The notes under the pieces were generated by a model, which made no database searches, had not been told where the DNA came from, and saw only the letters and a program-made list of their open reading frames with translations. Shown here piece after piece: positions 1-64,000 of a stretch of DNA of 64,000 bases. The first letter of the stretch is position 1; each line of letters begins with the position of its first letter. The translations under genes were made by a program, and so were the position numbers. The stretch is from Zootoca vivipara (taxonomy: Eukaryota). The DNA lies in NCBI RefSeq assembly GCF_963506605.1, contig NC_083276.1, positions 98,766,001 through 98,830,000 on the forward strand. The letters run 5' to 3'.

Positions 1-986
1 TACTACTACTACTACATTTTTGAAGATGTAGGGAAAGATTGCAACATTAGAAGAAAGGCTGGTGTGCATGTTCAGAACACCATTCTATGTTTTGAATTCT
101 TAAAACAGCATGATTCATGCACTTATTCCAGGTTGGGGAGATGCAAATAGAATGAGATGTTACAGTGCTTTACTAGTTTCACTGTGACAAAATGATGGGC
201 CCTTTAAGCTTCTGCTTATTTGGGTGTGTGTATGTGTGTTTTGTTTAACTTGCATCAATCCTCCTGGTGTGTATGTGTGTATCCCAAAGGAGCCCAAGAT
301 GATTACTTCTATTAATATCTATTTTGCTTCCGTTGTGACTTTTGAGAGCACCTCTGAAGTCCATGGGGTCAGGCAATATTTTGAAACCATCTGTAAAAGC
401 AGGGTCTAGCTTTAACATTCTTATATCCTTAATCTTTTTGCTTCATTTATTTGAGGAAGCGAAGAGTTAGTGATTTATTTCTCTTTCATGCTGTGTTTGT
501 TTATACTGCCATCTCTCAGTACTTAGCGTAAGTGGGAACTCCTATGCTGATGATCCATCTTAATGAGGATGTGCTCATATGGGCTGAGACGTGAATCAAG
601 GTCTCTGTCATTTCAGTACTGCATTCCTATTTTGATTTTAGGAATGGACATGGATATTTGTCCAAAAACGTGTGTGTGTTTTGTTGCCTGTTATCAACCA
701 ATGTGAGATCCCTTTCTGATGATAGTTAAATGATACTCAATTAATTACATTTTATCCTTCCAATCGCATTGTGTGTCCTTTTTCACCAAAATGAATGGGG
801 TGGAATAACTTAATGACAACATAATCATGCTACAGTAGACAGAGAAAGTAACACAGTATTTGAGAGATGACCTGCAGTTGAATGGAAGCAGTGCTACATG
901 TGAAATGATGCTTTATTTTATCCCTCTCTGTGAGTCATGCTTGAAGTATGTACCACTATGATCTACGATAGGATGCAGATGATAAG

Positions 987-1068
987 AGTAATCCTATGCA
1001 CATCTACTCAGAAGTAAGTCCCACTGAATTCCCCAGGCCTTAACACTCCCAGGTGTAGGACTGCAGCC
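987..1068. mobile_element. Degenerate short palindromic MITE-like repeat (aatcctatgcac...aagtaagtcccactgaa...aggactgcagcc family)
   Basis: Imperfect inverted ends. Similar copies at about 22152-22230, 24500-24584, 40025-40098 and 48585-48676. Confidence 0.5.
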
Positions 1069-2423
1069 TCAGTCATTAAAATGTGACTGGCATACTGTTC
1101 TGTGAAAATAATACTAGATGTTACATGGAGTTACTCTGTGAGAACACCTGTGTAGGTTATGCTACAAATCTCTGCTTAAATGTGGTAGAATGAGATTTAT
1201 ATGCTTCCAGCACTGCCTTAAAAGGAAAAATGCAGGCACAGCAAAGTGCCAATTTACCTCATCTCCATAGTTTCCCCACCTGCTCCTACACATTTTCCAC
1301 CAACAAATGAAGCCAACTTCCTTCTCTCTTACCTACGCTAGAATTAACCTCTCATTAAGACCCACTGCCTCTCCCAAATCAAACACCCACAGCTAGGACT
1401 TTTATTTTTAGCATGATGCATTTAAAATTAGCACTATTAATATCCACTCATTATTTAGCTTAAAGTACTTTATTTTATTTGCATGTTTTAGCATAAAAAG
1501 CACATTGGTTAAAATTGAATTCTGCTCATGAAATGACGTTTGATTCAGTGGAGGTGTTCCCTAACATGAAGGAAGGGGATTTTCTCACATTTTCTTCTTT
1601 CCCCTACATTTTCACATACCACCCTCCACACTGTTCTGCAGGGTTTCCCAGCCATCTGGATCAGATTTTGGACATGCAGTGGGAAGGGCAATTCAAAGAA
1701 AATTGTTCTCTCTTCTCTTAAATTAATTGGTGCTTCCACAGATCAAATGCTTTCACAAAAGTGGAACAGCAACATTGGATTTCACTCATAATTTGTATTG
1801 TAATTTATTGCACTTTTCTCTCACCCAGCAACTGCTTGAATATTTATTATACAAAGTACAGGTCCGCTCCCCCCCTTTTTTTTAGACTCCAGAAGTGCCT
1901 ATTTTACATCTTCACTTTTTAGATATATTACATTAATGAGTTGGTTAGAAACCTCCATTAGACTGTGCCTCTTGTTTTATATGGAAATAATACTATAAAA
2001 ATTCTAAGAATACTAATTTCATGGGCATGGAAATGGTCAGACGTTAATGCAAACAACAAGAAGGATGTCTGTGGCGGCAGCGCACAATACATGGGGTTGC
2101 AATTTTTTTCCTGTTGGGTGTAAAACTATCACATAGGATAGTTATTAAATAGGATCAATTGCAATATATTTGAGGGAGGGGGCAATGTTTCAACTATTTG
2201 AGATATTCGAGCTTGTTTTGAAATTTATTTTATAATTCAACAATTCTCTTGCAACATTTCATTTGCTATACAGAAAGGGCATATTCACAATATGAAACAT
2301 GAAAACAGAAGGGATATACTTTTGCTGAAAGACAATCGAATAATAAAAATACTTTTAATAGTACATTTATTTATTATCTCCTCTTTGCCTTGCTTAGGTA
2401 GGTTGAGTGCGTATTTTGTAATG

Positions 2424-2641
2424 TAACTATCTGACTTTTAGAAGACATCTGACGGCAGCCGTGTTTAGGGAAGTTGTTAACGTTTAATGCTGTATTCTTT
2501 TAACACTCGATTGGGAGCCGCCCAGAGTTGCTGGAGAGACTCAGCCAGATGGGCGGGGTAAAAATAATAAATTATTACTATTAATAATATTCTGTTGGGA
2601 GCCACCTAGAATGGCTGGGGAAACCCAGCCAGATGGGCGGG

Positions 2642-2682
<41 letters not shown>

Positions 2683-2686
2683 TATT
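2424..2686 (+). mobile_element. Two tandem 5'-truncated L2-type LINE 3' ends with (TTA)n tails
   Basis: gaagacatctga...tttagggaag...gggagccgcccagag...cagccagatgggcggggta, then a second shorter copy from about 2586. Matches the longer copies at 3400 and 36995. Confidence 0.8.
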
Positions 2687-3399
2687 GGATTTGGAGGGGT
2701 GGTAGTTTCACAATAGTCCTCTACTCTTTTGCATGCCACGTGCTCCCTGATATGCAGCATTTGTGACATTTATGTCAGTGATTGAAAACAGTATTGAAAA
2801 CTGTTAACATGTTCTTATTCCCACCCCCACATCCCACTGATAAATACAAATTCTATCATGTATTTGCTGTTAATACTGTAATTACCTGAAAAACAACTTT
2901 CAAAGTACCAAGCTTGCCTAATATTGTATTTGCAGATGTGGCATGCATTCATTGTTGCTAATAAACTTACGAAGCAGGTAAAAATTATGTGGAAAAATAA
3001 AGCACTGAATCACCAGTACTTTAAAAATAAAGCACCATCTCAGGTCACTGCCAGAAATGGAGCTTAACTCTAAGGAAGAGTGTCCACTGCTTTACACATT
3101 TGTATTATTGACCCTCAACTTACTGTGTCTGGTTGTAAGGTGGATTAATGTCAACAGTGGCATGAAGAGGGAACTCACACAATACTACAGATCAACTTCC
3201 ATGTTCAGGAAATTCCATCTTTCTAACACCATTCTGGTCACTGATCTCTCATATTCCATGTGCTCTTTCCTGATATGTTACACTGCTCATAAAAGTATAC
3301 CACTTTGAGTGAGCGCTGGAAGTATTAAATGGGCACATCAGTGACTGACTCTAATGTATGAATTGGTCCTAATATATATTGCATTAACAGCTATGCCAT

Positions 3400-3620
3400 C
3401 CAGACAGAGGGCCTTCTCGGTAGTGGCACCCGCCCTGTGGAACGCCCTCCCAGCAGATGTCAAGGCAATAAGTAACTATTCTACTTTCAGAAGACAGCTG
3501 AAGGCGGCCCTGTTTAGGGAAGTTTTTAATGTTTGATGCTGTACTGTTTTTAATATTCGGTTGGAAGCCGCCCAGAGTGGCTGGGGAAACCCAGCCAGAT
3601 GGGTGGGGTATAAATAATAA

Positions 3621-3663
<43 letters not shown>
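3400..3663 (+). mobile_element. L2-type LINE 3' end (ORF2 C-terminus, 3' UTR and (TTA)n tail)
   Basis: Encodes RQRAFSVVAPALWNALP...FRRQLKAALF, typical of an L2/CR1-group ORF2 end. Confidence 0.85.
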
Positions 3664-4852
3664 GAAAAGTTGATCACCCATGTCAAGGCCTGCTATTATA
3701 TATACACTCCAAAAGAAGATTTTCAAATCTTTGGTTTTTTTCATGCTTAGCAAATGTCACTCCGAACAACAATTTTGCAGTGCCTGCATATGTATATAAG
3801 TTAATAGGCAAGCACCACACAGCCGAGAAAGAAGTCATCTGAAGTTTTTCTTTTCACATACCTTCAAGTGCATTACCGAATAGTCTAAATTGCATTTCAT
3901 TTGAATTTCTATTGCTGGGTAGAATGAGGCATACACCACTTTCTACAGTTATACATAATGCATTGTTCATAAGATCTTTTGTCCTGTATTATTTCCCTGT
4001 CCACAGTGAAACACCTTTTCACTGGCTAATGCTACTTTGTGCTGTATGCCTAATAAAACATCTAAATCCTTATTTTAAATTGTGGCATGGCTTTTTAAAA
4101 AGAGCAATTTCACATTTCTTTGGGAAAGCCATCTGCTTGTGAATGACAATGGTTCTCATCAGTAATTTTGAGAGGAAAAACAGTCATTACACTTTAACAC
4201 ATCTCCGGGTACTGAATAAAGAATAACACGCAACTATTATTTAAATAGACTGCATTCTTTACAGTGTGATCTTTAAAGGCCAGGCGTGTCATTATTATAA
4301 TAAGAGCATTTGTAATGGGTTGCACTGTAACTGAGGCCCAAGGTGAAGTGGCATTATCTCAAGCAGCAGCCTTTGAACAGAACATTTTGCCACAAAATAT
4401 TATTGTCATTTGTGAATCTATCTACTGCAAATATGGTAATTATCTGTTTGCTCCAACAAAGTCAATGCGGACACTGGAAACAACTTTGCTTCCTTTATCT
4501 TCCCAAAATGGCATCCACCTAAAGTAAATCAGGTTTGGGAAATGTTTATACACCTAAACATGGATAGTCTTGTGAAACATTTATTTATGAAGACCTTGCA
4601 CCAGGAACATTAAGTTCAAACAGCTCAGATAGGAATTAGAGTTCCTACCACTAAAGGAAAACATAGCTATTTATAATCACGTATGTGTTTTATTATTTAT
4701 TATTTTACGAACCACCTTTTACATGTCTCATGTGTGATTACAGCCTTCGCAATTGTTGAAGCATGCGTGTGTGTTAAGCTACCCAAGTATAAGATGTCAA
4801 GTGATAAGCTAACATATATTTCTGAATTTAGAATAGGAATGTATTGACCCCA

Positions 4853-4853
<1 letters not shown>

Positions 4854-4900
<47 letters not shown>
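4854..4900. repeat. (CA)n microsatellite
   Basis: Direct reading. Confidence 0.95.
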
Positions 4901-4903
<3 letters not shown>

Positions 4904-5102
4904 TCACACTTTCCCCTGAATAGTCCTGAATTCTGGCTTAATTAGGAAATCTCTACTTAATTCTGAATTTTAAGCATGCACATTTTTCCACACTTTTCGA
5001 TTTATACAGTTAATCTGCTTTTCTCCCTCTTCTGTATCTCCAGTAGTCACTGTGCATTGATAAAACAATGAAAAATTCCCAATACTACAGAAAGAAGAAC
5101 AG

Positions 5103-5230
5103 CAGGGCAGTATCGAGCAGGTCGGCCGCCCTGGCGCTGAGGGGCGGAGATCGCTCTGGCGCCCCCGCCCTCGCAGGGCCCGGCGCCCTGGCACACCATG
5201 CCACCGGGGGTCTACCTAGAGCCGGCCCTG
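5103..5230. mobile_element. GC-rich hAT-type MITE (128 bp)
   Basis: Perfect 8-bp TSD aagaacag (5095-5102, 5231-5238). Ends cagggc...gccctg. Confidence 0.8.
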
Positions 5231-6211
5231 AAGAACAGGCCATTCAGAACTCCCAAACTTGGGGGAGAAGCATCCCTATTTCAGAAAGGGAGGCAAGTGC
5301 ATCAGCATAACCCTATTGAATGGTTTGACTTTTAGGATGAGATTCGTACTTTGCAGCTCTGGCATGACATCACTAGCATCCTACTGCCTGTGGTACATTC
5401 TCCCACTTCCTGCAATACAATTGCATGGCGTCTGACAGAGAGCAGTATGGCTTCTTTCAAAAGACTCATGAAAAGAATCCCGTAAGAATGTAAATCAAGT
5501 GGGAGAGAAAGGTGAAGCACGTAAGGAAGGAGCTAAGAGTCAGAAACTTCATTTCTATGGCAGCCCTAAGTTTTCACACAGAGTCTGGCAACTGATGCAA
5601 AGCACCCCTTTATTCTCTTTTGGTGATCTAGCTGGAATTAGAAGAGAGATGCTCCCTGTGTAGCAGATGAAGCAGAAGAGTGTGAGGGGAAAGAAGCTGA
5701 CTAAACAGGCAAAGCACCTGACTCTCAGCAAAGGCAGGCCAAACTCTAGAGACAGCTAAGTGATCTAAGGTGTTATGTTAGCTTGTAGAATGTACAGAGG
5801 GCAATGCAAGTGTCTTTTTGCTGCCTACCCTCCTTGCCCAGTGAAATGTGAAAGTAGCTTTCTTGCGGGTGGGGGTGGGGGTGGGTGGGTTGCGGTTGGG
5901 CAGGAGTTTGAGCTGGATGCTACAGAAATGATTAGACACATTCAACCTATTTCTCTTTCAACCAATTACCAAAAAATTGAAAAATAAGAAAACGGGAGCC
6001 ACAAGTTCTTAGTTACATTAATTGGGATTAAAAGTACCATACAAGAGAGGTTGATTTTTTAGCCACCGAAATAACAGTGAAGGCTGAAAGCACAAGCAAG
6101 CTGTTTGGCATCTAATGATTTCCCAAAGTTGGATGCCAGCTCCAGAATTCCCAAATAATATAAAACCAAATTATATTATTTGAAAATTATTTACATATAT
6201 CTGCATAGCAT

Positions 6212-6275
6212 CTGCATGCTCTGGTCCATGGGGTCACGAAGGGTCGGACATGACTAAACGACTAAACAGCAACAG
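6212..6275 (+). mobile_element. RTE-BovB-type 3' end fragment
   Basis: gcatgctctggtccatggggtcacgaagggtcggacatgactaaacgactaaacagcaac resembles the BovB terminus. Confidence 0.7.
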
Positions 6276-7378
6276 CATAGCCTCTGTGTTGCATTTCAAT
6301 AAGCCTGCACAGTGTCTTCTCTGCACCAGATCCACAACTTTAGGCTACTGAAGCTTGAAGGGAGATCGAATATCACTGTTATTGCCTGTCAATAGGTGGT
6401 ACGTTGCTGTTTGATGGTCCCCTCCTCCTAAAGGTACACCACATCACATCTGGTAACATTATTCTGCAAACCAGAAGAAAAATTTATAGCTCCAAATAAG
6501 CCTATCTAAGGGCTTGACCGCAGAGGACCAAAATGTGAATTTGGAACAGCTGGCCTGCCCATTAATGCAGGGCCATCCACATGACATCTCTCCATCCCAG
6601 TGTTGTCCCAGACCTCTCCCACCCCACCTTAAATGCAGACTTTTTATCTTTGGAAAGTCCAAAATGGAATAATCCTGCATTTAGAGCAGGAAAGGTTCAG
6701 GGTAATCCTAGGATAGGGTCTACATTTTATTCTGGTGTGAAAAAGCCAAGGACTCCCCTGATCACTTTTTTTTTAGGAGCCGTAATATCGTACATCAATC
6801 TCCTTTGAAATGCCTCCCTCCCTTTTATGGCTTCTCCCCCCCAAAAAAGAGAGCCCCTTTTTCCTGCTTGGTGATGGCAATGCAGATGGATAGAGCAGTA
6901 GGAGCATTGCTGATCTGCAGTTTATAGAAATGTTGGAGGAAAAGCTTTGCAGCCAGAGGATAGCATTGGCAGGGATGCGAAATGAGAAATAAAAAAGAAT
7001 AATTGAAGGAGGCAGTAGGCTACAGCACTGCAGAGGTGAGCAAATAGCTTCCAAGAGAGGAGAGAAGAAAAATAAACAAGATAAAGGAGGTGAGAAGTTA
7101 AAGACAGCACAATGGGGAGGGGAGGGGGCTTGTGATGTTTTGTGTCATAATCAGGGCAGCAGCATCCAGTAGGTGCACTCAACATCAACGGCAAAGCTAG
7201 AAGTGTTATTAACTATATCACTCTCTTGCCCCACCACCACTGCCTTGCTGCTTTTTAAATAACAGCCACACATATACCAATATGTATCATGATCATGGCA
7301 GGTTAAAATAGGTAGTTTAATCGTTTCCTCCATGCTAGACCCCACTGAAAATCTAACCAGAGCAAATGGGATTCATTG

Positions 7379-7392
7379 TCTATCTATCTATC

Positions 7393-7453
<61 letters not shown>
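7379..7453. repeat. (TATC)n tetranucleotide microsatellite
   Basis: Direct reading. Confidence 0.95.
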
Positions 7454-10400
7454 CTGGCCGCCCTAGGGTCCCAGAGTGAGTTTTAGCATTAAAAACAATT
7501 AAGCTCTCCTCTCTGCCCATGCTATGCTCCCAATCCGGATCCGTTCCTCGTGAAAAAAGCACACACACATATGAGAAAGAGAGAGAAAGAATGTTTATGA
7601 TTTGTTTGGCCCTAACCCAACCACTTTCCCAGGTTTTAGACTTATAGAGCATGATGAAATTGCTTTCCCATTACTGCAGGTAGGACTACAACCACAATTT
7701 AGACAGGATTTGGCTAGAGTCTGGGATGTGACAAAGGAAGCTAATGGCCCTCAGTAGGAGCTAAGGCTAAGCTAATGATTTTCTGATGAAAAAGTATCTG
7801 GTAATGTCAAAGGTGTTCAGAAGGCGTGTTCCTCACCCCACACCCCGACTGAGGAGGGGCTGTTGCAGGGCCATGTAAGTGTGTGGAAAGGAAACAAAAT
7901 AAGCATATTTTGGATCTCTAGAGAGGAGCCAGAAAAGCAAAGAAGAGCTGAGCTCCAGAAGGCAAAAGTATATATTAGACTGCCTCTCTGGGGATCAGAT
8001 GAAGGGCAGTAGGTTTGCAGCCTGCAGGAGTGCGTAAACCTTGGGTTGGCAAGTGATTGTAATTAAGCGGTATACAAATTGCCTAAATAAACAAACATAA
8101 TTATTAATTATGTTGTCTCTGAGTGCACATGGATTCACAAATGCCATCTTTGGTGCCACAGGCTTCCCTTACCGAAATTAGTCTTGAAAGAAGCTGATTT
8201 TGTTGTAGCCGATAGAATAGGTTGCAGCAAGGGCTTGGTTGTTTGGAGGTGGGTTGATGCCCATGGCATTTTATACATGTTCCTATGGACTTAAGTGGCT
8301 CATCTCCACCTATGCCCTACCTGTATACGTGCAAATAAATGCAATGCTACAAAACACCACCGGCTATCTCTCTTTTAAAAGGAAACCAAACCAATGTTAC
8401 TGCTTCTCTTGGAATATCTCGCTGCTCAGGGAAGTAGAAAGCACGTAACTGGAGGATATATAATACTACAGTTTACTGCTCCTAATGTTGGAAGTTTCAC
8501 TACTGGTTAACAATGATCTTCCAGTTTCAGGCACACCTGCTGAATCCCTATTGGGTGGTTGATTCTTCCTTTTCTCCCTGTAGCTCATGGTGTTAAAGAG
8601 ATGAAGGAGTTAAGGGATGCATCAGTTTTGCATGCCATCATTCTTCCCCACAGTCCACCCAATACCATTCCCTTCCAAATGCTTTTTTTTTAATGAACAG
8701 GGGACACTGTTGCAGCAGGAAAAAACAAGCCAAGGGGAATAAACCACAAAAGAAGTAGAAAAGAATGAAAGTCAAATGGATGAAAGCTCAAAGAACTCAT
8801 CTGCTCGAATATTCACTTGCACTCTGGGGGAAAGCATGAAAGACACAAATGGTTCCCCTGAGGGATACAGAAAGCCATACAGAACCATGCTTCCTTACAG
8901 TGCTGTTAAGGTGCCATAGGTTGAACCAATACTCTGAAGCATAAATCCTGGTACTGTTGGAAACGTGTAGCTGAGTCATAAAAAATAACATTGACCTTTG
9001 GCTAAAAAAAGAAGAAAAAGGACAGCATCATTTGAGTCTAGGTATTAATGATTGGTATAGTTTTGCCTTTTAAAAGGGATCCCCCTTTTTAAAAAAGTTA
9101 CTGGAGCTCAGTTTTCAAATAGGCACACATTTTAAAAAGCTAGCGCAGAGAAAGTGCAATTTAGCTAGCAATTAATCCTTAATGTGATCTAATTATTCCT
9201 GACATTTGGGCATCAGGCACTATACTTCAGGGGCCATACTCTTCTCTTGCACCATAGGTAGGAGTTTGCATTGAATTCAAGTAAGCGAACTGCTGCCATC
9301 AGCTTTCAGTTAAATTAACTTCCTCCCTACAAACCTGATCTGGAAACAAAAGAGGCATAAGATAATTAACCATGGCTAAAGTGGAAGAAAAGCTGACGTT
9401 CCCCCATGACCATACTTTGCTAGTGATGCAGAATAAGGTGCAGTCTAAATCCTTCCTTTCCAAATGTGCAGCTGCACATTTTATTCCCAAAGACAGATAA
9501 ATTGCAGGGAATAAGCATACCTGACAAGTCGCAGAGACCTGTATCTGCACAATTCTAGGCTTCGTTTAGGGATTTGAGTAGTTCTCATTTCTCCTTGCAG
9601 TGGTTGCATTTTAGTGGTGGGGGAAGTGACCTCCATAGCGCCTGCTCGCGCCGAAAACAGAGAGAGGATGTTGATTTATTTGTAGTGGCAAAGTGCTTTG
9701 ACACTCAAGGGTGAAATTCACCTGCTTGAGAAAGGCCAGCAGAAAGTTTATGCTTAAGTGTACCTAAGTGGATCATATAACCAGCTTTTGCTGATCAACT
9801 GCAGTGGAAAGAAATTTAGCATTTAATACAAGGGTATGATTGCACTTTGTGCAAATTTATGAGCAGGAATAGGAAAAAAAACAAAAAAAAACTTTTTGTA
9901 TTTATGCTGTTTTGCTTTTTACTGGATTTATGCTGCTTTAAATACTCATTTATATTTCCTTATTGTTAGATGGCTCAGAGAACTTCTGTGGTGGCATACA
10001 GATACCATTGGTAAATATATAAATAAGCAGCTCTGAACATTTTTCTATTGCCATTTAGGTTCTGCAGAGTTTGCAGCAGAGGAAGCTTATATTAGCTTGA
10101 CTCCTATCCTTATATAGCAACGTACACTTACTTGAGTCATTTATTATGCCTTTATTGCTTTGACTCATTTATTATATTTTTCTCTGCAATAGGAAGCACT
10201 GCTTTTATCAGTCAATGCTTTATTGTTGAGAGCAGCTGAATTTAGTTCTTGGGAAAGTAGCATACAAATATGAAATCAAATGATATCAGAATGCAGCACC
10301 AAGAGTGTGCAATCAATTACTGTAATAAAAACAAAGAAAGATGCCTGTCTTTACTAAAATATGCTAATAATGTACATTACTTTCTTGAAACAGTCTGCTA

Positions 10401-10592
10401 CTCATATAAAATTATTTTAGCTTCTGTTGGCATTGCTCATATATTATATTTAAAGAAGAACTCCATTCATGTCAAATGTCTCTTTTCATGAATTTTGGTG
10501 TCAACTCTGCTAAGGGTGCATCATAAACCACTTTTCTCAAGGGCTTGACTGTTCTGAATCTTATTACTGGGTGTGCACTGGAACATTTAAAT

Positions 10593-10913
10593 CAGGGTCC
10601 CCAAACTAAGGCCCGGGGGCCAGATGCGGCCCAATCGCCTTCTAAATCCAGCCCCCGGACGGTCCGGGAATCAGCATGTTTTTACATGAGTAGAAGGTGT
10701 CCTTTTATTTAAAAGCATCTCTGCGTTATTTGTGGGGCCTGTCTGGTGTTTCTACATGAGTAGAATGTGTCCTTTTATTTAAAATGTGTCTCTGGGTTAT
10801 TTGTGGGGCATAGGAATTCGATCATATATATTTTTTCAAAATATAGTCCGGCCCCCCACAAGGTCTGAGGGACAGTGGACCAGCCCCCTGCTGAAAAAGT
10901 TTGCTGACCCCTG
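10593..10913. mobile_element. Non-autonomous hAT/Charlie element (OposCharlie1-like ends) with an internal tandem duplication of about 70-bp period
   Basis: Ends cagggtccccaaact... / ...aagtttgctgacccctg. Subterminal ggcccg/cggccc motifs. Duplicated block at 10678-10738 and 10748-10809. No clear TSD. Confidence 0.7.
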
Positions 10914-11125
10914 TAATATTCCAAGCTGAGTCAATAGCTGCTTCTTGTCCATGTGAAGGCATATAGCCCATAAAGAGTCTCAATACTGCTCCTCCATCTG
11001 GCTCCAAAAGTGGTCTGATCAGGACTACATTTCCAGGTAAACGGGAAGACTGGCAAGAAACCACTTCAGGTCTCCCAGAGCAGACTCATTCCAGCAAAGG
11101 GGAGCAGTAGGCAGAGAGTATAGAA

Positions 11126-11261
11126 CAGGCATCCGCAAACTGTGGCCCTCCAGATGTTTTGGCCTACAACTCCCATGATCCCTAGCTAACAGGACCAGTG
11201 GTTGGGGAAGATGGGAATTATAGTCCAAAACATCTGGAGGGCCGAAGTTTGGGGGTGCCTG
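11126..11261. mobile_element. hAT/Charlie-type MITE (136 bp)
   Basis: TIR caggcatccgcaaact / agtttgggggtgcctg. Perfect 8-bp TSD gtatagaa. Near-identical copy in the opposite orientation at 31846-31981. Confidence 0.9.
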
Positions 11262-11269
11262 GTATAGAA

Positions 11270-11515
11270 GGAGGAGGAGGAGGAGGAGTTTGGACTTGAT
11301 ATTCCGCCTTTCATTCCCCTTAAGGAGTCTCAAAGCAGCTAACAATCTCCTTTACCTTAGTCCTCCACAACAAACACTCTGTGAGGTGAGTGAGGCTGAG
11401 AGAGTATGACTAGCCCAAGGTCACCCAGCAGCTGCATGTGGAGGAGCGGGGAAGCAAACCCGGTTTACCAGATTATGAGTCCACCACTATTAACCACTAC
11501 ACCATACTGGCTCCC
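11270..11515 (-). mobile_element. tRNA-derived squamate SINE (Squam3-like) with (CCT)n tail
   Basis: Minus-strand head gggagccagtatggtgtagtggttaa, CORE-like ggtgaccttgggctagtca, similar to 46559-46818. Confidence 0.8.
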
Positions 11516-12502
11516 TTTAAGGCCTTGCCGCCCACCTCCTCCTCATTATTCTTATCAGATGTGGCCCCCAGTCCATCCTCCTGGTATGTCAAGTGAGACT
11601 AACTGGTCACCACATTTGGGGTTGAGTAGAATTTGTTTGTTTTCTTCAGGTTGCAGTAGGGATTTTTCCCTCTCCTACTCCACATTGTGGTGCCAGCTAA
11701 AGACAGCTAAGCAGTGAGTGTCAGGTTGGTTGGTTCAATTGGTTTGGTCACTTGCCAGGTGTGTGTGGGAAGGGAGGAGATGGACTTAGATGGCAAGTAC
11801 CTTGAGGCACTTTGAGGTGACTGGGGATTCCAGAGAGTTGCACACAGGGCTCTAATACCTGTGGGATGGGGTATGGATCACTTTTAGGGTTAACCTATGT
11901 CACTCACCTGAGGTTGTTCAGCCCTGAGAAAGTGTGAATCAGGAAGACCCTCCTCACCCAAAGAGGCATGGCAGGGGAAAAGAGTTGGATTTAAAACCAG
12001 CTATTACTCCTCACAGGGAAGACTCACCCAATCAGCAGGCTTATGATAGAGTTTTGAATGGTTTCCCACACAAGGTCTCTTTCCCCTGTGTAGCTGTAGA
12101 AGTCCATAGTTTCTTAGTTATATTGTAATGAAGTGGCCCTAGTTTACCCTACAAGTGGTGTCTTGCCTTTACGGTTCCAATCTCCTAGTGCAATTTCTCC
12201 TGGTCAAGTCCTATAGTCACAACTCTAAGGCCAGCTTTTGCTCCTCAGGAAGGCAATTTTGATCTACAGTTAAGGAAGGGTAGCAGAGTTAGAACTTGTC
12301 TTAAAAAGGCACCAGGAACCTCAATTGCTGTACTACAAAACATCATGTTTCTGTTTTAAATTCCTGTAACATTTATCCTGTCTATACTTCAGATAAGATG
12401 CGAGTTAAAACTGTCTTGCCAAAACAATAATGCTTGCATAAAATTTGTCCTGTGCCTTTTCTCCTAGTAGGGAAGCTTTTAATGATTAATAGACTATTAT
12501 AT

Positions 12503-12578
12503 TTTAATGTTTATTGGAAGCCGCCCAGAGTGGCTGGGGAAGCCCAGCCAGATGGGCGGGGTATAAATAATAATTTTT
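12503..12578 (+). mobile_element. Short L2-type 3' end
   Basis: ttggaagccgcccagagtggctggggaagcccagccagatgggcggggtataaataat. Confidence 0.75.
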
Positions 12579-15500
12579 TTATTAGTAGTACAGTATTATT
12601 AGTATTAAATTTTGGCACTGGAGCCCTGAAGAAATGTATGTGCTCCATTTCCAGACTTTCCTTTTTCTTTTATGGACAATCTGTTCCCAAAACATATGAT
12701 AGAAGTTTTTGGGACTGTCAAAACAGTCCCTGACCCCCCCCCCAAAAAAAAAACCAAACCAAAAAGCCACCCTCTTTAGGCTAAAACACCAAAAAAGCTA
12801 CTGCCCCTTTTGGCCAAGTTAAATAATGTACCTAGTGGAATATTGTAGTAAAAGTACCAGTCAAATTGGACATAGATTTGTGGACATAGATTTTTGGATG
12901 GAAAATAACAATGCTGTTCAGCAACTTGACATTTCAGATGATTATTAATTTTATGTAAATACTGCAACATTCCTGTGATCATGCACACTTACAGCTCAGT
13001 GCTAAGATTTAGATTAATCTGTCAGTGAAACTGAAAAATGCCATGAGCCAAATCCTCTGTTAGTTCCATTAACTTCACAGCATTGATGCCAGTGTGCACC
13101 AGATGAAGTTCTGGCCTCTCCATTGATTCAGGTGCCCAGCCAAGCTGGTTGGAGTTGAACATTGGAATGATTTAATTCACAAGCAAGCTACAGGCCTGGA
13201 TGGAATTATAATGTGGTGGTTCTTAATTTGAAAACCCAAATATATAGAAAATATAATGCATTCTTTTTCTAAACCAATTGAATATTGAAAGAAAGCAGTT
13301 AAACATGAAGCAGGAGATCAAATCTTTTTATCCAGTACAACAACAGCAGGTGACATCACTGAAATCAGAAAAGAAGAATAGCAGCTAAAGTTAACACAAT
13401 GGAACAATTTAGTGCTGTATCTAAAAACAACAGCTTGCATGTTCATGTAGGGTTGTAGAAGAGCGAGTATCCTGTAGCTTTCCCTTCTGTGGACGAATAG
13501 CAATGTACCAGATTCATTGCATATTGGCTTTGAGGGGAGGAAATGCCAGTTCAAACTCAACCTATGAAACAGAGTTATGAATTTTGCAAAGCACTTCACA
13601 GTGCAATGTAGCTAAAATTTTCACTTTTGCTTGTCATCCATAAGCAATGCGTTATTGGCTAGTGTTCAAAAGCGTGGGTGAGTGCGTTGACAACAGAATG
13701 CTGACAAACGTCTGATGCTAAAATTTAAGATCAGCCTGGAGACAAGGTGACGAGGTAGGCAGTGACCTCAGAAGGATGTTTGAAAGGATGAAAAGGGAGG
13801 AAAGACTAGAGAGGAAGCAAGAAAGGAGGGGACAAAGGAAAGGGTTTTGGTGAAAACATCACACAAGGCCTAAATGTAGTACTATGTACTCTTGCCATGA
13901 AGGAGGGAAGGGAGAAAGAGGGGCTAACACCTGAGAAACTGAATGTGAGGCATATATCAGAGGCAGGTAGTTGAAGGAGAGGTAAATATGTGTGACAGCA
14001 CGAATGTGAAAGAAAGTGAAGCAGAAGAGTCCGTATGAGAAAGAATAAGCCAAGGCAAAGGAATGGAGCTGGGGAGGGGGGCTAGATATTTATCTTTTGG
14101 TAGACTGAGAATGATTCTATTCACCTTTTCAATTTATTTTTTATATTTGTATACTTCCATTCAGGCCAGAAAAGCCCTCCCAGGCAGCTAACATAGCATA
14201 ATAAAAAAATAACATAACATTAAAATAAAAATAAAAATACAACACAGATACATAAATTGTTAAGTAAAAGACAACAGGATAAAACAACACAAACCCAGAC
14301 CAGCAATCCTCAGAATCCACAGACCAATTCCAGACTGTCAGGAGGTTTTGCAAGAGGTTTTCAAGTGCATGCTGTACTAAGAATTTAGGTTTGCAAAATT
14401 AAAATGGAATAAAGCACCCTAAAAAAAGAAATGGACTCTTTGAAGTTAGCAAAGTGACAGGGAAATGTATTCAAATGGATGAGAAGAAAAAAATAACTAA
14501 TGGGGGGAAATGTATAAACACCCCATAAGCAAATTGTGATGAATGCAGGATGAATGTCCATTGTTTTATAACCTCTCTGCAAACAAATCAAAATGAATAC
14601 TCAATAAAGTCCAGATATAATCTTACCTCTGTATAAGTATTGTACAAGTAAATCAGGATAAGCATTCCATAAACATGTCAACTGGAAGAGCCCATAATAT
14701 AACATACTACCGGTAAGCAGTGGCAGTTTAAAAATCCAGCCCAACATCATTAATTTGAAGCAAGTTGGAAAGGTATTTAAGGACTAATTTAAAACAGGGA
14801 AGAAAACACTATATCCCAGGGGAGAGAGCTCTACAAAGTTAAGTATGCTTCCGATTGTTGGGAACTGTTATTGCAGTGAACACCTAAATGTAGATCTTCA
14901 ACTGGATAGACAACAGAGAAGTATCAAAAGCAAACGGCTACGTACTAGAAACATGGAAACGTGCAGTAAAAATAATAAAAATCCTTAAATACTCAACAAT
15001 AAACAATCCTGCTACCAGCGGGATTCCCTAGTGTCTCTATTGTCTCCCTAACTGTTCAGCTCTTCACTGACTTTTAGCCTTGTTCTTTTTGGTCAGCTAA
15101 AGCACACGGTGCAGAGAAAGAAAGCTCCTGTTGTCATCCGCTACAAGAGAAGTGCTATTCTAGGAAGATACGTCTATTGCTCCCAAGGGATAAAGGCAGC
15201 CTATTGAGTCCCTTTAAAAAAAAAAGGATTTGAAAAAGAAAAAAACCATATTCAAAGGAGTTTTTATAAGAAGAATCCCAGTAAAGCAAATTACATTTTT
15301 TTTAAAGGACTATAGATAACACATTGCATTATACATTAATTTCTTAGTGGCTAAGAATTTGGCCTTCAGACTGGATTGGCACTGGGGTATCAGCACTTGA
15401 GTAATAGTTGCCTCGTGTCAAGTGGTGTTAAAAAGATGGTGTCTCCCCACAGTGATGTCCCCATCTGGCAACGCCCAGCTGGACTCTAAATTCTCCAACC

Positions 15501-17120
15501 AATGTAAACAGGGAGGGGGGGCTCAACTGGTGAATCCCAACCCCCTCCCTGCGACTCCAAGAGTGGGAGCCACACACCAAAAGTGCTCCCAGGACAAGGA
15601 AGAAGCATGGGGTTGAAGAACGTGACTGGCAGTAGTTCAAAAGGGAAAGGAGAGAGGAGCATTTCAGCTGACTCATTTGAAAAAAAAAAAGATGAATCTG
15701 AAATCAAAGATCTGTGGGTATTAGTTCACATGGGTCTTCGTTTTCTTATTCAGTAGAGTCTTCCCAGCTCAGATCAAGGGCTTACTTTCCAAGGTTACAG
15801 GAGGAGCATTTGTTGCTCATGCCACATCCAGGTATGTATTTGGTTGAGAGATGAGTGGGAAGCAGATGCCTCCCCTGAGATAAAAATGGGCACATCATTT
15901 AAGATGGGCAAACTCTACTGAATAGGAAAATCAGAAACCATTAATACAGATTTAAGTGCTGCATGCGTTAATTAAGAAAAGCTAAAATATAGGGCACAAG
16001 AAAATTGACACCTACCAACTGGAATAGGCCCTCCTTGGGAATAGGTGGCTAACTTGGGAACACCCTTGTGCTTCAGCACTACATTCGCTGAATCATATCC
16101 TATTGTTTTATAATCCGATTGCTCTGACTATCATTAACTAGTCTGGCTACATATGAAGATTAATAAAGAGTTGGATGTGGATTGTGTCCGCCCCTCCCCC
16201 TGCCGCCCCAAATTGGGCAATATATTTCCTGCCTTGCCTGCCATCAATACCATGATATGCTGTGTCAGCTACAAAAATTCAAAGCTCCCACTGGTCTTGA
16301 GTAAAATCAGTCCATTTTCTGGTCTTGAGTAAAATCAGACCATATAAATATTATCTTTGAAATGTCTTCATTCTTTCTTCTCACTGGAAATTGCAGAACC
16401 CCGTATCTCTTTTACCTGACACATGAAACTTTTTGTGTTTATATCCTATGGTCTTTGACTTCCTGCCCCCTTCCTCTGCCCTCCAAACTCACCTCAACAC
16501 TTCATAATCCAATTTTATTACTAGCTACTCTTACATGAAATGATTATCTTGAGGACATGGATCAGAATTCCTCATTTTGTTCTTAGTTCTAAAAACAAGG
16601 GAATGTGAAGATATAGAGATTTAGTCTAATCTCAAGAGTGCTGAGGAGAAGCCTACACTCAAATAGCCCTCAGCCACAGAGAAAACAAGATTTTTTTTTT
16701 ATGGTGATGATTAAACATGTTTTATTAAAGCTTTCCCTGACATTTTTCATACTTTGCTTCTTTCACCTATCACTTTCTTTTTCATTTTCTCCCTTTCCAT
16801 TTTCCTTTGAGGTGTCCGTATTCCTCCTACTTTTGTTGCAAATGACATTTGGTATACTATTATTTTCTCTCTCCTTTTTACTTCTGCCCTCTGTAGCTAA
16901 TCTACTAGGTCAGAAAGGAAATACGGAACATATGCTTGGACGATATTGTTCATTATAAAGTGAGACATGAACAAAACACCTCTCTGTTCTTTCAATGCAC
17001 GTTTCTACAAAAAGTCTATACATCACGAAGAATCCACCTTTTATACCGTAGCTAAATGACACCATCAGAAATGTCACAGTTCAAAGTAAAACTAGGAACC
17101 CGCAATCCACTTTTACTTAC

Positions 17121-17240
17121 AGACATCTATCGACTCATCAGAATCATCAGGGCAATCAGGTTCTCCATCACAGAGCCAATTTTGAGATACACAGGTCTTG
17201 TGATCATGGCAAAGAAACTCGCCTACGTCACATAAATATT
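17121..17240 (-). CDS. LRP1B: Internal coding exon (exon 2-like) of LDL receptor-related protein 1B, encoding the first LDL-receptor class A repeat
   Basis: The minus strand reads ttttgtttacag|AATATTTATGTGAC...GATGTCT|gtaagt, with canonical acceptor and donor, 120 bp, phase 1-1. Translation is (x)[39 protein letters not shown](C), close to the human LRP1B first LDLa repeat as I recall it ([39 protein letters not shown]). Too short to appear in the ORF track. Confidence 0.93.
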
Positions 17241-19027
17241 CTGTAAACAAAACAAAAGTGAATAATGAAATGGTTTATGGATGATTGAAAATAAAAACAG
17301 GGCAAAAAAAAACCTAAAAAAACCCCCACAAATAAATTACAAGCTAATGAAATGAGGCTTTTAAGCAAATATGCAAAAAAGCATAAAACATAAAATGCAT
17401 TTGTTGTTCACTCTTTCACCCAATACATAAAACACTACAACTCCATTTAAAAGGTATATATCAGATACATTAGACAAATCCTCACAATGTATAGTTTATA
17501 TGCTGAAATTGTTATGCCGCATAATAATTCATTATGACGGTTTATTTACTATCACACACACTAAAAACACTGAGGGGAAAGGCCTTGTGTGCAACACCTG
17601 TGGGAACCATTTCCCCCTCAACTTTGTCCTGGCACTGGCTCCTCAGGTGAGTTTTGTGGTTGCCTAGCAACGGTTAAGACATACACTTTTCCCCAGAAGC
17701 TGCTAGTGGGGAAATTCAGTCGACAGAATCACTGGCTGTCAACTATGGGATGATAGATTCCTACCATTACCTGTAAGTATCTATTGGGGTTCTTCCCTGT
17801 GTTCACAGGTGTGGCGTTTCTCTGATGCCGGAGGCAGCATATAGCCATGACTAGTGGCCATTGATATACTAGGGCCTAGTCTACACCTGCAGCAGAACGA
17901 GGCGGCCTAAAGCTGAGGTGTAAAAACGGACTGCGCCAAGTCAGCTTACAGGTGGTGCATTCCACCCCTGTGTAGATATGCTGCTACTGATTAGCCAGCA
18001 GCACTCCACACAAATACAAACTTACTGGCCAATTGTGCTTTTGCTCATTCACTAGCAGTGAGCCTGCAAAAATATCCAACATCCATAGATAGCTCTCCCC
18101 CCGCTCACTCAAATTTATCAGTGGTTGCAGCCACTTCCTGTTTTCTATTCTACCTCACCTGCTGTAGGTAATAGGAATGTTCTATTACATTAAATAATCG
18201 GGGGGGGGGGGTTCAAAAACAAATGGCAAATTTTGCTACATTCTTTCTGCCTGATGTGTTAGTTCTTTGTTGGCAGGAAGTTTTTTTAAAAAACTAAATG
18301 GGGGAGTGTTTAAAGTAGCATTTACCTCCTTTCCAAGTCTGAGAGGGTTAAATCACGTATGTATTTTACAGCTCTTCCCCCACCCAGTCATCTTTATCCA
18401 AGATAATATATTTCTTTTTAGGAAGGCTTTTCCTGTCTTTGTTGTTGTTTGTTTGTTAAAAAAACATTGTCTCTTTGAAATATTTTTAGGGTGTGTATGT
18501 GTCTGGGATTGCTTATGTCTCTCGCTTTGTGCACATTGTGGATGTGGTGTTAAGTTGTTAGAACTGTTCTTAGTCTTTTGTATATTTTATATTGTCAGTC
18601 ACGATTGTAGTGGTTTGGGTTTCCATGAGACCGAGAAACAGGATAAAAATGCCAGTAAATAACTACATTTAAATTTAAAATTTAAAAATTCAAATCATGT
18701 GCCAACAGTTTCCCCCTAAACTTAATTACCTTTGTTACGCTTGTCTCATAATTATCTCATATCACAAAGTGATATGTTTAGTTTTTCGATAATAAATTGC
18801 TATTACGTGCTTGGGCACTACCTGCATGAATGATGCTCAACAAACTGGACCTAATGGGAAGTCTCTTTGCCACAGTATATGATTCAAATGGCTCCTTCAG
18901 ACAAGGTGTTTTTTGAGCATTCATCCTGCTTTGCTTGCACAGCAAAGTGAGATTATATCCATCCTTATTGTTATTTTTTCTGGTTCATCTGCAGGGTGGT
19001 TATGCAATTATGAGCATTCACCCAGTA

Positions 19028-19268
19028 CAGTGGTGCCTCGGGTTACAAACACTTCAGGTTACAAACACTTTGGGTTACAAACTCCGCTAACCCGGAAGTA
19101 GTACCTCGGGTTGAGAACTTTGCTCCAGGATGAGAACGGAAATCATGCATTGGCGGTGTGGCGGCAGCGGGAGGCCCCATTAGCGAAAGCACGCCTCAGG
19201 TTGAGAACAATTTCAGGTTAAGAACAGACCTCCAGAACAAATTAACTTCGTAACCCGAGGTACCACTG
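19028..19268. mobile_element. Tc1/mariner (Tigger/pogo-like) MITE
   Basis: TIR cagtggtgcctcgggttac / gtaacccgaggtaccactg, TA TSD, internal repeats of ggttacaaac/ggttgagaac. Confidence 0.9.
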
Positions 19269-20357
19269 TATTCATCCTGATTTGTGTGTGGGGTGTTTAT
19301 ACGTCTCCCCCCCCCTAGCCATTTGTTCATCCCACACTTTTCAATGCATTTCCCTGATACTTTCCAAACTGCAAAAAGCCTTATATTTATAGTGGCTTTG
19401 TTGCACTAGAACCCTTTAAATGCACACACCTAAAGTTCCAGTATGTGCCTGCATATCTCCCACAAAATAGGAACAAGTCTGGCGGCACCCTTAGCTTTAC
19501 AGTGATTATTTTGGAGCCTGGAGGAATTCATTGCTTTGTTAGATAAGTTAAACAGTAAAAGAGACTAACAAAACTTAAAAACCTAAACAATTTAATAAGC
19601 TGTTGTGAAATACGCTGGGATTAATTGTTGTCTCAGACAACAGATCTGTATAGAATTGGTGTAATCAGGGCAGAGAATGCCTCTGGTGTGCTTGCTAAAG
19701 CAGTCTCAAAGCTTTAAAGAAACTGTTTATTGTTCCACAGTGTTAGGGACAGTTACATATTATCCCTCTAGGAACTAACAGTAGGAGGGGTAGTTTGTTG
19801 TAAGCACCCTATTTATTTTATTTTGTATCCAAGTATACTATTTTCAAGGTCAGCTCCTGAAAACATTGGCGGTGGCACATTCAAATGAGTGAATTTCTTC
19901 CTTCAACGTAGATCAACCGTTTGTATTATTAAGAATACCTAGTGTGCTATTTTCTTGACTCAGTGGAAAAGCTAAGTAATGTTTTGCATGTAAGCACATA
20001 TAATAAAGCAACCTAGACTGCTGAGCAGCGGAGCGAATGTTGTTTTTAGCCATCTTGTCTTTGTAAAAGAATAAACTACTTGTTAATTAAACTGTGGGAT
20101 TATGGATCCCATGGAGGAGGTTTGGTTTAAAGTAGTTCAAAACTCCTGTTTTATTGTACCACTGTTTAAATGTACACCTGAAACCAAAACAGAGAGCAAT
20201 TGTAACCCCGGTTGTCATGTTTACTGAATAAAAATTGCTCAGCCTGCCTGGAGCCGACATAACGCTACATGCAAACTGCAGTGGTATGCTACATTACATC
20301 TGCAAAGGCCTTTAATAGTAGTATTTTACATCTTCCCAACATCCCTAAGAGGAAAAT

Positions 20358-20890
20358 AGGAAACTGCCATATACTGAGTCAAATGAATGGTCCATGTATC
20401 TCAGTACTGCCTACAAATGCTGGCAGTGGTTTAAGGCAGGGTTCTTTTCCACCTCTACCTGGAGCTGCCAGAAATCAGAGCCGGCCCAGCAATTAGACAG
20501 GGCAAGGATGCTGCTTCAGGCAGCAGAAGCCCCCCAGGTGGCATGTCCATGGATGCTCCACATGCGCTTCCGCCAGTACTGTAGTGAAGTGCCACCACTA
20601 TCGGCACCAATTTAGAGCAAGATTGCATCTATTGTGGGTGAGGTCTCACCCAGAATCAGCACAATCGTGCCCCAAATTGGCACTGGTGGTTGTGCTTGCT
20701 TCTCTACGAGCAGCAGATTAAGTCAGAACACGTGGCGGCGGCAGAGCAGGTGGTGGCAGCAGGAGCAGGTAGGTGGTGGTGGCAGCTGGGCAAGGTGGAA
20801 CTTTCCATTTAGCCTCAATTAGCAAAACAGGACATGCCTCCTCTGTCAGGAACTCAACCTTAGGGCCATTGTAGGCTAAGCTACAGCCCT
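20358..20890 (-). mobile_element. Old SINE fragment interrupted by a degenerate hAT-like insertion (about 20477-20845)
   Basis: Flanks resemble the 26395 and 41145 SINE family. The GC-richer insert starts cagagccggccc and ends cctctg. Confidence 0.45.
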
Positions 20891-21466
20891 TCTCCAACCA
20901 GCTTCAGGGGGAATTCAAAATGAAAACAAATAAGCAAGTCTTCTCTTTGTACAGTGTTAGTTTCAAAGGTCAGTTCTGTTCCTTCGCAGGGCTCATTGAT
21001 TTCTTTGAGCAGGTCTATACTATATGATCTTTTCAAATGACTATTTTTTTTAAAAAAAATGTAATAAATGCACAGTTGTGATTGATTTATTGTATTCAAT
21101 GGGACTGAGTCATACTTATTAAGGAAGGACTACTGTTGTGCATAACACTGAATGAATACAATTCTCTGCCTAGTTAGCACACCTGGATTGGAACTTGGAA
21201 GCTGTATGTGGAATGCAGTTATACAAGTGTCATGACCATTTACTGAATCATGCTTGTAACATCACTACCACCATTCTTCCCCCTCCCCATTATATTTTTT
21301 TGGGGGGAAGGGGAGTGACTTTCTGAACAAGTTTAGCATTTGAGCACTTCCCCTGGGTACCTTTGTATTTTCCAAAGTGAACTTAAAAAAAAATGTCTGG
21401 GGCTTACTCTCCAAACATAGCTGACATATCAAGTTAATGACACTCATATTCATACACACACATAGT

Positions 21467-21495
21467 ACTTGATCTTAGCCAAAATGCTGGGAAGC
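21467..21495 (-). pseudogene. U2 snRNA 5'-end fragment
   Basis: Minus strand gcttcccagcattttggctaagatcaagt versus U2 gcttctcggccttttggctaagatcaagt: 26/29, with an 18-nt perfect run. Confidence 0.75.
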
Positions 21496-21962
21496 CTTTT
21501 GACATCTCAGCCGAACAGAGATTATGCTCATGAAACTCTAATGTGATTGAATCCACTGGGCATGTTCTTCTATACTGCCTGTTGTACTGCAATACCCAAA
21601 AAGAGCTAAGTTTACAGTCAGTATTAAGAAAATTACGTGGCTGCTCAGAGGAAACTCATGCTAAATTCCTTCTTGCTGATAAAGATCCAGATATCATCAG
21701 ACTTGTTGCAAATTCTGTTTTATAGCAACAAGAACAAGACAGGATGTGGTGGAAGTGATGGCCTGAAAATGAGTACCAATTTTCATCTCCGGAATACAGA
21801 TTTTAGCTGAAGAAGTGTTATTTTTAATTCAGATAAGTTTATAGGGAATGTTTAGTTACATCTACTTCATTACGCGGATGCGGCTTATGTTGTTGTTGTT
21901 GTTGTTAACTTTGCTGTCTGGTCTTTGACCGCAATAAAGATTGATTGATTGACTGACTGACT
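21496..21962 (+). mobile_element. 5'-truncated non-LTR retrotransposon 3' end (RTE-X-like, family uncertain)
   Basis: Decayed C-terminal zinc-knuckle-like frame (ESTGHVLLYCLLY...LLADKDP). Ends ctggtctttgaccgcaataaa followed by a (GATT)n/(GACT)n tail. Confidence 0.6.
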
Positions 21963-23412
21963 CATATATAAAGTTACAAGCAAGAGGTTTCTTTTACTTG
22001 CAGAACAAAACTAGATGGACAATGCAAGGTATATATCCTACATCTTAGGGCCCAGTTAGACAACAACAACAACAACCAACAACAACCCCTATGCATGACA
22101 AAGCACAATCTTGTTCTGTCTTTTATTTTTTTGTTTGTTTTACATCAGTCTTGCAGCTTGATCCTATTTACTCTCAAGTGCAATTAATTAAATGGCACTT
22201 CATCCACATAAGTACACATAGGATTGCAGCATCACTAGCTGCATTTGATGTTGATGGAGTAATCCAAGTTTCAGATCTGGGGGAAAGACATTTAGTTCAA
22301 AAGTGTATCTTCCAACTTATTTTTCTAAGAATATTAGAACAAGGATAGCTGAAGGACACAGAAGTCTCTGAACTATTAAGGTAGAGGCCTTTCTTCTCTG
22401 CTACATTTTATTATGTTTGATACTTTTATCTTTTCTTTTTTAAAATAAAATACAGTTTTTCCTCCTTGACTTCAACTGCCAGTCAAAATACATCATAAGC
22501 AGACTAATGCCTGTAATAATGAACAAAAATGCATGACAGCAACCTATGAATAGCAACATAAATGTCTCAGTAAATGGAAGAACCAGCTGAGAAATATATG
22601 AAACCAGAGAACTGTCTTATCACCAATTTCAAGGATAATGAGAGGCACAGAAAAGGAGGAAAATATACCTTTGTTATGCAAGAAAGAAAGTCAAGGTGGA
22701 GGCAGAAATGCTTGCTGTCATTTCATCCAAAAAGTAGGGCTATATTTTTGTAATTGAGGTTATTGACTGTAGCATTTGTGGCATTCCGATAATTCAAAAT
22801 GACTGAAGTAAGTCCAAATTAGTGCAAAGAGTCTTTGGGAGTCATTTGTGTCCTACTTGCTGAAAGAAGAGTTTAGGCATTGAGACACACTGGGTAGGGG
22901 AGATCCGTGTGCCTTTCCATATTCCCAGGACCCAGTTTCACTTCTCATTTGTTCCCCTTTGCTACCGTAGTTCCACACTACTGTCATAACATCATGCTGT
23001 TATCTGTAGTACACATCACAACACTACCTGGTGCAGTTCTATTTCAGCCACACTCGCTGTCTGTCTAGCACCTGAAACTCCAGTCAAAGCAAAAAAAAAA
23101 AGTTGACTTCCCTGGGGAATGATGTCACACTAGTTGCAAGCTGCTTTATGGTTTGTAGACTTGTGCAGTATTTTGCCAGTCAAAATGCAACAAATATACA
23201 GTGTAAAATGGTACTCAAGTTGAAAGGTTTCCTCCAGATTATAAAAGAGACAGTTTGACCTGACTGCTGCCTTCTTGTTTTCAGAATATTATACACTCAT
23301 ACAATGAAGTGTGCCAAATAACTGCATGGCCTCAAATTTATAGCCATTTTCAGCAACACTGGAGTACTCAAAACAGTCCGCATTGGGTGGTACACTGATA
23401 GCAGGCTGTATA

Positions 23413-23767
23413 AAGGTAAAGGTATCCCTGACCATCAGGTCCAGTCGTGTCCGACTCTGGGGTTGCGTGCTCATCTCGCTCTATAGGCTGAGGGAGCCAT
23501 TTGTCCGCAGACAGCTTCTGGGTCATGTGGGCAGCATGAATAAGCCACTTCTGGTGAACCAGAGCAGCGCACGGAAAGGCTGTTTACTTTACCACTCGAG
23601 CGGTACCTATTTATCTACTTGCACTTTGACGTGCTTTTGAACTGCTAGGTGGCCAGGAGCTGGGACCGAGCAATGGGAGCTCACCCCATCATGGGGATTC
23701 GAACCGCCGACCTTCCAATTGGCAAGCCCTAGGCTCAGTGGTTTAGACCACAGCACCACCTGCATCC
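23413..23767 (-). mobile_element. Sauria SINE (Squam1), full length
   Basis: tRNA-like head with ggttcgaatcccc B-box, aagtagataaataggtacc core, (ACCTTT)n tail. TSD of about 14 bp, tagcaggctgtata / tagtaggctgtata. Confidence 0.9.
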
Positions 23768-24927
23768 TAGTAGGCTGTATATAGCAGGACAAACGTATGC
23801 TGCAGTAGAGTACTATAGCTGAGTGGTATAGAATGTGCTTTTGTCAGAGATGCCAACAAGAATTTCTAGCCCCAGTATGTGTATTGGGCCCTCCGACTCA
23901 CTCAAAAAAAGAGCACACAGATTTGCACACGTTTTGTGCCATATACAATTTTGTGTCCTCTTCTGCAGGTGGAGTAAAGGGTTCACACATATAACAAAAT
24001 GCTGGACAGATAGAATGAGAACTGGTGTAGATTTCCCCCCAATTCTATTTCCATCCCTGAAAATGCTTAAACTGCTGAATTGCTGCCTGCCATGCAGCTG
24101 TTTCAGGCATAAACACGCTGCTTTCTGCCAGTGCCAACCATAATACAAAGCCTAGGCTGTAACTCAGTAGCTACTTACCTAGGAGTAAGTCCCAATAAAG
24201 GCTGAAATTCAATGTTGCGCTATGATGTAAGTTCCATCATCTATGCAACCATTTCAGCTTGTCAAATGGAATAATCTCCTATCGCCTCCTCCCATGTGCT
24301 GCTGTTCTGAGAGCTCTCATGCCCCCTCCCCCAAGAGCCAGTTTGGGGGAGCAGAGGTGGTGCAGGGAGGATGAAACCTTTATAGTCTATTTAAGAATAG
24401 CAGTATTCTATATCGGCTGCATTCTCAAGTGAGGCATTTTTAGCATCACTTACAAAGTGCTCTAAGATTAGCTTCCTTCATATTGTTAAAGTGAATGCTG
24501 GCTGCAATCCTGCATACAGAAAGGCTGCTTAAGCTCTATTGATTTTGATAGAATTTAAGCAGCCTAAGTGTGCAGGACTACATCTGCCGCCTTTTCTTGA
24601 CACCTCCTGCTTTCTCGTCTTAGATCATCCGTCAGCGCTCTTTTCGATACCCAGCTAGATCGCTCCCAAAAAGTGGAAGTTCACAGACCGTTGTGAAACA
24701 GTAGGAAGCACATGGTTCCAAGTCACCTAACTTTGGGACAATGAAAATTCTGCTCTTCAACTCTCCCATCTTGTACTTCCACTACATGGCAAAAGGTTGC
24801 ACCTGGAGAAGTATGGGTAGAGTTCTGCTTCTGCAGTGAAGCATACTCAAAATGTGGTCCCTCAAAGATCTACTCCTGAGGATAATGACACTGGTCCACC
24901 CTGCGTGAAAAGAAGTGCTCTCCAACG

Positions 24928-24928
<1 letters not shown>

Positions 24929-24976
<48 letters not shown>

Positions 24977-25220
24977 TACTATTTATACCCCGCCCATCTG
25001 ATGGAGGTGGAGACGCTCATTCAGGTATACTGGACCGAGGCCATTTAGGGCTTTAAAGGTCAGCACCAACACTTTGAATTGTGCTCGGAAACCATAGCTG
25101 CCAAGTTATCCCTTTTTTACAGGGATTTTCCCTTATGATGAATAGGCTTCCTCATGAGAAAAGGGAAAACTTGGCAGCTATGTCAGAAACATACTGGGAA
25201 CCAATGTAGATCTTTCAAGA
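24929..25220 (-). mobile_element. L2-type LINE 3' fragment with an internal deletion and a nested MITE
   Basis: Aligns in pieces to the 36995-37497 copy; (TAA)n tail on the left. Confidence 0.8.
25093..25182. mobile_element. 90-bp hAT-type MITE inserted in an L2 fragment
   Basis: 24-bp TIR catagctgccaagtt(a/t)tccctttt. 8-bp TSD tcggaaac / tcagaaac. Confidence 0.88.
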
Positions 25221-26394
25221 TCTTATAATTAAGCTGATATGCACACATGTACAAGCCTAAACCTATGAAGCTTGGTGTGCAAATGTAAAAGCAACTTGTC
25301 TTTAATATACTCCAGAATGTTTCTCTTCATAAAGGGACTCATAACTTAAAATACATGCTTTAGAAACATAGACTTAGATGGACTCTGCTCAGGAAAACAA
25401 AAAAACCAGTGAACATTATCATCTTGCGATAAAATAATTTAGGATTGCCGTAGATTTTTTGAGGGACTGCAAAATTTACCTTTCTTTTATTATCCAATAG
25501 TTCATTTAGCCCTTCAAAATGTGGCAGTCGGAATATGCTTTGAATGCAGGTGGCAACCAGTGTCAGCTAGCTAGGAAACAGTTGCCCTTTGAAAACATAA
25601 ATTTTAACCCAAAATGAAGCTAAGGGGTAAAGGTTATTTGTCTTTGATCACATACTCTGTCTGAGGTCAAAGGTATTCTCTTGTGTTGTTAGTTGGTTGA
25701 ATATAAATTAAGAAGAGGAGGTCAATAGGCCTCTTAAAAGAACAAAAGAAAATATTATTAAGCAGTTCTTCAGAAGGTATTTCAGTTCATAAGCATGCAA
25801 ATGAGCCGAATTTGAATCGACAGTAAATTCTAAGTATAAAATAAATGAACTATTGCCATATTTTGATAGTTTGGAAATATTTCACTTCTAGAACGACACA
25901 TTCTTCCTCGTATTACTTCCTCTGTCTTTCATGTCAATGCCGAGAGTTACTTCCAACTCAAAAGTTCTATACTCTACATCTTTTCTAATGCTTCAGTCAC
26001 ACTTCCTTCAGACCCTCTAGGTAATTGGTGTGCTGTCTTCAAAGTGCTTCCAAACTCCATCTGCTCAGAGAGCTTGAGACCCCCAAAATCAAATTTTCCA
26101 TATGCTAGCACTTTGTAAAGTAAACAAAACATAAATAGCATGGAAGGTTGTCTGTTCATCATAGTCTGGAATGTGCATATTAAGCTCTCTTTGGGGACTT
26201 TAAAGAACATTATTATCATTCCACTCAGCCAGAGGTAGCAGCATAGGTTGCCTGGGTAATTAAGACAATTGCCAATACCTCCCCACATGTTGGGCTTCCA
26301 TTCCACCTATTCTCAGACTTCGTAACAGTTTATAGTCCACAGTATGCAAATGGGAAAGGGGGAGTCAAAAGCAACCATATGAGTTGACATACCG

Positions 26395-26590
26395 TTAGGA
26401 ACATAGGCAGCTGCCTTATCCAGAGTCAGAACATTCATCCATTTTGCTCAGTACTGTTCACACTGACTGGAAGCAGGTCTCCAGGGTTTCAGGCAGTGAA
26501 TAATTCCCAGCCCTACCTGGTGATGCATGCAGAAGGTCCCAGGTTCAATCCTCAGCATGGCAGATGCTCTACCACTGAGCTATGTCCTTT
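26395..26590 (-). mobile_element. tRNA-headed SINE with a CR1-like tail (Squam2-like) and an internal micro-inversion
   Basis: Head catagctcagtggtagagcatctgc on the minus strand; paralogous to 41145-41372. Confidence 0.7.
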
Positions 26591-27332
26591 CCCATTGTTA
26601 TTTGATGGACCTTTGCTGTTCCAGCTGTTTGAAATCTGAATATGGTTTTTTGAAAATTAAAACTAATTCACCTCTATGTGTCCTTCCTTTGCAAATAGTT
26701 TCCTTATAGCTTTGCTCAACCATTCACTTCCACACAATCCCAGAACACACAGAGCAGCAGAGCTGCTTCCATTTGTCCTGTTCCCACAAGCTCAAGCTCT
26801 GCCCTCCATGTATGCAGAGGGAAAGGTGAAGGGGGGGGGGGAGAATTGTCGTGTGTTTGGCTGATCGTGCTTAGAATCCTCCATGTCAATGGGAATGCCA
26901 ATCATGCAGGATTCCAGACAGTATGAAGTGTGTTCAGTTGTTCCATGCACAAAGGTCTGTGATGGGGACATAAGGAGAAGGGCTAGCATGCATCTCTCTC
27001 TCTCCATGCATTCTGAGCCCGGAGGCACTGGCACAATGGAGGATAGCAACCCAAACATTTGTGGATGGTAAGTCCTCTCTAAGCTTTTGAAATATGCTAA
27101 ACTACGTCCCCCCAAGCCCCCAAATATAAAACAACAATGAAATAGCTTTAAAATTTCTGAGGCAATCTGATCTCCACTTCCTTTACCTGAACAGTGTTGC
27201 AAAAGAGTCCTGCACAGGATTTTGATGGAAATCTTATGCCATAAATTTTACTAGTACAGTATAGGTCTTTCTACAGACTGCAATACTTTTATCTTACAGG
27301 TCTGGCATTATTTCCAGATTACAATAAAGTCC

Positions 27333-28097
27333 CTTCCGGCATAGCAGGAGGGGAGGTTGTGGGCACCCACCAGCCCTTCACGTGCTGGGGGGATGGCTGT
27401 CATCCCCGTGGCCATTGGCTGTGCCCCGGGTGCATCCAATCTGGATGTCCGGGGGGGGGGCGTGGCTCACTGACAAGTGAGCGCGTGGCCGGGGCTCAGT
27501 CTCTTGGTTCCTGCCTCCAGCTTTGGTTTTCCCGCCCACCCTCCCTTTAGGCAGGGCTTTCCTTTAGACATTGCTGCGGACCTCGGTTGGTTGCCGTTGA
27601 GGGGCCTGGTAGGAATTTTTCTACTTGGCAAATTGGCTCTGGCCGGGTGATTTTCGCCTACCTTGTAGCAACTCGTCACAACTTTGGTTCTGGTGGTTAG
27701 GCATTGGATTATCTCTGAAAGGTTATGGTGGGGGGGGGAGGTTGCTGCCATCACCTCCCCCAAAATGCTGAAGGGTACTCCCTTAAGGAGTCCGGAGGCG
27801 TGGCCATGTCCGAAGCCGTGGAAGGTGAGGGCCTAAGGCACGCCCCCTATTGGTGGCCCCAGGGTGAGTTCCTAGCTGAGCTGCGTCGCAGGGCTCACCC
27901 AATGGTGGTTAACCCTTCACAGACTGCCAGCACAACGGGCTGGAGTCAGATATAGTTGGTTAGATCCAATGCCTAAGCCAATACCTCTCTACATCCGTAA
28001 CCAATAAAGTTGTGGCCTTTTTTAATGCCCATTAACCTTATTCAATGTGTCCTGTGTCTTTATTTACTCCTGGAGGGATCTGGGTATCGCCACACAA
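27333..28097 (+). mobile_element. Non-coding DIRS/Ngaro-like terminal-repeat unit (copy A)
   Basis: GC-rich island with AATAAA (28003-28008) and a GT-rich downstream element. Shares several blocks with 41373-42208. Family call is from recollection of reptile Ngaro/DIRS ends (aataaagttgtggcc). Confidence 0.55.
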
Positions 28098-29371
28098 ATG
28101 GTTAAATAACCTCCTCCAGCACCTATGTTTAATCAAAGCACACAAGAATCACTGCATATCTTGGAATTACTACTAGTGGTGGCCTTTAATGAACAGAAAG
28201 TCCACAGAAGTATCCCCCCCTTTTTTTTGTTGACATAATAGAGGCAGTAATGTAAAGGTCATTACTTGTAATCACATTATTTGCTAGTCTTTTTTCCTCT
28301 AATGGGCTCTAACTATATAGGAGATTATCAAAGTACAAATTTAGAACTATCAGGTTGTCAGATGATTGCTGATTTGATGTCCTTTTCAAAACAACGGAGC
28401 TAGACTCTCTAGTATATGGTGCTGCAAGTGGGAGGAGAGGAAGTTCAACTGTATAAGCAGGCGTCTGTTATACTCACATTTGGACACCTAGGAAATACCA
28501 GGAACTACAGTTACCTGGCCTAGAGAAACTTTATATCTACATGGTTTATACTTATTTCATATGCTGATTTGAACAGTCTTTTCCTTTCTTTAGATTCTTG
28601 CAGTCCTTCTGAATATATATAATCAGGAAAGACAGAGAAATAGACTTTTTGGTAAAAGGAGAAAAAAAAGTGCCAGCACTCATATCCTGATGAAAATGCA
28701 GTAGCTGCCAGCACAAAATGGCTACCGTGGGCAGCAAAGCAAGAGCTGCCAATACTCTATATCAGTGATTAATGTCACAAAAAACCATGTGTATTCTGCA
28801 TTCTATAATGTACACAGCATGCACCACAGCTTCAGAGTGTTTCTCAGTTTCCAAAAGGTGGTTGACCCCTCATGCTAGCGGACTCCATAACCTAAAATAC
28901 ACAGAGACAGAATGTGTTTTGCATTTGGTTCTGTAACTAAGCAATGAGACAGAGAGTGATGAGTAAAATTGTTGGTGAACACCAATCAAGGATAAGGCAT
29001 AGGGCTTTGATATCAGGGGGGGGGGGACTCAACAAACTGGAGAAAAATGAATTATGAAGTATAAATGGCTTTTTCTTCTTCTTTGGTTCTTAACAGAGTT
29101 CATAACACAAGTTTTACGTTCCAGTCACTCATATTTCTTGACACTTCACTTGGTTTCTTCCCACATGGAGCAGTTTAATTAAGAGATAAATGATGTCTAC
29201 AACAGATGTCTTCATGTTTGCTGAAAGATGGAGAAACTCTGCCCACAACTTCTTCTAACAAGAGTGTGGCAGGGGAAATAGGTAAACAAGCAGCAATAGA
29301 ATGAGGATGCCCACTTGAAGGGGGAAAACCAAAGGAAGGAAGACTTTGAAGCAGAAAAAAATTGGCACATG

Positions 29372-29490
29372 TCAGCCTTTCCCAATCCGGTGCCCTCCAG
29401 ATGTTTTGCACTACAACTCCCATCAGGGAGAGAGGGTTGATTAGAGTTGTTGTCCAGAACAGCTGCAGGACATCAGCTTGAGGAAAGGCT
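29372..29490. mobile_element. Degenerate Charlie-type MITE
   Basis: ccctccagatgttttgcactacaactcccatc core shared with 11126-11261. Ends agcctttccc / ggaaaggct. Confidence 0.65.
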
Positions 29491-31784
29491 AGCATACATC
29501 AAAGAAACATTTGTAACGGCAAACCAATGTAGTTAAGGTAAAGAGTCAATATACACAAGTATCTCTAACATACAGTTATTATGCAAAAAGGTTGAATCAG
29601 GGAGAACATCACATTTATGTTGATAAGCAGGATTGCCAGTGTGGTCCACCATGGTCCAATCAAAATTCACACTTCTCCACATTTTTAAAAATAATAATTG
29701 CAAACTCATGGAAATATGGATAACTGAACTTAATATTGGTGTGGGGGGGGGTGAGAAACTGAGAGGAACCAAAATGGACAGCTTCACACACCCCTACTTC
29801 CTCCTCCAGGAAAACATAATGCTGACAGACGGGGAGCCTGAGGTTCATATTTAACCAGTCTTTCTCTTGTCCATATTCCATCATTCTGCTTCCCCCAGTA
29901 ACTATATTGAGCTGGATCTCTGAGTATGACATATGCAGCACTGTGACTGTAAAGATGCCCAAAATTATCTGAGATCTGGATATTTGAGGAAGAATTCAGT
30001 GTCACAGTGTGATTAACATTCCATTTGCACAAGCATTTCAGCTTGCCAGATGGAAACAAATTGTCTGTGTGCTGTTCTGGGCATTCTCATCTCCTGATAA
30101 CCCAGGCCAATTTTGAGGTATGCTGAGCATGCACAGGATGTGGCAGCAGAAGGGAAGCCCCATTGTACAAGAAGTTATTACTCAGGGCTTCTGCTGATAA
30201 GGCTCATTAGGTAAATCCCACCCATAAATTATCCTTTAAATTAAAAGTATTAAACAATACTGGTAGTATTGTTTTTTTGGCTGACAGTGCATTGAAAACG
30301 ACACAAATGCTCACTTTTCTTTCGCTGCTATTTAGTGCCTTCCCATTAGACTTCTTCTGACTGCTGGTGCTGCTAGGTGCTGCATCTTCTTTAAAATAAA
30401 TCACATACAAAGCTTCAGCCACTGTAGTACACTGATCATGTACATAGTGGAATGATAGAAACAGTGCTATGTAGCAGTAAGATTTAGCTAGAAGGCAGTG
30501 AGTGCATTGACTAGAAAGCCAGTTCAGAGTAAGGGCAATGCTTCCAGGAACAGCATTTCCCTCACTCTTAATGGGCGAACTTTTCTGCCTCATTTGAGAG
30601 CAACCCTTGGAAAATTACCCCAAAGAGGATAATTTTTGCCACTGCCAATCAGGTCTGTGAAAAAGCACAAGTCCCATATTTGGCTCAGGCTTGCTTAACC
30701 AAACAGTTTAGCTATAAAATATACTTTGCTTATTAAAAATGAATTTACAGAATGAAACCTGCAGATTAAGATGTGCCAAGAAGATAGAGTGCTCTTCTGA
30801 ACAAATACTGTTCCTTTTCTGCTTGTTCAGAAGTGCGAACAATAGTAGAGAAGAATGCATTCAGATAAAATAGGCTCTTCATTGCTCCTATCTTTCCGTC
30901 AATTCATTTCTTTAATTCAGCAGTTTATATATATATATATGCAAAACATGGACTTTTTCACTTTTCCTCAAAACCGTAAAGGGAAAACATGTTTTAAATG
31001 CAAAACTGGGGGAAATTAAAGATATGACAGTAATGTCTTGCTGCAGCTGGCCTAGCCATTTATTGTCGTTTTATGCTAATTAAAAAAATTAGAGAGAAAG
31101 TAAAATATAGACAAGCAACACTGCAAAAATTTTCATCTTAATAATGCCAGGTCTAGGAAAGTTGTGAGATGCACAGATGCTCCTAGAAACAGATGTATGC
31201 TAGTGCAGAGCAAAATGAAAATTTAAACATTTATTTTCTAGTAAATGTAGATGTTGGTTAAAAGAAAGGCTGACCAGACAGCATTAAAGATGTAGCAAAG
31301 CTCTAATAGCCTCCCACAACATGATTAGAGCTTCCTTAATTACCAGTTTTGCTATCTCTATCAGACCGCATAGCTCAGTCTGGATTATTTGAAATGGAAT
31401 CTGTTAAACATTTTTCACAGTCAACCCAACAACAATTACATGGAAGAGGCAAGATGTCATTGCTGATTAAAACATGCGGGGACATGTCTACTACAGCAAG
31501 TCATGGTGCACAGGGAGGAGCACTTATAACCTGCGAGATCAGAAGCAACCTGATTGTGATGATGGATCCAAACTCTGAAGAAACTATAAGTGTGTCCAGC
31601 ATCCAACTCTGTGGGTGTCGCAGATCCTCTTATTGGTCTGTAAGTGGTTAAGGTACATGAAGCAGAAAGCTGGAATGAATTGAATGTTCTTCCAATGGAG
31701 AGAGGTAGGAAGTGGGGCTCCCCAAGGATCGGTATATACACACAGTGAATATAATTCTATAGAATTCACTACCACAAGACAGAA

Positions 31785-32165
31785 CGATGGCCACCAGCTC
31801 AAATAGCTTTGAAAGAGGATTAGGCAAATTCACAGGGGATTAGGTCAGGCATCCCCAAACTTCGGCCCTCCAGATGTTTTGGACTACAATTCCCATCTTC
31901 CCCAACCACTGGTCCTGTTAGCTAGGGATCATGGGAGTTGTAGGCCAAAACATCTGGAGGGCCGCAGTTTGGGTATGTCTGGATTAGGTTATCAATGGCC
32001 ACAATGGCTGTGTACAACCTCCAGTATCAGACACAGTATGTGTCTGAATATCAGTTGCTGGGAATCACAAGCGGGAACAGACCTGTTGAGCTCATGTCCT
32101 TCTTGTCATCTTCCCAAAAGCATCTGGTTGGCCACTGTGAGAACACGATGCTGGACCAGTTGTGG
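31785..32165 (+). mobile_element. Old CR1-type 3' fragment interrupted by a MITE
   Basis: gatggccaccagctcaaatagctttgaaagaggattaggcaaattca...catctggttggccactgtgagaacacgatgctggac. Confidence 0.65.
31846..31981. mobile_element. hAT/Charlie-type MITE (136 bp), second copy
   Basis: Perfect 8-bp TSD gattaggt. Reverse complement of 11126-11261. Confidence 0.9.
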
Positions 32166-35100
32166 AAGTGTGCATGCATGTAACACACGGGTTATCGACG
32201 AAATTTATTTTAGCATATTCTGTTATTATAATGATTAATAATAATAATAATAATGCATTACTTCTGCAGCTTACGGCACCAAGTTCTGGAAGAGTCCACC
32301 AGCTTGGGATTCATTAATACCAATAGTTTTGACAAGTGCAGAGCAAATTAGATCCATTAGCAATGCTGTCCAATCTCTCTATGTATGTTTAGTGGAAAAA
32401 GCAAAACAGAATGTCATGCTACCTGGGCCAATATATTTTTAAATTAGCACTAAGAAGAATGGAGCTTTTCAGCCATGTAGCACAAAGATCTTGTGATTTA
32501 GCTATTATTTGCTGAACCCAGTATCAAATGTCCCTTGCCTTACTCGAACCAAGATTCTGTCCAAGACATGGCATAAACACCCAAAGACCCCAAAGGCTTA
32601 ATATGAACACGTGTAGATTTAAAGGAACTTTACATGCCTCCCCTTCCCACTGTATCCTCTTTTGACCAGCTCCTGAAAGTTGGAGATCCCTTCCTAGCAG
32701 TTTTTAACAGCACTTGGAAAATAAAACGGGCAACTATTTCCCTGGGAACAAATGTGCTTGGCTATTCTAGCAGGAGACACATTATATCTCATTTGAATAT
32801 GCTGGCAAACACCTACTGCTACATATTGCAAAGGATTCTGGGACATATTCTAGTTTACAGAGCGTTGCTTAAGCATGTGCCTTGAGAGGCGAATGTTTGG
32901 TTCAGTCACACACAGAGTTGCAGTAGTATTATCCGTGGTTTTAGGAAAATGTAACTTTATCTATCAGGTGCACTTTTAAATGTGTAGATCTCAGCAAGGA
33001 GAAGGTGACTTTATCAATTTGAATGCATAGCAAATATCCTTTAGAGCTGCTTCTGATAGTACAGATTTTTCCCATTACACACACAGTGTGGAGCTTTTCA
33101 TGAGCAGGTTCTGCATCAGAGTGGTTTATCAAGGATTCACATGATGTGTCTTATTTCAGACAGCAGGATAAAGGATATGTAACTGTGTGGTCTGTAGGAA
33201 GTGCATGTGTGCATGTGTGGGTGTGCATATCTCTGTGTATGTACCAACTGCAAAAATTCAGTAGGCCATCTGTCCTGTTTTTCCACCACTGCTGTTATTC
33301 ATTACTGTAAACCATTCACATAACACTTTAAAAATGCAATCTGTTTTAACATATTCGGTTTCTTCATCCACACAAAAAAACCAATAATACAAAACTCCGT
33401 CAAGTAGGTCATCGCTGCCTCACAAATGGAGAACTGAGTCTGACAATGAATTGCTGAGCAAAGATTTGAAACTGGCTCTTTCTTGGTGCAAATAAACCCT
33501 TAACTTTGTGTTGTACCCTAGCTCAGTGATAAACGGTACACTTAAAGCATACACACACCCATAATTGTTGCTCAGTAAGGGGTGAACTACAGTTCCCAAG
33601 ATTCTTTGGGGAGAAATTGTGTGTGCAGTCACAGGACATTAGGACAGTGCCTTGGCCTTGTTAGGTCTAAATCATCTTGCCAGGCAACTCCTTGATTGAT
33701 GAGTGGTTTCCAGTCATATATACTGTATGTTAATAGGCCCAGATTGTTTCCAAGGCAATCCAGTATGGTGTGGGAGAAGGCTCAGATACCTTCACATACT
33801 AATAAAATGTGACTAAATAGTCATCTAACCTTGTTTAAAGCTCATTTTCTTTCCTTTTCTAGTCCTCATTTTAATATCTGTGACTCTCCTCAATTTTCTA
33901 ATGTTTCCTTGCTGAGATAGGAGAAGAAAGAGAGCTTCAAATGTGCAAATCAGGTGGATCTTGGGCACCTCAAGGACCCACTCGTCAGGCAAGGAGTTGC
34001 CAAGCAATTGACAGCCTCCATCCTAAGAAGAACTCTGAAGATGCAGATCCAGTTGCCTGTCAACCAACCAGATTCACACTTTTGAAAGTACCCATGCATT
34101 TCCTGCATGGTTCCAAGGGCAGAGTGAAACAAAGCCATGGCTGGATCTTGCCTGTGAACCATAGGTGTCCACTCATCCTATAGGCAGATAGGGATTAAAT
34201 GACTTCGGCAACCTTTCCTCACCTACTCATTAGGTAACAGCCCATTCTGTGCATCAGATCTGCCAAGAATAAATCTTGAGGTCCCATAGGGATTGGTGGA
34301 ATCAGATGAACTAATGCTAAGCTTGCCTGTTAAGCAATTTGCTCTCTTTGTAGCTAACAAGTGAAGCCCTGGGAAGCTTTCTCATGTGGATGTTACTGTT
34401 TAATTCAAATGCTCTTGTGCTATTTTTAGATCCTCCTTCCTCTGCTTTTTTAGAGATGAGCTACTCTGGCCTTACAGGTACTTAAAAAAAATACCCATCA
34501 ATATATAGCCATCTCTGATGTAAGTACTGCTGTTTATTGACATTATGGACTGCCTCCAACATGAAGGGGGCTGCATGCCAAGAATCTACTGTCAGGCATC
34601 TGTCATTCATAGCAAGCATTATTTTCTAATGAAAGCACCATAACTGCCAGTAGTATCTTACTGCAGGTACAGGTTACAGACAAAGTGTGACTTCATACAT
34701 TGCTATGGTATTATGATACCCTCCCACCCCCAGCAATTGAAAACTCCTATAAAAGCTGCATGAAAACTGCTAAGAACCTCAAATGGGGCCTGTTTGAATC
34801 AAACTGAAGTTGCATATGATCTATTTTATTTATTGATCATAATACTGTATTTCTAAATCTCCAGCTTATTAAAAAGAAATGTCATGGCGGTGTACAATAA
34901 GCGCATCGGAAAATGATGAAATCAAAAGAAGCAGACCAATGGCCAATGCTGACTCAAATTAATTATCCAAAAATGCTGTCCTGATATTTCCTGCAACAAA
35001 AGCTTTGCTGCCTACCCCAAGTGGTGGTGCAGCTGTAGTCAGCAGAGCAATGGTGCTGCCCATATGCAAAGAATGTCTCAATTGGAACAAGACTACGTAG

Positions 35101-36904
35101 ATCATCATGACACAGAAATTTCCCTGGGGGCACTGTTGGTAAAACAAATATCAAATAATTTGGAGTTCTAGTTGTGAGTTAAATCGAAAGGAAAGTTACC
35201 AAGAACTCTGGCCAGAAATTTCAATGTAAGGAATAAAACCTACTCACGAGTTGCAGTCAAATAAAGGTATGTATTCTAGTGAGAATAACAGATTTAAACA
35301 GAACACAAAAAAGCTTCAGGTTCACAGGAGCATATGTAGCTTCAAATAGGTGTTGCACCTTAGAATTCACAAAATGTGTATACCATATATAATAGTACAT
35401 TAGATAAAAACAGCTAGTTGAATTTTAGGATGGAAAGTAGAGTATGGAGGAAGAGTTAAGTACAACTTCTTCATTTGCCCCTCATTGTCAACAGGAAATG
35501 CACTGGTTTGGCTAACTGGGATGTGTTGCAATGTGCAGTTTGGTTTTCTGTAGCCTGTGAAGTAAAAGAACTGTTGACTAGTGAAACAAACTAAGAAGAG
35601 CTGTTACAAAGTGGTTAGAATCCATATAATATGTCACTGGAATTCAGTGAAGCGTTCTATAAAATGACCTGTACCCACGCTACCTTATCTGTCTTCTAAA
35701 GCTTTACAAAAAGGTAGGTGTTTTTATCATTGCTTTTAGAACAAACACAGCAAATGACATCCCACAGTTGGCCAAAACTGTGTATCAGCACCACTTGCTT
35801 TTTCTTTAAAGGGCACTGAAGAGACACGGTACACTCTGGAATCTACCCAAATGCTTCTCTTTCTCCTTGTTTGGCCATTTATCATTTCTAAAGATGCTTA
35901 GAAGGTGAAAACAGACTGGGTGCAGGTGAAGGCTGGGGAGTTGTAATAAAATAGTGGGTGGTGATTAACTGCCTCTCTCTCTCTCCCTCTCCCCCCTCTG
36001 CCCCCCCTCTCTGAAACTCAGAAAAAAACTCTGAGAACATGTCCTCAAACATCTACAACTTTGATGCAGAATATCTGTCAGCTATTCAACAAGTGGTCCA
36101 CCAGAAAGTTAATCAAAGCACATGTAAAGAACCAGAAAAACTGTACATGCTTATGTTTTAACCTCGTGTTCTATAATACAGCTCTATAATAAAATAGAGG
36201 CATATTGGAGTGATTTGACACACTTCTGACAAATTCCAGAAGTGTATAACCATATTTTTGCAACATTTCTGCCCAAAGTTTTATCATCAGTTCTGTCCAA
36301 AGTTTCATTCATTTAGAACTGACACACAGTGATTGATTATGTGAATGCATGTGACATGTGCATAGATTATTGGTGCACCTTTTTTTTGGGGGGGGGGTGA
36401 CATGCACCTGGTGATGGGTGTGATAGTGATCAGTCACAGCACCAGTAATCAAAGTCACAGTCAATGCCACTGATATTTCCTTTGATGAAAGGGTAGCTGC
36501 TATCTTGCCTAAACTCAAAGTTCCTACATTGCACTCTTCATATGAGTAAACAGACTTTCTGTCCCTAAGCTGGCAGCCAGGTATATTCTTAGAAGCAACC
36601 TTAGGCATGAGCAGCCGCATGGTTGTTCATGGTTATCTGAAGCCAGTACCACTGAATTTGATGCATAACACTGCATCTTTCCTTGGCATGAACAAGGCTA
36701 TGTCAAACCTGTTACTAAGATACACCATCATTATTATCATCATCATCATCACCACCATCACCATCTGCCTTATATTTGATAATGTCCAAATACTTGGATG
36801 GGTAGTGACGAGTTTTTGAAGTATGTAATCCTACACATGGTTCTTTGGCATTGGCCCCAGTGACCTCAGTGGGACTTACCTCTAAGTCAAGATGTGCAAG
36901 GTCA

Positions 36905-37605
36905 GGCGGTGATGTGTTGTGGTTAGGGTGTCAGACTAGGAACTGGAAAGCCAGGGTTCTAGCCCACACTCAATGGGTGACCTTGGGCCAGTCTAATAAT
37001 AATAATAATAATTTATTATACCCCGCCCATCTGGATGGGTTTCCCCAGCCACTTCCAACAGAATATTAAAATACAATAGTATATTAAACATTAAAAGCTT
37101 CCCTAAACAGGGCTGCCTTCAGATGTCTTCTAAAAGTCTGGTAGTTGTTTTCTTTTTGACATCTGGTGGGAGGGCGTTCCACAGGGTGGGTGCCAGTATA
37201 GAGAAGGCCCTCTGCCTGGTTCCCTGTAACTTGGCTTCTCGCAGTGAGGGAACCGCCAGGAGGCCCTCGGCGCTGGACCTCAGTGTCCGAGCAGAACGAT
37301 GGGGGTGGAGACGCTCCTTTAGGTATACTGGACTGAGGCCACTTAGGGCTTTAAAGGTCAGCACCAACACTTTGAATTGTGCTCGGAAATGTACTGGGAG
37401 CCAATGCAGGTCTTTCAAGACCAGTGTTATGTGGTTTCGGTGGCTGCTCCCAGTCACTAGTCTAGCTGCCGCATTTTGGATTAGTTTCTGGGTCACCTGT
37501 TTGTCAGCCATCCTACCTCACAGGGTTGTTGCATGGATCAAATAGAGGAGGAGAACTATGTATGCCACCTTGATCTCCTTGGGGGATAGATTAGATATAA
37601 ATGTA
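36905..37605 (+). mobile_element. Old CORE-type SINE split by an L2 insertion
   Basis: Head at 36905-36994 (...gggtgaccttgggccagtc); the body resumes at about 37500 (tcagccatcctacctcacagggttgttg). Confidence 0.7.
36995..37497 (-). mobile_element. L2-type LINE 3' 500 bp (ORF2 C-terminus)
   Basis: ORF 37119-37511 reads LIQNAAARLVTG...HITLVLKDLHWLPV..RAQFKVLVLTFKAL, a classic L2 ORF2 tail. Confidence 0.9.
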
Positions 37606-40600
37606 CAACAACAATAACTATTATTTTCATTTGATTCCAAATTCCTTTGGTTTAAACTATAAAGAATTCCACCCAGATTAAGACAAAATGGTTGTTAGAA
37701 GTTAATAGTTGCTGAAAATCATTAGCACATATCCTGTATTCTTCATAGCATCAACCAGAGAATTAGCAGATACACATGTGAACATAATGGGTTTTTATAA
37801 TGTCAAAATATGGTCATTTACAGGATGAGTGCAAAATACGCAGTTCTTTGCTAAGCTAAAAATTCCATTCACATAAGAAAGGAAGTCAATTGGAAAAGAC
37901 GATGTTCAGATGGAATAGACCAGTTAAGCCAAAAAAGATTTAAACAAAATGCCTACATTTTACTTTGCATAATTGCATGCTCAAATATTGTAAATGCCAA
38001 CGATAACTTTTAAATATGCATCCGTGAAAATAAATCTTCATACACTTTAGATAACTGTAGGAGCAGACCCATGATTCATGATGACTTTATTAAAACAACA
38101 GAAGTTGTACACTTTGGAAAGTCACATGGAATGTAATTGGTTTAACTCATTACAGATGTGCATTAGTTCTTGGACTTAGAAAGCAAAAGACCAATTAGAG
38201 CAGGGAAGAAAGCTGCTATGATTATCCTAATTAAAATTTTGTTAAGTTATTTATAGAATTACACAAGGAAATTACATTCCTTATTCCATAAGCTATGCAA
38301 CAAACCATTAAACGCAGTAATAAAATCTATCACACAAAAAGACCAATTATAGCACATTCATGTAAATCTCTTTGTGCAGTAAATCAAAAGCATCAATCAC
38401 TACTGCTTCCTCACGCAAACACAAAAGAGGCATTTCTGTATCCTTTAATCGGTCAACACACTTAGACCCCTAGAAGACTGTAGTCTGTTAGATTTGGTTC
38501 ATGATGTATTGACTAGGAAGCAAATATCACTTCTGTATCTGGCTACCATATTTTATGGTACTAAGCTTAGATTAACAAAGTCAAGAGATGCGGGGGAAAG
38601 CCAAGAACTGCTTCATTAAAAAAATACTCCAGAAAAGAATAGTAAATTGTTTCATCACCTCTTCAAAATGTGTTGATTTATTCCTAATTAAGAACTGATG
38701 AAGCAGCATTTTGAAATCTTTCTATCAACACAACACACATGATTAACTCATAAGCAATCAAGGCATTACGGAGAAAATTAGAAGTAGGATTGTCATAAAG
38801 AGCTGATGATCTACACCTGCAAGATGCATCTGGTAGGGTTTAATTTGCACTATGAAAGAGTTTGCCTGCCATTTTCCATATCTAAGATTTTAATTATGTT
38901 TTCAAATCGTATTTTAAATTGAGCCTTAAAGATGAAAAATAAAAGGTCTCCGAAAAGAACATTATTTTATTGTGATTTTTTTGCTGTCCAAATAAATGTT
39001 AAGAGCTTTTATTTTTAAGAAGAAGAAAATTAGAAACTATTCTTAGATACAAAATTTAATGACCACTGGTGTCTATTTCACTACTAAACACTTGGAAAAT
39101 GGTAGTATTATAAAATTTGCCATATATGTTGTTACACAAGTGCATTTATTCATACAGTAAGAGTCAGCAATGCTCTCAAGATTAACAAATTAATCAAAGT
39201 CAAGAAAAGTCTAAAAATGAAAAGCCCCACATTTCCAGTTCCTTCTATAGATGACCTTCCAGCTTTAGATCAAAAGATCTAACTGTGTTATATGTAAACA
39301 CTTAGGGATTTTATATATTGAGCAGTATAAAAATTAAATGAATGAATGAGGCAGTAAAAGAAAGGCTGCTGGAGAAGCGATCTCATTTTTCTGCCCCTAA
39401 ATCCCCAAATTCCATTTCTGTGCTCTGAGACCTTAGTCAATTCTGCAACCTCTTTTCTTCTTCAATGATTCCTCTCCCAAGTTCTACATAAAGGCATCCT
39501 AATTATTGTCTTTCATTTATCCTGATACTGATCAGAAAAGTTGTGGCAGTCATGCAGGTAAGAATAAGCCTTCATATATGTCACAAAATGAAGCACTTCT
39601 TGGAAATCTATACAACTTGTTGAACTACCACAGGCAATGATGTTTATAGGCTGAAGATAGCTTTTTCAAGAGAATCTTACTTAATCCACTGGGGCTTTTT
39701 CCCCAGACTGCCCTAAGGTAGCAACCAAGACTTCCTTGGTTATAGTCTTATTTTCTTCTCTTCTTGAAGTAAGGTATTATTAAGGATGCTTTAAGACAAA
39801 CCGGGTTTCTTTCCAAGTGAACTGCACTGGTTAAGCGGCTGTAAAATGTATGAATTTAATCTCTTCTGAGAACTGTGGCATGCCCAGGATTCCATTAATA
39901 TATTTCCTGAAAACTGAAGTCCTTCAAAATATATTTGATTACATCCCCTTCAATTCTAATGGGTTGAACCCACACATGCAGGCATATACAGAGTGTCTTA
40001 GCATTTTTAGAGATGTGCTAGGCTAGGCAATCTTAAATAGGTATACTCAGAAGACCCACTAAGTTCAACTGGATTTACCCCCAGGATAAGATTGCAGCCT
40101 TTTTCTTTCCTTTTTTTGCATTGGGTTTCAACAATAATTCTCCGGAATCCAAGTAGAATACATCAAATCCAAGTGAATGGAGAAAATGCCTTCCATGTTT
40201 ATTTATACCGCAATCTGTTGTACTTTATCTATGATTCTGAGATCAGTCGCCAACCATTTTATGTCTGGCAATACACAGATAATTGGTTCTTTCTCCATAT
40301 GCCACTATAGACACATGCATGTGTGTGCATGTACACCCACCCACACATGCTTTGATTAGCCTTCTTTGGCTGCAAAGCTAAATGTGCTTAAAATGGAGTA
40401 ATTCCCACTGAACAGAGGTGGGACACATTTCCATCTAAATAAATGTGTGGGATTGCATTGTTGCTTTTATTTCTGTTGCAAGGGGATGCAGAAACATCTA
40501 ATAACATACCTCCTACTTGTATCCATCTAAGATCCAGCAAAGCAACCAGTTTAAGCCATTTAGAACATGAAGGTCCCAAGAGCAAGACCTACTACTGTAT

Positions 40601-41144
40601 TCATAGGAAAACAGCTCTAATTCTATACTGTACATCCTGATGGTTTCTTTTGATGGCCAATGGTCAGGGATGATGGAATCTGTAGCATGAGGAGTGTCAT
40701 ATGTTTGCTAGCAGTGAACTTTGGGCAAGGAAAGGTAACTGGTTTCATGCAAGGACCACACTTCTTCCGGGGAGGGCTGCTGGGAACTGAATGCCATGTG
40801 TGTGCAGGCGACTGTTACCAGATACTATCTGATTAGGAATAAGAGGTTCTCCCCTCACTGCCCCCAAATCATTCTTTTTTTCTTTTCTTTTTTTCTTTTG
40901 TTTCCCTGCTTTACTCTGTCCAGGATTCCGCTCATCACAAATTCTGGTGTAGCTAGGAAATTTGCTAAAATTAATTTCTGAAATGGATAATGGGCAGCTT
41001 GTCTCAAATTACAGTTCCTACATCTCGTTTGCCTATTACTCCCTTCTGCATTGATGAATCAGTAGGGGAGGGAGTCTTGATGGGAGCTGTATATGACTGC
41101 TTCAGGATTCTTTTCCTGTTCTCTTCAGTTAGTTTTGCTGATAG

Positions 41145-41372
41145 GAACACAGGAAGCTGACATACTTAATCCATTGGTCCATCTAGCTCACTGTGTTCTA
41201 CACACAAAAAAATGCACATATTATTTATATAAATGTTCTACAATGACAGGCAGCAGCCCTTTGGGAGTTTCAGACAGGCATCTCTCCCAAACCTTCCTGG
41301 AGACACCAGGGATTGAACCTGGGGACTTTTGCATGCAAAGTGAATGCTCCACCACTGAGCTGCAGTGCCCCT
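41145..41372 (-). mobile_element. tRNA-headed SINE (Squam2-like)
   Basis: Minus-strand head gcagctcagtggtggagcattcactttgcatgcaaaagtccccaggttcaatccctgg (A and B boxes). Confidence 0.7.
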
Positions 41373-42208
41373 GCATGGTGGTAAAGCAGGTTCTCCCCTT
41401 AAAGGAGAACATGGGTTGCGGAAGGGTTAACAAGACATCCCAGGGTTGGTGGGGCGGGTCAGTTTGGATGGCCACATGTGTGATTGGTGGGTGTGCTGTT
41501 GCTGGGGAATTTAGCATGTAGCAAATGTTTGAGTGACAGCCTTAGCCCTATATATGCTTAACGTGCAGCTTAGTTTCACTTTGCTGCTTGCAACGAATCT
41601 CCCACCCGCCCTCCTCTATATTTAGGGGTTCTCTGCGCTTGACATTGCTGCGCCTGTCATGGGGCCACCTGTTTTGGATCAGGGCCTGTTAGGAATTTTG
41701 CCCACTTGGCTGATTGGCTGGTGCCAGGTGGTTTTTGCTTACCACGTTGCAATAAGTCACAACTTGTAAGGTTGCGGTTAGGCACTGGTTCAAATTGAAT
41801 GGTGGAGGGGTATGGATTTTGGTTGGGCCTGCCCCTCATGGTTGCTTCTGCCTTTAGGGGTATTCCATTAAACAAATCCTGGGGTTCCACATGTTTGTCC
41901 ATTTATCCCCGCTAGGGGCCAGGGCCGCGCATGAGCCTCGGGGAGCATTTGAGGGATGAGGTCAAGGGCTTGGGCCCCTGCCCCGACCTCTCTCAGAGGG
42001 TGCTCACCTACTGGCTCCCCTACTAGGCTAGCGGGAGTCAGATCTGTCCCAGGCGGGGGACAGATGGCTGGAACCAATGCCTAAGCAACTACTCACATCA
42101 GTTGTATATTTAAAAAGTTGTGGTCAAATTAATGCCAAAAACCTTAAACTTAAAATATTGTGTGAAGTGTGAGTTATTGGGGGGATGTCTTGGTACCTCG
42201 GCACGCAA
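41373..42208 (+). mobile_element. Non-coding DIRS/Ngaro-like terminal-repeat unit (copy B, different subfamily)
   Basis: Shares gacattgctgcg, gggcctg.taggaatttt, acttggc..attggct, gtcacaactt, ggttaggca.tgg, ggagtcagat, ccaatgcctaagc and aaagttgtgg with copy A. Boundaries are approximate. Confidence 0.55.
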
Positions 42209-43492
42209 AATGCCACACTACACAATCCTGATACATGTACAAATCAAGCTTGCTCCACTCACACCCCTGCCACTCAGTGATGTTTTATCAATTCAAATAA
42301 GTGCACATGCTCCAGAAAGTGGTAGAATCTGTTGAATTTTTAAGTCACTTCACAGGCTAGTAAGATTTTTGTTTTGCTTTTATTCGGTGCACCTTGCTGA
42401 AGCACTTGGCAAAGAACGTTGTGTTTGAATTTAATCCTATTAGACATTTAAAACTGTCAGTTCTCAAGTGAGGAGGAATGGCAGGATTGGACCCTAAAAT
42501 TACAAATTAATGCTGTCATAATATTTCCTGCAACTTATTATTTCACAACGTATTCATCTGTTTCTTATCATCCAGCCACACTGACAGAGCTATTAATCTT
42601 GGCTACAGAGAAAACAAGCCAATTAAAATATTAGCTTCTTTCTTAAGCCCTTTGGAAGTTTTGAGCTCTGTCATTTCACACAAAAAAGGAAGGCAATTTA
42701 ACCTTAGTAACTCTCACTCCCACTAGTAGTGAACAGTCTGCATTTAAATCTGCTTTGTAAATGAAGTCAATGGGTGCTCCCTCTCTTCTTGCAGAGTATT
42801 TTACATGTTCAAGCACAAACCAAACTTTACATCACTTTTTGTGCACTTTTTGTGTGTATCTGGTTTCTAGTGCTGCAACTCCAGCCCCTTGGAATGAGTT
42901 CCCAACTGTAATAAGACAACCATTTAGCATCTTGATATTTAGGCAGTTTTGAATACATTTTTGTTTAAAAGACTTTTCCTGAAGTATGATGGTCATTTTA
43001 TGGAATATTAAGGCATAAGTGTAGAAATCGGGTTTTTTGTTTTCAATTTCATTAATTTTGTAATCTTCCATCTTATTTTATCTTACTGTACACCACTTCA
43101 GTGGCTCTTAGGGCTGGATTCAACTAAGTTGTCACACTAGCAGAAGTCAGCCAAACAAGTCCCACTAGTGCAATGGGACTTTCCTCCCTCCCTCCCCAGT
43201 ACGCCTTCCCCAAATCTGTTCAGAAGGGTCATGAGAGCCCACAGAACAGTAAGGATTCAGAAGCTGTTTATAAATTAGCAAATAAAATAAAACAATTAAA
43301 TGATGGCAAAAGAAGAGTATTGAACCTTGACTGAAGTTTGCTGTTTGACATACATATGCAACCTGTCTTGAAACACCCTGCCAGTAGGTGGGAGGTGGCC
43401 ACAAATCACATCTTAGGCCACAGGAGAAAGAATGGTATCTGGACTTTAATCAATCTGACCTCCTCCATAGTAGATATGCAGACTGCCAAAGG

Positions 43493-43707
43493 TAGGGTTG
43501 CCAGACTCAAAAGAGGTCAGGACTTCTGTGCCTTTAATTGCCCAGCTCTCTTTTGAGTCTGGAAACCTTAAAGAGAAACCAGCAGACCCTTTGTTTAATT
43601 TCCAAGCAAAGGGTCTGCTGGTTTCGCTGTAAGGTTTCCAGACTCAAAGGAGAGCAGGGCAATTAAAGGCACAGAAGTCCTGTCCTCTATTGAGTCTGGC
43701 AACCCTA
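43493..43707. mobile_element. Fully palindromic hAT (Tip100-like) MITE, 215 bp
   Basis: TIR tagggttgccagactcaa. 8-bp TSD gccaaagg / ggcaaagg. Arms of about 100 bp around a 13-nt centre. Confidence 0.9.
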
Positions 43708-45059
43708 GGCAAAGGCCCAAGAGCCTTTAACTGTGATGGACCATTTGGCAAATGCGAGCCCCGGCACCTGCCTGACCATGCTATATATGCTGACACTGAG
43801 CCTGGATAGCACAAATTCAGTTAAGGTAAATATATTTCCCTGTTCTTGCAGATGTAAATGTCATCCGTTGGAGCCAAAGGTCCATTGCATAAGCATAGTG
43901 GCACTCCTTTTTGAGAAAGATGGTCCTACTCCAAAGTTCCACTGATTCCTCCTTATTTTGCTGTTTCCAGTACCCCATCTTAAGCTATTCCAAAGACCTG
44001 ATTTAAAGAGTGAGAAGGAGGGGCAGGAAACTGACTGTATGAGCAGAACACTGTTCAGATTTCTTTGGATCCAGCATTATGTCCTTAAATATTCAGTTCA
44101 ACTGCTAGTCATAACAAGACTTACGGCTGAAGAAGCCAGTTTGTATTTGCTATTTGGTGCCTACTTTCTGTTCCATCTAAAAAAAAAAAAAACATCTACG
44201 TACATTATAATTCCCCCCCCCCACAACTGCAATTTTCACTTTTATGCCCAGAATCTACCTTGTTTTCCTGTGAAATTCAAACTGTGAAGAATCTGCACAG
44301 CTCGGTGTGAAGATGTTTTCTCGGTGAATTTGTTTTAGAGACTCTTCTAAATCTCATCCGTGAAAGATGCTAAACAAAACATCAGCAGTGGTATCCTGTG
44401 CTATGATAATTACAACTTGTTTTACCCAAAATGAAAATAACTTACAGGTGGAAGTGGAGAGGGGGGTGGGGCGAGGATAGCTTCAACTGTTGGATGTGGT
44501 TGCTCAACTTTTGCATATTAGTATACTGTATTATCAGAAAATCAGAAAACGTCTTAAATAGGAGCTAATCCTCCTAAGCTATCTAGCAAACCGTATTTGC
44601 TCATTTGTGACGATTTCATGGGAGCATATTCAAGATGCTTTGATCTAAATGTGTGACAGTTTAACAATAAAGAGAGAGGTCCTCTCTGTCTCAGAGCAGC
44701 ACCCCTGACAAACAAGCTATATGGGCCAAACCACCAATAATATATTCCACCAACCACAAGCCTGTCTATGCCTTGTACTGTGTTGTGCCTTGCCTCTAAA
44801 GCAGTTGAGTTAGCTGACACCAATATGTTTGGGGTTGTTGTTTTTTGGAGGGGAGAAGGTTATATTAAAGTCCAGGGTTTTGATTTTAGGAGAAGCACTT
44901 GGATAGGCAGCTGCCTACTTTCCCTCAATATCTCTGGCCCTTGAGCAAAGCTAGCTTCCCTCTCCAATCCTGTGTTAGACATGAAGCCTAATGAAAGAAT
45001 TAAGGTTGCTGACCCCAGCCACCCTGTAAGTTACTTAAAGGCACCACCCAAATAGCACT

Positions 45060-45060
<1 letters not shown>

Positions 45061-45102
<42 letters not shown>
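45061..45102. repeat. (GT)n microsatellite
   Basis: Direct reading. Confidence 0.95.
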
Positions 45103-45103
<1 letters not shown>

Positions 45104-46558
45104 GCAGTGGTGCTCTGGAGGTTCAAGAGTTGTGCTTTTGGGCACTTGGAGGGGGAGCTGCCAGACTGGTCCTTGGAGCCACTACTAGGCCACTCTCAAA
45201 CCTGGCACCAGCCCTGAATTCCAAGGAAAGTTAGAAGAAGCAGAGAATTAAAATAAAAAGGCTTTGGGTTGCCCTTAAGAAAAGAATGATGTTCTAAAGC
45301 TAATCACACAAAGGCATAACAGATGGTTTCAGAATACACAACTACTAGTGACTCAGTGAACTGGAGACATTCTCAGAGGAGTCGGCCCATGACCTAACAC
45401 CATGTTGATCAATCTATTGGGGATGGAAATGCATACTCAAATGTCTCATGGGTTGACTCACTTAAGAGCAGAGTTGAATAGATGTTCATGCAAAGCTTCA
45501 GCTAACAGCCCCAAGTAGCAAATGAATTAATTGTGCCAACTGTCCTTGTATATCATTAACCTCCCTTACGTAATGGTTCTAAAATAGTCAAAAGGAAGAA
45601 CCAAAGCACAGAGCAGAATAATGTTTAGAGACAAGATAAATTCCTGAAGTCATGCATCACAACATCTGGGAGAGGGACCTAGACAGTGGCTATGTATGAT
45701 AAAGAGTAAGAAGCAGCTTCTCCAATGTTTTAGTGGATTATTGGTAGAAAAGCTCTCTGGTAGAAACTGGTAAATTACTTGCAATATTCTCCCCAAGAAG
45801 AGTCCAATAGATTTACAAGCATAATATTCAGACCTCTTTCATTCTATCATACTGTAATGCACATCCTTATTTTTTTTTAAAAAACAAACAAACTCGTATC
45901 ATATTCAAGAAAATGTAATCTTCATAAAACCAGCTCCACTTAACGAGTTTGATATAAATCCAAACCCGTTTTCAACTAGAGGAAACAGAATTAAGCTAGT
46001 AGAATATGGTGTGTGTGCACAGTTATGGAAACAAGTGGCTTTGTGCCAATCTGCACTTAGTATTTTGCTGTGGTGCGAGAGGGGGGTTGTTTAAGACATG
46101 ATTAAAAGTTACCCAGCTGATAGCTTGATTTTGTGCCATTTTGACTATCTTGGAAAAATTGCGTAAATTCTTGGGTTGCATCAGACCCGGTGAAGAAGAG
46201 AATCTGTTGGTGTGTCATCTGCCTCACAAAGTTTAATGAGCTATAGTCACGTACCTGGAAAATTGTGCTCGTGTTTTGTTTTTTTTAATTAGGAATTAAA
46301 TAACTTCTCTTCCCCCCTATTAATTATAGTGATGCATGAGAACAGTGTGTTTATTTGCAGATATCCTGTGAGTGGCACTGGAGGAGTCTATGACATGCAC
46401 AACACAGAAGGAAAGGACCCCAGAGATTACGATTCTATTAGTTGGTTAAATAGATGGCTGCTTTAAAAAAATATAATTATCTGAGGTGTGTGTGTGTGTG
46501 TGTGTGTCTGTCTGTCTGTCTGTCTGAGTGGGTGACATTATAAAGTGCGGAAATTCTA

Positions 46559-46818
46559 CAAGAAGAGGAGGAGGAGGAGGAGGAGGAGGAGTTTGGATTT
46601 GATACCCCGCTTTATCACTACCCCAAGGAGTCTCAAAGCGGCTAACAATCTCCTTTCCCTTCCTCCCCCACAACAAACACTCTGTGAAGTGAGTGAGGCT
46701 GAGAGACTTCAGAGAAGTGTGACTAGCCCAAGGTCACCCGCTGCAAGTGGAGGAGCGGGGAAGCGAACCTGGTTCACCAGATTACGAGTCCACTGCTCTT
46801 AACCACTACACCACACTA
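46559..46818 (-). mobile_element. Squam3-like SINE with (CCT)n/(CTT)n tail
   Basis: Paralogous to 11270-11515. Confidence 0.8.
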
Positions 46819-47061
46819 GAATATTCTACCAGTATTCTACAAGTCAGGGGTTGGGAATCTTTTACTAACCCAGGGGTGAATTTCCTCTTTGGAAACCATC
46901 CATGGTAGGTGTGAACAAAACAAAGGTGGGTGTGATATCACACACTCTTGCACACACGCACATGCACACGAGCTCACACACACTATACACAGCACACCAT
47001 TGCATTCATGCCAGTATCTTCTAGTGATTAGAGTGTTGGACTAGGACCTGGGACACCAGAG

Positions 47062-47614
47062 CGGTGGCATAGCATGTGTTGCCAGCACCCAGGGATGCAC
47101 GAAGGAGTAGGCTGGGAGGCAAGGAAATGGACTGCATGTGCATTCAACTGCCTAAGGAATCCATACCACCCACGAGGTTGCAGCCGCAGAGATAAGAAAA
47201 GAAGAGTTGCTCCATTGTCAGGAGAAGTCAGTTCCTGGTTCACATGGAAAAGCTGTTTTCAACAGAACCCAGAGATTAGGGATGCCATATGTTGAGATTT
47301 TCCCAGACATTACGGGGATTTCAAGGCGGAATTGACATCTGGGGGGTATTTCTGATAGATGATGCTTTGAAAAATCGCATTTTTTGGCATTTTTGTAAAA
47401 AGAAAAGAAAAAGTGCTCAACAATTTGGGGGCCTTCCTAGAAAAACTCAACAACTTTCAGAGTGTCCTGTTTTTTAATTTTTGAAATATGGCAACCCTAC
47501 CAGAGGTGGAAGTGCACAGCTGTATTGAGGCAGCACCGGGTGTTGAAATTTTGCGCCCCTTACAATTTTGTGCCCAGGGAAACAACCCGTGTCCCCTCCC
47601 ATGCTATACCACTT
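47062..47614. mobile_element. hAT-type non-autonomous element
   Basis: TIR ggtggcatagcatg / catgctataccac. 8-bp TSD caccagag / caccaggg. Confidence 0.75.
47277..47499. mobile_element. hAT (Tip100-like) MITE nested in the previous element
   Basis: TIR tagggatgccatat / atatggcaacccta. 8-bp TSD ccagagat / ccagaggt. Confidence 0.85.
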
Positions 47615-49791
47615 CACCAGGGTTCACACACCCACTTGGCCATGAAGCTTATTGGGTGACCTTGGTCAGTCGCTGCCTCTCAGCCGAACCTACCTCACAC
47701 TGTTGTTGTGTGGATTAAATTCAGAGGGTGAAAACTGTGTATACCACCTTGAGCTCATTGGAGGAGAAAAGGTGGGATATAAATGCATTTAATAATAAAA
47801 ATAATAATAGTCATAGATCCACACAAACACACCAATTCAACACTACACACCACTCTGTTTTCCTGTTTAGCCTCCTTCCTTTTCCCACCCCCTTCTCTTA
47901 GGTCCACTTCTTAGACGACTGCTCTGCATTAGAAATTATTGCCAGCTGCTTAATATAATAAATTGTATTGGTTTTTTTATAAAATAATAATAATAATGCA
48001 TCAGTATGTTTTTTTGTCTTTTGAGAAAAATTAAAACATAAACGTTTAACAGAATTATATATTTTTAAAAAATCAAAATATGATGTTTAATTACAAAAAA
48101 TATTTAGGAAAATGTTAATCAAACATTGTTTCCCAAGGCAAAGTAGGATAAGCAAACAAAACAAATGTGTATTGGTCCTATGAAATACGCTTTTGTTTTT
48201 CAGGCAAATCCTTTATTTGGTCTGCAAGGCAGGAGAAATATTTGCCAAGCGCATTCAAAGGCGAATAATTTACCCTTGGGAGCTAGCAATTTTGTTTGGT
48301 GAAGTGGGCCTGTCATTCAAATGCCCAATATGCTTTGACAGTAGAGTTAGTTTGAGAAAACACAGGGGTGTCTAGAATCAGATCCTCACATTTGTGCTAT
48401 CAAATATGACACCCACCAGGTACCTGGTATGAGGATGTTTTCAGAGAACAGAAAATTCTAACACACACATTATGCAATACCGACCCAGACAATAAGACCG
48501 ATTAATATCCTGAAGCCTTTTCCATGTGAAGATCACCTTCCTCAGAGTAGGGTGAAAGACTATGTTAACTACAGCATGGCATTAACAGTGCAGACTTATG
48601 TATGCTTACTCAGATGTGAGACCCATTGAACTCAGGGAAGCTTACTCCGTAGCAAGAGCAAATAGAATTGTGGTCTTAGTCGAGCAAAAGAACACATTTA
48701 CCCCCTATTTTTGAAGCAGAAAAAATGTGCAAAACACTGCTTTTGAGAATGATCACGACTGCAACTAATCAAGATTTTCTTTTTGATGACTGTTAACACC
48801 TGCAAACCCAGGTAATTTCCCTTTCTGCTCATTTTTCAGTTCTTTTAAAAAATCCCCTCTTGCCGCTTGATTAGTGTTTAGATAGGTTTGATCTCCTGAT
48901 GCAATAAGACTGCATTTGAAGCTTAAGACAGTTATAGTAATACATATATTCAGGGGAAAATCATGTTCAGGGGGAAAAGGAAAATAAAGCACCACCCATC
49001 CTTTAATGTTTTAGTGCTTATGCACACAGAATCACTCTCACCTGAAGAAACTCAGAGAGGGAAATGATGTGTATGTCTAAAAGTTTCCTTACTGAGGCAG
49101 AACTTTTTACTTAATTGGCTGTGGATTGGCATTCAACATGTGTCTGGGGTAGAAATGACCTCCTCCTTTCCCACTATTTACCTACTAAAGAGCACAGTTG
49201 CCAAAATAATAAGAAAAATGAAACGGCAGAAACATGATATACTTTTCAAAGTAAAAAAGTCTCTTTGAAGTTCAGATAATTTACTTTGTGGTGTTGCTGA
49301 GCATACAGTTTTTTTAAAATTCATAGAAGTATGGGGGTGGCATTTGAACACCGTAGTTACACAACAGCAGGATGGCAAATTTAGCTTAGGAAAAATATTA
49401 AAAGCAGCAGTTTGCTTGAAAGCTGTGATTGAGCAACTGCTTTCCTACATGCGCTGAAAAAATATATATGTGTGTTTTTCTTGCTGCCAACTGCATATTC
49501 TACAGGAAGCAAACGGTTTTTACACCAAGACCTAAAGCAAGAGGCAAAATGCCTTTGAATTAACAGTTGGGGATATTGGATTATATATATGAATTTCTGC
49601 ACATGTTTAGGAGGTAAGTCCACAAAGCTGCTTATGAGTCTAAGCCAAGGCACATGAGGTTACCAGCTTGCTAAAATTCAGCAGTGCTGGATCTGACCAG
49701 TGCCTTGATGGGTCTCTGCCTGGGAACTGCATGTACTGTGCCCAAGGTTCCACAATGGAGGAAAAGCAGGGTGTAGATATAATATACTGTA

Positions 49792-49792
<1 letters not shown>

Positions 49793-49826
<34 letters not shown>
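49793..49826. repeat. (TG)n microsatellite
   Basis: Direct reading. Confidence 0.95.
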
Positions 49827-49830
<4 letters not shown>

Positions 49831-50184
49831 GTAAAGGGCCCCTGGACAGTTAAGTCCAGTCAAAGGTGACTATGGGGTTGCAGTGCTCATCTCACTTTCA
49901 GGCCAAGGGAGCTGGCGTTTGTCCACACACAGCTTTACGGGTCATGTGGCCAGCATGACTGAACTGCTTGTGGGTGCAACGGAACACTGTCACGGAAACG
50001 CCATTTACCTTCCCACCACAGCGATACCTATTTATCTACTTGCACTGGTATGCTTTTGGACTGTTAGGTAGGCAGGAGCTGGGACCGAGCAATGGGAGCT
50101 CACCCCATTACAGGGATTCAAACCACCAAGCTTCTGATCAGCAAGCCCAAGAGGCTCAGTGGTGTAGACCACAGCACCGCCCAC
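49826..50184 (-). mobile_element. Sauria SINE (Squam1), older copy
   Basis: Aligns with 23413-23767 (ggtcatgtggccagcatgact, tacctatttatctacttgcact, gggagctcacccc). Confidence 0.85.
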
Positions 50185-51779
50185 TTTTGACATGCACCTC
50201 TTATATTAGAAGCCTTGGCCATGCAAAGCACTGTTGGGGGAGCCAAATAAGAGGCACCTTACCTCCTTCCTCCAAAATACAACAGTATGGGATGAGTATG
50301 GGATGAGTTTCCAAATCAAATGTAGCTTTAAGAATCTCTCTCTTCCCGTTCCCCCTTAAAGCAGCAGCATTTCTAAAAGAACCAGGTGCTCCTTGAATGA
50401 ACCAAAGCATTTCTTTTTTAAGGAAACTTTATATGGCATCTCTATAGCTAAAACAGCACATTGTTTAACCCCACATTACAGGTCAACAACAAAGCAAATT
50501 ACAAACACATGTGTCAATAAGGATCAAGAGCTTCTATCGCTTGACCTTCTCACCAACATAACAGGAAAATCAATGCATCATCACTCTCTGTGTTTCATGC
50601 TGCTTCATTGACACAAACCTGCTGTCTAAAAATGAATGCTCTCCCCGTGGTTAGATTACTAGGTCTAAATGATCCTTTCCCCCCTTTTAGCTTTACCTTC
50701 AGACATTTACATTCTTCCAGTTTATAACCATTTTATCAGCCACATTTCTATCCCAGCCTTCCTCTAAGGAAAATTCATGTGGATTAGTTTAGTTTATCCT
50801 TAAAACACTTGTGTGAGATAGTAAGGGTGAAAGAGAGAGACTGGGGTCCTAGTCAACCCATGGCTGAGTTGAGAGTTCAACCTGGGTTTCCCCAGACCTA
50901 ACGCCACATTTCATCTACTGCACAACAATAGAGCCCCACCCAGCCTTCTGCTATGAACAAACATTTAGGGACCTGGGAGTCTGTGTGCTGGTCCCACTTC
51001 CCAGTGTTACACACCCACCAGCTCCACTTGCAACCTTGAGACAGGTAAGAAGGGTGCTTCCCAACCATGTTCAGAAGTCTGCATGTTGAACCATTCCCAC
51101 AACTGGTTACCATGTGTTTGCAATTAGGCAAATATCAATTATGTCTTTGTACATGTAAAAATTGAGCTGGCTGTTCCAAGTGAGAAGTATTGCCTATAGG
51201 AACTTTACAAAAATTGGCCTTTTAGGCCACACAAACGAGCCATACAGGAATGCATGAGCGGCTGGCTAATAAGACTTGCTGTGGGTAGTAATTCTGGTAG
51301 ATTTATTTGCAATGAATATGGTCTAATCTGGTGAATTAATCTACAGAGCTATTGCGTGAGTATTTGTAATCCTATCCTGTGCTGGAAATTAATACCAATG
51401 GCATTTATGTATATATATATTCTTTTGCATTGCCCAATTTCAAATTATGTCATTATGGAAGAAGTAAACCACAAAGCGATACATACACCCATTGATTAAT
51501 ATTTTCCCAAAGCTTACAAGTTACAATTGTTTGTGTTAAGGGACTAATAAGAACTCTAAGATTCAATAAAATCAGTAGTTCTCAACCTTCTAGTCACATT
51601 GAGTACACAAATGCTGCATCACCACAGAATAACCTTGACATAAAACTGGCCCTTTATGTAGAGCTTAGTTCTTTTACCTGAAGTGCCCATTTAAAACATG
51701 GTTCGAAGTATATTGCCAACTATCAAGGCAATAATTCTCTTCAAAGCACTTATGTCATTCACACTTTCAGACAAAAAAG

Positions 51780-52033
51780 AAAAAAATTCCTTCAGTAGCA
51801 CCTTAAAGACCAACTAAGTTTTTATTTTGGTATGAGCTTTCGTGTGCATGCACACTTCTTCAGATACAGTGAAATGGAAGTTTCCAGGCACTTATGTAGA
51901 GAAGGGGTGGGGAGGGGTGGGGATGGGGAGGGGGGATCACTCAGAAGGGTGGTGGAAATGGGTGATTGACTGACTGATAGCTGTTGATGACCGCAAACGA
52001 CTGCAAATGGTTTTGCATGAAAAAGCAAGGGTT
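51780..52033 (-). repeat. 3' pseudo-LTR of the Penelope-like element (254 bp)
   Basis: Identical by eye to 54810-55063 (offset 3030). Contains a hammerhead, a minus-strand AATAAA (51821-51826) and a G-run tract. Confidence 0.93.
51830..51867 (-). ncRNA. Minimal type-I hammerhead ribozyme in the 3' pLTR
   Basis: Minus strand GUAU-CUGAAGA-A-GUGUGCAUGCACAC-GAAA-GC-UC^AUAC. It has CUGANGA and GAAA core boxes, stem II, a GUAU/AUAC stem I and a palindromic AGCU in place of stem III. Confidence 0.85.
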
Positions 52034-52054
52034 GAGATGGCTGAAGATCGCTTA

Positions 52055-54760
52055 TCATGTATAATGAGATAAGAACCCGATATCTCTGTTCAAACCAGGT
52101 CCCTCCATGGTTTTGAGCTTGGTGATAAGTTGCAATTCAGCAACTTCTCTTTCCAGTCTATTTCTGAAATTCTTTTGTAGTAAGACAGCTACTTTGAGAT
52201 CTTCTATAGAATGTCCTGGGAGATTGAAGTGTTCTCCTACTGGTTTTTCTGTCTTCTGGTTCCTGATGTCAGATTTATGTCCATTTATCCTTTGGCGTAG
52301 GGTTTGGCCTGTTTGTCCAATATAGAGAGCTGAAGGGCACTGTTGGCATTTGATGGCATACACAATGTTAGAGGATGAGCAATTAAATAGTCCTGAGATG
52401 GTATGTTGGATGTTGTTGGGGCCAGTAATGGTGTTGTCTGGGTGTATGTGGCAGCAAAGTTGGCATCTGGGTTTATTGCAGGCTCTGGTACCAGTGTCCA
52501 TGTTAAGTCTGGTGGTTGTATTATTGTGGGTGAGGAGTTGTTTAAGATTGGGTGGCTGTCTGTAGGCAATGAAAGGTCTTCCTCCCAGAGCTTGAGAAAG
52601 GGAGCGGTCATTGTCCAGGAGAGGCTGTAGATCTCTGATGATGCGTTGTACTGTTTTAGCTTGGGAGCTGTATGTGATGACTAGTGGTGTTCTGTTATTT
52701 TCTTTTTTGGGTCTGTCTTGCAGCAGGTTCTCTCTAGGTATCTGTCTGGCTCTGTTGATCTGTTGTTTAACTTCATCAGGTGGATATTTTAGTTCTAAAA
52801 AGGTTTGCTGTAGATCTCTTAGGTGAGATTCTCTGTCTGTAGAGTTGGAACAGATGCGGTTGTAACGTAAGGCCTGGCTGTATACGATGGATTGTTTGGT
52901 ATGTTTGGGATGGTAGCTAGAAGCATGTAGATATGTTTGTCGGTCAGTTGGTTTTCTGTATAAGGTGGTGTCTATACGTCCATCCTGTATTTTTATAGTA
53001 GTGTCCAAAAAATGTATTTCTTGCATAGATTGGTTCATTGTTAGGTTGATGGTGGGGTGAAAGTCATTGAATGTCTGGTGGAAGGTTTCCAGGGTCTGTT
53101 GTCCATGTGTCCAGATAATAAAAATATCGTCAATGTATCGCAGGTACAGGAGAGGTTTGAGTGGGTAGGAGTTAAGGAAACGTTGTTCTAAATCTGCCAT
53201 GAAGATGTTGGCATACTGTGGGGCCATGCGGGTGCCCATGGCTGTGCCGCTGATCTGGAGGAACAGGTCATCACCAAATTTGAAGTGGTTGTGGGTAAGG
53301 ACAAAGTGGCAGAGTTTGGTAGCAAAGTCCGCTGTGGTTTTATCTGAAATGGTGTTCCTTATGGCTTGTAAACCATCATTGTGTGGGATGTTGGTATATA
53401 GAGATTCCACATCCATAGTGGCTAGTATAGTATTGTTAGGAAGATTGTTCAAATATTGTATTTTCCTCAGAAAATCTGTGGTGTCACGTACATAGCTGGG
53501 AGCACTGATAGCATATGGTTTCAGAACAGAGTCCACATAGCCGGAAACACCCACTGTAATGGTGCCAATACCTGAGATGATGGGGCGTCCTGGGTTTCCT
53601 GGTTTGTGTATTTTGGGTAGAAGATAGAAAGTTCCTGGCCGAGGTTCCGCTGGTGTGTTTGTGAGGATCTGTTCTTGGATGTGTAGGGGTAGCTCCTTAA
53701 TAATCTTGTTCAGTTCTTTTTTGTATGCTTGTGTGGGGTCTGAGTCCAATTTCATGTAAAAGGCAGTATTGGAAAGTTGTCTGTGGGCCTCTTGGATGTA
53801 ATCAGTTTTGTTCATGATGACGACAGCTCCACCCTTGTCTGCCTCTTTAATTATAATGTCTGGGTTGTTCCTGAGATTTTCTATGGCTCTCCTTTCAGCA
53901 TGGTTTAGATTTTGTTGTAAGCGATGGTGTTTTCTGGTCACATCCGTTTGGATTCTGTGGCGGAAGCATTCGATGTACAGATCTAGTGTGGTATTGCGTC
54001 CATCAGGAGGGGTCCATGTGGAGTCCCTTTTTGTGTAACTTCTTTTCGGTGGTAGTTGGTGGTCAATGTTCTGTTCATTGATGCGTTTGGAGGGTGATGG
54101 TTGTTCCCCAGTAAGTTGAGAGGTGTTGTGTTGTGGGGATGTAGTTTGTTCTACTTTGTCTTGTTCTTGTGTGTGATGAAAATACTCCTTCAGGCGTAAA
54201 CGGCGGAAAAATGCTTCCAGGTCCCCGCAGAACTGAATCATGTGTTGGGATTTGGCAGGGCAGAATGATAGTCCCCGTGAAAGGACGGATTCCTCAGCTG
54301 GGCTGAGTGTTTGCTGTGAAAGATTGACAATGTTGTTGATCTTGTTTTGATTGGTGGCCTGTAGGTTGGAAAGGTTGCAGAGTTTTTTATTTTTCTGGTT
54401 CTTCAGTAACTCCAGTTGAGAGTGGTAAATGGTTTGTTTTTCCTTGTGGAACTTCTGCCAGGCCGGGTGATTCCTGATGGAGTTCTCCAGTGCAGAGAGT
54501 TCCTCCTTTATTAACTTCTGTTTGGAATACAGAACGCCGATAAGATGTTTCAGCAGTTTCTTAGATAAAGTGTGGCATAGTTTTCTGGCATATTCTGTGG
54601 GATAAGTTGATTGAAGAGGGTTCTTAATTCTAAGACCCTTAGGTACAATGTCCAGGTTTTTGCATTTAGATAGAAAGAGGATGTCAGTTTGTACCTGGGC
54701 AAGTTTCTTGGTGAGGTTGATGGACTTCCATTTCATGCGGCTCAATGTGGTGCCTTCCAT
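52055..54760 (-). CDS. Penelope-like element polyprotein, 901 aa: reverse transcriptase, Cys-rich linker and GIY-YIG endonuclease
   Basis: PLE RT motifs FYLLPKIHK, GRPIISG, LATMDVESLYTNIP, QISGTAMGTRMAPQYANIFM, YLRYIDDIF (YIDD at 53126-53137), IHFLD and LYRKPT. Linker CNKPRCQLCCH (about 52448-52480). GIY-YIG-type VYAIKC...LYIGQTG...RINGH...E...GLN. No stops or frameshifts. Confidence 0.97.
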   Translation of the reverse strand: MEGTTLSRMKWKSINLTKKLAQVQTDILFLSKCKNLDIVPKGLRIKNPLQSTYPTEYARKLCHTLSKKLLKHLIGVLYSKQKLIKEELSALENSIRNHPAWQKFHKEKQTIYHSQLELLKNQKNKKLCNLSNLQATNQNKINNIVNLSQQTLSPAEESVLSRGLSFCPAKSQHMIQFCGDLEAFFRRLRLKEYFHHTQEQDKVEQTTSPQHNTSQLTGEQPSPSKRINEQNIDHQLPPKRSYTKRDSTWTPPDGRNTTLDLYIECFRHRIQTDVTRKHHRLQQNLNHAERRAIENLRNNPDIIIKEADKGGAVVIMNKTDYIQEAHRQLSNTAFYMKLDSDPTQAYKKELNKIIKELPLHIQEQILTNTPAEPRPGTFYLLPKIHKPGNPGRPIISGIGTITVGVSGYVDSVLKPYAISAPSYVRDTTDFLRKIQYLNNLPNNTILATMDVESLYTNIPHNDGLQAIRNTISDKTTADFATKLCHFVLTHNHFKFGDDLFLQISGTAMGTRMAPQYANIFMADLEQRFLNSYPLKPLLYLRYIDDIFIIWTHGQQTLETFHQTFNDFHPTINLTMNQSMQEIHFLDTTIKIQDGRIDTTLYRKPTDRQTYLHASSYHPKHTKQSIVYSQALRYNRICSNSTDRESHLRDLQQTFLELKYPPDEVKQQINRARQIPRENLLQDRPKKENNRTPLVITYSSQAKTVQRIIRDLQPLLDNDRSLSQALGGRPFIAYRQPPNLKQLLTHNNTTTRLNMDTGTRACNKPRCQLCCHIHPDNTITGPNNIQHTISGLFNCSSSNIVYAIKCQQCPSALYIGQTGQTLRQRINGHKSDIRNQKTEKPVGEHFNLPGHSIEDLKVAVLLQKNFRNRLEREVAELQLITKLKTMEGPGLNRDIGFLSHYT

Positions 54761-54809
54761 AGTTCTGGTTACAGGTAGGTAGCCGTGTTGGTCTGGATCG
54801 AAGTAAAAT

Positions 54810-55063
54810 AAAAAAATTCCTTCAGTAGCACCTTAAAGACCAACTAAGTTTTTATTTTGGTATGAGCTTTCGTGTGCATGCACACTTCTTCAGATACAGT
54901 GAAATGGAAGTTTCCAGGCACTTATGTAGAGAAGGGGTGGGGAGGGGTGGGGATGGGGAGGGGGGATCACTCAGAAGGGTGGTGGAAATGGGTGATTGAC
55001 TGACTGATAGCTGTTGATGACCGCAAACGACTGCAAATGGTTTTGCATGAAAAAGCAAGGGTT
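54810..55063 (-). repeat. 5' pseudo-LTR (partial tandem copy of the element 3' end)
   Basis: Direct repeat of 51780-52033, ending 49 nt upstream of the ATG at 54760. Confidence 0.93.
54860..54897 (-). ncRNA. Minimal type-I hammerhead ribozyme in the 5' pLTR
   Basis: Identical to the 51830-51867 motif, 3030 bp away. Confidence 0.85.
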
Positions 55064-55217
55064 TTCATGCAAAACCATTTGCAGTCGTTTGCGGTCATCA
55101 ACAGCTATCAGTCAGTCAATCACCCATTTCCACCACCCTTCTGAGTGATCCCCCCTCCCCATCCCCACCCCTCCCCACCCCTTCTCTACATAAGTGCCTG
55201 GAAACTTCCATTTCACT

Positions 55218-55255
55218 GTATCTGAAGAAGTGTGCATGCACACGAAAGCTCATAC
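55218..55255 (+). ncRNA. Minimal type-I hammerhead ribozyme in the inverted pLTR
   Basis: gtat CTGAAGA a gtgtgcatgcacac GAAA gcTC atac on the + strand. Confidence 0.85.
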
Positions 55256-56299
55256 CAAAATAAAAACTTAGTTGGTCTTTAAGGTGCTACTGAAGGAATT
55301 TTTTTATTTTACTTCGATCCAGACCAACACGGCTACCTACCTGTAACCAGACAAAAAAGAATTAATTTTATGATTTTTTTTATTGGATTTCTTGCCCAGC
55401 CCTTCACCATAAGGTCCCAGGGCAAGTTACAAGAATATAAAAAATGCAATAGTAAAATCAGTTAACACAATTTGCAAGCAAAAGAATAGGTCCTAAAATA
55501 GATATATATCTCAGCTGTCAATGAGACAGATGATGGAAGCTATATAATGAAGGTGTCTGGTGCACCTATGTGAGGAGTGAATTCCACAGTTTAGGGAATG
55601 GCAATCAGTAATTTATTTTCAAATAAATTTAATTTAAACACCAGTGTTTTGGATCTCCACATCATGACGCTGCATTAACTTATCACAGGATGGGAACAGT
55701 GTTTTTAAAGTAACGGTAAACAAACATTGAAGACATCAATAAGTACTTTACTGGACCAGCATGTTTGTAGAAATGCACCTTTGCTTTGGTTCTCCGCATA
55801 TGCCACCCACGAAACTGAATCTAAGAAAAGCAGCATCTTGTTCCCACACTGCACAGATATCATCCAAAACCTTACATCCATTAGGCTGCTTTGTTAGCAC
55901 AGCAAACAGCTGTGCAAGTGACGACTCAACATCGTTGGAGGTACCTCCTCCCATGGTTCCTTACCACACTGTAAAAAGAAACCATGCTGATAACTGACAG
56001 TGGAAACTCATACAAGAACCTTCACTTGTGTAATAGGGCTTTCCTCATCCTGCCCCTCATCCCCAAAATTGGCTCAGGGGAGCAGGAGAACCCCCAGCAC
56101 TGTGCCCAGGGAAAGGAGAGTGGGAACATTCTGTATGGCAAGCGGAAATGCTTGTGCTGCTGGAAGGATCAGCAAAGTGTGACACTGAAATATATTGTGC
56201 ATTTACAAAAAAGAAAAGAAAAAAAGAAATATATTGTGCATACATTTATTCCCCACCTGAATTTTGTCATGGACTCAAAGTAGTATACATGTGGGTATC

Positions 56300-56342
<43 letters not shown>

Positions 56343-56548
56343 TTATACTGCACCCATCTGGCTGGGTTTCCCCAGCCTCTCTGGGTCGCTCCCAACAGAA
56401 TATTAACAATAATAAAAAAGCGATAAAACATCCCTAAACAGTGCTGCCTTCAGATGTTTTCTAAAGGTCAGATAGTTGTTTATTTCCTTGACATCTGATG
56501 GCAGGGCATTCCACAGGGCGGGTGCCACCACTGAGAAGGCCCTCTGCC
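56300..56548 (-). mobile_element. L2-type LINE 3' end with (TAA)n tail
   Basis: cccatctggctgggtttccccagcc...gaaggccctctgcct; same family as 3400 and 36995. Confidence 0.85.
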
Positions 56549-57636
56549 TCTAGGCACTGACCAGATCCAGACCAGCTTAGCTTCAACTTGATGGTGGTCT
56601 CATGCACTCTTAGAGCATACCCTGGGGCCATACAAGCAAAATCGAGTGCTAACATAGCATCTTAATCTCACCAAGAGTTGGTTTTATCAATACAGCACCA
56701 GCTAAATGATGCACACAAACCGAATTGCTCATGTCAGTGCAAATATAACTCAAGAGCAAAGGACTCTCGTGACCTCTCAGCTCCACATCTATGAACTGTA
56801 AAATAGGAAGCGAATCCTCTGTGCATTTATTGTATCAATGTTCAACCGGGAATGAGAGTACATTGTCAGAATAAAAGAAAAATTGCTATTGAAAGTATCA
56901 TCATTCTCTGTTGCCCCTTCAACAAACTTTTTGCTTTCTTCACTTGCTTTCCAAATCAGGGTGATTTAAGTTGTCCCAGGAAGTGCATTTTCCCACCCTT
57001 TTGATTCCTGCTTATGGGTGAAGTTGGGATTCCCTTTACTATCTGCTAAAACAGAAAAAGAAGTGGTGGTAATAATGAAGATGGTAGTTACAAAAGCTAT
57101 GCAAAGATGTGGGCTTTGTGTATATTGATTTAGAGACTGAGTGTACAATGGATATTCAGTAATAACACATGCTTCCACTTATGCTCCCACTAAAATAAAG
57201 TCACCACTTCTGTATATATTGCCAGTGAGCCATTGAGATGGTCACTTAAAAGTAGTGATGACATTTTTGTGTGATGTCGGTAGTTTCAGGGTGAACTGAA
57301 CTTGAACAATAGTCTCGTTTCACATAAACCACTGAGCAACCATTAGAAAGTGATGATGTTCAGTCTCTAGGACCGAACTTGTGCCAGAATGGAACCAGTG
57401 ACCTTTAAATGAACCACTCCATACCTCATTACCAATCCCATGAGCCGTTCAGTCATCAGAAAAACACTTTTAAAAAAAAGCATTCTAGAAACACAACTCG
57501 CTTTGAAGAATTCTGGTACACAAAGTTTATTTGTTGATAGCCCAACCCAAGAGATTGCAAATGCTTCTCTTCACAGCCAATTCAAACAGTTTCACTTTAT
57601 GAAATTTTCAGTACTATACAACTTAACAAATCATTA

Positions 57637-57639
<3 letters not shown>

Positions 57640-57691
<52 letters not shown>
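57640..57691. repeat. Compound (CA)n(GA)n microsatellite
   Basis: Direct reading. Confidence 0.95.
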
Positions 57692-57933
57692 TGCACATTT
57701 TCAACAAGCATCAAAACAAAATATAAATATTTTGTCCTCTAGATCTGTAGTCTATATAATGATTCCATAGCCCAGCCTCTCTCACCTTGGGGCCCCAGAT
57801 GTTGTTGGACTACAACTCCCATCATCCTTGGCCACAAGTACTGTGTAATACACTGGTAAACACACACACACACTATTGTGTGCAGTCTGCTTTCTGTCAT
57901 AGTATCACATGTATCAGTTAGTTTGAAAAATAT

Positions 57934-58188
57934 CACGGAGCAATGGATTCAAACTACAAGAAAGAAGATTCCACCTAAACATTAGGAAGAACTTCCTGAC
58001 AGCAAGAGCTGTTCGACAGTGGAATTTGCTCCCTAGGAGTGTGGCGGAGTCTCCTTCTTTGGAGGTCTTTAAGCAGAGGCTTGACAGGCATATGTCAAGA
58101 ATGCTTTGATGGTGTTTCCTGCTTGGCAGGGGGTTGGACTGGATGGCCCTTGTGGTCTCTTCCAATTCTATGATTCTATGATTCTATG
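57934..58188 (+). mobile_element. CR1 LINE 3' end
   Basis: ORF2 tail ([20 protein letters not shown]...FKQRLD) and a diagnostic (ATTCTATG)n terminal repeat. Confidence 0.92.
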
Positions 58189-61100
58189 ACACAGCTGTAA
58201 AATATGCCCAAAGCTATATTTTCTCTTTCAAATATCTCAAAAGCTGCCAAATCTTTCCTGTGACACCACTTCAGCTTATTGGACACCCAATGGTGAGCTT
58301 GGGTGATGCAGTCAGTTTGCTGTCTTGGAAAGGAGGCCTTTGAGTCTATCATGTTTTTACCCAGCTAATGAGGTCAGAACCTTGGTAAATGTCAAGTTTA
58401 TGAGTAATGTGCCATGGGGGTCATGACCATACATGCAATGGAGTCAATAGAGAGTTGCAATTATAGCACTTATTATTACTAAGGGGGAAAGGTGAAAGCC
58501 ATGTGTTAAAGAAAACTAGAGCACAAAAAACCCTCTATTGTTTAAAAATGTTGTATTCCTCCCCTCGTCCCGCTGAACAAGTAGCAAACATAGATATTAA
58601 ATACAGGAAAACCTAGACAATTTTTAGCACTAGAATTCATGGTCTGATGTCTTCCTAAACCACAGTGTATAGTATTGATTGTTATTTTATTAGTGTACAC
58701 AATGTGCTAGACATTTTATAGACTTAAGTGAAGCTTAGTTTCTGTCAGTGCGACAAAAACTAATTATTTTATTTTAGTCTGCCCTCTAGCAAGACGAAAT
58801 AATAACTTGATTTATATCCTTCAGCCATTCCAAAACATATGGTCCAGAAACCGAAAACACAGCAGCTTGTATACCTGAGAAAACCATCTTGCTTGCAAAT
58901 GTAATTCAAGATGCTGTGAAACTGGCTCCAAAAAACTCACAACGTCTCTCTCTTTCTCTCCTTTGGTGAGAACCTACCGGGTATGTCCTGTCTTGCTAAG
59001 ATGACTCTCAAACTGGAGTCAGTGGGGAGAGGTGGGTACGATGGCAAGAGAAGCTTTGAGGAAAATGCAATGTTCTGTCTACTAAGGAAGATCAGAGCAG
59101 TGAGATATACCAGCATAAACAAGATCTAATTCAGATCCTGGGGCATATTCTAGCATAGACTTTCTATGAAGCTGATTTTCTCAGTTTAGCAAGCAGTTCT
59201 TTTCTTTCCTTCCTTTTTTTTCCTTTGCCTTGCACTCCTTATCACAGCTTTGCAGGGCAGGTCTACATTGCCGTAACATACAGGGCAGCATAAGCTATCT
59301 GCAACTGTAGGAATCGCTCCCCCCCCCCGCCCCCAAACAGTCACTTACTTTAATACAACGTATCAAAGCATTAACATGACTGCTCCTTTAAAAGGTCAAC
59401 AATATAGCCATCTCTGTCACAAAGCAGGCAATTTTGCTGATCACACCTGCTCATCTTAAGCAGCTTACGCTCCCTAAGAAATGTGGGAAATGGGACATGA
59501 TATGAAGCATCTGTTATTTGCTTCATGCCGTATTTTACATGCTAAGAAATACATTTTGTTCTAAAGGTCTGACAACTGAGACAGGTAAAAGAAATAACAA
59601 CAGTGTTGACTGTTGGGCTGTGCGAGTGGTGCAATTCATTTTTACCATCAGGCGTTCAGAAAGAATGAAAAAGCAAATGCTCTCTCCGTCCCAAATCCAT
59701 TTTATGTTACGGGGGTAGCTATCAGGACCCATGAGGCAAAGATGGACAGCTCATTGCCTTTCCATTAGTGCTGCTTTAATAATCTGGTAGTTTTTTAAAT
59801 AGAATGCAGGCCTATTTTATTTCCTTTGCCTTAACAATTGTAACAAGATTCCCCCCCCCCCAAAAAAAGTAATATATGTGGAAAGCTATTTTATTCTTGG
59901 ATTTCTAAAGGTGAACTGATCTGACCCTACCCTTCAGAAACCAGCTCTGACACTACTCCTTGAAAGGCAACCATTGCCCCCCCCCAACTCAGCAACCATA
60001 TCCTCAGAATCATGCAGGAGACATCAGAGGTAGGTGAGGGGAATTATCCTTTTGCAGTTTGGGACCCTCCTCATGGAACTAGATGGGGTTAAAGCTGGGT
60101 TATGAGGGAATTTAAACAGCAGGCTATTTCTGGAGGAAGTGAACTGGAAAGGACTTTTGTTTCTGTTACAGTTGGCAGAATCTATCAGAGCTGGCAGAGA
60201 AACCCAAAAGCAATAGATGAGATTTCTGATAAAGGTAGAGCTAATATAGAATTCTGTTTTCCACCCCCAAAAAAACCCCTCTTCTTTTTAAGTCTGAATT
60301 TAAGGAGGTCATCCAGAAAAAAAATATTGCACAGACTCCCCTCTTATAAGTTCACCTCACGTTCCAAAACTTTCAAAAGACCTGCTCTATTTTCTTACTT
60401 CTACAGTCTCTTTATAACAGATTGCAGGAGAATACAAAGAACAGGTGTCTTTCAGCTGGGATTATATGACGGGAGGAGAAAAGCATGACACCTGTCAGGT
60501 TTCATTTGATCATAAACACAATATTGTTAAATACTGAACCCGAGAGTGACGAATATTTGCTTACTCTCTAGCAAAAAGAGTAAGGCAGTGGCAGGGGGTT
60601 GGGAACATGTGTATGCAGAGCCTTGTTAGGTCAGGCCGAAGGTGTATCTCCTGATCTACTCACAACCAGAAGCCTTTGGGAAGCTTTCAAGCAGGAAATG
60701 AGCACAACACTACTGGCATTCAGAGGCATCCATCTTCTAATGGGTGCCTTATGCCATACATTTTATAATGGCTTCTTTATGGAACCTTTATTCCCAAAGG
60801 AAAGGTCTCTAGTCCTGGAGCTTGTAAGTGGCTTTTGTTTATGTTTGCTCAGTTTCTTTGTACCCACATACAAAGACTGTCACAGCAATAATGGGGCAGA
60901 GTTGGAGTACATCTGTGCTATTAGGGACATGCTAGTTCAAAACACATTTCGCCCTGAAGATGTTCTCTCTTGTTACCTCTGGCTCACCATTACCCTCATA
61001 AAAGCCCAACATAATGAAGATCTGTTGGATCTCTCAGCACTTATCACATTTATTCCTTCACGGCAAACATAAACAAGGATTTTTCAAAGTCTGCTATAAC

Positions 61101-61499
61101 TAAATTGATTTCAATTGGCTTGTTAGAACTAAACTCGGGTCCAGCAAACTGCAGCTCTTTGATTCTGATGTATTATTATAGGAGATGAGAAAGCTGGAAG
61201 ACATCATCTGCTCTCTTGGAACTTTCCTAATACAAGTTGTGTACACAGGCTTTATTAGTAGCTAAAAGCCGGTATTATTGTTGGGCTCCCTGTCCATGAG
61301 AGGCTGCACATGGCTCTTCAACGAAAGTGCTGTTTTCCTGAGACAGGATGTCAAACACTGGGAATTACCGGATTGGGCACAGTTATCAGTCTCCTGGGTT
61401 GAAGGAAGGGAGAAGGGAGATTTGGGAAACTTAAAAATTCACAGAGATGATTGTATTGAATAATTTCGGTGCAGGGAATCTGGGTTCAAATCCTTCCTC

Positions 61500-61850
61500 A
61501 AGTCTGTGTTCACTAGCTATCCTTCACTATGTCACTGGCTGCCTATTACCACACCAGGCTAAGTTCAAGGTGCCCTGTGCAGCGTGGGACCAGGAGACTC
61601 AAAAGATCATATCTCCCCTTATATACTCAATCAATTACTGTGCTCCACAGGGGAGGGCATTCTGCAGATACCATCTTATCAGGATGCCCATGCCACGCAA
61701 TGTAGGAATTAGGCCTTTTGGAATTCTCTCCCCATGAATATTTTCAGCATCTCTGTTGTATTTTCAGCATCTACCAAAGGCCTTCTTTCAACAAGCCCTT
61801 TAAGCTGAAATCTTTCTCAGTCTTCATCTGTATTGGAATTTATTTTTATT
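61500..61850 (+). mobile_element. Highly decayed L2-type fragment
   Basis: cactggctgcct...caggctaagttcaaggtgc remnants of the HWLP...QFKV region. Confidence 0.5.
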
Positions 61851-63149
61851 TTCTTTTTCTTTTAAAAAATAGTTTTTATTGTTTTATCAAGGTATGAATT
61901 TGGTAATGAAATAAGTATTGTACAGTCTCAATTCTCCCAGTGTACAATGGCAGTAATGGTGACCAGTGGCATTTTGAGCAAAATATATTCACCCCAAATC
62001 CTGTGTACCTATAAGCACCTCCCTCATTTTCTTAGAATGGCAATGACACCTGCCTCAGAGGTACCTGAGAGGTGCTGGAACTGAGTTCTGCCTGAAGAAA
62101 AAAAAGTGCTACAAAGTGCTCTTAACTATATTTTAGCTTGAGGAACAAAGAAGGAATAAAAAACAGCTGCGAGCCTGGTAGAGGAAGAATGAAAGCCATA
62201 ATTTAAACTGGTCAGTTCTAAAGTGGCTTTACCCAGCTTGATTTGAGTGCCCCAAAAAACCTTGCAGAATGAATGCCAGTTGCAGGTTCAGGGCTACCGG
62301 TAATTCTAGGCAGAGTGATGCAAATGTCTCAGGAAGCAGATGCTAAGAATAGGGAACAGAGCTCCCTAAATAAGTGCTTGTAGTGCCTTTTGAATGCTCT
62401 TAAAATAGGAACAAAGAAAACACAGGAGAGAATGAGTTTCTCAGTGAGGCTGCCTGACTAAAATATATGGTGTGTAATATGCACATATAAGTCCTATCAG
62501 AGGTCTATCTAGCCCAGTACCGCCTATTCTGACTCAGGACCAGCCCAAGGCAACTTTGCTGAGTACTGTAGGAAAACATGGCACTTCCCCATCCCCTGCT
62601 CCATTCAATCTAAAGAAAGCAACTAGACTGCCCGTTGAATCTTGTTTCAACAATGGGGTCCACCACAACTGAAGGCAGCAAACTATTTTTCTATAGCAGG
62701 CTTATAACCAAATCCTTTCTCTGGCCAAGAGACAGTTGCTTTACTTGCATAATGTGGAAGGAAAAGAGGCATATTGATCTTCCAGCATGTGCATTTTCTT
62801 TGTATAGAAAACCAATCAAGGCCAATAAAGAACTAATATGAATGGATGTTGGGGTTCAACATGTAAACAACTGGACTGAAAGACAAATGAGATCAATGGA
62901 AAACTTTGGATTTTACTAACAAGGTAGTATGTGTGCTTGTGTGTGGGCACACATAGGTCTTTTTTCAGCTGTAACAACACACATTTATGCATTTATTTAC
63001 ACATTATATGATAATATGTTACAGCTAATGAATGTGTTCCAGGTTATATGTGTCAAGTTATAGCTTTAGTGGATTGTAACAATGTAAGCTAAAATTGTAT
63101 GTTAGTGGTTAAATTTCTGAGGAGTCACCTAAAACAGTTTTAGTTTGCC

Positions 63150-63820
63150 CTTCATAATTTTATATATTTATTTTATAGGATTTATATTCCTCCATTCATC
63201 ATAGAAGATCTCACGGCAAGCAACAACAATTAAAAAGCCAAAAATATGAATACAATTAAAATAGTCAAAATATATTATAACTCTCATTTGTCAGGAAGGC
63301 CCTTTGGTGGGTTATCAATCATTTGACCTAATATCGCAGTAGGATTAGTATGCCCAGCAGATTTCAGCATCAAAATAGCTCAATATGGGAAGAAATAATC
63401 TTTTAAGTAGGCCACAATTTGTTTGGGGCATTGCATGTCAGAAGAAACATCTTGTATTGGTCTTAGTGAGGAACAGGAAGCCAGTAAAGATCTTTAAGGA
63501 CCAATATTACATTACATTTTGCGCAAGCTTCAGTCTCTGAATTGCCTTCCAGAGTCACCTCATTTACAAATGAGGAGGATACTAGGCCATGAAAACCAAG
63601 GGCAGTCTATATCTGTCCAGAATGGCCATAGCAAGAAAACCAGCCACATCTGGAAAAGGTACTCCACATCACTGAGTCCACTTAGGCTTCAAGTGACTGT
63701 GCAGAATCTAGGAGCACCTCTAGAATATCCTTTAGGAAGAGTGTGATCCCATCTACCACACACCACCTTTCTATTTCTTCTCTGAAACTGGCTCTGTAGA
63801 GCCTCCAATTCCCAACCCAC
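63150..63820 (-). mobile_element. Highly decayed LINE (probably L2) fragment
   Basis: A/T-rich tail-like segment plus patches resembling antisense L2 ORF2 (ggaagccagtaaagatctttaagga). Confidence 0.4.
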
Positions 63821-64000
63821 AGAGCTGGTCCAGGTGGGTACCATGGCCAATGGGCAAGTGAGTGATTAAGGAGAACAAATAAGGCAACACTCTACTGTGT
63901 ACCTCTTCTGAAAGAGATCACTTAAGGTAACTGTAGATAAAGTGGGGCTTTGACATTTATGTGAGGCAAGCAAGACTGAAATCGACAACTCTGCTCCGCT

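What the first reader, a model, noticed from the sequence alone, without database searches (positions are those of the whole stretch)
51780..55063. Two sense hammerhead ribozymes bracket an intact Penelope RT-endonuclease ORF and define a 3030-nt self-excisable, possibly circular, RNA unit
Seen: identical minimal hammerheads at 54860-54897 and 51830-51867 (minus strand), with predicted cuts at 54864/54863 and 51834/51833. The 3030-nt unit between them holds the complete 901-aa ORF. The direct part of the insertion is about 1.08 units long, starts 54 nt downstream of a cleavage site and crosses the ribozyme junction twice without a scar. Established: Penelope-like elements carry minimal type-I hammerheads in their pLTRs, and hammerhead retrozymes make circular RNAs. 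Inference: this copy fits reverse transcription of a circularised monomer for more than one round, or of an uncleaved tandem read-through. It would be a ribozyme-processed, protein-coding and probably still active retroelement.
Basis: partly seen in the sequence, partly recalled or inferred. Interest (0 to 1): 0.85.

Follow-up and report, generated by a model that had tools for sequence, protein, structure and literature searches.

The report
Young intact Penelope retrotransposon with hammerheads
This is a recently inserted, full-length Penelope-like retrotransposon of a lizard genome with the family's usual mini hammerhead ribozymes in its terminal repeats. It is a clean example of a known architecture, and I found no sign that its RNA is cut or made circular.

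Summary
Three identical 38-nt minimal type-I hammerhead motifs lie at 51830-51867(-), 54860-54897(-) and 55218-55255(+). The repeat period is 3030 nt. The 901-aa ORF encodes a reverse transcriptase (RT) and a GIY-YIG endonuclease. A 12-14-bp target-site duplication (TSD) flanks the insertion.

The layout is the published Penelope-like element (PLE) footprint: a partial tandem (pLTR, 254 nt), an inverted 5'-truncated copy (290 nt) and a 42-43-nt "tail" at one end. The ribozyme has every trait of the PLE min-HHR of Cervera & de la Pena 2014. That paper also already proposed the circular-RNA, more-than-unit template.

- 79 distant PLE loci gave 20 sense motifs of the same build, against 1 antisense and 0 in shuffles.
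- Reads show a very abundant family. Short ~130-nt modules end at 54768 and begin at 51867.
- The outer end of the inverted arm falls on that same 3' end site (54764-54768). Both ends of the insertion are therefore RT start sites, which fits priming on both target strands (Frangieh 2024).
- No RNA ends pile up at the predicted cut, and the 5' half of the ORF has almost no RNA.

Circles are neither shown nor excluded. An uncleaved linear RNA longer than one unit is the likelier template. The scan has already noted this family many times on other DNA of this genome.

The parts
55348..55361 (-). Upstream copy of the target-site duplication, TTCTTTTTTGTCTG
   Evidence: identical to 51781-51768. 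The last four bases (TCTG) also match the end of the inverted arm (microhomology).
55062..55351 (+). Inverted 5'-truncated copy of the element (sense on the + strand). Its outer end is the family's 'tail' 3' end (site B).
   Evidence: 290/290 complementary to 54764-55053; the family's 3' ends and module joints lie at 54768/54765.
55218..55255 (+). Third identical minimal hammerhead motif, in the inverted arm
54810..55063 (-). Upstream pseudo-LTR: the second, partial unit of the direct part. The direct part starts at 55061-55063.
   Evidence: 254/254 identical to 51780-52033
54860..54897 (-). Sense minimal type-I hammerhead motif, predicted cut 54864|54863, 100 nt upstream of the ATG
54768..54809 (-). 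'Tail' segment between the two alternative 3' end / RT start sites (site A equivalent 54810, site B 54768)
   Evidence: This copy ends at site A (51780) on one side and at site B (54764-54768) on the other; joints 51867|54768 and loose ends at 54768/54765. PMC11167929 and PMC8557442 describe the 30-40-bp tail.
52055..54760 (-). 901-aa ORF: N-terminal region, PLE reverse transcriptase (YIDD 542-545), CX4CxxC linker (C761, C766, C769), and GIY-YIG endonuclease with two Cys inside the core
51780..52033 (-). Downstream pseudo-LTR, ending at the element's 3' end (GGAATTTTTTT), with no poly(A) tail
   Evidence: X1 record 1: a single-copy contig reaches 51781.
51830..51867 (-). Sense minimal hammerhead motif, predicted cut 51834|51833, 188 nt after the stop codon. 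Its 5' edge (51867/8) is where the family's ~130-nt modules begin.
51768..51781 (-). Downstream copy of the target-site duplication

Best explanation
This is a young, full-length insertion of an endonuclease-bearing Penelope-like retrotransposon. Its linker motif is of the Neptune/Nematis type. It belongs to a very abundant family of this lizard genome.

**Insertion (inferred).** The endonuclease cut both strands of a T-rich target 12-14 bp apart. The RT started cDNA at the family's fixed internal start sites, not at an RNA 3' end. On one strand it started at site A (51780) and copied 3284 nt of an RNA longer than one unit. On the other strand it started at site B (54768 equivalent) and copied 290 nt. 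The two cDNAs were joined head to head within 10 nt of the same template position. This is most simply the 5' end of one linear read-through RNA that carried two sets of start sites.

**Result.** That sequence of events gives the partial tandem (pLTR), the inverted 5' copy and the one-sided tail.

**The hammerheads.** They are the clade's conserved minimal, dimer-dependent type. In the template of this copy neither was cut. Their role is unknown. Cleavage is not needed to explain the copy.
For: **Shown here**
- Anatomy.
- RT and GIY-YIG domains. The ORF aligns along its whole length with full-length relatives, and the catalytic positions are invariant.
- 1214 relatives were found; turtle PLE proteins are 65-71% identical.
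- The hammerhead motif is non-random.
- It is conserved in sense orientation next to the ORF in distant PLE loci: 20 sense, 1 antisense, 0 in shuffles.
- Three features that my descriptor did not demand are also conserved: an extra A after A9 in 17 of 21, G10.1-C11.1 in 21 of 21, and a palindromic A15.1..U16.1 stretch in 21 of 21.
- 8 of 9 helix pairs show compensatory changes.
- Module joints 51867|54768 stand in DNA contigs, and loose ends with AT-rich, unlike flanks lie at 54768/54765.
- The arm of this copy ends at 54764-54768.
- No RNA ends are listed at 51833/4.

**From papers**
- PLEs insert as partial tandems with an inverted 5'-truncated copy and a 30-40-bp tail at one end (PMC8557442).
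- The Anolis PLE protein cleaves and extends both strands, starts RT at two internal sites, uses unprocessed RNA, and shows no RNA-seq ends at the hammerhead (PMC11167929).
Against: - The template RNA and its source locus were not seen.
- A circle copied from a fixed start site would give the same DNA.
- Part of the loose ends at 51780/51775 and 51868 are diverged subfamilies rather than insertion ends, so site A is supported mainly by this copy.
- The 8-nt loop between the arms is also what a snap-back would give.
- Only about 6% of three RNA runs of unknown tissue were read. Ends are listed only above a fifth of local depth, so a minority of cut RNA would be missed.
- Conservation of the ribozyme across the clade argues that it does something.
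Confidence: 0.7

Rival explanations
1. Circular-RNA template. Dimeric hammerheads cut a read-through RNA at 54864 and 51834. A host ligase closes the 3030-nt coding monomer. The RT starts at site A on the circle and runs 1.08 rounds.
For: - The direct part crosses both ribozyme sites seamlessly and is longer than one unit.
- A cleaved linear monomer would have its RT start sites at the wrong end, so cleavage is useful only with ligation (inference).
- Small non-LTR retrozymes related to pLTRs do form circles (PMC7229834, bioRxiv 10.64898/2026.07.22.740005).
- The idea was proposed for PLEs in PMC4209133.
Against: - No RNA ends at the cut site in three runs.
- Almost no RNA over the 5' half of the ORF.
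- Weak helix I (4 bp) and a 4-bp AGCU helix III worth about -2.5 kcal/mol. The active fold is not favoured in context.
- Min-HHRs cleave poorly in vitro (PMC4209133).
- Anolis PLE insertion does not need cleavage (PMC11167929).
- Naiad PLEs thrive without hammerheads (PMC8557442).
- Short reads cannot tell a circle junction from the tandem junction present in the genome.
Confidence: 0.1
2. Template jumping between separate linear RNAs. The RT reaches the 5' end of one unit-length RNA and jumps to the internal start site of a second RNA. This builds the pLTR without any tandem source or circle.
For: DNA contigs show the module 5' edge 51867 joined directly to the 3' site 54768. An end-to-start jump would leave exactly that joint. 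Several minor joints run to 54709-54719 and 54760.
Against: For this copy the jump would have to land so that the sequence stays the natural continuous one. The unit is defined by this copy alone, so the joint cannot be seen.
Confidence: 0.12
3. For the inverted arm only: the first cDNA snapped back on itself at the RNA 5' end and copied 290 nt of itself. The end was then joined to the target through the CAGA microhomology.
For: The loop is only 8 nt, there are 1-2 nt of overlap at the inner joint, and the arms are perfect.
Against: The arm stops within 4 nt of the family's canonical 3' end at site B. That is about a 0.2% coincidence if the stop were random over 3030 positions. Extension of both strands is shown in vitro (PMC11167929).
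Confidence: 0.2
4. The perfect repeats are an assembly artefact of a highly repeated family.
For: PLE tandem/inverted structures are known to upset assemblies (PMC8557442). The family is extremely abundant.
Against: The matching 12-14-bp TSD on both sides, the sensible junction microhomologies, the intact ORF, and a single-copy contig that reaches exactly 51781.
Confidence: 0.03

Closest known systems
Canonical EN+ Penelope-like elements (Neptune / Poseidon clades of vertebrates; Evgen'ev & Arkhipova 2005; Craig et al. 2021, PMC8557442)
   Same: [quoted passage not shown]
- pLTR from a partial tandem.
- Inverted 5'-truncated copy.
- Tail at one end.
- TSD of variable length.
- No poly(A) tail.
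- Hammerhead in the pLTR.
   Different: Nothing structural. The CX4CxxC linker places it with Neptune/Nematis rather than Penelope/Poseidon, by motif only; no tree was made. The nearest named proteins are turtle PLEs at 65-71% identity.
PAc, Poseidon of Anolis carolinensis (Frangieh et al. 2024, PMC11167929)
   Same: Two adjacent internal RT start sites that define a tail, both target strands used, an AT/T-rich target, a template longer than one unit that is not cut at the hammerhead, and no RNA-seq ends at the cut site.
   Different: In PAc the hammerhead overlaps the start codon and RT starts 111-118 nt inside the ORF. Here the hammerhead ends 100 nt upstream of the ATG, and the start sites lie 8 and 50 nt upstream of it. 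The linker type also differs.
PLE minimal hammerheads (Cervera & de la Pena 2014, PMC4209133; Lunse et al. 2017 as cited in PMC7761336)
   Same: Core CUGANGA...GAAA...UH, a 7-bp helix II with G10.1-C11.1, an unpaired A after A9, a 4-bp open helix I, no helix III, and a palindromic AGCU that can pair only between two copies.
   Different: None seen. Helix II is itself a perfect 14-nt palindrome, so a dimer paired through helix II (MFE -30.6 kcal/mol) competes with the active dimer.
Non-LTR retrozymes (Cervera & de la Pena 2020, PMC7229834; Li et al. 2026 preprint)
   Same: Hammerhead-bounded repeats related to PLE pLTRs. The ~130-nt tandem modules of this family look like that class.
   Different: Retrozymes are 170-400 nt, non-coding, and shown to be circular RNA. 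This unit is 3030 nt and coding, and no circle has been shown.

Membership tests
EN+ Penelope-like element | PLE-type reverse transcriptase with a catalytic YxDD | tested here: met
   RVT_1 1.1e-11. YIDD at residues 542-545; I543, D544 and D545 are invariant in the alignment with 11 relatives. 1214 homologues, the best carrying PF00078/PF28514/PF26215.
EN+ Penelope-like element | C-terminal GIY-YIG endonuclease with two Cys between GIY and YIG (CCHH) and R, H, E, N catalytic residues | tested here: met
   GIY-YIG 5.4e-5. Sequence VYAIKCQQCPSALYIGQT. Y801, C805, Y813, G815, R824, H828, E875 and N891 are conserved in at least 90% of the rows.
EN+ Penelope-like element | Partial-tandem pLTR, an adjacent inverted 5'-truncated copy, and a 30-40-bp tail at one end | tested here: met
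   254-nt direct repeat, 290-nt inverted repeat, and a 42-43-nt tail only at the inverted end. Definition taken from PMC8557442.
Neptune/Nematis clades of PLEs | CX2-5CxxC Zn-finger-like linker upstream of GIY-YIG | tested here: met
   C761-x4-C766-x2-C769. Clade membership by phylogeny was not tested.
PLE minimal type-I hammerhead | Catalytic core C3 U4 G5 A6 N7 G8 A9 ... G12 A13 A14 A15.1 ... U16.1 H17 | tested here: met
   CUGAAGA ... GAAA ... UC, three identical copies
PLE minimal type-I hammerhead | Long helix II with G10.1-C11.1, an unpaired nucleotide between 9 and 10.1, a short helix I, and no helix III but a palindromic 15.1-16.1 stretch | tested here: met
   7-bp helix II, an extra A, 4-bp helix I, AGCU. 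The same build is found in 21 motifs of distant PLE loci.
PLE minimal type-I hammerhead | Self-cleavage (as a dimer) | tested here: inconclusive
   No pile-up of RNA ends at 51833/4 in three RNA runs. However, only ends above a fifth of the depth are listed and about 6% of each run was read. There is no bench test.
Rfam hammerhead families | Match to a curated hammerhead covariance model | tested here: not met
   No hammerhead hit at the gathering score or at E<=10. This is expected for motifs without helix III and does not bear on the min-HHR class.
Retrozyme (circular-RNA retroelement) | Small non-coding unit bounded by hammerheads | tested here: not met
   The unit is 3030 nt and encodes a 901-aa protein.
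Retrozyme (circular-RNA retroelement) | Monomer accumulates as circular RNA | not testable with these tools
   The junction reads (54804->51775) are identical to the tandem junction present in genomic copies.

The most novel reading that the evidence does not exclude
The two sense hammerheads, acting as a protein-assisted dimer, excise a 3030-nt RNA that is ligated into a protein-coding circle. That circle is the rolling template of an autonomous Penelope-like element. This would make PLEs the autonomous counterpart of retrozymes.
Probability: 0.08. Interest if true: 0.75.

Novelty: new member of a known kind. Interest (0 to 1): 0.25.

Why it matters
The role of hammerheads in Penelope-like elements is still open, and this copy does not settle it. 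Its use is as a clean natural specimen. It has an intact ORF, identical repeats, and exact junctions on both sides. Both outer ends lie at RT start sites, which is a genomic footprint of the two-strand cleavage and extension so far shown only in vitro for an Anolis element. It also ties the genome's very abundant ~130-nt hammerhead modules to their autonomous partner.

Tried and rejected
- **Rfam**. No hammerhead model matched. The miRNA-like hits at 54937-55179 are below their gathering scores and only reflect the perfect hairpin.
- **Other copies in the window.** blastn and tblastn of the element against the window found none.
The DNA around the turtle relatives (P0003, P0005, P0007) could not be read, so I used metagenome loci instead.
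- **PDB sequence search** of the ORF: no match.
- **Fold of the region between the cut site and the ATG.** A GUUGGUCU/AGACCAAC stem puts site A in a loop, but the fold is no better than shuffles (z -0.51), so I dropped it.
- **Strand of the RNA reads.** It is mixed and comes from many loci, so I did not use it.
- **Loose ends at 51780/51775 and 51868.** Their consensus resembles diverged tail and pLTR sequence, so I did not count them as insertion ends.
- **Findings searches** for a two-strand priming note or another intact copy gave nothing useful.
- **Consensus sequences.** I built no consensus of the element. The protein alignment tool printed a majority line, which I did not use.
Full report
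**What is there**

On the minus strand the insertion runs from about 55347 to 51780. It is flanked by TTCTTTTTTGTCTG at 55361-55348 and at 51781-51768. The first two T are shared with the element's terminal T run, so the duplication is 12-14 bp. In sense order the insertion has two parts.

- An inverted segment, 55351-55062. It is the exact reverse complement of 54764-55053, 290 of 290 bases.
- A direct part, 55063->51780, of 3284 nt. Its first 254 nt (55063-54810) are repeated without a single change at 52033-51780, so the period is 3030 nt.

The ORF 54760-52055 encodes 901 aa with RVT_1 and GIY-YIG domains. It aligns over its whole length with full-length relatives. The I-D-D of the RT YIDD motif is invariant in the alignment. 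The GIY-YIG residues (Y801, Y813, G815, R824, H828, E875, N891), the two Cys inside the GIY-YIG core and the CX4CxxC linker are conserved in at least 90% of the rows. That linker marks the Neptune/Nematis clades and is absent from Penelope/Poseidon (PMC8557442). I made no tree.

The closest named proteins are turtle PLE proteins at 65-71% identity. One unnamed Logan protein is 95% identical. No other copy of the family lies in the window.

**The hammerheads**

The 38-nt motif GUAU-CUGAAGA-A-GUGUGCAUGCACAC-GAAA-GC-UC|AUAC occurs three times with identical sequence. Two copies are in sense, at 54860-54897 and 51830-51867. One is in the inverted arm, at 55218-55255 on the plus strand.

A descriptor with helix I of at least 4 bp, CUGANGA, 0-1 extra base, helix II of at least 4 bp, GAAA, 0-4 bases and UH finds only these three sites in the window. 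It finds none in 200 shuffled windows. Rfam's hammerhead models do not match even at E<=10. That is expected for motifs without helix III.

Each trait matches what Cervera & de la Pena 2014 list for metazoan PLE min-HHRs (PMC4209133):
- a long helix II;
- a helix I of 4-5 bp;
- an unpaired base between positions 9 and 10.1;
- G10.1-C11.1;
- a palindromic 15.1-16.1 stretch (here AGCU) that can form helix III only between two copies.

I tested this on independent DNA. 79 metagenome loci encode PLE proteins 29-43% identical to this ORF. They hold 20 such motifs in sense to the ORF and 1 in antisense, against 0.0 in shuffles. In locus L055 two sense motifs bracket the ORF, as here. Three features that my descriptor did not demand hold throughout:
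- the extra base is present in 17 of 21 and is always A;
- the 10.1-11.1 pair is G-C in 21 of 21;
- the stretch from A15.1 to U16.1 is a palindrome in 21 of 21.

Eight of nine helix pairs show compensatory changes. Pairing itself was a selection criterion, so that count is partly built in.

**Folding**

- Alone, the motif folds into helix I plus helix II at -6.8 kcal/mol.
- The AGCU/AGCU duplex is worth about -2.5 kcal/mol.
- The most stable dimer pairs the palindromic helix II strands between molecules (-30.6 kcal/mol).
- In the 274-nt and 303-nt pLTR contexts the minimum-energy fold does not form helix I.
- With the inverted arm present, the upstream motif is buried in a -589 kcal/mol hairpin.

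This agrees with the low in vitro activity of min-HHRs (PMC4209133) and with the protein-assisted cleavage reported for the Anolis element (PMC11167929).

**What the reads add**

I laid three RNA runs (raw reads) and one DNA run (contigs) of the same species on 51500-54804.

*DNA run.*
- The single-copy flank has depth 59, and one contig reaches exactly 51781.
- Summed contig depth over the element rises from about 4-8 x 10^4 at the ORF 5' end to about 1.3 x 10^6 at its 3' end. It reaches about 3.5 x 10^6 over the hammerhead-to-tail segment.
- The tool warns that this is not a copy number. The gradient is that of a very abundant family that is mostly 5'-truncated.
- Contigs join 51867 (also 51863, 51866 and 51868) directly to 54768. 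These are head-to-tail modules of about 130 nt that run from the 5' edge of the hammerhead to a fixed 3' end.
- Loose ends with unlike, AT-rich flanks lie at 54768/54765.
- Minor joints reach 54760 and 54709-54719.

*Caveat on the loose ends.* The loose ends at 51780/51775 and 51868 partly resemble diverged tail and pLTR sequence. I do not count them as insertion ends.

*RNA runs.*
- Almost all reads lie on the short module and run on into unlike sequence, so they come from copies embedded in other transcripts.
- The 5' half of the ORF has a depth of about 0-10.
- No begin or end pile-up is listed at 51833/51834. The listing threshold is a fifth of the local depth, and only about 6% of each run was read.
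- The 'goes back 3030' joints (54804->51775) are the tandem junction that genomic copies already contain. They say nothing about circles.

**How the copy most likely arose**

The 3' end of this copy (51780) lies 53-54 nt beyond a hammerhead cut site, and the copy carries no poly(A). This is the PLE signature. The RT starts at fixed internal sites of an RNA that continues further, and two adjacent start sites define an optional 30-40-bp tail (PMC11167929, PMC8557442).

Here the two sites are 42-43 nt apart, at 54810 and 54768. The direct part ends at the first. The outer end of the inverted arm lies at 54764-54768, which is the second site, with CAGA microhomology to the target. Both ends of the insertion are therefore RT start sites. 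A snap-back cDNA that stopped at random would hit that site about once in 500 times.

I therefore read the inverted arm as a second cDNA primed from the other nicked strand. This matches the cleavage and extension of both strands shown in vitro for PAc (PMC11167929), and the 'tail at one end only' of PMC8557442.

The two cDNAs end within 10 nt of the same unit position (55063 and 55053). The simplest account is one linear RNA with two sets of start sites, whose 5' end lay there. The first cDNA would then have jumped onto the 3' end of the second. That last step is inference.

**Circle or read-through**

The template was longer than one unit and was not cut at either hammerhead. Cervera & de la Pena raised the circle model for PLEs in 2014 (PMC4209133).

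Against the circle:
- no ends at the cut site here or in Anolis (PMC11167929);
- insertion in vitro from unprocessed RNA and with ribozyme mutants (PMC11167929);
- weak folding;
- hammerhead-free Naiads that proliferate well (PMC8557442).

In addition, the 5' ends of the family's modules lie at the 5' edge of the motif (51867/8), not at the cut (51833). So the templates that were copied carried an uncut ribozyme.

For the circle:
- a cut linear monomer would have its RT start sites at the wrong end;
- the ribozyme is conserved across the clade.

I put the circle at about 0.1.

**Age and activity**

There is no change in 254 + 290 duplicated bases and the TSD is perfect, so the insertion is recent. 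At reptile-like rates of about 1-2 x 10^-9 per site per year this means under roughly 1-2 Myr (my estimate). Many contig pieces are at least 99% identical, so the family was active recently.

Whether this copy is expressed is not shown. Its upstream pLTR is locked in a 290-bp hairpin in any transcript that includes both arms.

**Standing**

This is a good specimen of a known kind. The scan holds 171 notes on hammerhead/Penelope items, and all those shown are from this genome. Follow-ups there reached the same reading of the 130-nt module and of the tandem-plus-inverted footprint. I reached the module and end sites before reading those notes.

Noticed in passing
window 51781-51867 plus 54768-54810 (module): The hammerhead-to-tail segment is about 50-100 times deeper in DNA contigs than the ORF 5' end. 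It occurs as head-to-tail modules of about 130 nt (joints 51867|54768). This is a non-autonomous, retrozyme-like offshoot of the family.
   Followed up: partly
window 51892-51898 and 54922-54928 (minus strand): A TATA-like TACATAA lies 25-31 nt upstream of the module's fixed 5' edge (51867/8). The edge may therefore be a transcription start inside the pLTR. A second TATA-like ATTATACA (52058-52065) lies 25-32 nt upstream of the unit position where both cDNAs of this copy end. Both readings come from the sequence only.
   Followed up: no
window 54851-54856 and 51821-51826 (minus strand): An AATAAA hexamer lies directly after the predicted ribozyme cut, 41 nt before the element's 3' end. The insertion has no poly(A) tail.
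   Followed up: no
window 54937-55179: Rfam miRNA-precursor models (MIR1858 at 117.8 bits, below its cut-off of 137, and others) match the 290-bp perfect hairpin. This is an effect of the inverted repeat, not a miRNA gene.
   Followed up: yes
window 41298-41369 (minus strand): A borderline tRNA match (29.4 bits against a cut-off of 29) with several non-standard pairs in the acceptor stem. It may be a tRNA-derived repeat or a pseudogene.
   Followed up: no
window 52055-52500, run X24: One RNA run covers the last ~450 nt of the ORF at up to about 500 reads, with many variant letters, while the rest of the ORF is nearly empty. These are transcripts of 5'-truncated copies elsewhere, not of a full-length element.
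   Followed up: no
L055:578-616 and 4511-4549; L068:3788-3826: A PLE of an unknown eukaryote, on a 127-kb metagenome contig, has identical sense min-HHRs 3933 nt apart bracketing its ORF. This is the same layout as in the window.
   Followed up: partly
window 51780-55351 (note s1-855473): Another first-stage note places the element in sense in intron 1 of LRP1B. I did not check the host gene.
   Followed up: no
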